Origin: Neodothiora populina
Lineage: Eukaryota
DNA length: 64,000 bases
NCBI RefSeq assembly: GCF_041146345.1
Contig: NW_027191404.1
Span: forward strand, 558,001 to 622,000
Direction of reading: 5' to 3'
The notes beneath the pieces were generated by a model. It ran no database searches and was not told the DNA's origin. It worked only from the letters and a program-made list of their open reading frames with translations. This document shows positions 1 to 64,000 of the stretch, one piece after another (position 1 is the first letter of the stretch; every line of letters starts with the position of its first letter). A program made the position numbers and the translations under genes.

Positions 1-1685
1 ATTGAAGCTGGCAACACGTCCCTTGCGCTCATTCTTGATCTCCCAGTTGAGATACTCGTTGAAAGCAGCATAGAGCGCAGTCTTGTCTCCAGACTCAGTC
101 GCCCTGCGGACGTGGAACTCGTGTTCCTCGCGAAGCGCGAATTGCTGTTTAGCGTGTCCTGCCATTTCGTTAGTGGTGGCCATGATTTCCTCCCAAGTAT
201 TAGCATTGTATCTGGACACAATCGGCCAGAACTTCTGTGATGTCTCTGACCACGTTGCGTGGGGGACCTGCAGACGAGCCATGAACATGGCATTGACCTG
301 ATCGACCTGCGCTGATGTCGGCTGTTCAGGAAACTCGGCTAGGATCCAGTCGATATAGCGGTCCCAGATGCGATTGCTCTCGTCGATACGCCATTCGGTA
401 GCGTGCACGGCACGTTCCCAGACGTCGAGGACGATCTCGCGTGTGAAGACTTCGGCGCATATCACCTTGTCCTCTTCCGTCCACAGATTCGGGTCGCCCT
501 CGGCCTGTCCATTTGCGACGCTGAAGGTCTGCATGACGTACTCGCCATAGAGCAGCCAGAGCGTGACACTGCTAGGCTCTTCCGAGACGGCCTTCTGACA
601 CAGTTCCATGACAGACATGCGCTCCTCCCCCGTGCGTGCCAGCAAGCTCTCATCATTGATCCAGTCTTTCCAGATGTCCTCGCCCACGGCGAATCTTGAA
701 TCCATCGCTTCACGTGCTTGCCGTAGATCAGATAACAAGCCATATGTTCTCGGATCGTTCACTTGTTCGCCGGCTGCGTCGTAGATGTGAGCCACGAGGC
801 CCTGGTGGAGCAGGTTGATGAGCTGCACATGAGAGTCATATGCATAAGAGTTCTTCGCCAAGTAATTTTCAAGCTCATGTACCAGTCTCTGGTCAGCGTC
901 AGACATGGATGGCACAGCCACGACGCGCGGAGGCGGCGTTTGCGAAGGGGCTTCGGCCATGACCAGGTCGGAAGAGGAAACATTGGACAGAGTCCTGTGC
1001 ACACTCATGCGAACAGAGGGGGACGACATGGACGGGGAGCGATGCGCATCAGCAACGTAAGAACTATGTCGAGAGACGGAAGGGTGTTGCAAGGTAGCAA
1101 CCTCTGTTGGTCATCCAGTCAGCCATTCACATCCACGTGCATATAAGAAAGGGAAAACCTGCCTGCTAGGGTTTCCATTTGGGGACTCGAGGCAGCACGG
1201 CCGCCAGCATATTGGAGGGAAGGTCTGTGTAACTGCGGCGTGCCGAAGGGACTCCTCACCTCAGAGCCAGGCGTGGCGACGAAACCCTGCGGCGTCCTCA
1301 CTTCATGACTACCGTAGGCCGGGTTCCAGACGACCTGCTGAGCTTTGGCGATACTGTCGTACCCCAGACTTGGAGCAGAGCGGGGCGCATCATGTGGGGG
1401 AGAGTGCAAGGTAATTTCATTACTGAGGGTAGACGAGGTTCGTTTACCACTTCCCGGACGCGGTCTCCTTAGCGGGGACAGGGGCGCGTTGGATGATTGA
1501 TGAGCAGTAGCGGCAGCGGCAGCGGCAGCAGAAGGAGGAGGTTGGACAGGTGCAGGAGCGGGAGCGGCACTCGGATGATGATGGTGAGGATGAGGAGTCT
1601 GGTTCCGATTCTGATTCGTATGGGCTGGCTGCGAGGTGGGCCTGGTAGGCGACTCCTGCGGGGACAAGAGAGAATTAATGTCCAT
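1..1685 (-). CDS. PRP24: Prp24/SART3-like U4/U6 recycling factor, HAT-repeat region; 3' end runs off the window; exons 1685..1163, 1103..<1
   Basis: Exon 1 reads MDINSLLSPQ...METLA. Exon 2, translated by hand, is open to base 1 and gives HAT-like helices: YAYDSHVQLINLLHQG, DLRQAREAMDSRFAVGEDIWKDWINDE, SVTLWLLYGEYV, MFMARLQVPHATWSETSQKF. Confidence 0.8.
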
Positions 1686-2857
1686 ATCGGGCGGCTAAAT
1701 GGACACCGTCACGCCAGCGTTTGAGGTTCCAGGTAAGGGGAGTGTGGTAAACCCACACCACCGGGAGGCGGCGACACGGCGGGCTAAGCTCCCACAGTAG
1801 GACGCGATAGAGACAACCACCGCAGCGGGCGGCAAGTAGACTAGCCTCGAAGGGCCCTGCTCGGAGGGTTGGTTGCTTCGTTCGCTCGTGTGCAGCAGGC
1901 CTGGACCTGGAGGGACCTGGATGCGGTGATAGTCTTGGAGAAGGGAAATGGTTAGCAGGCCTGGCCTCTGGTGACGAGGGAGGGTTTCTGCTTTGCAAAC
2001 GGGTTGTTGTGCCCGGCGCAAACAATCTAGGCTGCGAAAGGCTGCGAAAGCGCAGCGAAAGGGCCGGTCCGGAAGTTCTAGAACGCAGAGTGAAGTCTGG
2101 GCGTTTTACCGTTGATGTATGAATCACCGATCTGCTGGATTAACATGAAGCAGAAAGCACAAGGGTCTGGCGAGGAGCGCAAGGACTGCAAGGATCGCAG
2201 AGACAAGTAGAGAGTACAGTGGTCCTGGAACGTGGAGAGTGAAAAGCGGAGAGGCTCGAAAGGCAAGGTAGATGTACTGTACAGCAGGCGAGTTGGTAAG
2301 GTAATTCGGAAGAGAATAGAGCAATAGGCGGGCGGTCAGTCTACCGTGATGAGTGTATGGACAATGTGATTGTTTTCACCCGGCTGGCTCGACTTTCATC
2401 TACGGGGGCTGTCCGATCCAGCAATTGATCGGACGACAAGCACACACAAAATTGCTACACACTGCTGTAAACAGGGCATGATTGTCGATCCTCGACCTTT
2501 TCTGCAGCACACCAAGGCTCTATGAATCCGGATCCGTCACGCATTTGCCCTGGAGCTGTTCGTGTACTGTACCTTAGACGACCAATCATGGGTAGTTGTG
2601 AATCGTCACTCTGACTTGATCGGGAGCTGGTCCGTACAAGTGAAAGCATCGTGCATCTCTCCTCGACCGTCATGCTGCGTGTACCATAAAGGCAGGTATA
2701 GACGACGCAGCGACACACCGGCTGACTAAGCGAAAAGTGCCAAGCATCGAGAAGGTGGTAAACTTCAAGATACCGCAACTGCACACAATCCACAGCCGGA
2801 GAAGGTGTTGTGGGGAGTTTGAATAGATCCGCATCGTCTACCACACTATCCAGAAAG

Positions 2858-3960
2858 ATGAGCGTGAGAACGCCCTCGCGGCGACTGCTACAGTCCAGTA
2901 TGTATCCTGTTCATCTCCAGTGCTGGCACCACGACCCGCTGACTCTTGCCTCTTTTCTCCCCCAGGCGCCCTCCAATGTCTCCACCACCCACAGCCAGCG
3001 ACGGCGAACCTCCCTTTCCAAGCCCGCCGGACCGCATTCAACTGGTTCGGCCGCGGCAAGAAGGAAAACACAGCCGCCCACACGAACCCCATCCTGGACG
3101 AGTACATGAAGCGCAAGCCGGAGAAGAGCCAACCGTCCATCATCCGCGGTGACCTCGCCTCATCGTCCATCTTCGACGCCGACCGCCGCATCCAAGAGCG
3201 CGAGGAAGAGAAAGCCGCAGCGGCCGAACAGCAAGCCAGCACGACCGAGGAGACCCAAGCCGGAGGCGTGCCGCGAAACCCTGCCACCATGGCCGCCGTG
3301 CTCGACCCCAACCCCGCCGCCCGCGAGCGATGGCAGCGCAAGATGGTCATTCGAGAGGTCCGCAAGGGTGGCCGTCTCAACGAGCCTTTGTTCATCAAGC
3401 GCACCGAGAGGGAGCTCGCGAGCCGGAGTCACAACTTCAAGACCTCGACTAAGAAATTAGGAATGCTCGCTCGTCAGATCGCCGGCAAGACGATTGACGA
3501 TGCTATTGTGCAGATGAGGTTCAGCAAGAAGAAGGCCGCCCAGGACATTCTGCAATATCTCGAGTTCACGCGGGATGAGGCGATTGTGAAGAGAGGCATG
3601 GGTCTGGGCGCCGTCGAGGCTTCGACCGCCGCACCTGAAGCAGCCGAGGCAAAACCAATTGACATCCAGCTCAAGGATGGCAAGCGTCACACCGTCACCG
3701 ACAAGTCAAAGATCTATATCGACCAAGCATGGGTGGGACGGGGACCTTATGGAAAGGCACCCGATTACCGTGCCAAGGGTCGTGTCAACATTATGCAAAC
3801 ACCCTGGACGAGTCTGAGTGTTGTGCTCAAAGAGGAGGCCACGAGGGTGAGGGAGTACGAGCAGAGAGAAGAAAAGAGAAGGAGGCAAAGGGAGAAGAAG
3901 GTCTGGCATCCGCTGCCCGACAGACCCATCGTGGGCCAGCGACAGTGGTTCTCCTGGTAG
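2858..3960 (+). CDS. MRPL22: Mitochondrial ribosomal protein uL22; exons 2858..2897, 2966..3960
   Basis: L22 motifs TSTKKLGMLARQIAGKTIDDAIVQMRFSKKK and IYIDQAWVGRGP..PDYRAKGRVN. Arg/Ser-rich presequence MSVRTPSRRLLQS. A GTATGT..GCTGAC..CAG intron restores frame. Confidence 0.9.
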
Positions 3961-4136
3961 ATGCAGATTCGCCGATTTCTTCTCCTAATCTTCTTTGTGT
4001 ACAATATCATATCTTTCGACCACCCAATATGCTGGACGTATAAAAACGAACATCACTCAAAGTGGCGGATTTCTGTACCAAAAAAATATGACCAATGCTT
4101 CCCACCATAAATCTTGCTCACTCAGGTGTCATGAAA

Positions 4137-5312
4137 TCAAAGCTCTGCAAACCTGGCAGTGTTGTAGAGATGTTTCTCCGTAGTCTCCAGAACTTGCAAC
4201 TCGGACCCCACACTGACCCAGCCCTCCTGAACAGGCATACAAAGCATCCCGAAGCAAGGCTTGTATTTAGCCACACCACCAGTGTCGACCCTTCTGAACT
4301 TCATCAGCGTATCCCATGGCTCGTGTTTATGTTTGGCCGCCGTGTCAGGATTGACATTCGGAACTTGACATCTGGCGCATCGAGCCAGGACATCCAGGGG
4401 TGTGCCTGACTTTTTCTCCTCGTCGCTATTTGCATTCTCATTTTCTGCAGTGACGATCTGGACTCGTTTCCAACGGTCTTCCTCCCATGGCTCGTTGCCC
4501 TTAATGATGATGTTCGGTCTGAACCGTTCGACAGTCAAGTCTCCGTCTTGGCCCTTTCCTTTCAGTCTTCTGTTCAGGTCGTCCATGCTCGCCTGCGACG
4601 CGACCTGCAGACTCATGACGTCGGCGAAGAAATGGGCTTCTTTCTTCCCGTACAACGACTCATCGGCATTTCCATTAGCCAGTCGTGGCGTCGGTCCTTT
4701 GTAGATGAGCCAGACATCTTTATTGAAGAACTGAGTAAAGATATTGTTGATTTCGTCGCTGTATTTCCATCCGTCGGTCTGGTCACCCCAGATCGAGACG
4801 TCTTGTAGAGTGCAGTTTTGAGTCAGCCATTCCCCAGACGGATGGCAAGGGATTGAAATGCGCGCGTCTGTGCCGTGGACCGCAATTGTGAGAGTCGTCC
4901 AGTCCTGGCTGTCTTTGTTGCCATCGCTTGACAGAGTTGTGTCAATCAATGTCATTGAGGGATCAGACCGGATAGTCAAGAACTCTTTCGAATCCGCGTC
5001 TACAAACATCCAATTACGGTCGAGCTCGAGCCCGGTCTTTAGGACTTTGCATGACTTGATCTCGATGCCTCTGCATGATTTGATGGGATATATCCTCAAA
5101 GAGACAATCTCGGACGGCTTGGGCAGGTCGGCTTTCTCAGCACTTTTGTTGTCGCGCTGTCCATAGAGAAACAAATGGATTCTGAGAGCAATCACAACGA
5201 CGGTAGCCGTGACTGCAATAGCCCAGAAAGGTGGGCTGGACGAGGCCTGTGGACTGTTTTGCCCCGAGTCGTCCGAAGAAGACAAGAAGGTATCCATTCT
5301 GTGCTGAGCCAT
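4137..5312 (-). CDS. MOSC-domain (mARC-like molybdenum cofactor) protein with N-terminal TM anchor
   Basis: LRIYPIKSCRGI, LDRNWM, FADVMSL, ERFRPNIII, PWEEDRW, CARCQVPNVNPDT; hydrophobic stretch near the N-terminus. Confidence 0.9.
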   Translation of the reverse strand: MAQHRMDTFLSSSDDSGQNSPQASSSPPFWAIAVTATVVVIALRIHLFLYGQRDNKSAEKADLPKPSEIVSLRIYPIKSCRGIEIKSCKVLKTGLELDRNWMFVDADSKEFLTIRSDPSMTLIDTTLSSDGNKDSQDWTTLTIAVHGTDARISIPCHPSGEWLTQNCTLQDVSIWGDQTDGWKYSDEINNIFTQFFNKDVWLIYKGPTPRLANGNADESLYGKKEAHFFADVMSLQVASQASMDDLNRRLKGKGQDGDLTVERFRPNIIIKGNEPWEEDRWKRVQIVTAENENANSDEEKKSGTPLDVLARCARCQVPNVNPDTAAKHKHEPWDTLMKFRRVDTGGVAKYKPCFGMLCMPVQEGWVSVGSELQVLETTEKHLYNTARFAEL

Positions 5313-6682
5313 GTGTGTTGCCACCTTCAGTCTTTCTTAAAGGTCGTGACTACGACAAGTGGATTGGAGATGTTTGAGACGGGTCGTCTATCAGAATTAT
5401 CTTATGCACCTCTTATCGCACGCGATGAATATATCCACATCACCCAACGATCCAAGACTTCAACATAGCCCTAAACTTCGAGTACACACAGGATAAGAAG
5501 CTTTGCTGAAGATTGTAAGCAGAAAACAGATTGATATACACTTTCTACCACACTATCTTACTCAGTCAAGCTTACCTACATGTACCTTACGATGCCCCGC
5601 CTCTTCAGTAAACTCTATTCGTTTTACTGAATGTTCCAACGTCAAACAGCTTTCATCTCTCACCTACTACTACTGTACCTTACCTCACTACTAACAACAA
5701 TAAGGTATGCAGGATCGTACAAAGCACATGTACAGTGAGGTCACTGCACAGAACCGAAAGCACCTACCTAATCCGGACAGCGACGCCACGTGCTCTCTAT
5801 TTATTTTTCTGTTTCGACTTCAGCTCGTCGGATAGACGCCCGCCACCTCATAATTAAGTAAACTCTACCTCATCTTCACGGTGAAGTAAGCAAAAGCCTC
5901 AAGACTGAAGTGCCTTTCACTGAGGTATACACTGAACGAAGCCCCGTTGGGCGCAAATACTTCGTCTTGGCCGTACACGTGAGGTGAAGTAATGCATAAG
6001 GTACCCACGGTGGGAACATGTACTTGTATAGAAAGCCACCCAAGCAATGAATCAGACATCCAAGGCACCGCAGTATCGTCTGAACAACCGACACGACAGA
6101 ATCAGCACCCTGCCGTGCTCGCGTAAGTTTTCCTTACTGCTCTTCCTGATAAATCGATGAGGCCACGGAATCTTAATCGCCTAATTGCTGGAGGGTTCTA
6201 GCGTGATCCGAGGGATGAGCGAAGGGAAACTGGGATCTGGGTGCTAGTGCAGAGGGGCGCTCCACTATACTTATGACTTGTGGATTCTATAGCACTGGTT
6301 ATATAGGGCGAGGCGCGGACTGACAGCTGTCATGGCTCTGGGACTATCAGAAGCTGGAAGGGTAGTGTCACTTCAACTGCATCACAGCACAAAGAAAAGA
6401 AGAGGCACAGGTGAGTTTTGTAGTCGCCTTCGCAAAGAATAAGCTGCGAGGCATCTTCCAAAAATGCTTTTATATTATATTTTACATCTTGTTCAAGGAA
6501 TATCAACATTAGGTAACACTATTGATATTGTGAACATTAGCCCAACAACTACATCCCTTTCAGATTTTGTCCTTTGGTTCCCCCCAGAGTCCATTATAGT
6601 CTTGTGATCTTTCTCCCCACAGTCGACTGTGAGAGAGAAAAAGTCATTCCGGTATCTAATGGAGTGGAGTAGAGCGAGACGC

Positions 6683-7801
6683 TTAGCAAGAGGCACCGGA
6701 AGGAATGCCAGCGCAGGCAGAGCTCTTCTTGCCACCGGTGATCTTGACGTTGGACCAGGACCAGTCGGAGCAAGAGCCCTTGCCGCAGAGGATATAGACC
6801 TCCTCGGCCTTGGAGGCAACCGTGCCGGTGATGCCAGAGATGTGGAGGTCGGTGATGGGGACACCGGTGGTGGGCTTGCCAGTAGGGGAGCCGTTCTCGT
6901 AATCCTGCTCGATGACAATACCGTACTTGGCAATGTTGGAGAGGGTGATGTCGGAGTAGGTGACGTTCTTGACGGCACCGGTGGCACCGTAGACGGTCTT
7001 GATGCGAGCACCGTTGTCAGAGTCAACAATCTTGTTGTTGGAGATGAACACGTTCTCGACGGTGTTGTCGCTGCGGCCACCAACGGAACCGATGGAGATA
7101 CCGTGACCACCGGAGCAGTAAGAGCCGGTGAAGGAGATGTCAGTGCCAGAGTTGATGGCGAGGCAGTCATCCTGGTTGTAGATGGTGACGTCGCTGATGT
7201 GGATTCCGGTGGAGGAACCGACATCGAAAGCGTCGGTGTTGTGGCCGAGAGCCTTGCCGCCAGACTCCTTGTCACCGTCCTTGTTGTCAATGGTGATGCC
7301 AGAGACGGTAAGGTCGTTGGAGGAGTTGATGGAGAAACCCTGGACGGGGGTGTCCTTGACGTTGAGGCCCTTGATGCTGCCTCCCTTCATGGAGTGGGCG
7401 TAGAAGAACTTGGGCTTCTTCTTGCCACCGTTGGTACCCTTGCCGTCCCACCAGCTAGCACCGCCAGCGTTGATGACGTGGCCGCTGGCACCGGAGACCT
7501 CGATGTTGGATCCGGAAACGGAGATGAGAGGTCCCTCCCACTCCTTGTAGGCGAAAGAGGTGGTACCCTCGAAGATGACCTTGGTGCCAGCCTTGAGCTT
7601 GGTAAGGTCAAGAGTCTCACCAGCGGGAACCTTGATGTTGTTCAGGGTGATGGTGCTGCAAGAGGCCTTGCCAGACTTGGCGGCATCAGCAGTGGTGAAG
7701 GTGCAGCTGGCACGCTCAGTGAGCTGGTTGGTGGGGGCAGCAGCGACGAGCGAAGCGCCAGCGCTTGCAAGAACGGCCAAAGGAAGAGCGGTGCGAACCA
7801 T
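6683..7801 (-). CDS. Secreted endopolygalacturonase (GH28), intronless
   Basis: Signal peptide and propeptide ending ER; catalytic motifs HNTD, QDDC, GHG and [21 protein letters not shown]. Confidence 0.96.
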
Positions 7802-9637
7802 CTTGAATGCTGTTGGGGTGGTTGAGGGGTTTTTTGGTTTGTAAGAAACGGTAGACTTGTAAAGAGTGACTTGTGGTTAGGACAGCCTGCTGACCGGAGA
7901 AAGATATTGAATGGTGGGGGAAAGAAGGAATGAGTTTGTTGATGAGAAGAAAAGAGATGGGAGTATGGAATTCATGCTGCTATATGTACTTGACCTCGAG
8001 GTCCCCCCTGAAGGATAGCAACCACATTATCCTGTAACGAAATCTCGTGCCGGGCCCGCAGCCAGCCATGTGAGCCACCACCTTACTGTAGTAGTGTGTT
8101 CGATATATGGTATGCTTTCTACAATGGTATTAGCTTCGACAAAGCGCTATCTGATCCACATGATGTTTTGTATCTACTTCGGGATCATTGCACGGACTGT
8201 TCGTCTTGCGATATGGTTGATGGCTCAGCACCGAACCGAGGAGCCGATCCGTTGAAGGGACTGCTATATTGCCAAGAAGTGCAAATTGTAACAAGCACTA
8301 TCAAGAAATGACCAGGGGCCTTCGCCCGCCTTCGCCTACATCAAGCATTTCGGTATCTTCTGCGAGTCTTGGGAAAAGCACGTTGATGTTACTTTGCTCA
8401 AACCCTGACAGAATCCTCGACACAGTTCCTCGACACGAGGAAAGTTTAATTGACAGTCAGAATGTTTGTTGCTTGTGTCAAGATCGGTATTCGACTTGAG
8501 GACATCGATGCACGCTTCGATCTGTAATGTTCGAGGTCGGCTGAAGAATTACCTTAGTGTCGGTGTTCCTCGACGGGACCGACCCGGTGATGTGCAATGG
8601 CATGGCATTACGCGAACCATCAAATTGGAAACAAGCCCTAACCAAAGTCGCTGTTTCATAAGGCGGTCAATGGCAAAGGGCATGAGCCATGTGTGAAACG
8701 AAGCATGTAATCCAGACTTCTACAAGATTTCGAAAGAGCGCCAGGGCGATGAAGCTAGCGGCGATGAGTTGTTTCAGACAGATCAAGCGAAGCATTACAC
8801 TCGGATCACTCCAAGGATCGCGTCGGAGTATGCTTGGTCCTTGGAGCGTCGCTCCGGCTTCCTTTCTCCGAGCAGTCTGTATATCCTCGCAATCCTGTTA
8901 TTGGGCCGGTAATAGAAGAACAACTACCAAGCATTCTGTAAATTCTAGCAGCTCAATCGTACTCATAATAGAAAAGCAATCATCAGACACTCTGTATATC
9001 CCTGCATATCCAATGTACTCGCAAAAAGAAATATAAACATCTCGGAGCGGTGAACTTTACTATAGTTGTATATACTGGTGCTATGGGCGGGATGATAGAA
9101 TGGGACCACCTGTCACATCGCATGATTCTATGCGCCTTATGCATCAGATGAAAGATGTTGGTCCAAATTGGAAGGTCCTGAGGATTCGCTACGAAGAAAA
9201 CACAGTGCATATGTTCATGGTAAATTCATGTCTCAAGTCGAAACAGACGGGCTTTCGTGTAATGTGAAGTAGTTGTGATAGAACATGGAGTTGTACATGA
9301 GTGGTGGTGTTAAAGCTGCACCTGCATGCATATACAGTGCAGCATAGGTGCAAGCAGGGGCACGATATATGGGGTACAGTAGGCTTAGCCTAAGGGCGGC
9401 GGGTATGGGGTAAGGTACAAGTACTGTTGCAGTACAGTATAGTTGCATAAACGACGAAGATTCTACATTTGACACAAATTGCCACAATTGATCTCGGCTA
9501 AATTTTGTGTATTTGATCCGTCGGTGCTGAAGTCGGGATGATCTCCTCGAATGATCGACAGTAGAAGTGGTCTTGCTTATTGACGACTTGACGCTTCGCC
9601 CCCCGATGAGCAGATACCCCTGGGATAAGCAATAAAT

Positions 9638-11092
9638 CTAGGCGCCAGCACGATCCAACCTCTGCCGCAGCTCAGCGTTCGTCGGTCTCCCACCTCTCAC
9701 AATAACGATGCCCTTGACCTGGCCGGACTTGATCATGGAAACGAAGCCCGGCGCAATCTCGCCAGATATCAATTCCAAACAATGTTCGGCTTCCTCCCTC
9801 GATATCGGGTTGCGAAGCGAGTTCTGCAGATTGGAAATCAGAGTCTGTGTCGAAAAACTCACTCTGGGTCGAGAGCCGGCGAGGACGTCGAGTACAGGCA
9901 CAACGTCTTCGATACGACCGAGAGCGGTCTTGCGATCCATTTCTTCTTGAGTCGGGCCACCGCCCCGTGACGAGATCGACTGCTGTTTGGCAAGAATGCG
10001 GTCCAGAAGCTTGCTCCCCCGGCTAGTGACCCCAGCCGATGTCTTGGCTTCAGCGGCGACGACGGATCTTTGACCAGCTTTTTCGACTAGAAGCTTGGCC
10101 TGCGCGGCTCCTCTCCTGATGTCGTCCAAGCAATTTTGACCACGGACGGAGCCTGCTGGTTTTACGGAGACAAGATCGCCCTCGCGCACGCCAATTAGTG
10201 GTAGTTGGTCTATGAATCGCGACACTTCCTGCCTCTTGTTAGACGAGTCGCGCACCCAAGTACTCCATTGCTGACACAGGCTCTTCTCGAAAGACAGCCT
10301 CAACTCAGGCTGATTGAAATGGCCAGCTACGGCATCGACTTGCTCTAGACAGATCATGCCGTCTCCATTATCCACAATTTCAAAAGCTGAATCTCCGAGA
10401 ATCCCGAGCAGTCTGCGAATGTCGGTCTCGGTTACAGCACGTTTCTTCCAGGCCTTGGTGACATTGTGCAGGACGAACGAAAGTTGCAATGGAGAGCCCG
10501 AGCCGTTGTGTGCATAGTAAAGAGACGTGCTGGTGAGGAACGACGAGAAAAGTCGCGCTAGATCCTGTAAAGGCGGCGGTAGTTGCTCGATGGAATCTGA
10601 GCCTGGAGCTTCTCCAAGAGACCTCGGCGTGAGGGGAGGTGTGTCGTATGGTATTTGTGCTTCTACAGATGTGGAGGTGACATTGTCAATGGTGAGTTTG
10701 TCGAACAGGTGAAGTGCTGCTCTGCTGGGTGTCTCTGCCGGCGTGGGCGGCACGTCGTTCTTGAACCTCTTGTGCTGCGGCGTCTCTGTGACATCGTCGT
10801 TCTTTCTCTTGCGTGTAGAAGCGGAAGTTATCGGTTGTGATTCAGGAATCGTAGGCTCTGCAGCTCGAGTCTTTTGTACCTTTCTAGGTACGACTTCGAT
10901 CACATCTCCGATAGGAGAAATCTGGATACCCTCTTCTAATAATCCTCTGCGCTTCTTTGCACTGTGATCCACCTTCTGTGGCTTCATGACACGCCCATAG
11001 TGACTGATGCTCTTCTGTGCCGCGGTAGGAATGGTCTGTTTACTTTGCTCTGCAGGCTGCACAGTGGCTCGTCTTCGCATCATCGTCGGCAT
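9638..11092 (-). CDS. CDT1: DNA replication licensing factor Cdt1-like
   Basis: LPPPLQDLARLFSSFLTSTSLYYAHNG, WKKRAVTETDIRRLL, LLDRILAK and C-terminal LQNSLRNPISREEAEHCLELISGEIAPGFV; several CDK S/TP sites. Confidence 0.8.
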   Translation of the reverse strand: MPTMMRRRATVQPAEQSKQTIPTAAQKSISHYGRVMKPQKVDHSAKKRRGLLEEGIQISPIGDVIEVVPRKVQKTRAAEPTIPESQPITSASTRKRKNDDVTETPQHKRFKNDVPPTPAETPSRAALHLFDKLTIDNVTSTSVEAQIPYDTPPLTPRSLGEAPGSDSIEQLPPPLQDLARLFSSFLTSTSLYYAHNGSGSPLQLSFVLHNVTKAWKKRAVTETDIRRLLGILGDSAFEIVDNGDGMICLEQVDAVAGHFNQPELRLSFEKSLCQQWSTWVRDSSNKRQEVSRFIDQLPLIGVREGDLVSVKPAGSVRGQNCLDDIRRGAAQAKLLVEKAGQRSVVAAEAKTSAGVTSRGSKLLDRILAKQQSISSRGGGPTQEEMDRKTALGRIEDVVPVLDVLAGSRPRVSFSTQTLISNLQNSLRNPISREEAEHCLELISGEIAPGFVSMIKSGQVKGIVIVRGGRPTNAELRQRLDRAGA

Positions 11093-11195
11093 TATTGAGA
11101 ATATGTTGATAGTGATGCTTATTGTTATATTTGATATGCTAACAAAACAATGATACAAGTGTTGAGATGATTGAATGATGGATGGTCATGTAGAT

Positions 11196-11253
11196 GTAAA
11201 CAATCAGGTGTCGCGAAACTGGAGTGGTTGGAAGAAACGCGATCGTGTCGCGT
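11196..11253. promoter_or_regulatory. Cluster of MCB/SCB-like CGCG elements and a forkhead site upstream of Cdt1
   Basis: GTAAACAA 11196-11203, CGCGAAA 11212-11218, ACGCGA 11237-11242, TCGCGT 11248-11253; 100-160 bp upstream of the ATG. Confidence 0.5.
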
Positions 11254-11614
11254 CAAAGTGGTTGCATGACGCTAGCAAAGTCTAAATTCTCGGCTGAGCT
11301 TGCGAGTCGAAGCTCGTCGACCTACAGTAGTATCGAGGACCTATCCAGCACAATCGTTCCAGCAAGCTATATTGAGATCAATCATAGATGTTCACTGTCT
11401 GTAGACAACATGAATTCTAATGCTGTAGTCTAAGCATCAAACATAGGTATATAGCGTCACGTGCATCCTTGACAGGAAGGTCAGGCGCTAGGTTCATGTG
11501 GTATCATTCAATGGCATATACGGATATCGATAATTAAAAGGGATAATCTCAAGCAGGCTCATCGCCAGGATCTTTTGTTTCCACCACAGGCTTGCGCTTC
11601 GTCGCGAAAGGGTT

Positions 11615-12161
11615 CTACTTGCCGCCGAACCAGCTGGAGATGCCACTCTTAGTCTTGGCTACTCCGTCCTCGACAGTCTTGTCAAACTTGTCCACTGCGC
11701 TGTTGAGCTCCTTGCCTGCCTCCTTTCGGTACTTCTCAATGGACTTCTCAGCTTCGGCCGTCTTTGCTTGGAACTGGCTGTCGAACTCCTTGGTCTTTGC
11801 TTTTGCGGCGGCAAGCTGCAATGGATCATCAGCCAGCTTCAATGAGTATGGAGAATGATTATGATCCACTTACAGTCTCATCGAGCTTTGCGCCAGCCTG
11901 TTCGCCGATCAACTTGGCCTCGGTCTTGGCCTCCTTGCCTCTGCCAGGGATCTCAGACTTGACCTTGGAAGAAAGGCGAGCGGCATCATCTATAGCATCG
12001 TCAGTGACCACAACAGGTATATATACTTGGTTGGGCAGTAGCATACGCTCAATCTGCTTCTCGGCGACCTTCGCATTGCCGCCTGCGTTGTATAGGTAGT
12101 AACCACCACCACCACCGAGGGCGAGGGCGGCGATGAGAGGGAGACGACTTCTTGCGGCCAT
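11615..12161 (-). CDS. Small LEA-like, probably mitochondria-associated helical protein; exons 12161..12047, 11989..11874, 11815..11615
   Basis: N-terminal GGGGGYYLYNAGG anchor; Ala/Lys/Glu-rich amphipathic helix ending KSGISSWFGGK; two canonical introns join the ORF fragments. Confidence 0.8.
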
Positions 12162-12417
12162 TTTGATTGTTCGTGAGAGTTCTTGTGTGGTTGGTATAGA
12201 AGATTGGAAAGTGAATCGATAGGGATCTTGAGATTGGTTCGTTTGCAAAGGATGTCAGGATGAAGAAGAAGACAGCGAAACTAAGGTATTAAGGCCGTAG
12301 GTAGCTCCTCACATTTAGAAGGCTGTTACTCCATGACTACGCCATTTCCATCGATACGACCAGGTCAAGCTCTCATTGACATGTGACGCAATTGGCTGTG
12401 GCTGCGGGCTGGACCCA

Positions 12418-12431
12418 ATGTGACGTCACAT
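12418..12431. promoter_or_regulatory. ATF/CRE palindrome ATGTGACGTCACAT
   Basis: Perfect 14-bp palindrome with TGACGTCA core, overlapping a CCAAT, in a divergent promoter. Confidence 0.5.
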
Positions 12432-12773
12432 ATCACGTTGAAGTCATTGTGGTTTGAACCACGCGTTATACAGGGTTTGTAACTGTACTCGGCCTAACAG
12501 TGTGCAGCAACAGGGCATTTGTTAAAGGAATCTTGGCTTCTCCACATGACGATCGACCACGAGTCAACAGTTAGGATCACTTTTTAGTGGTGCCTATTCT
12601 TATCCGAGATATCGAAGATCGCAACATTAATGGTCGATCATATCTTTTGTTGTGATGATCTCCCTTTTGACATTGTCATTTCCCGACTGTGACATATGTA
12701 CCATCCCACTGCGTATCGTAAGACAGGCTGAGACCAGAATGCATTTGCTTTTGCTCGAGAGCTCTTCGTAACA

Positions 12774-14588
12774 ATGTCTGCCGCCGTAAGTGTTCCTGCG
12801 GCTACACAAGCGGGGCCGAGTAAAGCTACGAGAGATCTTGATGAGATTCCACCGCCTCCCTCGCGGGCGACTACTGCTACAGGCCGGACCATATCACTAG
12901 TTGACCACACCGCATCGGTGTCAGCAGACGGTGTGCACGAAGTCGAAGAAGAAGCTGACGACACGCTCTCTCCAGCTAATTCTCTGAATCGACGATGGAC
13001 GAAACAATCACTACATCAATCGCTGGCTCACAGAAAATATGCAAAATACCAGGAAGACAAACTGTTCATTCCCCAAAGCCGGACGAGCGAAACGGGGACT
13101 TACGCATCATCAACAGGCGACCAAAGCTATGTCAAGTGGGGGAAGAAGAAGGTCAAGGGGCTGCTGAAGACGAAACGGCAGTTTCAGATTGCGCGAAAGG
13201 AAGAAGCAGTCATAGACATTCTCTGGGAGAATCAACGAGGCTGGTGGGCCTTTGGTGTCCCACACTTCTCGTCTAAATCATTACTGAACTTTGACCCAAA
13301 GGCCTGGCTGAATGAACACAGGAAGCCGAGTCCTGTGAATATCACTAACGCCCAAGTCCCAGACCCAAACTGGGAGTGGGCTTGGGAGTCTTGGTATGTC
13401 GACATGTCGCGAGACGTGGACGAAGAAGGCTGGGAATACTCGTTCTCCTTCAACAGAGGCTTCTCCTGGCATGGCAATCATCCATGGGGTCACTCGTGGG
13501 TGCGACGGCGAAGATGGCTGAGGAAGCGCGTCAGAAAGCAGCATCGTGGCGACCCAGGTCGTGGACGCTTGGGTGATGCACACAACATGAACACGGATTA
13601 CTTCACCATCCATCCTTCCAATAACCTCAGTCGGACAAATAGTCTTGTACCGTCAACGTTGCTCAAGAAGGCGCAGTCACGTATGGAAGAGGAATACAAC
13701 GAAGAGCCCACAGAGATCAAGGACATCGGAACCCTCATGGCACACCTTCGAAGAGCTGCGCTGGATCGCGAGAAGATAGTTCTCGTGCGCTATTTTATTG
13801 AGAATGCAGGAGAAGACGTCTATTATCTCGAAGAGCAGGTATGTATGTCAAGACGCTGTTACTGCGGACAAAGTTTTGCTGACAGCCACTACCAGATGCC
13901 CAAGATCATGGCATTGTGCGTTTTTCAGGACTCAAGGCGGCAGCTTTTGAGTATGCTCATGGAGAAATGCGACAAAGCATCACGTCATCGGGAGGATCAT
14001 GCTGAACGGGGTGAGGTAGAAGGACCACTGGAGAAGCGGAGGATCGACAACCTCATGCGCGCCATCGCTGCAGCTGGTGATCAAGTCAAGAAGCTTGAGT
14101 ACTGGAGTGATCAGAGAGAGCTAGTACATGAGGGCAAAGCAGGCAAAGCGCCTGACGGTGGAGAGGGTTGGGGCAGTGAGTGGCACGGCCTGGATCAATC
14201 TGGACCTGGAGGCAATGCGAGGAGCACAGCGAAGGAGAAGGGAAAATCCCGACAAGCAGTAGTCGACGAGGACTCGCGCGAACAGATCTCGCCACCAGAC
14301 TCGGATTCGGACTCAGACAGCGAACCTGGAGGGTTTTCTGAGAAAAGCAAGGGAGGTGAACATCCTCATGGACAACATGGTGAAGAAGCTAGCTCATCAG
14401 CAGAGCGTGGCACGGAGAGAAATAAGTCAGACTCGTCGAAGCCAACCCAATCTGGCTCGAAGGAAGAGTCCAGTTCCGACCCGACGTACGTTACGGCAGA
14501 GGAAACAACGGAAGACGATGGGGAAGGATCGGACCCAGAAACAAAGTTGAGCAAACAAAAGACTGGATCGTCACATGAGAAGTGGTGA
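12774..14588 (+). CDS. Dysferlin-domain protein, Spo73/Mug65-like; intron 13839..13895
   Basis: ILWENQRGWW, PDPNWEWAWESWYVDMSRDVDEEGWEYS, SWVRRRRWLRKR; a 57-nt GTATGT..GCTGAC..CAG intron. Confidence 0.85.
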   Translation: MSAAVSVPAATQAGPSKATRDLDEIPPPPSRATTATGRTISLVDHTASVSADGVHEVEEEADDTLSPANSLNRRWTKQSLHQSLAHRKYAKYQEDKLFIPQSRTSETGTYASSTGDQSYVKWGKKKVKGLLKTKRQFQIARKEEAVIDILWENQRGWWAFGVPHFSSKSLLNFDPKAWLNEHRKPSPVNITNAQVPDPNWEWAWESWYVDMSRDVDEEGWEYSFSFNRGFSWHGNHPWGHSWVRRRRWLRKRVRKQHRGDPGRGRLGDAHNMNTDYFTIHPSNNLSRTNSLVPSTLLKKAQSRMEEEYNEEPTEIKDIGTLMAHLRRAALDREKIVLVRYFIENAGEDVYYLEEQVCMSRRCYCGQSFADSHYQMPKIMALCVFQDSRRQLLSMLMEKCDKASRHREDHAERGEVEGPLEKRRIDNLMRAIAAAGDQVKKLEYWSDQRELVHEGKAGKAPDGGEGWGSEWHGLDQSGPGGNARSTAKEKGKSRQAVVDEDSREQISPPDSDSDSDSEPGGFSEKSKGGEHPHGQHGEEASSSAERGTERNKSDSSKPTQSGSKEESSSDPTYVTAEETTEDDGEGSDPETKLSKQKTGSSHEKW

Positions 14589-14926
14589 TGAAGATTCAAG
14601 GATGATCAGACGGGCCAAGGACTGGGCCAAGGGCAAAGGAAGGGGCGTCCATTAGTCGTGGTAGTCGTAATCTGCAGCGTAGCGCCAGCGATTCCTTTTG
14701 TAAATTACTATAGTATTGATCAGATTATTATTCCGGTCACTGGCCTGCAATGGTGCCGAGTTACTGTACCACACATATACAGTCCTATTTCACAGAAGCC
14801 GACACTCAAAGTAGTTTAGCGCGATTTGCGGTGAAGTGCTTCACCTCCGCATCCTTTGTCTTTACTGTAATATTTTGGCGACAAGACGACGGTATCCAGA
14901 CTTCGTGTCGAGCATGCAACGAGCGA

Positions 14927-17476
14927 ATGCCACCACGCCATCGTCTTTACGGACGACTCGATAGTCTGATCAGTCGCGTAGCGGCACAGCAGCCGTGTCA
15001 TCATGATCCGCCATTGCTTTTCCTGTATCCGCGATGGTTCACGGGTAGCACCACCACCTCCACCACTCAGCATCAGCCAACTGCCACAGAGTCCTCAACT
15101 AGGGACAGTGATGTCCAGACCATAGATCATCCAGTTGATGAGGCCACTCCGCTACAGGGATCATCTAAGAGTCCTCGACGGACGGCTGGAAACAGCAGGG
15201 GACGAACAGCGTCAGATCCCGATAGTCGCCCTTCTACTAAATTGGTTAAAAGACTTGTCGTCAGGAAGAACCTGGCGAGACACAAGGAAGAAAAGCGTAA
15301 CGTAATCATCAATGCCAAATATCCCAAGTTCGAGGACTGGCGTGATGCATTCACAGAATTGCAAAAGCGCACACCGCGCGGGGAGCAGCAACACATCAGT
15401 CAGCTGCAACGCCTGAACATGCCAGATGGGACCACGGGCTACTATTCTGGAAGCCTCGGCACTCTCTTCCTCGAAGTCTACCTTATGACTGATTGTCAAG
15501 TCCAAATTACCATTGATGATATGGCCGATGCCGACTGGGAGCGACATGGCGAGTCTCGTCATTTCAAATCCTTGTATCTGGTCGGCACACCTGCAGCGAT
15601 CAAGGCGGCCAAGCAGTACCTGAATAACAACATCAAAATCAGAACGATGAAAGATGGCGACAGCGACGGGAGAAATATGGGTCGATATCGTCTCACCAGC
15701 ATTCCTCAGTCCCAAGATTCACCTCTGCGGAGCGTCTTCGCCAATGGGTACTCGCGTAGGCAAACACAAAAGCTCGTCCACGAGATTGCTCTACCTCAAG
15801 CTTGGACTACCATAACCGTGGCCAACTATGTGTCTGATCTCGTCAAGTCCAAGCCGCCGCGGGTTCGTCGGGTTTCTTCATACTCGCCCGTCGATACCAC
15901 GACCATGTCAAAACACATAGATGTCATTACCAAATGCCTTGTAAGGCTCTTGACTGACCCTTCCATCCACCCGTACATCTCGAGTCGAGCCACAAACGAT
16001 GCACTGGACTTTTTGACCGGTCATCGAAAGCTACCCGAGGTCCGACAGATAATGGAGGCCCTGGACACGAGTCGTGTGAGACGTAGCCACCCGAATGGCC
16101 GAATCCTCACCATTCGCAACTTCAACACCTGTCTCCGTTCCGCTGCCTTTGCCGGAGATGTGCACAATTTCACCTTCCTGCTCAAGGCCATGCGCTCTCG
16201 TTCGAACATCCCCGATTGGGAGACCTGGACTGCATTCCTGAATCTCGTGCACCTTCGGGATCCGAAAGCGGCCAGATTAGCAGTCTTGCCAGTCATGCGC
16301 GAGATGGGCATGCTCGCGAATACTCAGGCGAGGATGGCAGTGGGGGACGCACTTGTAGGATCTACTTTTGCCGACTGGGTTGATCGTGGTGGCAGTACAT
16401 CTGCTTTCTTCGAACACTACGACAAAATGATGCAGGGCAAAGATTGGCTTGACAAATCGGGGGCCAATGCTATGCTAGCGGTACGTTGCAAACGGGGCCA
16501 ATTCACAGACGCACTGTATATCCTCTCAGTCCTCCGTGAAAGGGGCAGGCATCCAAATGAAGTGACTCTCAATACCCTGGCCGAAGAAGCCGCTGCCCAG
16601 AACAATACGACCGCGCTGCTCGCCTCCATGGACGCCATCAATGGACCGACTGCTCCTGCAAAGGCCGGAGGAGTTGCGATCGAAGAGCGACTTTACACAC
16701 GCCTCTTTCTCATGGCTGGCCGCACTCGCGCCTACAATCTCATGCGTGTAGTATGGCGCTATGCTTGTATGTCAGGCAATGTGTCTAACAGCATGCAAAA
16801 GGGGTTCGAGGAAGCAGCTCTGTGGTACGCACCACGGTCGAGGACGACAAGCAAAGCCAAAGGCATTCTTCGAAGCAAGTCGGTACAGCAAGGACAAAAC
16901 GATGTTGAATCATCGCTCCATGACAGCAGGCTCAACAGATCCAAAGCATTCATGACCAAAGCCGCGCTGGGAGTTGCAGACGATGTCCAACACATTTCCA
17001 CATCAGCGCCAGAAACTAGCCTCGATGCACTCGAATCCGATAGCGCCGATAGCGAAGAAATCGGAGCAACGAAAGATAGACTGGTGGATCTAGCCAAACA
17101 GCCAGGAACGACCCCCGAGCCAGACGTGACGTCCGAGACGCAAGCCCATAACGAATGGGCCCAAAACGAACGTGAAAGTTTTCTGCTTGGACTGATCCAG
17201 AAGGACATGGCTGCTTACGGCGAGTACCAGCCAGTCAACTCGTTTCTCGAGTCCCTGGAGTCTGCGATCGAGAAGGACAAAGAATGGACGGCCGCCGGGG
17301 TCGACTTTTGGCGAGATCCAGACTTTGCCTGGATCCTGCAGAACGCCGTCAAAGTGCCTGTTGTCGCAACGCGCAATTCGTCTCACAAGGAGGAAGAAAA
17401 GAGCACAGTAGAGACACACTCTGATTCGCAAGTCGAGAGCAGAGATAAGGCGGTGTTTGACGTAGACTCGACATGA
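14927..17476 (+). CDS. Pentatricopeptide-repeat-like protein, probably mitochondrial
   Basis: PPR-like units: TIRNFNTCLRSAAFAGDVHNFTFLLKAM, PDWETWTAFL, PNEVTLNTLAEEAA. Basic N-terminus with LLFLYPRWF. An in-frame ATG at 14750 is an alternative start. Confidence 0.75.
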   Translation: MPPRHRLYGRLDSLISRVAAQQPCHHDPPLLFLYPRWFTGSTTTSTTQHQPTATESSTRDSDVQTIDHPVDEATPLQGSSKSPRRTAGNSRGRTASDPDSRPSTKLVKRLVVRKNLARHKEEKRNVIINAKYPKFEDWRDAFTELQKRTPRGEQQHISQLQRLNMPDGTTGYYSGSLGTLFLEVYLMTDCQVQITIDDMADADWERHGESRHFKSLYLVGTPAAIKAAKQYLNNNIKIRTMKDGDSDGRNMGRYRLTSIPQSQDSPLRSVFANGYSRRQTQKLVHEIALPQAWTTITVANYVSDLVKSKPPRVRRVSSYSPVDTTTMSKHIDVITKCLVRLLTDPSIHPYISSRATNDALDFLTGHRKLPEVRQIMEALDTSRVRRSHPNGRILTIRNFNTCLRSAAFAGDVHNFTFLLKAMRSRSNIPDWETWTAFLNLVHLRDPKAARLAVLPVMREMGMLANTQARMAVGDALVGSTFADWVDRGGSTSAFFEHYDKMMQGKDWLDKSGANAMLAVRCKRGQFTDALYILSVLRERGRHPNEVTLNTLAEEAAAQNNTTALLASMDAINGPTAPAKAGGVAIEERLYTRLFLMAGRTRAYNLMRVVWRYACMSGNVSNSMQKGFEEAALWYAPRSRTTSKAKGILRSKSVQQGQNDVESSLHDSRLNRSKAFMTKAALGVADDVQHISTSAPETSLDALESDSADSEEIGATKDRLVDLAKQPGTTPEPDVTSETQAHNEWAQNERESFLLGLIQKDMAAYGEYQPVNSFLESLESAIEKDKEWTAAGVDFWRDPDFAWILQNAVKVPVVATRNSSHKEEEKSTVETHSDSQVESRDKAVFDVDST

Positions 17477-18030
17477 ATGACAAGATAGTGTTTGAGTCAA
17501 ATGTATAAGTGGTCGCTTCACTGTACAAACAGATAATTGTAAATATATGTATATACACATTCCGTCCCCCTCTCCGATCGCAGGAGATCAGAAGACCATC
17601 ACTTCTTTACGCGACTCTTGTCTCCAATTCACCATCTATGCATCGAATGAACCATACCTGTAGAATGATAATTGATAGAAAGCCAGAGCCAAGCCTTTCC
17701 GCTCCGCTGTGCTGCACTTGACTGCTTCCCCTCCGCTCCGCTTTATCTCCGTGTTTACGCTCGACGTCAATTGTCGTTCAGACAAGATATATCATACTGC
17801 ACCAAAGATAGCACTTTACTCACACGTACTAAGACACGTACACGAGCAGGCGTTTCCACAACCAGCAACTTAACGAACACGACTGAACTTAAATATCCCG
17901 CCTCCGAAAGCCAGCTCCATCCCCTCACCCAGCCCCCACCTTCCCAGCTCTATACTCGAACCAACCAGCCCGCGACCAACGCACCAAAACCCACCAAAAG
18001 ACATAAGCGCAGAGAAAGACTTCCAGAACA

Positions 18031-18786
18031 ATGGACCCCGACACGTCCCCTCCAGCAGCTCCAAACCCAGGCATCCTCCGCTACGTGCTCGGATTCCTCC
18101 TCGTCGGCGCAGCATGGGGCCTGACAACGCCCTTCATGCGCAAAGCCGCACTCTCCTCCTCGCCCTCGGCCGCTACGCTCGAGTCGCGGCGGTGGTTGAC
18201 CGACGACTCTCCTGCTCGTGATAACGCAACAGGGGCAGGAAATACTGGGGCAGGGAATACGGGCGGCGGAGCACGGCTGTGGATCAAGAGGAAGGTGTGG
18301 ACGGTGTTGTATGCTGTCGGAGACGTGCTGCGTAGACCGGCGTATGCGGTTCCGTTGGTTGTCAATCTCACGGGGAGTATTTGGTTTTTCCTGCTGATTG
18401 GGCAGGCGGGTATGTTTTTTTTCCTCTTTCTCGCAGGGTCTGGCGCCCCTTGTTTTGTTGCTGTTGCTGTTGCTGTTGTTGGTGGATATGTGTCGGAGTG
18501 GGAAAGCAGGGATAAATGACTGACGAGTACGAAAAACAGAACTCAGCCTCACGGTGCCAATCACGAATTCTCTCGCGTTCCTCTTTACTGTTCTGGGAGA
18601 GTGGTGGGCGGATGGAAAGGTTATATCTAGAGGTATGTTCTGTCGTCTCCTGTTTCCTTACCTTCGGCCGCAGCCGAGAACTAGGAAGTGGATTGTTATG
18701 CTAATTGTGCTGCAATAGATACTTGGCTGGGCATCGCGTTCGTACTGGGTGGTATCACGCTGTGTGTTCATGCTAAGAATACTTGA
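18031..18786 (+). CDS. TMEM234-like small membrane protein; exons 18031..18409, 18540..18632, 18719..18786
   Basis: FLLVGAAWGLTTPFMRKAA, YAVPLVVNLTGSIWFFLLIGQAELSLTVPITNSLAFLFTVLGEW, DTWLGIAFVLGGITLCV after splicing two GTATGT introns. Confidence 0.85.
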
Positions 18787-19334
18787 AATTCAAAGCCTCT
18801 GTTCTTTCTGTTGTTGAAGGTTCTTTACATGTAGCGTGGAGATTGATCACGACTTGAATGTGACTCTTTTTCTGTATCCGACCGTAGGCATAAAGGTGCT
18901 TGCGTGCGCAATGATGATCCCATAACTAATCTCCGAAAATAAAAGCATGCCTGCTTGTTCACTTCTAGTAGAGACTAAGGCTGCTAAACCGGACGGAAAG
19001 TCCACGAATATAGCTCTCGTATCATATCAAGAAGAGAATAGAGTCAAGCACAAGACCACGAATCAAGAACAGAGAGGAATTCAAAATTGCCATTCTGCGT
19101 CAAGGGGTATCTCTGCGCAAATAATAAAAGAAACAGAAAACAAAATTCGTAAAAAATGCCAGAGTCTTCTCGTAATCACTAAAGTCGTCCTCACTCCTTG
19201 CGCCTAAGCCTGATGAAGAAGAGGTGGACTACAGACAGCACTTATCTTCCGAGTCCACCTAATGCCCATCGCTGCATATACCTAGGATCAGAGCCGTTGC
19301 TTGCACCAGTCTGTAAAAATTGATCACCCGCTGG

Positions 19335-22300
19335 TTATGTGGAGGGTGGAATGGTATGTACTTTGCGAACTTCCGGCGCTGCACGAGGTTGTGTCAAAGG
19401 TACGGGAGGCTGGTGATGCTGATGGCCGTACTGCTGCTGAGCATGGTCATACTGCCAAGGCAGTCCACCAGCGATATTATTGCGAGCCGCAGCAACTCTC
19501 TCGGCGGCCTTTTCGGCCTCCTTTTCCTTCTTTTGTACAAGAGCCCCTTTTAGACCCGTGAGGTATTTCATGGTCTCTTTCTTCAGGTGGCCTGGTTCCG
19601 TGGATGCGCGGACAGCGGCAATCATTTCTCGCACTTGACTCTCTGAATTGATATGTGGACAAACTCGTGCGGAGCCGTAATGCGCGATGCCGAAGAGGTT
19701 GCAGCGCTCTGTTCCTGCTATCTTGAGCGGACAGCTGCCGAGATGGTGCACCTTTAGACAGGCTACGCATTGCACCATTCGTGGAAGAGGGGCAGACTGG
19801 CTGTGACCGGGCAGTTGACCGCTCGCAGTTGTGGTAGTCAAATGATGCCTTGGAGTTGTCGAGCAGTCATTGAGTACTGGGTAACGGGGTATCTCTGCGC
19901 GTCGGAACACAGGTTCTGTAAGCTTTGATGGCTTCGCCTTGGGCTCGGCTTCCGCTTGCAAATTTTCGGGGACCACATCTTCAGCGTGATCGTCGGCAGC
20001 GCTCTCGACACCGCTTTCGGCTTGGAAATCAGTATCACCGTCGTCACTCCTCTTGCGCGGTTTCTTTGCAGGGACAATCGCTGTCGCGTTGACCGCTTCT
20101 GGTCCTTCTGCACCTTCTGCACCTTCGGCCTCTTCGCCACGCTCTTGGTCTGCCGCATAATCAACCGCCTACATTGTGTTAGTAGAGTCATGATCATAGG
20201 AATATTTGTACTTACCGCTTTGGCGCGACGTCCTCTCCCAAGGAACTATTGGGCTGCCGCAGCTTCTGCTGCTGCAACGCGCTCTCTCTCCTTCAAAATC
20301 CTGTCCCAGACACCAGGATCAGGTGCTGTTTCCTCCGCTTCGGGGGCTTCGTTCAGGGACTCCTCGAGGTCATTGTGTGCCCAGACCCTCGCACGTGAGA
20401 ATGTGCTCTCTGCCGACTTGTCTTCTCCTGCTTTGGTGTGTTCGACCTGACTCGCGTCGAGCAGCTTGTCAATAGCTGCATCGTCGTATTTGATGTCCTG
20501 GTCGCCATCATCTTCAAACAGCTCTGCCGCTCCGTGACGAAGGATTCCCTCGAGATCCTTCTCAGTAGCGTCTTCAGCGTCCATTTGTTCAATAAGAACG
20601 TGATCTAGAGCCATTTTCCTCCTTCCATATTGCATGATCTTCTCTTCCGCACTGGCTCTCGTGACCAGCTGCAGACAGAGCACTTTCTTCTTCTGACCAA
20701 TACGATGCGCTCTACTAAGAGCCTGAATATCTTGATGAGGATTGAAATCGGGATCAAGGACGATGACTGTATCTGCAGTCGCCAGGTTGATGCCGACACC
20801 GCCTGCCCGAGTAGAGAGCAGAAAGGCGAAAAGCTGCGAGTCTGGAGCATTGAACTCGTCGATACGTCTTTGCTTGACCAAACTGCTCAAGGTCCCGTCT
20901 AGTCTTTGGTACTGCATCTCCATACCGTCTAAAAAGTCTTCTACCATGTCGAGCATGCCCAGAAATTGACTGAAAATCAGCACGCGATGACCGCGTTCGC
21001 GCAGTTTTGGTAGCAACCATTCAAGCATTTGGAGCTTGCCGCTTGCTTCAACCAGGTTGCGATGGCTGACGGAATGAGACACATTCCTCTCTTCGATTCC
21101 CTGATTGTAGACAAACGGATGACAGAGGCATTTGCGCAACTGCATCAAAATATTGTTCAAACTTGCTCGTTGAGAGCCTGAGAGCTCCTGGGCGCCACCG
21201 AAGATTGCGCGCAACAAATTAGAGTTCTTGGCCAAAATAGATTTGTATAGCTTCTTCTGCAGAGTCGACAACGAGATTGGCACAATGATCTGAGCCATAG
21301 GTGGCAGGAAGGTTAACACTTGAGCTTTGGTGCGACGAAGGAAGAAGGGTCTGATCATGTCGTGTAAACGAGCAATCTTTGCAGCATCCAGATCCATGTA
21401 CTCTTCGTCCAATTCAGCTGCATTGAAGTCATCGTCTAAGAATTGCAAGAGGTTGAAAAGCTCCCTCGCATTGTTCTGTAATGGCGTTCCGGTCAGCAGT
21501 ACCTTGAACGGCGCCTTGAGCGCGGCCAATGACGAGTACAGAATCGTCTTGTCGCTCTTCAGACGCTGACCTTCGTCGACGATTAGAGCTTGCCAGGGAA
21601 CACACCTGAAGAATCTTCTCGCACTGTCATCCGAGGCACATCCGTACGATGTCACCACGATGTGACATCTTAGTTCCTTGCTGTGGCGAGCGAACAACTC
21701 ATAGCGCATGGTCATGTCTCGGGATTCCTTGCTGCCAAAATAAGCCACAACTCGAAGTGAAGGCGCCCACTTCTTGACCTCTCGGCGCCAGTTGGCGCAG
21801 GTGGAGTTCGGAACAACAACCAGAAAGGGAAAACAGTTCAAGTCTTTGACCATGGTAGCAAGAAATCCAACGACCTGGATAGTCTTGCCCAAGCCCATCT
21901 CATCTGCTAGAATGGCATTCTTTTGCTGGTGCCACTTGAAGTAGAGCCAGTTGAGACCTTCTAATTGGTACTTCATAAGCTCGCCGCCGGTGATGTTCTC
22001 CGGCTGCTTCTTCTTTTCCAATTTGGTAAATTCTGTCGCACGCGCCTTCTCCAGTCGAGACTTCATTGGCTGAAGTTTTGGCTGCTTGACATACTTGCCA
22101 AGCACCCAGTCGTTGTAAGCAGTCACAAAGTCCGTCCAGCGTTCTTCATCATCAGGTGCGGGAGGCCTTTCCCAGACAGCATCCTCATGGCCCAGGCCTT
22201 TGAATTTGATCAATGCTTGGTCAACTTCCCGGATGCGGGCTTTGTCGATTTCCTCTCCAGGCACATCTACGATGCTCGTGTACTTGACGTCGAGCACTAT

Positions 22301-24165
22301 GTCTGTGCGGAGGAAGTCTTCAGGTATGGCGTCCTCAGTGCTCATCTTGGGCAGACGCGCTTCATCACGCTTAGCAAAAGCCTTGCGCATGGCGCCTGCC
22401 GTGTAGCCCCACACCCAAGGACCTGGCATCCACGTTGCTTGAAAGTACGACTTGTCTTGCCAGCGGATCAGATAGGCTTTGTTGTCCTCATCCACCATCT
22501 CGAAGCTGTATCGAGGGTCGTAGCTGTCTTCGTCGATTGGTTTCCAGGCCACAATGCCGGCGACTTTGGCGGGCACAGTGGCACACTCGAGGCACTGCCA
22601 ATCTTGACTGTATTCGCTGAAGCGTTGCGCGGCAGTATCTTCTCCATCTATGTCCATGATACTGCTTGACTTGGTGGCAAGTGTTCGAAGTGGAAACCCC
22701 TGAAACAGCCAGTACATCGGAACATGACATTCGCTGGATTGTCAATGAGGTTCGGATTCACTGAATAGATGGGGTCTTCGCCCCCGTTCTCGTCGCGGTC
22801 TTTCTGCTCCTGTGCCAAAGGCTTTCGTTCACGGAAAGGCGTGCATGATCGACCAGACTTCTTACAGTCGGAGCATTTACCTTGATCTGGGGCAGTGCTT
22901 TCTTTTTTCCGAACAGATGCAACACAACGTCGACATTGGAGCACGAAATCTTTGTGACCGACCTTGGTCACAATGTGTTCTCTGCTAGACCGGTGACTGA
23001 TACAGCTCTTGTGATAAGCAAAGGTACAGCCTTGGCAATAGATTAAGGGAGCAAAATTCGTGCCGTTTCCGCAGGTGTCGCATTGCTGCATATGTCGAGC
23101 GCGGAAGGGGTCTGAGCGAGGGAGTTCTTTGAAATACTCCTTTGCGCCTACGGGCTTAGGTGGCGCCGGACGAGACTCAGACTCGGGTCGGTAGATGTCA
23201 TTCACACCTGGATCCTGCATGTCCCCGTCATATCTAGTAGATCGGCCAGACTGGCGCACACCCTGGCGCTGAGCTTTACGTCTGGGAGCTCTATCCGTGT
23301 CACTGTCATCCTCGTCATCTAGGAATTGGGGCTCGGCATAGGAAGGCATTGAGGAGCGCTTGCGTTTCGTGCGAGGCAAGACGTCAGATTGCAGTACGAA
23401 GCCGTCGTCTTCGCTTGAGCTCATAGTCTCAACGACAGATCTCCGGCCCGATCTTCGTTGCATCGTTTCCCCGGCCGCGTTGGAGCGTAGTGCTCTATCG
23501 TTGTGATTGCGCTCAGGTCGGAGACTGCGCTTACTTTTGCGAAGGCGATGGGAGGACTGATCTTCATCGTCTTCAAGATAGTCAAGTGCTTCGGCTGTGT
23601 TTACATATGCGTGCTGGTTTGGACGGGGTCTAGATCGTGGCCCCAACTCATCACTTTCCCCGTCGTAGTCGTCGGCTGAGCTGACCTGTCCGTCGTTAAT
23701 GTAGAAGTTATTGAGCGCGCTTTGGCCATTTCTGCGTTGTTGAAGCTCGTTGTGTTGCACCTGCTCCTGGTGCCTATCTTCGAACTCGACAAGATAGACG
23801 AGAGCATCTCCAAAATCTCCAATATCAAGTTCTTTGATCACACGACGTACGACATCTCCACCTTCTGCACAATCAACATAATCGTCCGGGTCAAAGGTTG
23901 GGTCCGGTTCAACGACGACCTGTATGTCGAAACGTCGTGGTGCTGTGACTGGTGTTTCCGAAGCTACGGATGCTGATCTCGAATGTGAGTTGACGTGACT
24001 GGAGCGACTAGACACAGTGTTGACTGTCGACTGCCTGATGTGCCTGACCAGAGATTGTGTCACCGCTGGTGGTCGTGCGGGCTGATGGGCTGGTGCGTGT
24101 TGACGCGTCGCCCATTTGCTGATGTCGAGAACCTGCTCGTCATCGCCGGAGCCAGAGGAAGACAT
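19335..24165 (-). pseudogene. mit1: Mit1-type CHD/Mi-2 chromatin remodeler (PHD, chromo, SNF2 ATPase, C-terminal Zn motif). Disrupted as sequenced by a frameshift near 22650-22700 and a TAG at 20246-20248; intron 20215..20169
   Basis: CDTC..CQGC..YHKSC PHD; ILADEMGLGKT, DEGQRLK, LLTGTPLQNN, FLLSTRAGGVGINLATAD, QALSRAHRIGQ. The three ORF-track pieces are colinear parts of one protein. Family identity is confident; pseudogene status is not (assembly error or recoding possible). The extreme 3' end is uncertain. Confidence 0.7.
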
Positions 24166-24600
24166 GGCTGAATAGACGGTGGATTCTTGTACTGCGCCTC
24201 AATGCTGGAAGACGTGTACCAAAGGCAGATCGTTAACTCCGAGACGCGCCAATTGCTTACGAGCCGTGGAGACTATCAAGTCAAGATGTGGTGCTTGGAG
24301 AGAATTGAGGCCATAAGGCTGAGGGAGATCACGATAAGGACTGGCAACGCTTTAGTCCACACAGCAGACGTATATACAGGATGTACGATGGGAGTAGTGC
24401 AATCATAGATAAGGCAGGTACGGAGTACTGGAGGTGAAGGTGGAAGTGAACGACGCGACAGCGAGCCGCCAAGCACAAAAAGTCTCAGGGTCCTCTGATA
24501 TCAAGAAATACCTTCATACTGTTGTTTCTATACCTACATTACTGTACTTGCATATATTATACTGTGCATGATATTATACTTGTGGTTACTTCTCATTGCT

Positions 24601-26214
24601 ATGTTCACTAGTTCTTCTGCCTCTGTGCGGACATCGAGGTGTTTCTTTGCATGTAGACCGTTTCAACAGCCCACACGTGCTAAGTCCACGCTCTCGGCTG
24701 TAAATCGTGGTCTCGAGGGCGAAAACTGGGACAGACCTCGACGTTCTCCTCCTAGGCCATCAAGACGCGATGATGATTCTGACCATGAGTCCCGGTCTTA
24801 CGCACGCTCGAACGATAGAGAGTCTAGCAAAAGGGCGCCGACTTCCCGCAGCTTTGACAGGGACGCCGATAGGGGCAAGTCTTACGGCAATGGATGGGCG
24901 AGAGGCGATGGCAATAGAGGTATTGCTCAGAGACCGTATGAAGGATCTCATGGGAGGTCTGCGCCAAGTGACATGAGTCGAGGATCTCGGTCGGAGTCGT
25001 CTCGCACATTCGAGCGAAACACCGATCGAGCCACTTCCTACGGCAGGCGTTGGGCGAGGAGGGACGTCGATCAATCCGATCGTCAGAAATCGTATGGGAG
25101 GTCTGCACCATCTGATTCGACTCGAAGTGAAAGACCGCAGCTTTCAAAACCCAGAGAGCATTCCGCAGAGGATAACCACGTCTCAATACCTTACACAACC
25201 GCAGCCTCTCAGTTCATCTATGGACTCAATGTGATCATTGCAGCCTTGAAGTCCCGTCGTCGGACTCTACACACACTGTATTTACATCCTCGAGCTAAAG
25301 AACATGCTTCCCTCTTGGAGCAACTCGCGTCAAAAGCAGGCGTCAGAGTTCGTCGTATTGACAACAACTTCCTACCCGTCATGGACAGAATGACTGCGGA
25401 CAGGCCCCACAATGGTGTAATATTAGAAGCCTCGCCACTACCCATGCCATCTGTTGAAGAACTTGGCGAAGTCCAGCCATCCAACAGACAAATTCATCTC
25501 ACACTTTCGCAAAAGCAGACCGCTGAAGAGCGGGCGTTATACGGGACATCTCAAATCCTCCCTGCGCCACATGAATCGTGGCGCCATCCTTTCGTACTCC
25601 TGGTAGATGGTGTCCTTGATCCTGGAAATCTGGGCAACATTCTGCGCTCAGCCTATTTCTTTGGTGTTGACGCTGTCGCCATATGCGTGAACACATGCGC
25701 TCCTCTTTCTTCACCGACGCTACACAAAGCTGCATCTGGCGCCACGGAGGCGCTCAACATCCTTGCAATCCAGCGCCCGGCAGACTTTGTGGTAGCCAGC
25801 TCACGCAACGGCTGGCGGATTCACGCAGCCGTTGCCCCGGAAGGCGACAAAACGGAGCTCTCGCGCCCTCAAATGATCAGTCAGAAGATGACAAGCCCAC
25901 TTGCAAGAGGACCTAGTATCTTGATGATGGGAGCGGAAGGCGAAGGACTACGAAAGAACTTGAGAAGCAAAGCACGGTCGAATGTGATCATTGCCGGTCG
26001 GCAAAGGCATTCCATAGGGGACATTGGGGTTGACAGTCTGAATGTCAGTGCCGCCACGGCGGTATTGCTTGCAGATTTCATGACCAACCCTGGCGAAGGA
26101 TGGAACAGGTGGTCGAGTGCCCGGCCCACGAAACCTGAGCCCGAGGGTACGATGCTTTCGGATGAGAAATCAGAGAAGATGAATCTACCCGAAGAAGCTG
26201 AGAAACTATTCTAG
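24601..26214 (+). CDS. MRM1: Mitochondrial rRNA 2'-O-methyltransferase (SpoU/TrmH family)
   Basis: IPYTTAASQFIYG, RPHNGVILEAS, LVDGVLDPGNLGNILRSAYFFG, MGAEGEGL, VDSLNVSAA. Confidence 0.92.
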   Translation: MFTSSSASVRTSRCFFACRPFQQPTRAKSTLSAVNRGLEGENWDRPRRSPPRPSRRDDDSDHESRSYARSNDRESSKRAPTSRSFDRDADRGKSYGNGWARGDGNRGIAQRPYEGSHGRSAPSDMSRGSRSESSRTFERNTDRATSYGRRWARRDVDQSDRQKSYGRSAPSDSTRSERPQLSKPREHSAEDNHVSIPYTTAASQFIYGLNVIIAALKSRRRTLHTLYLHPRAKEHASLLEQLASKAGVRVRRIDNNFLPVMDRMTADRPHNGVILEASPLPMPSVEELGEVQPSNRQIHLTLSQKQTAEERALYGTSQILPAPHESWRHPFVLLVDGVLDPGNLGNILRSAYFFGVDAVAICVNTCAPLSSPTLHKAASGATEALNILAIQRPADFVVASSRNGWRIHAAVAPEGDKTELSRPQMISQKMTSPLARGPSILMMGAEGEGLRKNLRSKARSNVIIAGRQRHSIGDIGVDSLNVSAATAVLLADFMTNPGEGWNRWSSARPTKPEPEGTMLSDEKSEKMNLPEEAEKLF

Positions 26215-26977
26215 TCGATATCTCGCTGTTTGAGTGGGGGCCGTACGTGTACATATCCAATCCATAATGATACCTTACTCTTAACAGTCAATCTACCACG
26301 CAGCGTTACCTGAGTACCTAGCTACAGTATGTGAAAGGCCTCGAGAAGAAGCGCAGTGACCTTTTGTCTTATATTGCCATACGCGGTGCGCGGTTAGATC
26401 CGCAGATAAGATTAGAGGACGCTAGTCTCCACAAACGGTCTAAAGTCAAGATCCAACCAAGTCCCTCAAACCACTCCTCCAAGAGCCCCTCAATACCAGG
26501 ACTTCTCAAACCCACCACAAAATGAGTACTACACATCCTTCAGAAACCCTACGTAAACTCTGCTTTGTGTATTTGAAACCAGAGGTAAGACTTATCGTTC
26601 ATGCGTTAACGTTCCTCTATAATAATCTCGATTAAGCGTTGTTCAATGCAGAAGCCTTACAGACAGAAATAAACAGTGGCCTTCTGTCAATGACGGCTTG
26701 CATAGGAATTCCCGAGGCCTTACGGGCGTCTTAAATAAAGAGATAGGATTCTTAGATTAAAGACACGACTACGTCTATTTCGAACGCAAGACGCTACGAA
26801 AATAATATAGCATATAAGGATTTCCCGGATAACGACTACTCCTATGTGAAGCCTACGGCTTATATAACCGCTGAGCGACGCAAAGTGCACGACTTAGTCC
26901 GCATAAGCCAGATCATACTAGCTACAACCGCGGAAGTTCCAGCAGACTACTTCCTCCAAACTTCATCTGACAACCTA

Positions 26978-28296
26978 TTAAGCCGCCGTCATTCCTGACA
27001 TCCATTGAGAAAAGGCCACTGGATTCCTGGTTTGCATAAAGACAGTCCTGAAACCATCAGTACTCTTCGACAAAATTGTTCCGTAATACGCGGTTGCAAT
27101 ACTTACCCGGGACCCGTGAATTTGCAGACCAGGCCTTCACCTGCGCTAAAATTCGAGATGATGCCGCCACTTGCCACTCGCTCCATAATGTATGAGCAAT
27201 TCCATGCGACTAGGTGACCGTTGTCTATGATATACTTTTCGCCGTCTTGGAGCTATTTGTCGACAAGTCATGAATGTCAGCGCTTTACGTGCAATGTATC
27301 CTCACAGAGGAGACTGCCCAGATCGGATTCACGTACATCTTTCCTGATGATAGCACCAAGACTGCTAATCCACAAAAGTCCAGTGCCGGAGACCTTGTAT
27401 ACGAACAGACCCTCGCCGGAGAACATCGCTTTGCTGATGCTCTGGGCTTTGTAGTCCTTGATGACTCCTTGCGTGGAAGCAAGAAATCCATCTTTACTCA
27501 CACTCCATGACTGATTCCCGGTCAGGCGAATGTTAGTGATATCGCCCAAGTGTGGCGGTGCAAGTAACAATTCTCCAGGACCAGTGAAAGTGGACTGGCT
27601 CATATGGCCGCCGGCAATCATCTTCTTCAGCGAAAATTTCAGGCCCCCCAGCAATGTCATGGTCGGGCTCATGGCAATCATCACTCCCGGACGCGCGGAC
27701 AAAGGACAACCGATCGCCAACTGCAGCGTCAAAATTGTGTTGCTGTCCCTGTGACTCACGCGATAGGAACCTCCGTTAAAGGTGCCAACGTCGTCGATCG
27801 TCGCTCCTGCACCCACAAAATGAGATTGTGCAGGAGCCCCGCCAGGCATAGCATATGATTCATTAGTGTTCAAGGGAGGCTTTTCCGGAGCTGCAGCGGC
27901 TTGCTGAGGTGGACCAGAGAAGTAAGGCAGCGCAGATGCCTTGTCGGCTCGAGGAGAGGGTGATGATACTCGGCGAGCATGTCCGATATGTCCTGCAACT
28001 GGTGGAGGCGATGAAGGTGGAGACACAAAGTGGGCTTGCTCGTCTATAGGGGACGGTTGATACGAATAGCTATGGTCATCCGAAGGGGGAGGTGGAAAAT
28101 GCTCAGGTCTGTTCGAAGTCTGAGAAGGCGGTGCTTCTGTTCTAGCTGCTCAGTCATTATGATCATCGCACTTATCGTGGGGGCAGCCACTACCTGTTGG
28201 AGGTGCTTTTGCGCAGTGTCAGCCTGGACCACACCGAGTCATGCCATGCTCGGATCAATTCTTACGAGGAAAATATTGTCCTTGATTGAAACTCAT
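26978..28296 (-). CDS. AIM24/DUF124-family protein with Pro-rich N-terminus; exons 28296..28266, 28205..28194, 28136..27337, then two more ending at 26978
   Basis: [81 protein letters not shown] after splicing. Confidence 0.88.
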
Positions 28297-29540
28297 CGTG
28301 ACGTGGTGAGCACAGATGCAGCACGGTGCATGGGAGGCCTGATTTTATGATCTGCAGCCTCCGAGCTCTGAAGAGAGTACTTTCGTCGATCCTGAATATC
28401 ACCGCTGGGTCCTACGAGAAGCTGATTGTAACCACCACAATTCTGCGATTACAGGTATGACAGTGAGGAACTTTCGGAAGTTCGAGAAATGAGAAAAAGA
28501 TATTCATTCCGAGTCTTATTTGGTCCATAATGTATACTTACGGTCTATAGAGGTTCTGGTCAGCAGTAAAGTGATACTCACATGCTATTGGGTAGCTGCG
28601 CCCCGCAGCAGGCGCTTCCGTTAGCATCATGGGCGGTTACAGCATGGCAATCTCACTGGCATGCATTTCTGCGTGTCGCAGGAATATCGCCATAGAAGAC
28701 GTGTGACCACGGGCGTGTTGATCGTCTTCACATATGCCAGAATGGTCCAGCGCAGTTTGGACCAAAGGGGTCGCAGCTCTGACCGGTAACTTCGGTACCT
28801 TGAGACAAGACCATCGCATCATGTACTGATGTACGTGTTGCTATTTCACCTTTTTATATATGCTCAATTTCGCGTGGGGGATCTAGTGTTCTACCTTTGG
28901 AACAAGCCATCGGTGACTCATTCCAGCGTCCGCCAACCCCACGCCCCTACACCAGAGCCACGATCCCCTGATGCTTAGAAGTGGGCGGGCAGGATCAATT
29001 GAGTTGTACAAGTCAATCTCGGTTCCGCTTGTATATAGTATGAGTCAGCTCGGGGCTCGCGTTCAACCCCACCATCCGCTCAAATTGGCCAATGGGATGG
29101 ACGATCCAAAGGTCATACGAACGGCTGCACGCCAGCGGTGTCCCAATGCCGTCTAGCGTTCTCTACTCTATGCACTGCGGACCATGTTGCGGTCGCCGAG
29201 TTGAGCACAACGCGGATCGATACACTATTAAGATCTTTGATTTCCACTCCATGTCATACCATTGACTTTCTTTCTTTTCTATCCATAGCCAATCCATAGC
29301 CAGATAGGACAAGATATCTTTGCTGTCGTACAGTTCAGGAATTGCGTGCTGCTCAGAAGGCGCGATTCTGTCAACTCAAGCGACGCTCAGCTATACCAAC
29401 GCAACTGATCGTAACGAACTGATCATCACGATACCCTCATCATTATAGAGGTTCAACCGTAAACACTGACTTTACTAATTCCCGGTATTTTCATGCCCGA
29501 GAACAGCTTTGACATTTATCAATACTACTACATTTCAAAA

Positions 29541-32280
29541 ATGAGTTCCAATATGTCTTCCACGATGAGTTCTGCTCCTTCTTTCATGATCTACCGCGCA
29601 ACTTCTATGAACGGAGAAAGCTACGATCCTACTGCTTCCATTCAATTTTACCCTCCCAAGGATTCGGACGAGCTGTTTGATGCACTGAGAGCAGCTTACC
29701 CTCAATCCAAAACTCATGCCGACCGGATGAGGGATGCTGTCATTGACTTCCTCCTGAAAGAGCGCAACACTGAACAGCTTCAGAGCACGATGGCTTCTAC
29801 TCCATCCACGTGGTCCCAGCCATCTGCCACATGTTCATCTTCAACCCTCAGCAGTCCTGATCTGATTGACTTGGCCACTCCCGTCTCTTCTACATCTCCG
29901 CTGCCGGCAATGAGTCGACAACAGTCAAAGTCATCTACCGGTCAATCCGGAATGGAGCAGATGACTGGAGTCTTCAGCTTGTCAAACAATTCACAGTTGA
30001 AGACTCGCACCCGACGGAAGATGACCGAAACCGAGAAGGCCGAGTACCGTAAACGACGAATCGTCAAGGCCTGTGACAAGTGCAGCAAGCGAAAGCGCAA
30101 GTGCCAGCATAATCAGGAGAAGATGGAGACTCTTGCGTCCTCGGGCAAAGTCACCAAGAGAAAATCTTCATCGAATCAAGGGGCATCCTTTCGTCAGATC
30201 CAGCACGGCTCCGCTCCCACCTTTGTCACCAACGAACTCGATCCTTTGATGTCGTCTTTCCTTACTGATGACGCACTGTCGTTGCTCGAAGTCAACGCTG
30301 AACAAGCATCTACTATGGATTCGAATCTCGATCTTGTGGACTTCGACATCAATCCTCAAAACACACAAAATGGTGCCTGGCCTTGGAGCGAGACCGAGGA
30401 CTGGACCCTTATGGACGAGTACCCGTGGCCTTCTCCCGCACGCTCTGAGCCACTGTTTGGAGACCAGTCCCCACGCGATCTCGAACAAAAGCGAAATCTC
30501 CAAGGACAGGGACAAATCAGCGGCAGCACTGACTTCGCCTCAATGACTCCTCAGTCATCAAGTCAGGCCCTACAGAGTCGCCGTTTCCCAAGTCCAGGAC
30601 TTGAAGCATATTTCACTGTTCCGGGCAACTCGATGCTAGACAATGAGTCTCCAATGACTGCCGCCGGCTTTGATTTGAATGCATCCACAGGTGCGTTGCT
30701 ACCTGGTCGTAGCCGACGGCACTTGGGAGGATTCGACAGAAGCGCGTTCCTAGGTGAAGCTCAAAGTGGCGTCAGTGCACAAAATATAAACACGTCAAAT
30801 GTTCTACAGTCGCAGTCACTTGGACTCGAAGCGATTGCCCGGGATTCAACATCTGCTGGTCCGAGTCGAGGACCTCGGGAACCCAGCGCATCAAATACTA
30901 TGGCGAGGCAAGGCGCTTTCACAAATACCCAAGTCGTGGCTGCCTCTGGTCAAGTAAGCGCTGGTGGGTCCACACGTGGACCGCAAGACCAGTATGGCTT
31001 CGTGATCAGCGAATCAGATGCCAGAGTTCCCGGCCTGGCTAGCGTGACTTTCCACAATGAGGAGGGCGACATGGGCTCTGCCCAAGGCCACCGCGATGGC
31101 AATCAAGCTACTGGGAAAGGCAAACAAGTTACCCAGAGCTATAAGCGGCCTAGTAGTGCCACCCAAGCATACACCATCGGCTGGATTTGTCCACTACTAG
31201 TAGAGGAGTGTGCTGCTACTATAATACAAGCGGAGGCAGAAAATAGCTTTAGGACGCGTGAGTGGATGAGGTGTTTACAATGGGTCATGAGTCTAGACTG
31301 ACAATTTTACAGGATCGTTTGGTCAAACCGCTGTCCTGCAAAACGCAGTTTCCGCACCGCTAACATACCGTGCATCTGGAGAGAACACCCTCGCAGAGCG
31401 TGTACGATCCGCCGACATGAGATCCAGGAAAATCGCCCCCGTACCAATTGCTGTTGGCTCACGTCTTGCGGTCAATGCCAAACGACCAATGACAGCACCA
31501 TCGCAAGGACAGTCAACTGTTGCCGCATCGGCTTCTCACTCAGGAGTTCGCTCAGGAGTAGTCCCAAGCCCCCAGCCTTTCGTTCCACGAGAGATAACTG
31601 GAAGCCGCCCTGAATCTCATATGAGAGCAGGTCGTGCTCAAGCAGGCCTGCCATCGGCCTCGTACAGTGCACACGGTGGAGCGGATGGAAATGGAAATAT
31701 CACAATCGAAAGACCCAGCCTGCAAGGACAACTTCAATCCGCCCGCGCCACCGGCGTCACAAATGCGCCCGGCGTACTACGCCACAGCAACCTGACAAAC
31801 CACGATCGGGTAATGCAAGGCAGCAGTAGTCAAGTACAAGTACTTGGATCAGAACTGGTCTCACTACCCGCCCGGCCCAGGCGACCTCGTGAGATTTGTT
31901 CTAGCGGCCGGAACGCCGGCAGCAAATTCGCTCTTGTCGTCACCGCCGCGAGCGGCATCGCCCTGGCAGACCCAGGGGCGAATGCTTTGGCAGGAATGAC
32001 AAGAAGACAATTGCCCCTTGAGGGCTTGTCAAGCGAGGAAGTAGAAGCCCTAGCGAGATCTCTGACCAAGGCGTTGATCAAGGATGTCGCCGACAAGTGG
32101 CGCAGACGTGTAGATGTCGCGACAGCTGAGCGGGACGGCCAATTGACCACCGCCGGGACTTGTACTTCTGCTTCTGCCCCGCATACGATCCAAAGTCAGG
32201 TGCTCGGCTCTTATCGCGGCGACAATCTGAATGCCATGCGAGGACAGCAGATGGACAGGCTAATTCAAGAATGTGCTTAG
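29541..32280 (+). CDS. Putative transcription factor with partial Zn-cluster motif (C-x2-C-x6-C-x-H) and long low-complexity C-terminus; exons 29541..31257, 31313..32280
   Basis: RRKMTETEKAEYRKRRIVKACDKCSKRKRKCQHN at about 30010-30113. A GTGAGT..ACTGAC..CAG intron joins the 602-aa and 287-aa ORFs in frame. Alternative ATG at 29493. Confidence 0.7.
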
Positions 32281-33251
32281 AACAATGCATGTTCCCACCA
32301 TGAGGAAAGGGAGGACCAGGAAGGGGATGATGTCGACGATGATGACGAAGAAGACGATTGAGCTATACTCTCGTTTCTTATTGGTTTTACACTTTGAAGT
32401 GGGTAATAGTTCTATGGGAAAGAAAGGCACGACGAAGAGAATTCAAGTGAAAAGAAAGTCACTTGATGGAGATCACACGATACATAGCGAGCTAGAGATG
32501 GTTTGACAAGCATTTCTACTTTGCTATAGACATCGGAATCGAAAAGATAATCGCGTTCCATCAGTATTGCTTGCACAGAAGACAAGTGAACAGAGCAGAG
32601 GTCTCTCTTCGAAGCCAAGTGCGTCGAGTGCAGCCAGATCCGTAGCTAAGAGACCGCATGCAGATCGAAGAACATATGGTGGACAGGTGCCTGTACAGAG
32701 TGAATTTTCCCTACGGCAATAAGGTACATGACGGTACGGGACTCACGGACTACCAGCGAGTCAGTCAGACGTGCATGTCTTGGCAATGGGCGTCCGATGA
32801 GTCGAAGTGAGTAGAAGTGACGGGGGAGCGAAATCTTGGCATTCACAAGAGGATTTAATGCTTGTATCTGTGTTGAGTCACAACTACAGTAATGGTGGCT
32901 TGGTCTTGGTGCTGCAGTGAATAAGGCCAGGGTAAGGTAGTAATTACCTGTAGCTGTGGCGCGGGGCAGAAAGAACGTCAGCGAATCCAAAGTATGAGTA
33001 CTGTAACTGTGTGGCTGTCAGTGGCCGAAAGACAAGTGTGACTCAACCTCTGATTATTGCCGCCCCAACTGCACCTTTTCTTTTATAACGAGGAAAAGTT
33101 CCATTAAACGTACTGTAATACGCCGTGGAGCCAAGCATTTTGTTTGATACAAGAACAAAGACGCCCTCCACAACCACTTGGTATAATTAATTGCCTTGGA
33201 CATCCACAACTAATCAACGTCACGACATAAGTTTATACTAATCCATAAACC

Positions 33252-34525
33252 ATGTCTGATAGCGTGAGTTCCTCTTTTGTGTCTTCATCAGTGCGCATCA
33301 TCTCCAGCACTTCTTTTGTTTCTTGCGCATCAATCACCCCCTTCGTCATTCCTCCGTTCGTGTCGCTTCATATTACGTGAAAGATAATCTAATCGAGGAT
33401 CCACTTCATACAGGAATCCCCGGCGCCAGAGCGCAGGTCGTCCAGAAAGTCGGTCGCTTTCTCAGAAGGCACCACCATCGTCGACAGCAACGGCAACGTG
33501 ACAGAAATGAGCGGCGCACACGGTGACAAGGACTCTGCCGAGTCTCACTCCAAGCAAGATGGTGATTTTTATTTATTCTCTCTTTCGACACAGACAGACT
33601 CTGACATGCCCCAACACAGCAGCGGCCGCAGACACACCCGACAAGGAGGTCGACGAGATGAGCTCCATGTTCGAGGGCCTCGCCAAAAAGAAGAAGAAGT
33701 CGTCGTCGTCCAAGTCCAAGAAGGAGTCGTCGGCCGCCGACGAAGAGACGCCCGCCGCCGACGGTGAATTCGACCCGTCCGCGCTCAAGAAGAAAAAGAA
33801 GAAGAAGGTCAAGACCACCGACGCCGACGACTTCGAGGCCAAACTCGCCGAGGCTGGCGCCACCGCCAACGACGACGCAGACGACAACGCCGCAGACGCC
33901 GCCCCCGCCGCTCCCACCAAGCAGGGCCAGGAGGGCGACATGGACAAGGGCACCGGCATCTGGCAACACAGCGAGGTCACTCCCATCGAGTACCCCCTGC
34001 TGCTGAACCGTTTCTTCAGCCAGCTGCATGTGCACAACCCCGACGCCGCCTCGAGCGGAGGCAAGAGCTACAAGATCCCTCCCCCGCAGTGTCTGCGCGA
34101 AGGCAACAAGAAGACCATTTTCGCAAACATTGCCGAGATCTGCAAGCGCATGAAGAGGACCGACGAGCACGTCACGCAGTTCTTGTTTGCCGAATTGGGT
34201 ACTTCGGGTTCCGTCGACGGATCGAGGCGTCTTGTCATCAAGGGTCGATTCCAGCAAAAGCAGATTGAGAACGTCTTGAGGAGATATATCGGTAAGCTCT
34301 TTTTTTTTCCCTTCTCTTTATATAACATATATACTGACAATCTCACTACCTACAGTCGAATACGTCACCTGCAAGACCTGCCGCTCCCCCGACACCGAGC
34401 TCAACAAGGGGGAGAACAGACTGTACTTCGTCACCTGCAACTCGTGCGGATCTCGTCGTTCCGTCACCGCCATCAAGACCGGTTTCTCCGCCCAGGTCGG
34501 CAAGAGAAGAAGACAGCAAGGTTAA
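33252..34525 (+). CDS. SUI3: Translation initiation factor eIF2 beta; exons 33252..33263, 33414..33561, 33620..34291, 34356..34525
   Basis: Poly-Lys boxes; [25 protein letters not shown]4 finger [17 protein letters not shown]; canonical introns. Confidence 0.95.
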
Positions 34526-35488
34526 GTCCTGTCTTCACTCTGTCTTGTTCTCATCTTCTTTGTCTCTACCGCTCGCTTCTACTGCAGTAACTCTTTTCTG
34601 TTCCGACACCAAAAATGCCACCCCAGGGGTGGATGGACATCTTTCCAGCGACGGTCATGATGAGGGAGAGGGAGTTTTCGTCTTGTCGGTGGTAAAATGT
34701 GGAGGATTGGACTCAAAACAAACTGTAGTCTGTTCTCCCTTTCCTCTGTTCAGATAAGAAGAAATATAACGGTACAATGAATCAAATTGAAAAGGGCACG
34801 AATGATAGAAATGCAATGTCTCCAGATGCTTTCTTCGTGTTCGGTCGCATGGCTCCTTGTTACCACTTTTCCATATACCAGGGCCAAGAGCCAAGAGCCA
34901 AAGAAAAGAAAGGGGAAAGAATGTGAATACGACAGACCGCCACCTGTTGGGGAAAAAAGTACACGAAGGAAGCAAGAAGGAAAGAATGTGTTTTTATTTT
35001 CTGTTCTTTTTTCCGTTTAGTGTCCCAAATTTCTTCACACAGTTTCATCTTTTTTTTTCTTTCGAATGCCACAAAAGACTACTACTATCCATCCATATGC
35101 AATCTCCCTTTTTCCTTCCGAATTCTTACTCTTTGCAACAATGAAAAATCCTGGAGATCAACCTATCTTTCGTTGTCTTCGTTACGACAACGAGAGGAAG
35201 TAGCCCTGATTCATAACGAGACTAACGAAGTTGAGAAATCTTAAACCGAAGGGTATTGCTACATCTACATGATTGATGATATATATGTGTATGTCTCTAT
35301 TTCAACGTGCCATGGGTTCGTAAAAACAACCACTCATTGCCGCCCCTGTCATCACGTCGTTGCTTTGTCCAGAGTTCTCTTTCCCGCATCCTCATCACTT
35401 TTCATATGCTTGCAAGAATAGAAGGAAAAGAACCCAGGCAAGGCAGAACAAAAACCAAAGAAAGCCCCCCCCCCCCGGCTCCACCCCT

Positions 35489-37525
35489 CTAATGCGCAAA
35501 CCTGAAATCCAACCTCTTATTCCCCTCATCAGTAGTATTAGCCAAATACTCGACCCTTTCCTCTCTAGTCATCTTGTTCCACACCTCGTCCCTCTTCTTG
35601 TTGCGCCGCACATAATACACCTTGGTGGCCAGATAAAGCACGATATTGAAGCAGGCGACGCCGAGCAGCGCGCGGTTTCCCTTCGGGTAGCGAGGGGCGT
35701 CGGACTTCTGGTAGATGTTGGACGATATGATGCCGCCCGTCTGCACGAGCATGTTGTAGGCTGCGGCGGACACTGTGCGCGTGCGGATGGAGTTGCTATT
35801 GCGTGAGCACCACGAGACTTGCAGGGCGTGGGCTGCGGTGTCTGTCAGTCTCGTTTTTTCATGGGCGCATGCGTCAAGAGACGGAAGAACTTACTGTAGG
35901 GACTGCCGATGATCAGTGACGTCACCGCCCAGATGACCCATTTGTTCACGTGCGTCGTGTCCACCGCCACGAACCATATGAGCATCGGCAGGGGCCAGAG
36001 CTGCGATGAGATGCCTACCAGACTGAGCTGGTTCAGTACCTCGCTTGCATATGTCGAGATCAGAAGATTGACCACTGTGGTTTTATTAGGGGTTTGTTTC
36101 TTCGAATATCAGATGGGGAGGACAAGAAGTCACTCACTGTGTAGACAAGTAGAAGGGATAACGAGGAGATTCGTTTGGAACGTTCCAAACCCAAGCCCCT
36201 TGAGACTCAGTGTCAAGTACTGACTCTGCGGAGTCACAGGAATACTGAATGTCAAACCGATCAGATAGATGGGCCAGAGGTCATAGTCTTTGAGACTCTG
36301 CCAGAGCAGCTTGGGGGTGATGGGTTGGCGATTGTGCATCATGCCCTTGGTTGGATCCTCTGTGGTTCAACAGCCGTCAGTACACTTGCCTCCCTTTGAT
36401 GCTCGCATCCTTTACAATTGCCGGTAAAGTGAGGACCAGAAATGCAAAGGCGAAGAAAAAGAATGAAAAGTCTCACCTCGTATGACACGATTGATCATAA
36501 TCGTCTCTTCCCGCTCCGTGAACCAGCCCTTCTTGCCGCGGAACCAACTCGCCGTGTTCGTGGGTGCAGCAGGCATGAGAACAAATGCCAACAGACCAAT
36601 GACAAGAGTCAGAAGTCCCTCGATCAGGAAAAGCCATCTCCAACCAGAGTGGCCACCCACACCTCTCATGTGCAGAATACCGAAGCCCATGAACGCAGAC
36701 AGAATATCGGCAACGAACATGGCTGTCCAGAAAAAGCCCAGTCGTAGCGACAGTTCGTGGTGCTTGTAGAAATATGACAGATACAGAATGACATCGGGAA
36801 TGAAGCCTCCTTGAAGAAAGCCCAACAGAACACGACAGGCGAGGAAAGACGAACGCCCGTCAAGTCTGAACTGACAAGTTGCGACGACGGACCACAGAAC
36901 CATTTGAGTGGGGATCCATCGGTCTGGTCCGACCCATTTAGATACCAATTGAGAAGGTAGCTCGGCGCACAAGAAGCCAAGCTTGAACACCGTGTTTCCG
37001 AGATTGAAATCGTTAGTGGTGAGGTGGAGGTCTTTCAAGAAGTTGTCTGTGTTCGCTTGACTGATATTTGCACGGTCAAGCTCAAGTGCCTATTGAATGT
37101 TCGTGTTAGACTTGGGTAAGGGTTTACATATGCTTCTGAAGACACCCTACCATGAACATGATGCAAGTGAAGACCATAATCTTCAAGTCAATCTTGCGGA
37201 TAACCTTGTTCTCCTCTCGCCAAGTCCATCTCGCAGAGGGGTCGAACCGATGGATGTTCTCCCAATCATCTCGTGGCTGATACTCTTTGGCTGTTTCTGG
37301 ATCGTCAAAGACACTGGGTTGTGTAGCGATAGCGTCTGCATCATACTCCTTATTTCTCTGATACCAGAACCGCTTCTCGGATTTAGGCTCTCCCAGGGGA
37401 AATTCCGAACTGCCGGTGGACACGATGGAAGCTTTCAACTCCTTCACGTCGCCATGTTGGACCTCGGTCGACGAAGACGAGTTGCTGTCAACCAACTTGA
37501 CCTTGCCTGCCAGAACTGTAGACAT
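35489..37525 (-). CDS. MFS transporter of the Dal5/allantoate family, Soa1/AstA-like sulfonate/sulfate transporter; exons 37525..37151, 37089..36477, 36359..36138, 36074..35895, 35832..35489
   Basis: [53 protein letters not shown] and C-terminal [11 protein letters not shown]; four canonical introns give one open frame. Confidence 0.9.
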
Positions 37526-38771
37526 CGTGTCTGATGACGGCAGATTGCAGAGTGATCGTTGACAGAGGTATAGATGTTGCTTGACCGAAAAACCCGGCCT
37601 CCTCCTGCCTTTTATGCCTGGTCAAAACGGGCATGGCACTTGCAGCCGAGAGATAGTACTTTTTAAGTTGAAGAGTTGCGCAATTGAGATATTGAATGAC
37701 AGGATGCATGCCGCGCCGCCAAGAGAGCAGCAAGAAGAGATCCAGACCTCCTCCACCACCATCGTTAATGATGGCTTGCAGCTAGGTTGGTGTGTGGCAG
37801 TGGTCCTCACCTGTTGTGGACAAGTAAAAGACGACCGAGATCCGCGAATATTCAACAATCCAGCGCCGTTGCGAGAATTCAGACTGACCAATGATACCAT
37901 CCTCTGACTCCGGCATAATCAACAACTTACAATTGGTTTGACCTAAGCGATATTGGGAGAGACTATGTTGAGCCAAGGAACATAATTATGATCTCAAGCT
38001 TGCAAGCGTAGAGCATGTCTGACTTTTGAATCCATCTTGCGTTGTTAAGACCTTACGCGAAGTATACGAAAACTAGTCTGGCCTCGTAACGTTTCAATCT
38101 TGAAGGTGAGTGCGACACCGATATATGGTACTTAAAAGCGATACTTACGAGCGACATGAACCTACCTTGTGTAACATCGACTACACTCATCATGGTCAGT
38201 AGCATTGCCAAGGTAGATAGATGGTCGACAAAAGTGCCTGCTCTAGACCTATCGAATTCGATAAGCGAGGGCGACGTCGAAGGCGACGTTGACTCCGGCG
38301 TCGGTAAGGTGGCTTGATGGTGGACTATAAGGTGAGTATTGCGTGCTGCGACAGATGCGATATAGTATTCATACCTGTTTGGGGACTCAATGCCCTAACC
38401 TATATGCCCTAACCTATAAGGATCGTTCGAGCGATACCCAAGCGATATCCGTGGTGGTACTAGTTGTAGTCTTGGCATGCAGCGCTGCACCACAGTCTCC
38501 ACACATTGCGTGCTTGTATAAGATGCGAGCATGCGACACCATTCGTTGATTGTTGTTATCTTGGGCAACACAGCTTATATGTCCCGGGTAACCATGCCGG
38601 TCGCGGATGTCGTGAGTGGATCGTTTCGCTTCGAGCTGATCAATCCTTGGGTATAAAGTACTCGTAGGGTATGCGAGTTGATTGCAGTGACTTTGAGCTC
38701 AAGCTTGCCTACGTGCCCTAAACCAGTTGTATCTTGCACGGTCTTATCTCCTTGCTTCTGCTAAGACAATC

Positions 38772-40040
38772 ATGGCCCCATCAGCTCTTCCTACTGAGGC
38801 CCAGGAAGATGTGCCGATTAGAAGCAAAAGCTCTCCTGTAGTAGGCTTGAAGCCGACTGGTGCCGCTGATCATTTGGCCTACGATGATGTGACGCCGGCC
38901 ATTGGCAGAGAGTATGCCGATGTAAACATCGTCGACGATATTCTGAATCAGCCCAATGCCGATGATCTGCTTCGGGATCTGGCAATCACAATCAGTAGAC
39001 GCGGCGTTGTGTTCTTCCGTAAGCAGGACAATCTGACCAACGAGCTGCAAAAGGAGTTCGTGCACCGTTTGGGAGTGGTATGTTCAGCCACTAGCATTAT
39101 AACCCAATGTGGCCTTGCTTTTCTGACCAAAGTATAGGCGTCTGGAAAACCCTCAAGTTCGAGTCTGCATATCCACCCGGTGATCAACGATTCGCGGGAG
39201 CTGGGTGGTAGCGACCCTGAGATCAGTACGATCTCGTCGGAGCAGCGAAAGAAGTTGTTCAAGCAGGTTCTTGAGGTTGACCAGAAACGACCCTACAACT
39301 CGGCGGTTTGGCACAGCGACATTCAATTCGAGAATGTGCCCGCCGACTACACGAGTCTGAGACTCGTCCAATTGCCCAAGACAGGTGGAGACACTGTCTG
39401 GGCTTCTGGGTACGAGATATATGATCGCCTTTCGAAGCCGCTCCAGCAGTGGTTGGAGACGTTGACAGCAAGCTACGTGGGAGTCGGCTTCCATCGCGTC
39501 ATCCAGAGAAACCCTGACATCAAGGTATATGAGAAGCCCAGAGGATCTCCTGAGAACGTGGGAAGTGATTTGGCGGCCGACCACCCAGTCATAAGAACCA
39601 ACCCTGTCTCCGGTTGGAAGAGTCTTTATGCCGTGAGTACAGCCTCTCCACGATCTGCTCACCTACGACTAATCTTCATCGATAGCTTGGCGAATTTGCG
39701 CAACACATCAATGGTCTAGCAAAAGTTGAGAGTGATTGGCTACTCGGCCACTTCTACACCCTCTTGACCCAGAACCATGATCTCCAAGTGCGCTTCAAGT
39801 GGAAGGATCCGAACGACATTGCCATTTGGGACAACCGCAGTGTTTTCCATTCGGCAACATTCGACTACGACGGTCTCGGAGATAGGTTTGGAAACAGAGC
39901 TGTGGGCATCGGCGAACGACCCTTTTTGGATCCAAAGAGCAAGTCGTAAGTTTACCTAAGGCTCGACAAGTGTCGCGACTCGTTACTAACACTGTTTCAG
40001 GAGACAGGAAGACCTGGCCGCGCAGGGTCTGATCTATTAG
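38772..40040 (+). CDS. TauD/TfdA-family alpha-ketoglutarate-dependent sulfonate dioxygenase (Jlp1-like); exons 38772..39077, 39138..39632, 39686..39945, 40001..40040
   Basis: DLAITISRRGVVFFRKQ, WHSDIQFE (HxD), TGGDTVWASGY, HPVIRTNPVSGWK, AIWDNRSVFH. Confidence 0.93.
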
Positions 40041-41077
40041 TTGCATGTAGCCCATAAATATTTTTTACGCTTATGATGTCGATCTGGTCTGAGTCCCAAC
40101 ATGCCAATGTGTGCATAGACATGCAGCTCGAATGTTCGTAAAAGTTCAGTTCCCAGAACCTGGAGACGGCAGCGCCACGTGGGCAAAGCCCGTATAGACG
40201 TTGATGTTCCTTCTAAAAATAGCTTCTGACCCGAATTATGACCGTCAATCCAGGACATGAATGCTTGTGTCTTGATCAACTGCGGTCTAATGCCTTCTGA
40301 GCGCTGGTTGGTTTTTGAGAAAGCCTTGTGATGAGTGCCGAGTTGCTCATGCGCGCATCGTGCTGACCTGGCTATTGGCAGGATTGAGGGAGACCTACAT
40401 CTGGAGGTAATTAAATGGCTTATAGCTGATTGGGGTTTCTGGATAGCATAGGATGATGATGGAAGACTTGTCCCGTCACTATGAGAATAAAGAGAATTGC
40501 ATATCATTGGTGTGCTCTATGCGAGCACCGTCGATAGCTCATGTGCCTCGGCACGAAGAGTGAATGTGAGACACAGGTAGCGCAGACATTGCGTGGACTC
40601 TCATGGATGCGACCGGCTCATGCTGCTGGCTCGAAGAGCAAGATCATGATAGACAATACGACAGATGGACAGGCCGAAGTGGGGGAGTTGCGGTAAGCGG
40701 TCGGGTAAATCCGTGAAGTGATGCTTTTGATCGAGCATCGAGGTGGGACTTTGAGCGTGAACAAATTACGGTCTAAGGTAATGCTCGGTGAGAGCGTCAA
40801 GCGTCGCGTACGCCGAAAGTATAGAAGAAGAAAAGGCGTTGCTCTCACTGGTAGCACTGCATCGCATGGTAGCACCAATGACGTCTTGACAGGTGTGCTA
40901 CCCTGCGCCCTGCACTGGCCCTACGAAGAGGAACAGGCAAGGGCTGGAGGATTAAGCAAGGATTAAGCAAGGGAAACAAGCTCGACATGGTAGTGAAAAT
41001 AGCTTCACGGCCCAGGTCGTCATGATCTCTTGATCTAAGCGTACTCTAATATAGGAAGGTAGCTTTGTACTGGGACG

Positions 41078-41172
41078 GTAAGGTAAGGCAAGGCAAGGCA
41101 AGGTAAGATATGCTAAGGTAAGGTATAAAAGGTTTGCGGTGGGGCTATGACTATGGCTATGGCTATGGCTAT
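41078..41172. repeat. Short tandem repeats: (AAGGY)n followed by (GGCTAT)n
   Basis: ggtaaggtaaggcaaggcaaggcaaggtaag, then ggctat-gactat-ggctat-ggctat-ggctat. Confidence 0.85.
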
Positions 41173-41808
41173 GGCACGGGAGGGCGCGCGTGAGATTGAC
41201 CAATTGCAAGTCTCAAACTCGGCTATTTACGGCCAAAGTTCACACTGAACCAGAGTTGCTTGGATGAGTTTCTTGCAGTACCTAGCTGTCTGAGAGATTC
41301 CCTGCGGCGGCAGAGACGAATTAAGAGTCCCTTGTTGTTCTTGGATAACCGCAGCTTTATTGATGGATTGTTGTCGTTGTTTATCTTGTTTGCCAAACAT
41401 CCTTCTCTCAATCACACAATCAACAACCCTGCCCGTATTATCTCTTCTCGTCTCACCCCCACCAACTGTACTCTGTACCTTATTCCACGGCGCTTACATT
41501 GTACAGTGTGACAACATTGGGCAGCGGGTGTCCTCACCTTAGAGTCCAGTAATTATCGCCCTGACCGGTCCAAGCTACCCCGCTATCACGCACGCTCCGC
41601 AACCTTTGATAATCGCTGCAATATATTGTGTTTCGTGTAGCGCATCAACACCTCTCAAATACCTTGTTCTCGTCGGCCACTTGTCCCTCCAATCGGACAC
41701 AGAGAGCTGCCTGATTTCTGTTCACATATACTGTCCTGACCAATCCAGCCACCTGTTTCGGTCGCATTCGGTCAAAAAACACAATAGAACTAGGACAGGG
41801 CAGCAAGC

Positions 41809-43464
<1,656 letters not shown>

Positions 43465-44721
43465 CATGTTAGCGCAAAGAAAGGGAAGACGAAATCCATT
43501 TTGCAAGAGATCTAGAACGAGATCTAAGGGGACCATATCGAGAAAGAAGAGGAACTAGCAGAGAATATGATACCAGATGTATGCGAAGAAGCTGCTGGCA
43601 GCCCAAGAAGGAAAAGAGACAGGAATTTTCGAAACACAGCAATAAGACCCAGAAATATCATACCTTCGGCCCTTTTCAAGTCTCGCTCTTTGTTTTCTCC
43701 ATCTCTGCCTCTTCTTCCCTTTTCCACCGCTCGCATACCATTTCTTTCTTCGCACCACGCGCTTCACCCAACCCTGCTTCTTCCCGACTTCGAAGCTCTC
43801 ACCTCTGTGTCTCCGTAATCTCTCCATACCTCGACGACAAGGGAAGCCATTTATCGCACACCTGACCCCTTGCTCCTATGCGTTTTGTTTTCCCTTCCTT
43901 CTCCGATATCCGCTTGATCATCTTCTGTACATTGCTGTCGTTTCTCTTTTCTTCCGTTTTACTCTTTTCGTTTTGGTTCCCTGCCTAGCTCACGAGCTGC
44001 ACTGCTAGCTAGCTCGCTGCAGTGATGAAGTCCGTATCAAAGCATCTATTTTTTCCGTTGTATCACGATGACAGGGCTAGACGATCAACGGAAGAAGGCG
44101 GAGATGGTGGTGGTGGGGGGTTGGTAATGGACGCTGGCAGCATTTTGGGATGACATATACATCGAGTGTTGATTATAGAACGATGGACAGGAGGACGAGG
44201 GACGCTCGGGGCAGGGTCATATAGGATACATGTCGATTTTGGTCCGTGATTTTTCCTTTTTGGTTGTTTGCTCTCCTACCAGATGACTAATAATACTTTT
44301 ACTTGATCTTACAAGATGTTCATGTTCCGAAAAAGGACATCTTGTTATTAGAAGCGTAGAAAGAATAATCTCGAGGAACTGGACAAGATGAGAAAGATCT
44401 CAATTGGCTCCAAAGTATGTATTCGAATCGGAGAGAAAGCAACAATCGCGAAAAAAGGCTCATAGTCCCACACAGATCCTTTTGGTCATGAATTATCTAT
44501 CCCCCCAGCGCAAATGTGTACCAGTCAAAATGTGTTTCGTTACTTCGTATCCGTGGCGTATATAGGTGTGTCGCCGAATGAAAGTAACCTCGAGTCGCAG
44601 CAAAGCCCAATACGTTCCGTCATTATATATGTAAACAGAAGGAGATAAAAAGACAGCAAGAGGGAAAAAGTGAATTTTGTACGTGCGGAAGTAGAGGGTA
44701 GCGAGGCAATAAAGAGTCAGA

Positions 44722-47700
44722 TCATAGGAGTATGGCAAACAAGGCGACATTCAGTGCTCCCAACAATAAGGAGCTGCCGAGTCGTTTATCAATGTTGGTT
44801 GTAGCGCTTCCTTGTAAGCTGGCATCGCCACTTCCAGTCTGCCTCGCGCCTCCGGCTCCAGAATCGGTTCGCGTGAGGCTCTGCGCAGTGCTTACGCTGA
44901 CTGAGGTGGCGGTGGAACCACGTCCTCTGGTCAAGGTAGCAGGGAACAACGTCTCGAACTCTGTTCTGGAAACGATCCCGTCGGAACCGACATCTTCAAC
45001 GACCAGCACTGTCGCACTGGCGCTTAGAGAAATAATATACACACTTCCATGTAGGGTTTCGGTAAGTGCGGGACCACCAGGATGCAAAGTCTTGCCATCC
45101 GGAAGACGGTAGCTGGGCCCCGGACCCGGGAGAGCAGTGAAGATATCACCACCAATCGTGATAAGCGGAGCCGCTGGTTGTGCGGTGGCAAACGCGGTCG
45201 GCAATGCTGATGTGGTCACTGCACCGGATACCACTTCGACAAGTGTCTTTCCATCGGGCGATAGGGATACTGTCTCTAGACCGTTTGGTCCAGTGAAGAT
45301 GACACTACCGCCAGGTGTGAGCAACTTGTCCGACACTAAGTAGCTGGTTCCACTGCCTGCTTCGGGTGTGATGATCTGCCCATCGACCGTTATCTGAGGC
45401 GCAGCCGTGATGGTGGGAGCGGCTAGGATTGCTGATGTCTTTCCGTTGATAACAAAATATGTGCCATCGGGCGAAAGAGAAACAGTCTCCGTAGTGCCGT
45501 CCTGCCCGCGTAACATTATGGTGCCTCCTTCCGTAAGTGTTTGCCCGGAGACGACATAGGTAGGTGGGGTACGTCCAGAAACAGCGGTATAGACTTGTCC
45601 GTCAATCGTCAAAGGCCCTGGTGTTATGGTCGCTGCTGGAGACAGCGTTGACGATACGCCATTGACGACCAAGACTGACCCGCCTGGAGACAGTGATACA
45701 GTCTCCACTCCTCGAGCGCCGTTCAGAGTCACCACACCACCACCGGTCAGTGTCTGCCCAGATATGATGTAAGCTGGGTTGCTGTCCACATCAACCGCGC
45801 TGTAGACATGACCATCCAGAGTAAGCATCGGTAGTGTTGCGGCAGCAACTCCAGCGGATGCTATGGTAGAGGTCACGCCATTGATTATAACGATACCACT
45901 ACCAGGTGCTCCCAAGGACACAGTCGTCACTGATGAGCCTGATTGTAGAGTAATCGCCCCTCCAGGTGTAAGCGTATAGCCATCTACAACGAAAGTCGAA
46001 CCTTCTTTGCCAGTGATTATATTGGTTCCAATTGTGAGAATAGGAGAGCGTGTTGTCAGGGGTGTAGCTGCCACAGGTGTCAAGGCCTGAAGAGTTCTCG
46101 TAACGCCATTGACTACAATCGCGGAGGCACCACTGGCTAAAGACACCGTCGTACCACTGACAGTGATTACACCGCCAGGAGTCAGTTTCTGGCCTGAGAT
46201 ATCATACGTCGAGCCCATGTTTGGTTGATAAACCGTCCCAGCAATGGTGAAAGGAGGTGCCGGTGTGACTATCGGAGGAGATAGCGTTTGGGTGACTCCG
46301 TTGTACACCGCGACCTGTCCGTTGGGCCCCAGACTAACGACTGTACCACTTATCGTCGCTGTACCACCAGGGCTCAAAACATTGCCCGGGCTCAGCAAGA
46401 ACTCAGTGGCAGCATTCGCAGTAAAGGTCATGCTGTTTATGGTCAATGCCAACGGGCCTGATGTTGTAGATAGTGCTAACGTTGAGGTCTTGGATCCGTC
46501 GATTATTAAGGCTGAAGGAGCCAGAGAATACTGTGTTCCATCAAGAGTGATGGGACTTCCTCCTGACATTAATGTTTTGCCACCTTCCACAACGTATGCG
46601 GACGTAGGAGCGAGTGCGACTGTTTCGCCTGCAGCTCGGAAGGTTGTGGGTGAGCCAAGTGCTGCTGTGCTGATAGTACTGCCATCAATGACAAGGGCGT
46701 CGTTAGAACCAACGTACACCGCCTTATTATGTATGGTGACTGTTTGACCGGGCTGCACCAGGGTTCCATCCACTGCATAGACTGGAACAGCAATTTGCGA
46801 TACGGTAGCGCCGCCGATTGTGATAACCCCAGGCATATTTGAGCCAGCATTGCTACCAGAGGATCCTCCATCAGATCCGATTGTATTGGGCGAAGAAGCG
46901 AAAGTATGAGTTGCACCACCCACAACAACCGCGGTACTTCCTAAAGATATAGGAGTTCCTGAGACTGTTATGGCAGGTGCGCCAGGTACTAGAGTCTGAC
47001 TGCCAATAACAACGTTAGAAGAAGGACCAATGGTGGTCTTCGAATCTCCAATCGAGACTGCTATAGGGAGCAGGATATTGTTGGACTGTCCTTGATCGTT
47101 GTTGTTGTTGTTGTTGTTGTTGTTGCTGCTGCTGGCACCATTACCTGATTGACCCCCATTGCTCCCACTGGAGCCGGCAGATGAATCAGAACCTCCACTG
47201 CCTCCAGATCCACTGTTGGAAGCCCCGCTCTGCGAAGATCCTGCTCCTGAGCCCCCCGTGGTTTGCGCGCCGGGCTGAGCCGATTGCCCTACTTCGCCAA
47301 TAGCTGAGAACAAACCACTCAGATCCGGACTTTGTTGCGCAGGGATGCCATAGCCATTTGATCCTGTCCCTCCGTTTCCGGAGGTTCCACCTGAGCCTGT
47401 ACCGGTGCCTCCAGTATTGGCGTCGCTGTCGGAAGTGGAGACACCACTACCGGAACCGGAACCAGAACCAGAACCACCAGAATTTGACCCTGAAGTACCG
47501 CCATTCGAGCCTGTTCCTGCACCGCCTGAAGCAGTGTTGCCGCCTCCTGTGGCTGATCCCCCGTTGCCTGATCCAGAATTATCCTTACCACTACCACCAG
47601 CTGACGCAGACTGAGTGTCGACACCAGATTGTATCGCGGAGAAAATGCCACCAATGCCACCAGAATCGACTTTGTTAGTCGGGGTTGATGTCGGCTGTAG

Positions 47701-50130
47701 GTTCGGAACCAAGACTGCACTGGCTGTCACTACAGTTCCACCAGATATCGTTGTAGTTATCTGCCCATCAGCGTTGGAGGGAGCCAGGAAGGTGGTTGGC
47801 TGCCGATTAACAACAGCAGTAAAGGGAATGATTACCGGGTCGCTCACCGTGCCCGTAATTCGTGGAAGGGTGGTGGGCTTAGGCAAATCCAGACTGGGGT
47901 TTGCCTGTTCGGTCTGTACAACTAATGCGCTGCCAGTAGGTGCAATGTATTTACCACCGGTCGGAGTAGGTAACATGAGTGAAGCGGCTGAGGAGGCGAC
48001 CTGAGGCGTCATGGTAATTAATCCTTCAGATATTGGTCCTGGGGTGGGGATGAGGAGTACAGTAGCTGATGTTTCAACACTGGAGGCGGCAGAAAAGGTC
48101 TTGGGAGCGGTCGACAAAGACTGGGAAACAGCCGACTCGGAAGCGGCAGGCTCTGTTGCAGTAACCGCAAGGACAGCTACTGCACCATAAACTTCCTCGA
48201 CCACTACAAGAAGCGTAGGCTCGGCGACGAACGTCCCGAGTCTAATCCTGGCGAGATTCAAATGCAAGGCACTAAGCTCGCTAGCAAATTCAGCCGGTAA
48301 GTCACCAACCACCTCGGTCTGCCCAGCTGGGTCTTCCTGATCATAGTAGATGGCATATGCTGAAGGGAGAGTGTGTATGGCTCGAGACGTATGGCACACA
48401 TTAGATCCGTTGCGAGCCTTGGTAGGTTTCTCCATATCAACAGCAAATTCAGAGAAGTACACAAAATTTGTGTTTGTCATAGCAGTCGAGGCGACTGCAG
48501 ATGGTCCCGGGAGTACGGTGCTTGCCGGTGCAGGAGTCACGATTAGATCTGAAGGCAACGCGCCTGTGCCTGTCGAAACATTGAGCTGCTGCGTTGCAAC
48601 CTGTGTTATGACAGCGGTGCTAACATAATCAGGAGGTGGAGTGCTGTAGTTGTATTCATATTCGAGAGATGAATTAATCCAGGTATTGAACTCGCTTGTA
48701 ACACTAGTAGCTGGCGCGGCTAAAGCACTTGTAACATTGAAAGTCGTAGTGGCATCTAGCACAGTCCATCCAGTGTAGCTATCATTGGTGTCAAACTGAG
48801 CTGAGATGGTAGCAGCGACGAAGTCAAAGTCAGTAGTGTACCACCAATTCAATGTCGCGTTTGGGATGTTGATGACAGTGCCTCCACAGATGCTGATGTT
48901 AGAGGTCTGGTTCCCTGATGTTAGTGGCGGGGGGTAATCTGAAGCAGTTCCAGGCGGTGACGCAGTGCCAGAGAATGTTATTCCTGAAGGTGCAGAGGTG
49001 ATACTGCTGTTCACTGCCCCTGAATGTCCACCACTAGCACTGGGGAAGAAGCCGCTCGCAACAAAGGAAGATCTGTACGAAGACGCGGATGACGACGCGT
49101 TGACTGAGTTGACGATCCATCCTGAGCTGGCCGCTGGATATGCCGTTGGCCATATGGTCGGACTAGGCGCGCCACTCTGAGCAAAGGTAGGGCCTGACAT
49201 TGGCAGAGTCGCATTTGACTCAATTGCAGACCCCAAGTGGGCAGGGACTAAAATCGGACTTGTCTCCTTCGCAGAGGACGTCTCGTTAGTGCTGGCGGAT
49301 ATTCCTAGAGGAGAGGGAATGGCATTTGTCGAGCCAATATGCGACGAATTAAACGCTCCGGAGGATGGACTAGTCTGAGCGGAAATTGTTGTCACTGAAT
49401 TTGCCTGCCCGAGTACAGATTTAATACTGGAAGTCTGTGCTACCAGGGATGAAGGGGATGATCCAGAAGACGCGAAGAGCCAGTACGAAGCAGTAGCTAC
49501 TTGTGAAGCTACCGGCACAGCCACAGAAGTGGTCGCAGACGACACTCCCTGGAGCCCACCAGCATCAGAACTTTTTGCAGAGCTGTGACCTAACGCTGAC
49601 AACGGCAAATTCGATCCCACCCTCCCGCCACCAGGTATCGATGTCCATACCGAAGACTGGTTTTCCGTTGTGTTGCTGAAGATAGGTCCACTGGATGTGG
49701 ATGTCTGGATGGTCGGGGCAGTCACGGCGTTCGATTCTGTTTCTGGGGGAGAATTTAGAGAAGGCTGGTCAGTCGTCGCTACTGCAGTCTGAGCATCGAC
49801 CAAACTCGATGAACTCCGCGCAGTTGCAGCCGAGGGATTGACAGTGTCCGTCGAAAGAATGCTTGACGAACTCGTTTTCGAAGTTGAAACGCTTGAAGAT
49901 GATACAAGACCTGCATATGCATTTGAAGATGTCCCATCTTGGCTGGATGCTATACTCGAGGAAGGAACACTCGAAGTGTTTGTTGCTGAAAATCCTAGAT
50001 CTGTGGAGACGATTGTGCTCGACGTTGATGTGATTGAGTAGTTCCAACCGGAAGATTGTCTCTGATCAGAAACACCACATGAACACGTTGATATCAGTAG
50101 GGCTGCGATAGTAACGGTACGCAACGTCAT
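44722..50130 (-). CDS. 1802-aa secreted Ser/Thr-rich mucin/adhesin-like protein, probably GPI-anchored, intronless
   Basis: Signal peptide MTLRTVTIAALLISTCSC; Ser/Thr-rich stalk; Gly/Ser linker; about 10 TLTPGG-type repeats; hydrophobic C-terminus after a small-residue site (QGSA). Confidence 0.88.
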   Translation of the reverse strand: MTLRTVTIAALLISTCSCGVSDQRQSSGWNYSITSTSSTIVSTDLGFSATNTSSVPSSSIASSQDGTSSNAYAGLVSSSSVSTSKTSSSSILSTDTVNPSAATARSSSSLVDAQTAVATTDQPSLNSPPETESNAVTAPTIQTSTSSGPIFSNTTENQSSVWTSIPGGGRVGSNLPLSALGHSSAKSSDAGGLQGVSSATTSVAVPVASQVATASYWLFASSGSSPSSLVAQTSSIKSVLGQANSVTTISAQTSPSSGAFNSSHIGSTNAIPSPLGISASTNETSSAKETSPILVPAHLGSAIESNATLPMSGPTFAQSGAPSPTIWPTAYPAASSGWIVNSVNASSSASSYRSSFVASGFFPSASGGHSGAVNSSITSAPSGITFSGTASPPGTASDYPPPLTSGNQTSNISICGGTVINIPNATLNWWYTTDFDFVAATISAQFDTNDSYTGWTVLDATTTFNVTSALAAPATSVTSEFNTWINSSLEYEYNYSTPPPDYVSTAVITQVATQQLNVSTGTGALPSDLIVTPAPASTVLPGPSAVASTAMTNTNFVYFSEFAVDMEKPTKARNGSNVCHTSRAIHTLPSAYAIYYDQEDPAGQTEVVGDLPAEFASELSALHLNLARIRLGTFVAEPTLLVVVEEVYGAVAVLAVTATEPAASESAVSQSLSTAPKTFSAASSVETSATVLLIPTPGPISEGLITMTPQVASSAASLMLPTPTGGKYIAPTGSALVVQTEQANPSLDLPKPTTLPRITGTVSDPVIIPFTAVVNRQPTTFLAPSNADGQITTTISGGTVVTASAVLVPNLQPTSTPTNKVDSGGIGGIFSAIQSGVDTQSASAGGSGKDNSGSGNGGSATGGGNTASGGAGTGSNGGTSGSNSGGSGSGSGSGSGVSTSDSDANTGGTGTGSGGTSGNGGTGSNGYGIPAQQSPDLSGLFSAIGEVGQSAQPGAQTTGGSGAGSSQSGASNSGSGGSGGSDSSAGSSGSNGGQSGNGASSSNNNNNNNNNDQGQSNNILLPIAVSIGDSKTTIGPSSNVVIGSQTLVPGAPAITVSGTPISLGSTAVVVGGATHTFASSPNTIGSDGGSSGSNAGSNMPGVITIGGATVSQIAVPVYAVDGTLVQPGQTVTIHNKAVYVGSNDALVIDGSTISTAALGSPTTFRAAGETVALAPTSAYVVEGGKTLMSGGSPITLDGTQYSLAPSALIIDGSKTSTLALSTTSGPLALTINSMTFTANAATEFLLSPGNVLSPGGTATISGTVVSLGPNGQVAVYNGVTQTLSPPIVTPAPPFTIAGTVYQPNMGSTYDISGQKLTPGGVITVSGTTVSLASGASAIVVNGVTRTLQALTPVAATPLTTRSPILTIGTNIITGKEGSTFVVDGYTLTPGGAITLQSGSSVTTVSLGAPGSGIVIINGVTSTIASAGVAAATLPMLTLDGHVYSAVDVDSNPAYIISGQTLTGGGVVTLNGARGVETVSLSPGGSVLVVNGVSSTLSPAATITPGPLTIDGQVYTAVSGRTPPTYVVSGQTLTEGGTIMLRGQDGTTETVSLSPDGTYFVINGKTSAILAAPTITAAPQITVDGQIITPEAGSGTSYLVSDKLLTPGGSVIFTGPNGLETVSLSPDGKTLVEVVSGAVTTSALPTAFATAQPAAPLITIGGDIFTALPGPGPSYRLPDGKTLHPGGPALTETLHGSVYIISLSASATVLVVEDVGSDGIVSRTEFETLFPATLTRGRGSTATSVSVSTAQSLTRTDSGAGGARQTGSGDASLQGSATTNIDKRLGSSLLLGALNVALFAILL
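47098..47124. repeat. (GTT)9 microsatellite encoding poly-Asn
   Basis: Nine perfect GTT units giving N9 in the mucin ORF. Confidence 0.95.
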
Positions 50131-52338
50131 TATGCTGCTGTTAAATAGCGAGTGTAGAATTTGAGCGAGTGTTCATGGCGACAATTACAGCAGAATTGAA
50201 TCACAAAGTAGGTATCACAATCGCACGAAAGGAATGAAGCGCGACGAACATAAATGCAAGTAAGCAAACGTGAGACCGAACGATACGAAGCCTGACCAGG
50301 CTGAGGAAGAGGACTAGGAAAGTAGTGGATTCAAAGGTACTTGGAAGTTGAAGGTACGGTTTCTAGACAGCACCAGGATTGCGCCAAGATTACCAGCCCG
50401 ACAGTGAGGATTGACGGGCGTTGCGACCCGCCCTTGTCACTCGCGTGTATGTGCGATATTCGAGACACCCGTCCGCGTAGCGATGCACTGCGAATCATGT
50501 GAGAATCATATAGAGTGGAGACGGGCAGCCTGATTTAGCATCAGTCTCAAGGACCCCAGACGGTTGATTACTGGGTCTCCCTGGCAGACTAACGGCCGGA
50601 ACTCCGACTAGCGCCACTAAGCACTACTTGACTCGGCTTGACAGCAGGTAGGTTCGACTTCAGCGAGCTGAGATCCAAGACAGACCTGCGTGAACAACAC
50701 CTGAACAGGGCGTAATAATGTGTTGGATGGGATGCATACGAGGAGCATCTCACCGTATATTGGTCATGACCTCACGAGCTTCGTTGGGCCTGTACAGTGG
50801 TGTCCCAGTCCTGCGGGAGCAGGTTTGGCAAACCACAAAAAAAAACCCCGGTGCTACACACAGTACCTTGCCTCGCTGTATGTATGCGGGGTATGCAAAA
50901 ATACCCAAGCCAAGGTAGTTGCATTTGCGTTTGTGTTCTGGACCTCAGCATTATCACCTTTGTACTGTTCAAAGTAGTAGGCAATGACGACGGCCACAAT
51001 ATTGTCTGGTTTGCAAGGATCAGACTCCCCCAGTCATCATGCGACTAGGTTCTCCTGCACGATTGTGGTATCTAGTAAGATACTGATCGACTCCAAGGGT
51101 TCAACATGAAGGAAGCGTGATGCTGAATATCGTGATCAGGTCCGAGGGGTGCTTTAAGCATAAAGTATAGAAGCAAATCTGCTCTCCCTGTGTCAAGGTA
51201 CGTTGCGTGTTTCCGTTGCATTCCATATTGCGGCTGTGTTTGCAAGCATAACGTCGGTGGTCAGCAAAGTATAAATATAACAAGCATCCTTGTAGACGGC
51301 GACGAACCTAGCGCGTTCGCCAGCTTGTATATGGTAAGGTACCTTGCCATGCTCACGACTTACGGAATAGACTTTCGTTCGCGATGAACGTGTGGATCAC
51401 AATGGGCCGATGGATGATGCAGTGTATATCATAGTGATGCGTGCGATGGTTCATGGGCAGATCTTCTCGAGATTCTCATCACAGCTATGTAGGTAATAGA
51501 GTAATACTTGTTTTTTGCAGTATGATGTCGCTGCTCTGTACCCCGAAGACTACAAAGACTGTACAGTACAGGACTGCACTGTCGTGGAACGGCACGAGTT
51601 CCTATTAAGGAATGGGTAGGCGAAGTGCCTGAAGCCAAGGAAAGCACGAGCGAGAGCAGGGACTCGATGTAAATCACTGTGTACCTACCTTAAAGAGTCG
51701 TCGATAAGGTCCTGCCTTGTCCGCGGGGTACAGATTTTTCCTTGGAGCATCGAACCATGATAATCTCTGTTTTATTGAATTATGTCTCTGAGGGTAGAGC
51801 TCAACGTTCTGCATCGGACAGATCGTTGTTGCAACTACAACAATGTTACTCCTATGAGACATGTCGCTCATCCAGCAACGAAAATCACGGTACAGAGAAG
51901 CCAATCTACTGCAGAGTAGCTCGACACTGACCACATCGTATTCCTGATCCTGCACTATCCCGTGAAAGGAATAGGGCTGATGCACTCGGGTACCCGGTGG
52001 TGAGTACTGTACCGCAAGCTACCGTACAGTACCTAAGGTCTGTACCCACAAGCCACTGAATGGGCAAGGTAGGGAGGATTACCACCCTCCGATGGCGCCC
52101 TGCGCGACGGGAGGGATGCCACGCTATGAAACATGTACCGTAAGGTAAGGTAGGTGACTTGACGGGTTCCTGCCATTGTGTAGCCTTGACTCAAACCTCT
52201 CGTGGCTGACAGGAATGCGGCTTTTTTCACATTTTGATATCTTCAATTTCGTGCCAATTCGCCGATATATGTTGTCGCAGCGCGGCTTTTGATGCGCTCC
52301 ACTTGTTGCTGAGCGCCGACTCCGAGTTGCCTGGCAAG

Positions 52339-54464
52339 ATGCGCATTGTACTTGTATATGGATGTTGGTGGATATCCTTCCTCAGCCTTTGGCAAGCTAC
52401 TGCTGTTTGCGCCGCTACCCTGCTCCCTCGAGTCGAAATTTCACCTGATCCAATCGTTTTCAACCCGGATCAAGCCTGGGAAGGTATCGACGGCTCTTGG
52501 AACTCTTTCACACTCCGAGTAGGCACACCCGTACAGACAGTCCGCGTCTTTCCATCATGGAAGTCCTACCAGACCTGGGTTGTCGCGCCACAGGGATGCA
52601 TATATGCTAGCGATCAATCGAGCTGCAATGATGCACGAGGTGGCATTTTTGATTACAACCAGTCAAGCACCTATGAGGATGTTGGTATCTACGCCATCGA
52701 CGTCGAGGATGATCTTGGCTATGTGGGCAACGCACAGTACGGCTGGGATGTTGTGACCCTGGGAGGCCTGGGAGAAGGAGGACCAACATTGCACAACACC
52801 ACCGTAGGTGCGCTTGCTGTATATGACTATTATCTGGGTGCTTTCGGCTTGAACCCGAAGCCTACAAACTGGACTACACTCGAGAACGGATCTCCGAGTT
52901 ATATGACACAACTCAAAGAGCAGAAGTTCATACCGAGTGTTTCGTTTGGATACACAGCGGGTGCTCCGTATCGTAAGTATTTTTTCTTTTCTCTTTTTTT
53001 GTGGTTCTTTTGGTGTCAACAACTGCGAATAAAGCTCACAATGCTCAAGGTTTCTACGGCGTCCTTGCTTCTTTGACTCTCGGAGGTTACGACTCTTCAC
53101 GCTTCCAGCAAAATGATGTGGAATTCACATTTGCCTCGGACAACGAGAGGGATACGGTAGTCGCAATCCAGTCGATTACGACGCCAAATCAGAACGATTC
53201 CGACACAGACAAGGTGCTTCTAGCCAATCCCATATACGCCCTCGTCGACGCGACGGTACCCCATATCTGGCTACCGATGTGGGCATGTCTGCAGTTCGAG
53301 CAAGAGTTTGGACTCATCTACGACAATGTCACCGACCTATACTTTGTCAACTCGAGCATGCACAGCGAATTGCTAGCACGCGCCGCCGAGGTCACGTTCA
53401 ACCTCGCCCAAGGCCTCTCGGGTGGTCCGACGGTGCAGATCACCCTTCCATACTCTGCATTCGACCTTACCGCACTACCACCATATCAAGGCCTTGAAAA
53501 TGCGACGAGATATTTCCCACTTCGTCGTGGACACAACGACACGCAGTACACGCTCGGCCGCACCTTTATGCAAGAAGCGTACATCACGGTCGACTATGAA
53601 AGGTCCACGTTCAACGTGTCACAGTGCACGTGGGTGCAGAATGCCGGATCGACAATTGTCAGTATAATGCCTGCAGTAGAGGGCGAGAACACACAATACA
53701 GCGGCGCCGGCTCGACAGGTGGCAGTGGATCGACGGGTACAAGCGGCGGAGACATTGCAGGCATTGTCGTTGGTGTGGTCGGTGGCCTTGGTGTGATAGC
53801 TGCACTGGTCGCGTGGTACATGATACGGAAGCGGAAGAATCGAAGACTGGCAGCAGTCGAAAAGGGCAACTCATCATCTTCGTCGCGAGACTCGACGAGC
53901 AGTAATTCACACACGGTCGTGGAAAACAGTGCCGGGATACATGTATTTCCGAAGGCTGAGCTGGAGGGATCGAGCACTCATCCCGCGACTGATGCGTCAA
54001 AGTTCCAATTCCGACCAGGTACGCCGTCCACACCGACGGACTCGCCGACACTGGGAGGCTGCGGGAGCCACATGAGCAACTCCACCCAGACCACGGCAGT
54101 CATCAGCCCGATGATGGTCGGAGATCATAACGCATTCAACGAGGCGGGAGGAGCGCAGGTGTTCGAGATGCCAGGAGACATGCCCTCGATCAGCCAGGCG
54201 GACGGGCGACAGATAACGGAGAAAGACATGATGAGACGGCGAGAACAAGCCATCAACGGCGTCGACCCGCACGATAGCCTCGAGTCGCAGGTCACCACAA
54301 ACACGGATCCGCAGGCGAGAAGGACAGTACAGCCCGAGGAAGTGGTACTGCACAAGGCAGTCCACAAGCCCGGACACGAACCGAACACGCGGCATGAGCG
54401 AGGATATTCGAGGTTCAGCTTCGAGGAAGACAGCGAGGTTGGCACATCGAGAGCGCTAATATGA
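52339..54464 (+). CDS. Type I membrane pepsin-fold (A1/yapsin-like) protein, probably inactive; exons 52339..52972, 53050..54464
   Basis: Signal peptide; WEGIDGSWNSFTLRVGTPVQ, IPSVSFGYTAGA, SLTLGGYD, LVDATVPHIWLP, YTLGRTFMQEAYITVDYE; TM IAGIVVGVVGGLGVIAALVAWYMI followed by RKRK. Confidence 0.88.
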
Positions 54465-55011
54465 CAACGAAGTCGATTTTCGACATGATTTCTTTTCCTC
54501 TGCGACATTTCTCGGGATGGGTACGATTTGCAACACTATTGCAGCGGCGTTGAGGTAATCCCTCGGGTTTTGATTTTGCGATACCATATTCCACCTTGAA
54601 GGAAATCACGGCGGCCATCTGAACTGGATGATTCGGTATATAGTAAGAAGATATGATTAATGGTAAATCTTGTAGTCGTCTCCTTGTCCACAACTCAACT
54701 TGCACGCGTGTTGTACAGCAGTGTTGTATTCAACCGACCCACCGATATATAGGTAGCTATACGATCGGTTCCGTAATTCCATCAACCGAGTGTTGGTCAA
54801 TCGATCGCCACAGATACAGGAATGTGCTGGAATGGCCACGGTGTTGGAATATAGACGAATGCCCATGCCAAGCCGACAATGACCCCAGATTTGATTGTTG
54901 CATCACAATTCTCGAGCTTCGACTTTCTTCCGCTACAATAATTTATTCAATCCGAGTTTCCTTCTTTCGCGAGCGACTGTACGACACACCCACCGCGAGC
55001 TTTTACAAGAC

Positions 55012-55071
55012 AAGGGAAGAGAAGAAGAGAAGAAGAAGAAGAAGAAGAAGAAGAAGAAGAAGAGAAGGGAA
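55012..55071 (+). repeat. 60-nt pure purine tract containing (AAG)11, just 5' of Rrp4
   Basis: No pyrimidine between 55012 and 55071; AAG x11 at 55030-55062. Confidence 0.95.
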
Positions 55072-55086
55072 CAGAAGTCGCGCAAA

Positions 55087-56133
55087 ATGCCCATCCAGAT
55101 CCTGGCTCCCACGCCCGCCCTCCCCAGCAACACACTCCAGCACCACATACACATCAGCGAAGATGAAGAGATGGATCTCGACGACGACCACGAAGACGAA
55201 GCGCTCAGCAGACCCTCGAAGCGCCAAAAGACAATCATCACGCCGGGAGAAATCATCACCTCGGACCCGCAATGGATGCGCGGACACGGCACATTCGCCT
55301 CCAACAGCGCCGACGCCGAGCTCGCCACTGTGATCCGATCAACGCTGGCGGGAACGCTGCAAAAGACCAACAAGTTGCTTTCTGTCGTGCCGTTGCGCGC
55401 AAGATATACTCCTGAAATCGGCGACTTGGTGATCGGACGCATCGTCGAGGTGCAGAGCAGGAGGTGGAAAGTCGACGTCGCAGGAGCTCTTTCTGCCTCT
55501 CTTCTTCTCAGTTCCATCAATTTGCCTGGTGGCATCCTCCGGAAGAGGACCAGCGTAGACGAGTTGAACATCAGGACTTTCTTCGAGGAGGGTGAGCTGG
55601 TCGTCGCCGAGGTGCAGTCGCTTTTCCAGGACGGGTCCGCGAGTCTACACACGCGAAGTCTGCGCTACGGCAAGTTGAGGAACGGATACTTCATCACTGT
55701 CTCCGGCACTGGAGGCGGTGGCGGTGTGGTGAGATCCAAGCGCCAGATCTTCACCATTCAGACCGCTGGACGAGGAGGAGAAGTCGACGTGATCCTGGGC
55801 GTCAATGGATACATTTGGATATCGAAGCACGTCGAGCCGGAAAAGGACAAGACCAACGTCTCCATCACACGCATAGAAGACCAGGTCTCGGCGAGCATGT
55901 ACTCGAGTCAAAACGACGACATCGGCCCAGACACGCGAAGAGAGATTGCGAGAGTGGCAGGCTGTGTGCGCGCGCTGACGGAGAACGGCGTCCGCGTCGA
56001 CGAGGACATGGTCCGCAGAGCTTACGATGCCAGTCTCGACCTCGAGTCCACAGAGGGCGAAGAAGGCGCCACATATCTCGGTGGCGAAAAGGGCAAATTG
56101 ATCGTCGATATGGCTCTCTCTGCTTCCGGCTGA
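55087..56133 (+). CDS. RRP4: Exosome complex component Rrp4
   Basis: [76 protein letters not shown]. Confidence 0.96.
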
Positions 56134-57190
56134 GAGCAATTTCCCGTCTGTCCCTCGCCCCCTTTTTCTCCCATCGGAGCGAATAGCTTTGCATGGCATA
56201 GACCACGACCGAGCGCTGCGTTCCCACTTCGAGCACACTAGACGCAAAAATCTCACGCGCTCTCAGTCGAAACGCCAGATAACAACAACGACGAATCCGA
56301 TCCGCTCCTGCCACGCCAAAAAGAAGCGAAACCAAGCCTCCCACAGAAGCCACATCCAGTCCCCATCCTCGCAATCACAACCAACGAATGATCTACCAGC
56401 ATACCCTGTTGGTCCCTATCACGTCATTGTCGTTGTGTCGAGACATTGGACCGTACACGAACATTCTCGGCCAACTGCACAGAACCAAATCAACTCCCCT
56501 GCTGTGATTTCACCCAACCCTCCCACGCTCTCCACAGGGGTGTGGCTAGCTAATCTCAAATCACCGCTCGCATAAGACGCCCCCCAGAGAAAAAGAGACT
56601 CGAAGCTCGATGTTTCTTGCCTCATGGATAGACAAACCCACATGACCCCACCTCCAAGCGCGAGGAGCGAAACACGAGTCAAGTGCCACGTGCTAAACGG
56701 GCCGATGTTCTTGGGAAAGGTATATAGAGAGAGCTAGATAGACCACGCGCGTTGCGATGTGTTGCGACTTGTGCTAATTATGCTTCACGAGAAAGGGGAG
56801 GAAATGCGACGCAATTCGAGAAGAAGCGGGAGGGGATACAATAGATATAAACCGATTTCTGCATCGCAACCTCGTATATTCTGTAGACTTGACTCTCTTT
56901 GTTTTTGTATTGTGCCGCTATGCGCGCTCTCCTTGTTGATCAAATTGCATTTCTCAAAACAACCCGAAAATGCGTCAGAACATGCAAAAGCCTCTCCCCC
57001 CACAAGAGCCATATGCTCAAGAACTATGAAAACTTCCTAAAAGGCTGAAGAACGAAACCCGCCAGAGTATCCTGCTAACCAATGCTCGCTGTACGAAAAT
57101 AAAACAACAAAAGACGCCCCCCGTAGTGATCTCACTGCTACACCATCGAGACGAGAAGACTGATGACAACTTTTATAAGCGCGAAAAGGA

Positions 57191-60100
57191 CTACCTCCTG
57201 GCGAAACAGCAGAGCAAGCCAGACTTGCTGAGGAACCAAAGACATCCGATGAAACGAACCAGTGCCATTGCAGCGTTCGCCCAGAGCAAGGCTCTGAAGA
57301 AGTTGGCCGTACGTTTCGTGGCACCGGTCTGTGAAAGAAAATCAGTAAAAACCTCTGATAATAGACAATCGAATGTTACTTACCGTGAATCCAAATTTGT
57401 CAAAGTTGTCACTGGTGATGGCGACAGCGAGAGCGGCATTGGAAAAGATCCACAGCGTGACAAGTCGCGTTCGGAAAGACTTGTACGAATCCTCAAGCGT
57501 CTTGGAGTTGTCCTCCTTAGGGGCAACGTAAGGTGTCAGAGCCCGTTTCACCGTCTGTTCAAACTGACTATCGATATCGGCTTGGGGCAGATCCACTTCT
57601 TCGATCACGACTGCTTTACCATCGGATCCCTTTTCAGTAATAGCAGATGGCAGCGCGTCCGCCTTGTCAGATCCCTTGGTACCCCAAGAAACATCGTGCC
57701 AATTGCTGAAAGCATAAACATTCAAGATGTTGATGTAACTGCTCTGGCACACCAAGTACTGAAGGAAAGAAGTGAACATGTGCCAAGGATCGAGGTACAA
57801 GAACGATGCAACAAAGTAAAGACCGAAAGTTGCAGCCAGAGCGACAATGATGACACCGGGGCCTGTAGAGCTGAAGAACGACTGTACGAAATCGCCGGCG
57901 GTATCCGTATCGAACCACGTCGTGTTCTTGTCAGTGAAGGCGTGTATCACAAGATATAGTGCATCGATGGTGATGTAAAGTTGGATCAGACCGAACCAGC
58001 AGAAAGATACGATGTAGGACCAGCGTGAACCCTTGGGTCTGTTACCGAGGGCCAGAATGAACTGCAGCAGAAGGAAAGCGAGATAAACATATTTGACGAT
58101 TGTGTTGATGATGGGCGTTGCACTGTTGCCGAAGGGAAAAGCCTGGTTATCGTTGGAAGTACTGGGCGTGCCGACAAGATCCAGGATAACAGTCGTAGTG
58201 AGCCAGTAACACGAAAGAGCGAACCACGTCAAAATCTGTTGTATAATGTTGTAAATCATTTGCACATGCAGGAAGAACATGCGAATGATGTTATGGCCAG
58301 ACTTGTACATGCGTCCGAAATGCATAAGGGAATAGATGGAAGCGGCAAAGGAGCCGTTAAGCCATCTACGACGCTGACTGATAAATTCGGCAGCACCTTC
58401 TGGCACATCGGTTTCACCCTTGGAGGCCTTGACATATGTCAGATGCCACTTGGAGCCTGCTTTGGCCACCAGCTCGAAACACAGAATACGATCTTCGGCC
58501 AAAAACATGTTCTTGGTGAAAATGTTCATGCCCTCGATACCCTTCTTTCCCAGGATCTTAGACAGAGTCTGGTCACCGTGGAAGTACTGCTCGAGAGGGC
58601 GACCCATGATAGCACGGAAGCGGTATGCGGAAAAAGCACCGGGCAACACCGACACGTAGCCGAAGGAACTCTCGAGTGGTTTGTCCAGAATATTTGAGAT
58701 TTTGTACTCGAAATTTTGTGCCGCGACGAGAGGGTTGATCAGGTTTTTCCAATTTTTCCCCAACATAGCGTGAATCTCTCCACAGGCTCCGCCGAGATCT
58801 TTGTCGTTGTAGAAAGCCTCCCATAAAGCGAGCAGGGACTTGGGGCCAGGCTTGGTACCGGCATCGAGCAAGATACAGACTTCGGGGTTCAGAATGCGGC
58901 CAAAGGCACTGAAAAGCCATCTGTGGGAGTTGATCTTCTTTGTGTTCTTCTGCTTGAGACAGAACATCATCTGCACGGGAGGCAAAGTAGTGGGGCCATC
59001 ATCCAGGGGTCGAATGAGCTGCTGATTAGGAGTGACAGAGAGCTGCGTGGTGTACTCGAAGATGTGGGCAACAGTCTCCTTCCCGTCAATATCCTTTTTC
59101 ATTATGCCATCTTGATAGACTCCAATGGTTGCGAGCAAGTCAAGAGTGCCTTTATCACAGGGGTCGATGCCGTCGAACACGAGGCACACCACAATCTTCT
59201 GCCAAGCTGGGCCACCTTTGTTCCAGAACTCGGACTTTTTGATGTTGACAATGTCGCGGATGTTCTGCATGACACCGTGTAGTGTTCTTGAGGTCAGGAC
59301 TTTGTCTTCGTTGTAGTAGGTGATTGCAATCAACAACTCGGTGTGGCGGTTGTACATTGCAGGACGAAGATTGTATCCGTTTTTTAGTGTGAAGTCATTA
59401 GGATCACAAGTAGCAGCAGTGTCTATTACGCAGAAATCAATAATCTGGACAGGGCAGAGATTCCAGGAAGAAGCAGCGGATTCCTCATTTTAATGGTATA
59501 GCAAGTCCTCGGGCTACATTTGGGAGAAATGGAAGCAGAAAGGGACTTAGATCTTGCAACTTACATCGCATGTGTGTAAATTCTTCGCTGCCACTCTCGA
59601 GATCGTTACGATACTTCGCCTGAACAGCATTCTGGATGGCACTTGGTACCGGATAGTCTGCACTAAGCACAGCTCCCTGGGTAAGCTTGACCTTACGAGT
59701 TGCGTTTCTCTTGAGGCCTCCTGAAGCAGCAGCAGGACCTCCAGGTTGCTGACGTTCAGCCCAGGCGGCAGTCGAACCCGTCTCGCTTCGGTCGGGGCCA
59801 GCATATGCGGTTGGTGTGTCTGCAAGAGAGCTGCCTGCTCCGTACTCGGTGTAGCCAGTATATGGTGGGGCATTGCCGTTGTAGTCGGCGTATGACTCGG
59901 TCAAGCTGTAGCCGGTGTCGTGGTGGTCGCCCATGGGATCACGGTCGTGCTCTCCTAGAGGTGTCGTTGAGGTGGATGGTTCATCAAAGGGGCCATGAAA
60001 GGGGCCTGTGGGATTCTCGTGAAGCAGAGAGCGTCCGACTTCCTCGTCGTCTGAATCATGTACTTGGCCGTTGTGATATTGCTGTTCGAATTCAGATATG

Positions 60101-60194
60101 CTTGTTTTCTTGCTTGTAGATAGAACATTCTACTCACTGGAGAGCCACTGCGATGGTCCATTTCGTAGTTGCCGGGAACACCTTGGTAAGCCAT
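57191..60194 (-). CDS. Class III chitin synthase (ChsB-type); exons 60194..60138, 60081..59565, 59422..57384, 57328..57191
   Basis: [89 protein letters not shown]; ends LCCFARR. Confidence 0.96.
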
Positions 60195-61393
60195 AGCGTG
60201 GGTGGTTGCCACTCAGAGGTGACGTTTTATGTTTATATTTCAGGGATCAACAAAGGCAGGAACGCTGATGATGATGATGATTTCAAGGAAGGAACGACTG
60301 TTCGAGCTTGTCTCTCGTTTCCTCGCAACAAAACGAGGATGTGTAACAAGAGGGCGGTAAGATGTTCAGCGCAAGGTGTTCAGCAGTACGTAGAAAGAAA
60401 TTAGGAGACAAAGGAGGTACGTGTTGCGTAACTCTTCTTCACTGCTCGAGCACAAAGAAACGACCGTCTCAGCTTAACGATTTTGTGATTATCGTATGCG
60501 GAGGTGCCAAGGTGATGCGTCGTATACGAAACGATGAGGGTCCAATCACTGTTTCAATCTTCTTTGTCTCCTCCTACCCCTGTCCTAGAAACACTGGCTT
60601 TTCGACCTTCTCGTGATTACCTTTCAGCCAATCAAGCAACTGGTACCGCCGTGCGGGCGAGATCTTCTACTTATCGCATGGCATACTGCATGCTTCGTGT
60701 TTCGTCCTCTTGACCGCAACTGTGAGATCGCGACACCAAAGACTCGACAACCAAATTTAGTACACAGGTGTTATTGATATGCATTAGCTGACGCACACAC
60801 TCGTGGCATGGACAGCGGTTAGTGGCAGTGGCAGCGGTGATGGCTTAGACTTGTGGCAGTGCCCGCAATTTTAACCGCCCATCGGGAGGCGCTAGACAAA
60901 GTTACAGCTCGAGAACGCGTTGCCGCGAACCGGTCCCGAACATTCATGAGTGCTCGTCCCCTGACTCCGCGTCCAAACTCTTCTTCTGGCAGGCTTTAAG
61001 TTTGTACAGTATGGAGTAGGTCATCACCATGACTCGCATCTTCATTTGGACATACCACAATAAGAAATAACAGATCGAGTGAGTGTTTAAGTTTTGACTG
61101 CGCCGCACTGTGTCACAGCCAGTAGGGCACAAGAGAAGTCATGTACAAATGCTCATCCGGAATGTTTATCTTCGCTGTGAGGTATTAGATCCACAGAACT
61201 TGTCTTCGTCTTCTCGCACGAGTCTTGCTCAAGTCTAGGACCCCAAGCATACAGTATGCCGGATCTCCTATTCGATTCATGTACTGCATCAAAAGATGCC
61301 ATCTGCTCCACAGTCGTGGGAAAACGGTCCTTCTGTCAGATCGTCTGTCCGTGCAAACAAAAAAAAGTCTAGGCCGAAGAAACTCCAAACTAA

Positions 61394-62446
61394 TCATTGG
61401 CTTGTGCCGCGATTTATCTTATCCCATGGTAATGGATAAGGAAATATCTCTCGCCCACTGTCGCCTCCTGTCCAGCGCATCAATGTCTTGAGCTGTTCTT
61501 TGACCTGAACATCCTGGATTCCTCCCAGCACACCCGTTGATGCGTTTCCCTCCCACTTTCGTTGTTTCCTTTTCCCCGCCAGAGGCTCACGTACGCCGTA
61601 CGGGTCCTGCTCCCATTGGCGCGTGCATTTTGCCTCGAAATTGGTCACCTCCGCTAGCTCTTTGCTTGAGAATGGTGGATTGATTCCCATCACCTTGATT
61701 CGATGCTCAGGCCATCTCAATGCTTGGCTGTGGTTCCGCAGAAATCTGTCCTGCTTGAAGGCATGTGTGACAATGGTGATGTTTTCTGGCCATCTACCAA
61801 CCTTCTCCCAGAAATATATCATGCTGAATAGAAGATTCTGATAACTGTCCGTCGCCCAGCACTCCGCTGCCACACGTCTTTGGAGAAGAGCGTCTCGTAT
61901 ACCGGGACCGTGTAAGTTCCTATCATGGAGAAGGACTTGACCATAGCTGTAGCCCTCGGCGACATCACATCCTGAGCGTGTCTTGCCACCAGAGAAGACC
62001 AGCAAGGTCGAAGGACTGCGAAGAAACGACGCTCCTGCAGAAATATGCTGGAGAAAAGTATCATGCTCGCTCGGCTTGCCTGTCGACGCATCGGCTTGTT
62101 GAAATGGCTGGAGAAGCCAGCTTGTTTGGTCATAAGCGTCTCTGGGGAACAGTCAATTCCAGTGTGTACTTAATGCCTGCTCATGTAGACGTTACCTCGA
62201 ATTCAGGCATATAGCGTGACCGCAGACGATCACAAGCTCAGTGATGGAGTCAAGAGGTCCCATACTCGGGGCTACCTGATATATCTCATCGCCAAAGCTC
62301 TTCCGCTTCTTATGTGCTGAGCAGCTGATTGATCCATTGTTCTGGCTGCCATTACTTCGTGGACTCGAGGCAGTACTACTACCGCTCGAGTTGTACGAAT
62401 GCAAGCTCGGGGTGGTACTAACGGATGGCATTCGAATATCATTCAT
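61394..62446 (-). CDS. DUF218-like conserved protein (YOR238W-like); exons 62446..62196, 62141..61394
   Basis: LVIVCGHAI, WLLQPFQ..KPSEHDTFLQHI, LLVFSGGKT, ATDSYQNLLFS, ITIVTHAFKQDRF, GINPP. Start codon uncertain. Confidence 0.8.
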
Positions 62447-62908
62447 GTTACAAAAGTATTATCAACACGGTAATTGAAGATCTTTCTGGACAAGACTGAC
62501 AATACGCATTCGTGTGTACTTGGTTGGAAGAGGGTAGAAAAGCAGTTATACTAGTACATCAGGTAAGGTAGTGAACGGATGTCTTCACAGCGAAAGCCTC
62601 AAGAGATCGATCGATCAGTCGTACGAGCCTCTACAGCATAGAGTGACTACAACACAGAAGAGTAGGACGGATCCACTTCCAGCATGTAATACATACGTGA
62701 GACATACATTCAGTCATTGAACATCACGAGAGACCAATGATTTCGGGATCGGACGGCTGTTGTCGATTCGTGTATGTGCTCTCAGGTTGGGGTATGAACA
62801 CCCAAATCGGATAGCGACAACGCCAAGAAGTGGAGGGCTGGAGAGCCAATTGCCATTATTGGAGGCATGTGATATAAGGAAACATTGGTTTTTCTTCTTC
62901 CGTGTCCA

Positions 62909-64000
62909 ATGTTCTCCTCGCCTTTTCAGAGAGCATCGCGGACATGTTCCAAGTATGCACAGATACTGCCGCGACCTCTATCTAGACGTTATATAAGGCT
63001 GCAAAGTAACCGTAAGATCGTTCATGCGCAACTAATGTCACCATGAAAAAAAGTTCGATCGTGTCTAACAGACAATGCAGTTGCGAGTCAAGACAGCGAT
63101 GTATCACCTGCGCTTTTGGCAAGAGCTCGGGGTATAGCCAAGGAGCATGCATTCATCACCAAGAAATTGGCTGTGGACTTTGATCCCAAAGCCGCCAAAC
63201 AACTAGGGCAACTCTCTTCCGTCAACTCAGCATTACAAGAGTGGGAAAAGGCAAACGAGGTGAGCTCGATGGTCTGCCAAAAAGTACTGCGACACAATCT
63301 CACTGTTCTGCCCACAGTCGCTCACGGAACTACGGACACTACTGTCTGATCCGCAGACGGACAGGGATCTCATAGATCTTGCTAATGAAGATCTCCCATC
63401 CACTCAAACCGCTTTGACACAAGCAAGTGCGGCCCTGAAGACATCCCTTATACCCCCTCATCCGTTCGCAGAGCTACCATGCCTTATAGAACTACGGCCT
63501 GGCGCTGGAGGCTCAGAAGCCGCACTATTCGCTGGGGACCTACTCCGCATGTATCAAGGCTATTGCAGCAACAACGGACTGCGCATGTCAATCCTCAAGT
63601 ATGAGGATGCTGATGGACAGGCCGATCCCCGAGGCTCTGACGCACCGCTACAAGAAGCTGTGCTCGAAATAGAAACCCCTGGCGCTTATGGCATCCTGCG
63701 ATGCGAGGCTGGTGTGCACCGAGTCCAGCGCGTTCCTGCCACGGAAAGCAAAGGTCGTACGCACACAAGTGCTGCCTCCGTCCTTGTTTTGCCCAGTTTT
63801 CCTGACGAGCCCAGCGCCGATCTAGGAGAGAACGATTTCATGAACCCGGACAGCGATTACTTTATCGACCCCAAGGATGTCCGAGTCGACATCATGCGTG
63901 CTCGTGGTGCTGGCGGGCAACACGTCAACACCACTGATTCAGCGGTTCGCTTGACCCATCTGCCGACTGGTACGGTCGTAGCAATCCAGGACTCGCGCTC
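62909..64000 (+). CDS. MRF1: Mitochondrial peptide chain release factor 1, 3' end runs off the window; exons 62909..63011, 63081..63259, 63318..>64000
   Basis: Manual translation: IELRPGAGGSEAALFA, EAGVHRVQRVPATESKGRTHTS (PxT), MRARGAGGQHVNTTDSAVRLTHLPTG (GGQ); Arg-rich presequence. Confidence 0.95.

Follow-up and report, generated by a model that had tools for sequence, protein, structure and literature searches.

The window, a stretch of 64,000 nucleotides, carries on its minus strand a gene for a Mit1/CHD3-type remodeler, which opens with an ATG at 24165-24163, closes with a TAA stop at 19337-19335 and has a conceptual length of about 1594 aa when both of its breaks are read through. The extent of the gene, the three stop-to-stop open reading frames (ORFs) over which it is spread and its sole confirmed intron are as follows:

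19335..24165, minus strand: whole Mit1/CHD3-like gene, placed by the alignment of relative P0005, which starts with residue 1 at 24165, and by Pfam domains
24198-22648, minus strand: stop-to-stop ORF 1 of the gene, 516 aa, with DUF7141 and a PHD/FYVE-like zinc finger (Pfam)
22741-20246, minus strand: stop-to-stop ORF 2 of the gene, 831 aa, with Chromo_MIT1, SNF2-rel_dom and Helicase_C (Pfam)
20168-19335, minus strand: stop-to-stop ORF 3 of the gene, 277 aa, with the Mit1 C-terminal Zn finger 2 (Pfam)
20169..20215, minus strand: intron of 47 nt (GTAAGT...CTAAC...TAG), skipped exactly in a contig of sequencing run X2

N-terminal to the ATPase, a zf-PHD-like finger (PF15446, E = 1.6e-60) is found in frame 0, which covers profile positions 1-142 of 170 only; the remainder of this finger (QDWQCLEC) is encoded in the -1 frame. 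The MIT1 chromodomain (PF23615, E = 2.3e-30), the SNF2-related domain (PF00176, E = 2.6e-64) and Helicase_C (PF00271, E = 2.7e-22) were likewise recognized by Pfam, as was PF18585, 'Chromatin remodeling factor Mit1 C-terminal Zn finger 2' (E = 3e-20), in which one ligand Cys is replaced by Phe. When the PHD region was used as query in a protein database search, 405 of 436 candidates passed the threshold of E ≤ 0.001. Wherever a source is named, the 120 matches listed are of Dothideomycete type throughout; the closest relative among them, P0003, shows 84% identity, and for proteins named as Aureobasidium the value is about 75%. The name 'chromatin remodeling factor mit1' is borne by several database relatives. 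The protein searches covered lengths of 904-2580 (first search) and 457-1455 (second search), and in neither length range was a protein of the same species found in the database, be it a model of this locus or an intact allele, the best match showing 84% identity. Judged by its domains and its named relatives, the gene is assigned to the Mit1/CHD3-type remodelers of a Dothideomycete fungus.

A functional gene of this kind should run in one uninterrupted frame through all domains. Here, the frame is broken twice, by a frameshift at 22672 and by a TAG at 20248-20246. The sites concerned, together with that of the altered zinc ligand, are:

22670..22673, minus strand: frameshift site, at which the frame-0 Pro codon CCA ends at 22672, the first base of the downstream-frame AAG
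22648..22650, minus strand: TAG that closes frame 0 past the shift, giving an N-terminal product of about 505 aa
20246..20248, minus strand: in-frame TAG within the conserved AAAAQ*FLGRGRRAK, behind which the motif GRGRR goes on in frame
19692..19694, minus strand: Cys to Phe exchange (TTC) at a zinc-binding position of the C-terminal zinc finger 2 of Mit1

At the first break, frame 0 reads ...FRCTGCFRGFHFEHLPPSQAVSWT and ends at the TAG at 22650-22648, while the -1 frame reads ...KSSSIMDIDGEDTAAQRFSEYSQDWQCLEC... from 22672 onward, into the chromodomain and the ATPase. When four relatives are used as tblastn queries, each aligns in two segments that lie in different frames and meet at 22663-22705; for P0005, residues 1-526 correspond to 24165-22672 and residues 516-1345 to 22705-20213. 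All 120 relatives among the matches listed cross the junction in a single frame and none requires a shift. Continuity was established by a simple motif in 105 of the 120 and by a pattern for the whole junction in 112, and the other eight were inspected and are also continuous. The relatives' motif, ...FH-x2-H-L-P-[PS]-[KR]-S..., lies in one frame, and the closest relative reads FHFEHLPSKSNSIMDIDGEDTAAQRFSEYSQDW at this position. Compared to the relatives, the window sequence has one base fewer, inside the Lys/Arg codon that follows HFEHLPP. To characterize this position, the window sequence was aligned with 53 relatives of at least 1500 aa (54 sequences in total), in which Lys or Arg occupies the break column in 47 of 53 (21 and 26 relatives, respectively), with Leu in five of the others and Val in one. 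The original prediction of a Mit1-like gene split by a frameshift is thus borne out by the reading of the frames, the tblastn segments and the in-frame relatives, and its placement of the missing base in a Lys codon agrees with the residues that the relatives show at the break column.

Three public sequencing runs (X1, X2 and X3) contain the stretch, and their Logan contigs were aligned to 19300-24300. X1 and X2 share one sample, possibly the source of the assembly, and hence allow the work of the assembler to be checked independently, though within one strain. The DNA run X1 yields a single contig (50,877 letters, depth 30.3) that agrees with the window at every position compared. X2 provides a contig of 4,965 letters (depth 9.84) that covers 19300-20167 and 20215-24079 with no other letters, its sole gap being a 47-base skip bounded by CT..AC on the plus strand, which corresponds to GT..AG in the direction of the gene. 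The label of X2 is 'DNA?' and none of the runs is recorded as RNA, so that the transcript-like status of the contig is derived from the exact GT..AG removal and from its gene-sized length. Because exactly the 47-nt GT..AG intron is removed, the X2 contig behaves as a spliced transcript. From 20215 to 24079 it contains no gap and carries both the frameshift and the TAG unspliced. Since it passes unchanged through the lesions, the break can be due neither to an indel of the assembler nor to an intron, and editing of the message is excluded as well. At its 5' side the X2 contig reaches as far as 24079, short of the ATG at 24165; a separate contig of 302 letters (depth 2.6) spans 24058-24300.

One candidate intron at the break was considered and rejected. 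Removal of a 23-nt GT..AG stretch (22670-22648, minus strand) would restore the frame and give LPPNGEDTAAQRF. The stretch is, however, kept in the spliced X2 contig and is also far shorter than both the confirmed 47-nt intron and the two canonical introns found elsewhere in the window. Because it is retained in the transcript-like contig, its ability to restore the frame is a coincidence. That no intron bridges the break, as had been stated beforehand, is in line with the gapless passage of this spliced, RNA-like contig.

The TAG and the loss of a Cys, both of which had already been mentioned in the original prediction, are real. At 20248-20246 the TAG replaces a Glu/Gln column: the relatives read AAAAQQALGRGRRAK or similar in this region, and among the 53 aligned relatives the column is occupied by Glu in 37, Gln in 10, Ala in two, Lys in two, Asp in one and Arg in one. 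The column directly after it holds Ala in 47 of 53 relatives and Phe in the window sequence alone. A metagenome scan gave one further relative, L001, which is 87% identical over residues 110-822 and has CAA at the TAG site and TGC at the Cys site; the L001 contig stops short of the frameshift junction. At the Cys site, the C-terminal finger of the window sequence reads CNLFGIAHYG with TTC at 19694-19692, and Cys stands at the position of the Phe in 27 aligned relatives as well as in L001 (TGC).

Between 20243 and 20248 (minus strand), the TAG and the adjoining TTC (Phe) differ from the CAA GCA of L001 at five of six bases. From the comparison with this one relative, the site looks like a local cluster of changes rather than a single point mutation.

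The third run, X3, stems from another sample and another study. It provides three short contigs, which cover 6 of 30 bins and outside of which the frameshift and TAG sites lie. Over these three contigs X3 differs from the window at two positions in total. The first difference, A to C on the plus strand at 19693, affects the middle base of the codon and changes TTC to TGC, i.e. to the ancestral Cys. The second, at 23186, exchanges Pro for Leu at a position where the relatives have Ser or Asp. The Cys to Phe lesion is therefore polymorphic between near-identical sequences and, at least as far as this lesion is concerned, specific to the lineage of this strain. As the near-identical X3 sequence keeps the zinc ligand, its Cys codon argues that the decay is recent and belongs to this strain's lineage.

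These data also bear on the possibility that the frameshift is an assembly or sequencing indel and that the real gene is intact. The missing base falls in a short run of A (CCAAG compared to CCAAAG), and indels in short A runs are an error class known from long-read assemblies. Against such an error stands the fact that the Logan contigs of two runs, X1 and the spliced, transcript-like X2, match the window exactly over the whole gene, so that the disabling lesions are seen apart from the assembly; the extra base by which the original prediction proposed to recognize an assembly indel is found in neither of these contigs, which come from the same sample. Moreover, a nonsense substitution and a zinc-ligand missense change are present as well, neither of which is produced by indel errors, and the difference of the other-sample contig at the Cys codon reflects real sequence variation. 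We thus regard an indel error as very improbable. Contigs drop minority variants, and a second allele present at a low share could go unseen in a comparison of this type. The agreement of X1 and X2 speaks against an assembler error only and is compatible with a mutation confined to that culture; as both runs possibly represent the assembly's own sample, the allele is documented for that strain and not for a second one.

Sequence constraint on the lineage was evaluated from the alignment and from a tree of 16 sequences over 1079 gap-free columns. Unique changes at otherwise invariant columns number six in the window sequence, all of them conservative, compared to at most four in any of the 53 relatives. 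In the tree, the terminal branch of the window sequence measures 0.147 compared to 0.092 for its sister P0003. In Tajima comparisons more lineage-specific changes fell on the window sequence in nine of nine cases, with a chi-square of 9.5 in one of the nine and of 0.1 to 3.8 in the other eight; the excess is significant with only one of three outgroups. These values are suggestive of, and not conclusive for, relaxed constraint on this lineage, and such a modest acceleration would fit a short time since the loss.

Upstream of the break lies a sequence that could in principle provide another way of joining the two frames:

22693..22699, minus strand: in-phase heptamer G_GGT_TTC (G_GGU_UUC in the message), part of the codons for Arg-Gly-Phe and within the two-frame overlap

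The in-phase G_GGU_UUC is present where the original prediction had located it, and apart from GGGTTTC at 22699-22693 no in-phase XXXYYYZ occurs among the 2806 codons checked (both gene parts and two neighbouring ORFs). Programmed -1 frameshifting at this heptamer would join both frames into a functional remodeler, a possibility for which one may point to its unique, in-phase position inside the frame overlap and to the fact that the mRNA carries the shift unedited. The comparison with the relatives, however, speaks against it. The two-frame arrangement is conserved in none of the 120 among the matches listed; all 120 are in frame, and hence there is no ancestral frameshift signal. The heptamer merely encodes a conserved Arg-Gly-Phe, and among 112 relatives the Arg-Gly pair reads RG in 71, RA in 38 and otherwise in three, the 38 with RA being unable to form the heptamer, since Gly is replaced by Ala. 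For the 123 nt downstream of the heptamer, pseudoknot-free folding predicted no stimulatory structure (minimum free energy -29.1 compared to a shuffle mean of -30.97, z = +0.52), in accordance with what had been noted before; 144 of the 200 shuffled sequences reached an equal or lower free energy. Slippage at the heptamer would, as anticipated, also replace the probable zinc ligands in HFEHLP: HFEHLPP would become PLRTLAT, with the loss of one His that is invariant in 54 of 54 sequences and of a second that is present in 53 of 54. In addition, the later TAG would demand a second recoding event. At the true break (CCA CCA AGT) no slippery sequence is found. Canonical -1 frameshift sites of viruses and cells combine X_XXY_YYZ with a downstream structure; the present site resembles them in having a canonical in-phase heptamer in the overlap, but differs in that no structure is predicted, the shift is unconserved and the product would lack conserved zinc ligands. 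Programmed frameshifting is without support, we consider it extremely improbable, and the heptamer is judged to be coincidental. This agrees with the original prediction, which had called recoding speculative and had named in-frame relatives and an unconserved heptamer, both of which were found, as the observations that would speak against it.

A weaker variant, in which the chance heptamer, 21 nt upstream of the deletion, lets a few ribosomes slip into the ATPase frame, is conceivable. The allele would then be a hypomorph that makes small amounts of a remodeler with a damaged PHD finger and a truncated C terminus; the N-terminal fragment of about 505 aa, as the abundant product, could titrate HP1, provided that an N-terminal HP1 binding like that of fission yeast has been kept. 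Rather than a simple null, the locus would in that case be a naturally arisen heterochromatin allele of dominant-negative or hypomorphic type. We regard it as a highly unlikely course of events.

A further possibility is that the function is retained elsewhere, either by an intact second copy or allele, or by separate pieces, i.e. the N-terminal fragment and a chromodomain-ATPase protein initiated at the ATG at 22657. The persisting transcript, the location of the lesions between domain blocks and the in-frame position of this ATG, five codons past the break, could be taken in its favour. Ribosomes are, however, not expected to initiate about 500 codons inside a eukaryotic mRNA, which counts against a separately translated ATPase part. 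The middle piece would, moreover, be devoid of the C-terminal domain, which binds Clr1 in fission yeast (PMC6499331). With regard to a second copy, no second contig of at least 85% identity was found among the X1 or X2 contigs aligned to 19300-24300, and the X1 contig extends over 50.9 kb without a break and with even depth. What other X1 and X2 contigs do contribute are pieces of 33-35 letters only, which match 21882-21916 in the SNF2-related part with two to four differences and then diverge; these probably represent other SNF2-family genes that share a conserved ATPase motif, not a second Mit1 copy. An intact, more divergent paralogue may conceivably exist elsewhere in the genome. Taken together, retention of the function in one of these ways appears unlikely.

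Hence, we interpret the locus as very probably a young pseudogene or strain-specific null allele of a fungal Mit1 (SHREC/Mi-2-type) remodeler that is still transcribed and spliced. Recent loss of function had been offered by the original prediction as the simplest reading, and three independent lesions, present in both the DNA-run and the spliced contigs, support it together with the in-frame relatives; from these observations we infer that a functional remodeler is absent and that the loss is recent. Mechanistically, the loss of one base from the Lys/Arg codon after HFEHLPP cuts the PHD-like zinc finger in two and puts the chromodomain and the SNF2 ATPase out of frame. Ribosomes that start at the normal ATG should stop at 22650-22648 and yield at most an N-terminal fragment of about 505 aa, in which the PHD-like finger would be incomplete. 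Were the frame to be regained, translation would still end at the TAG at 20248-20246, ahead of the C-terminal zinc-finger domain. This finger, which on the model of fission yeast would be the end that binds Clr1, has in addition lost one of its zinc-binding Cys residues. The transcript is present at a k-mer depth of about 10, i.e. the gene is not silent, and the N-terminal fragment may for this reason conceivably have a function of its own.

According to PMC6499331, which cites Sugiyama 2007, Creamer 2014 and Job 2016, Mit1 of Schizosaccharomyces pombe is the remodeler of SHREC, in which its N terminus binds the HP1 protein Chp2 and its PHD domain binds histone H3, while its C-terminal domain binds the scaffold Clr1 and thereby links Mit1 to the deacetylase module. 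The gene described here shares its Pfam domain order with this CHD/Mi-2-type protein, i.e. a PHD-like finger, the MIT1 chromodomain, the SNF2 ATPase with Helicase_C and the C-terminal Zn finger 2. In contrast to S. pombe Mit1, however, the present copy is broken by a frameshift and a TAG, lacks a zinc-ligand Cys and contains an N-terminal DUF7141.

With respect to its decay, the locus resembles unitary pseudogenes and strain-specific fungal null alleles, as disabling lesions are found in a conserved single-copy gene that is intact in the relatives and still transcribed. Compared to fungal unitary pseudogenes there is nothing unusual about it; lesions are few and the acceleration of the rate is modest, which suggests that the loss is young. 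The locus is thus an ordinary young pseudogene in kind, of modest interest as a naturally occurring mutant in a conserved remodeler of heterochromatin. In the Dothideomycetes sampled, Mit1 orthologues are conserved throughout (405 proteins at E 0.001; 120 of the 120 matches listed in frame), and a natural strain without a working copy would therefore represent a ready-made mutant, offering a route to what the remodeler contributes, outside fission yeast, to heterochromatin, to gene silencing and to the control of transposons. Among the matches listed in a literature search, which was judged by titles only and is a weak basis, no title on natural Mit1 loss was found. In annotation, this locus is best marked as a pseudogene, and neither a model with an invented intron nor its citation as a recoding candidate would be appropriate.

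The neighbouring genes had been described as intact in the original prediction. The flanking ORFs are long and ordinary in their domains and encode a 918-aa PPR protein, a 571-aa SpoU-type methyltransferase, Cdt1 and Rrp4; others nearby code for chitin synthase, for a MOSC protein and for a ribosomal protein of the L22 type. At 44722-50172 (minus strand) lies an open frame of 1816 aa, larger than any other in the window, for which Pfam gave no match at E ≤ 0.001. At two other places in the window, around 31258 and 52973, ORFs of at least 250 aa on the same strand abut in different frames. Both of these junctions contain canonical introns with GTGAGT or GTAAGT donors and CTGAC or CTCAC branch sites, which indicates that broken frames are not a general feature of this assembly.
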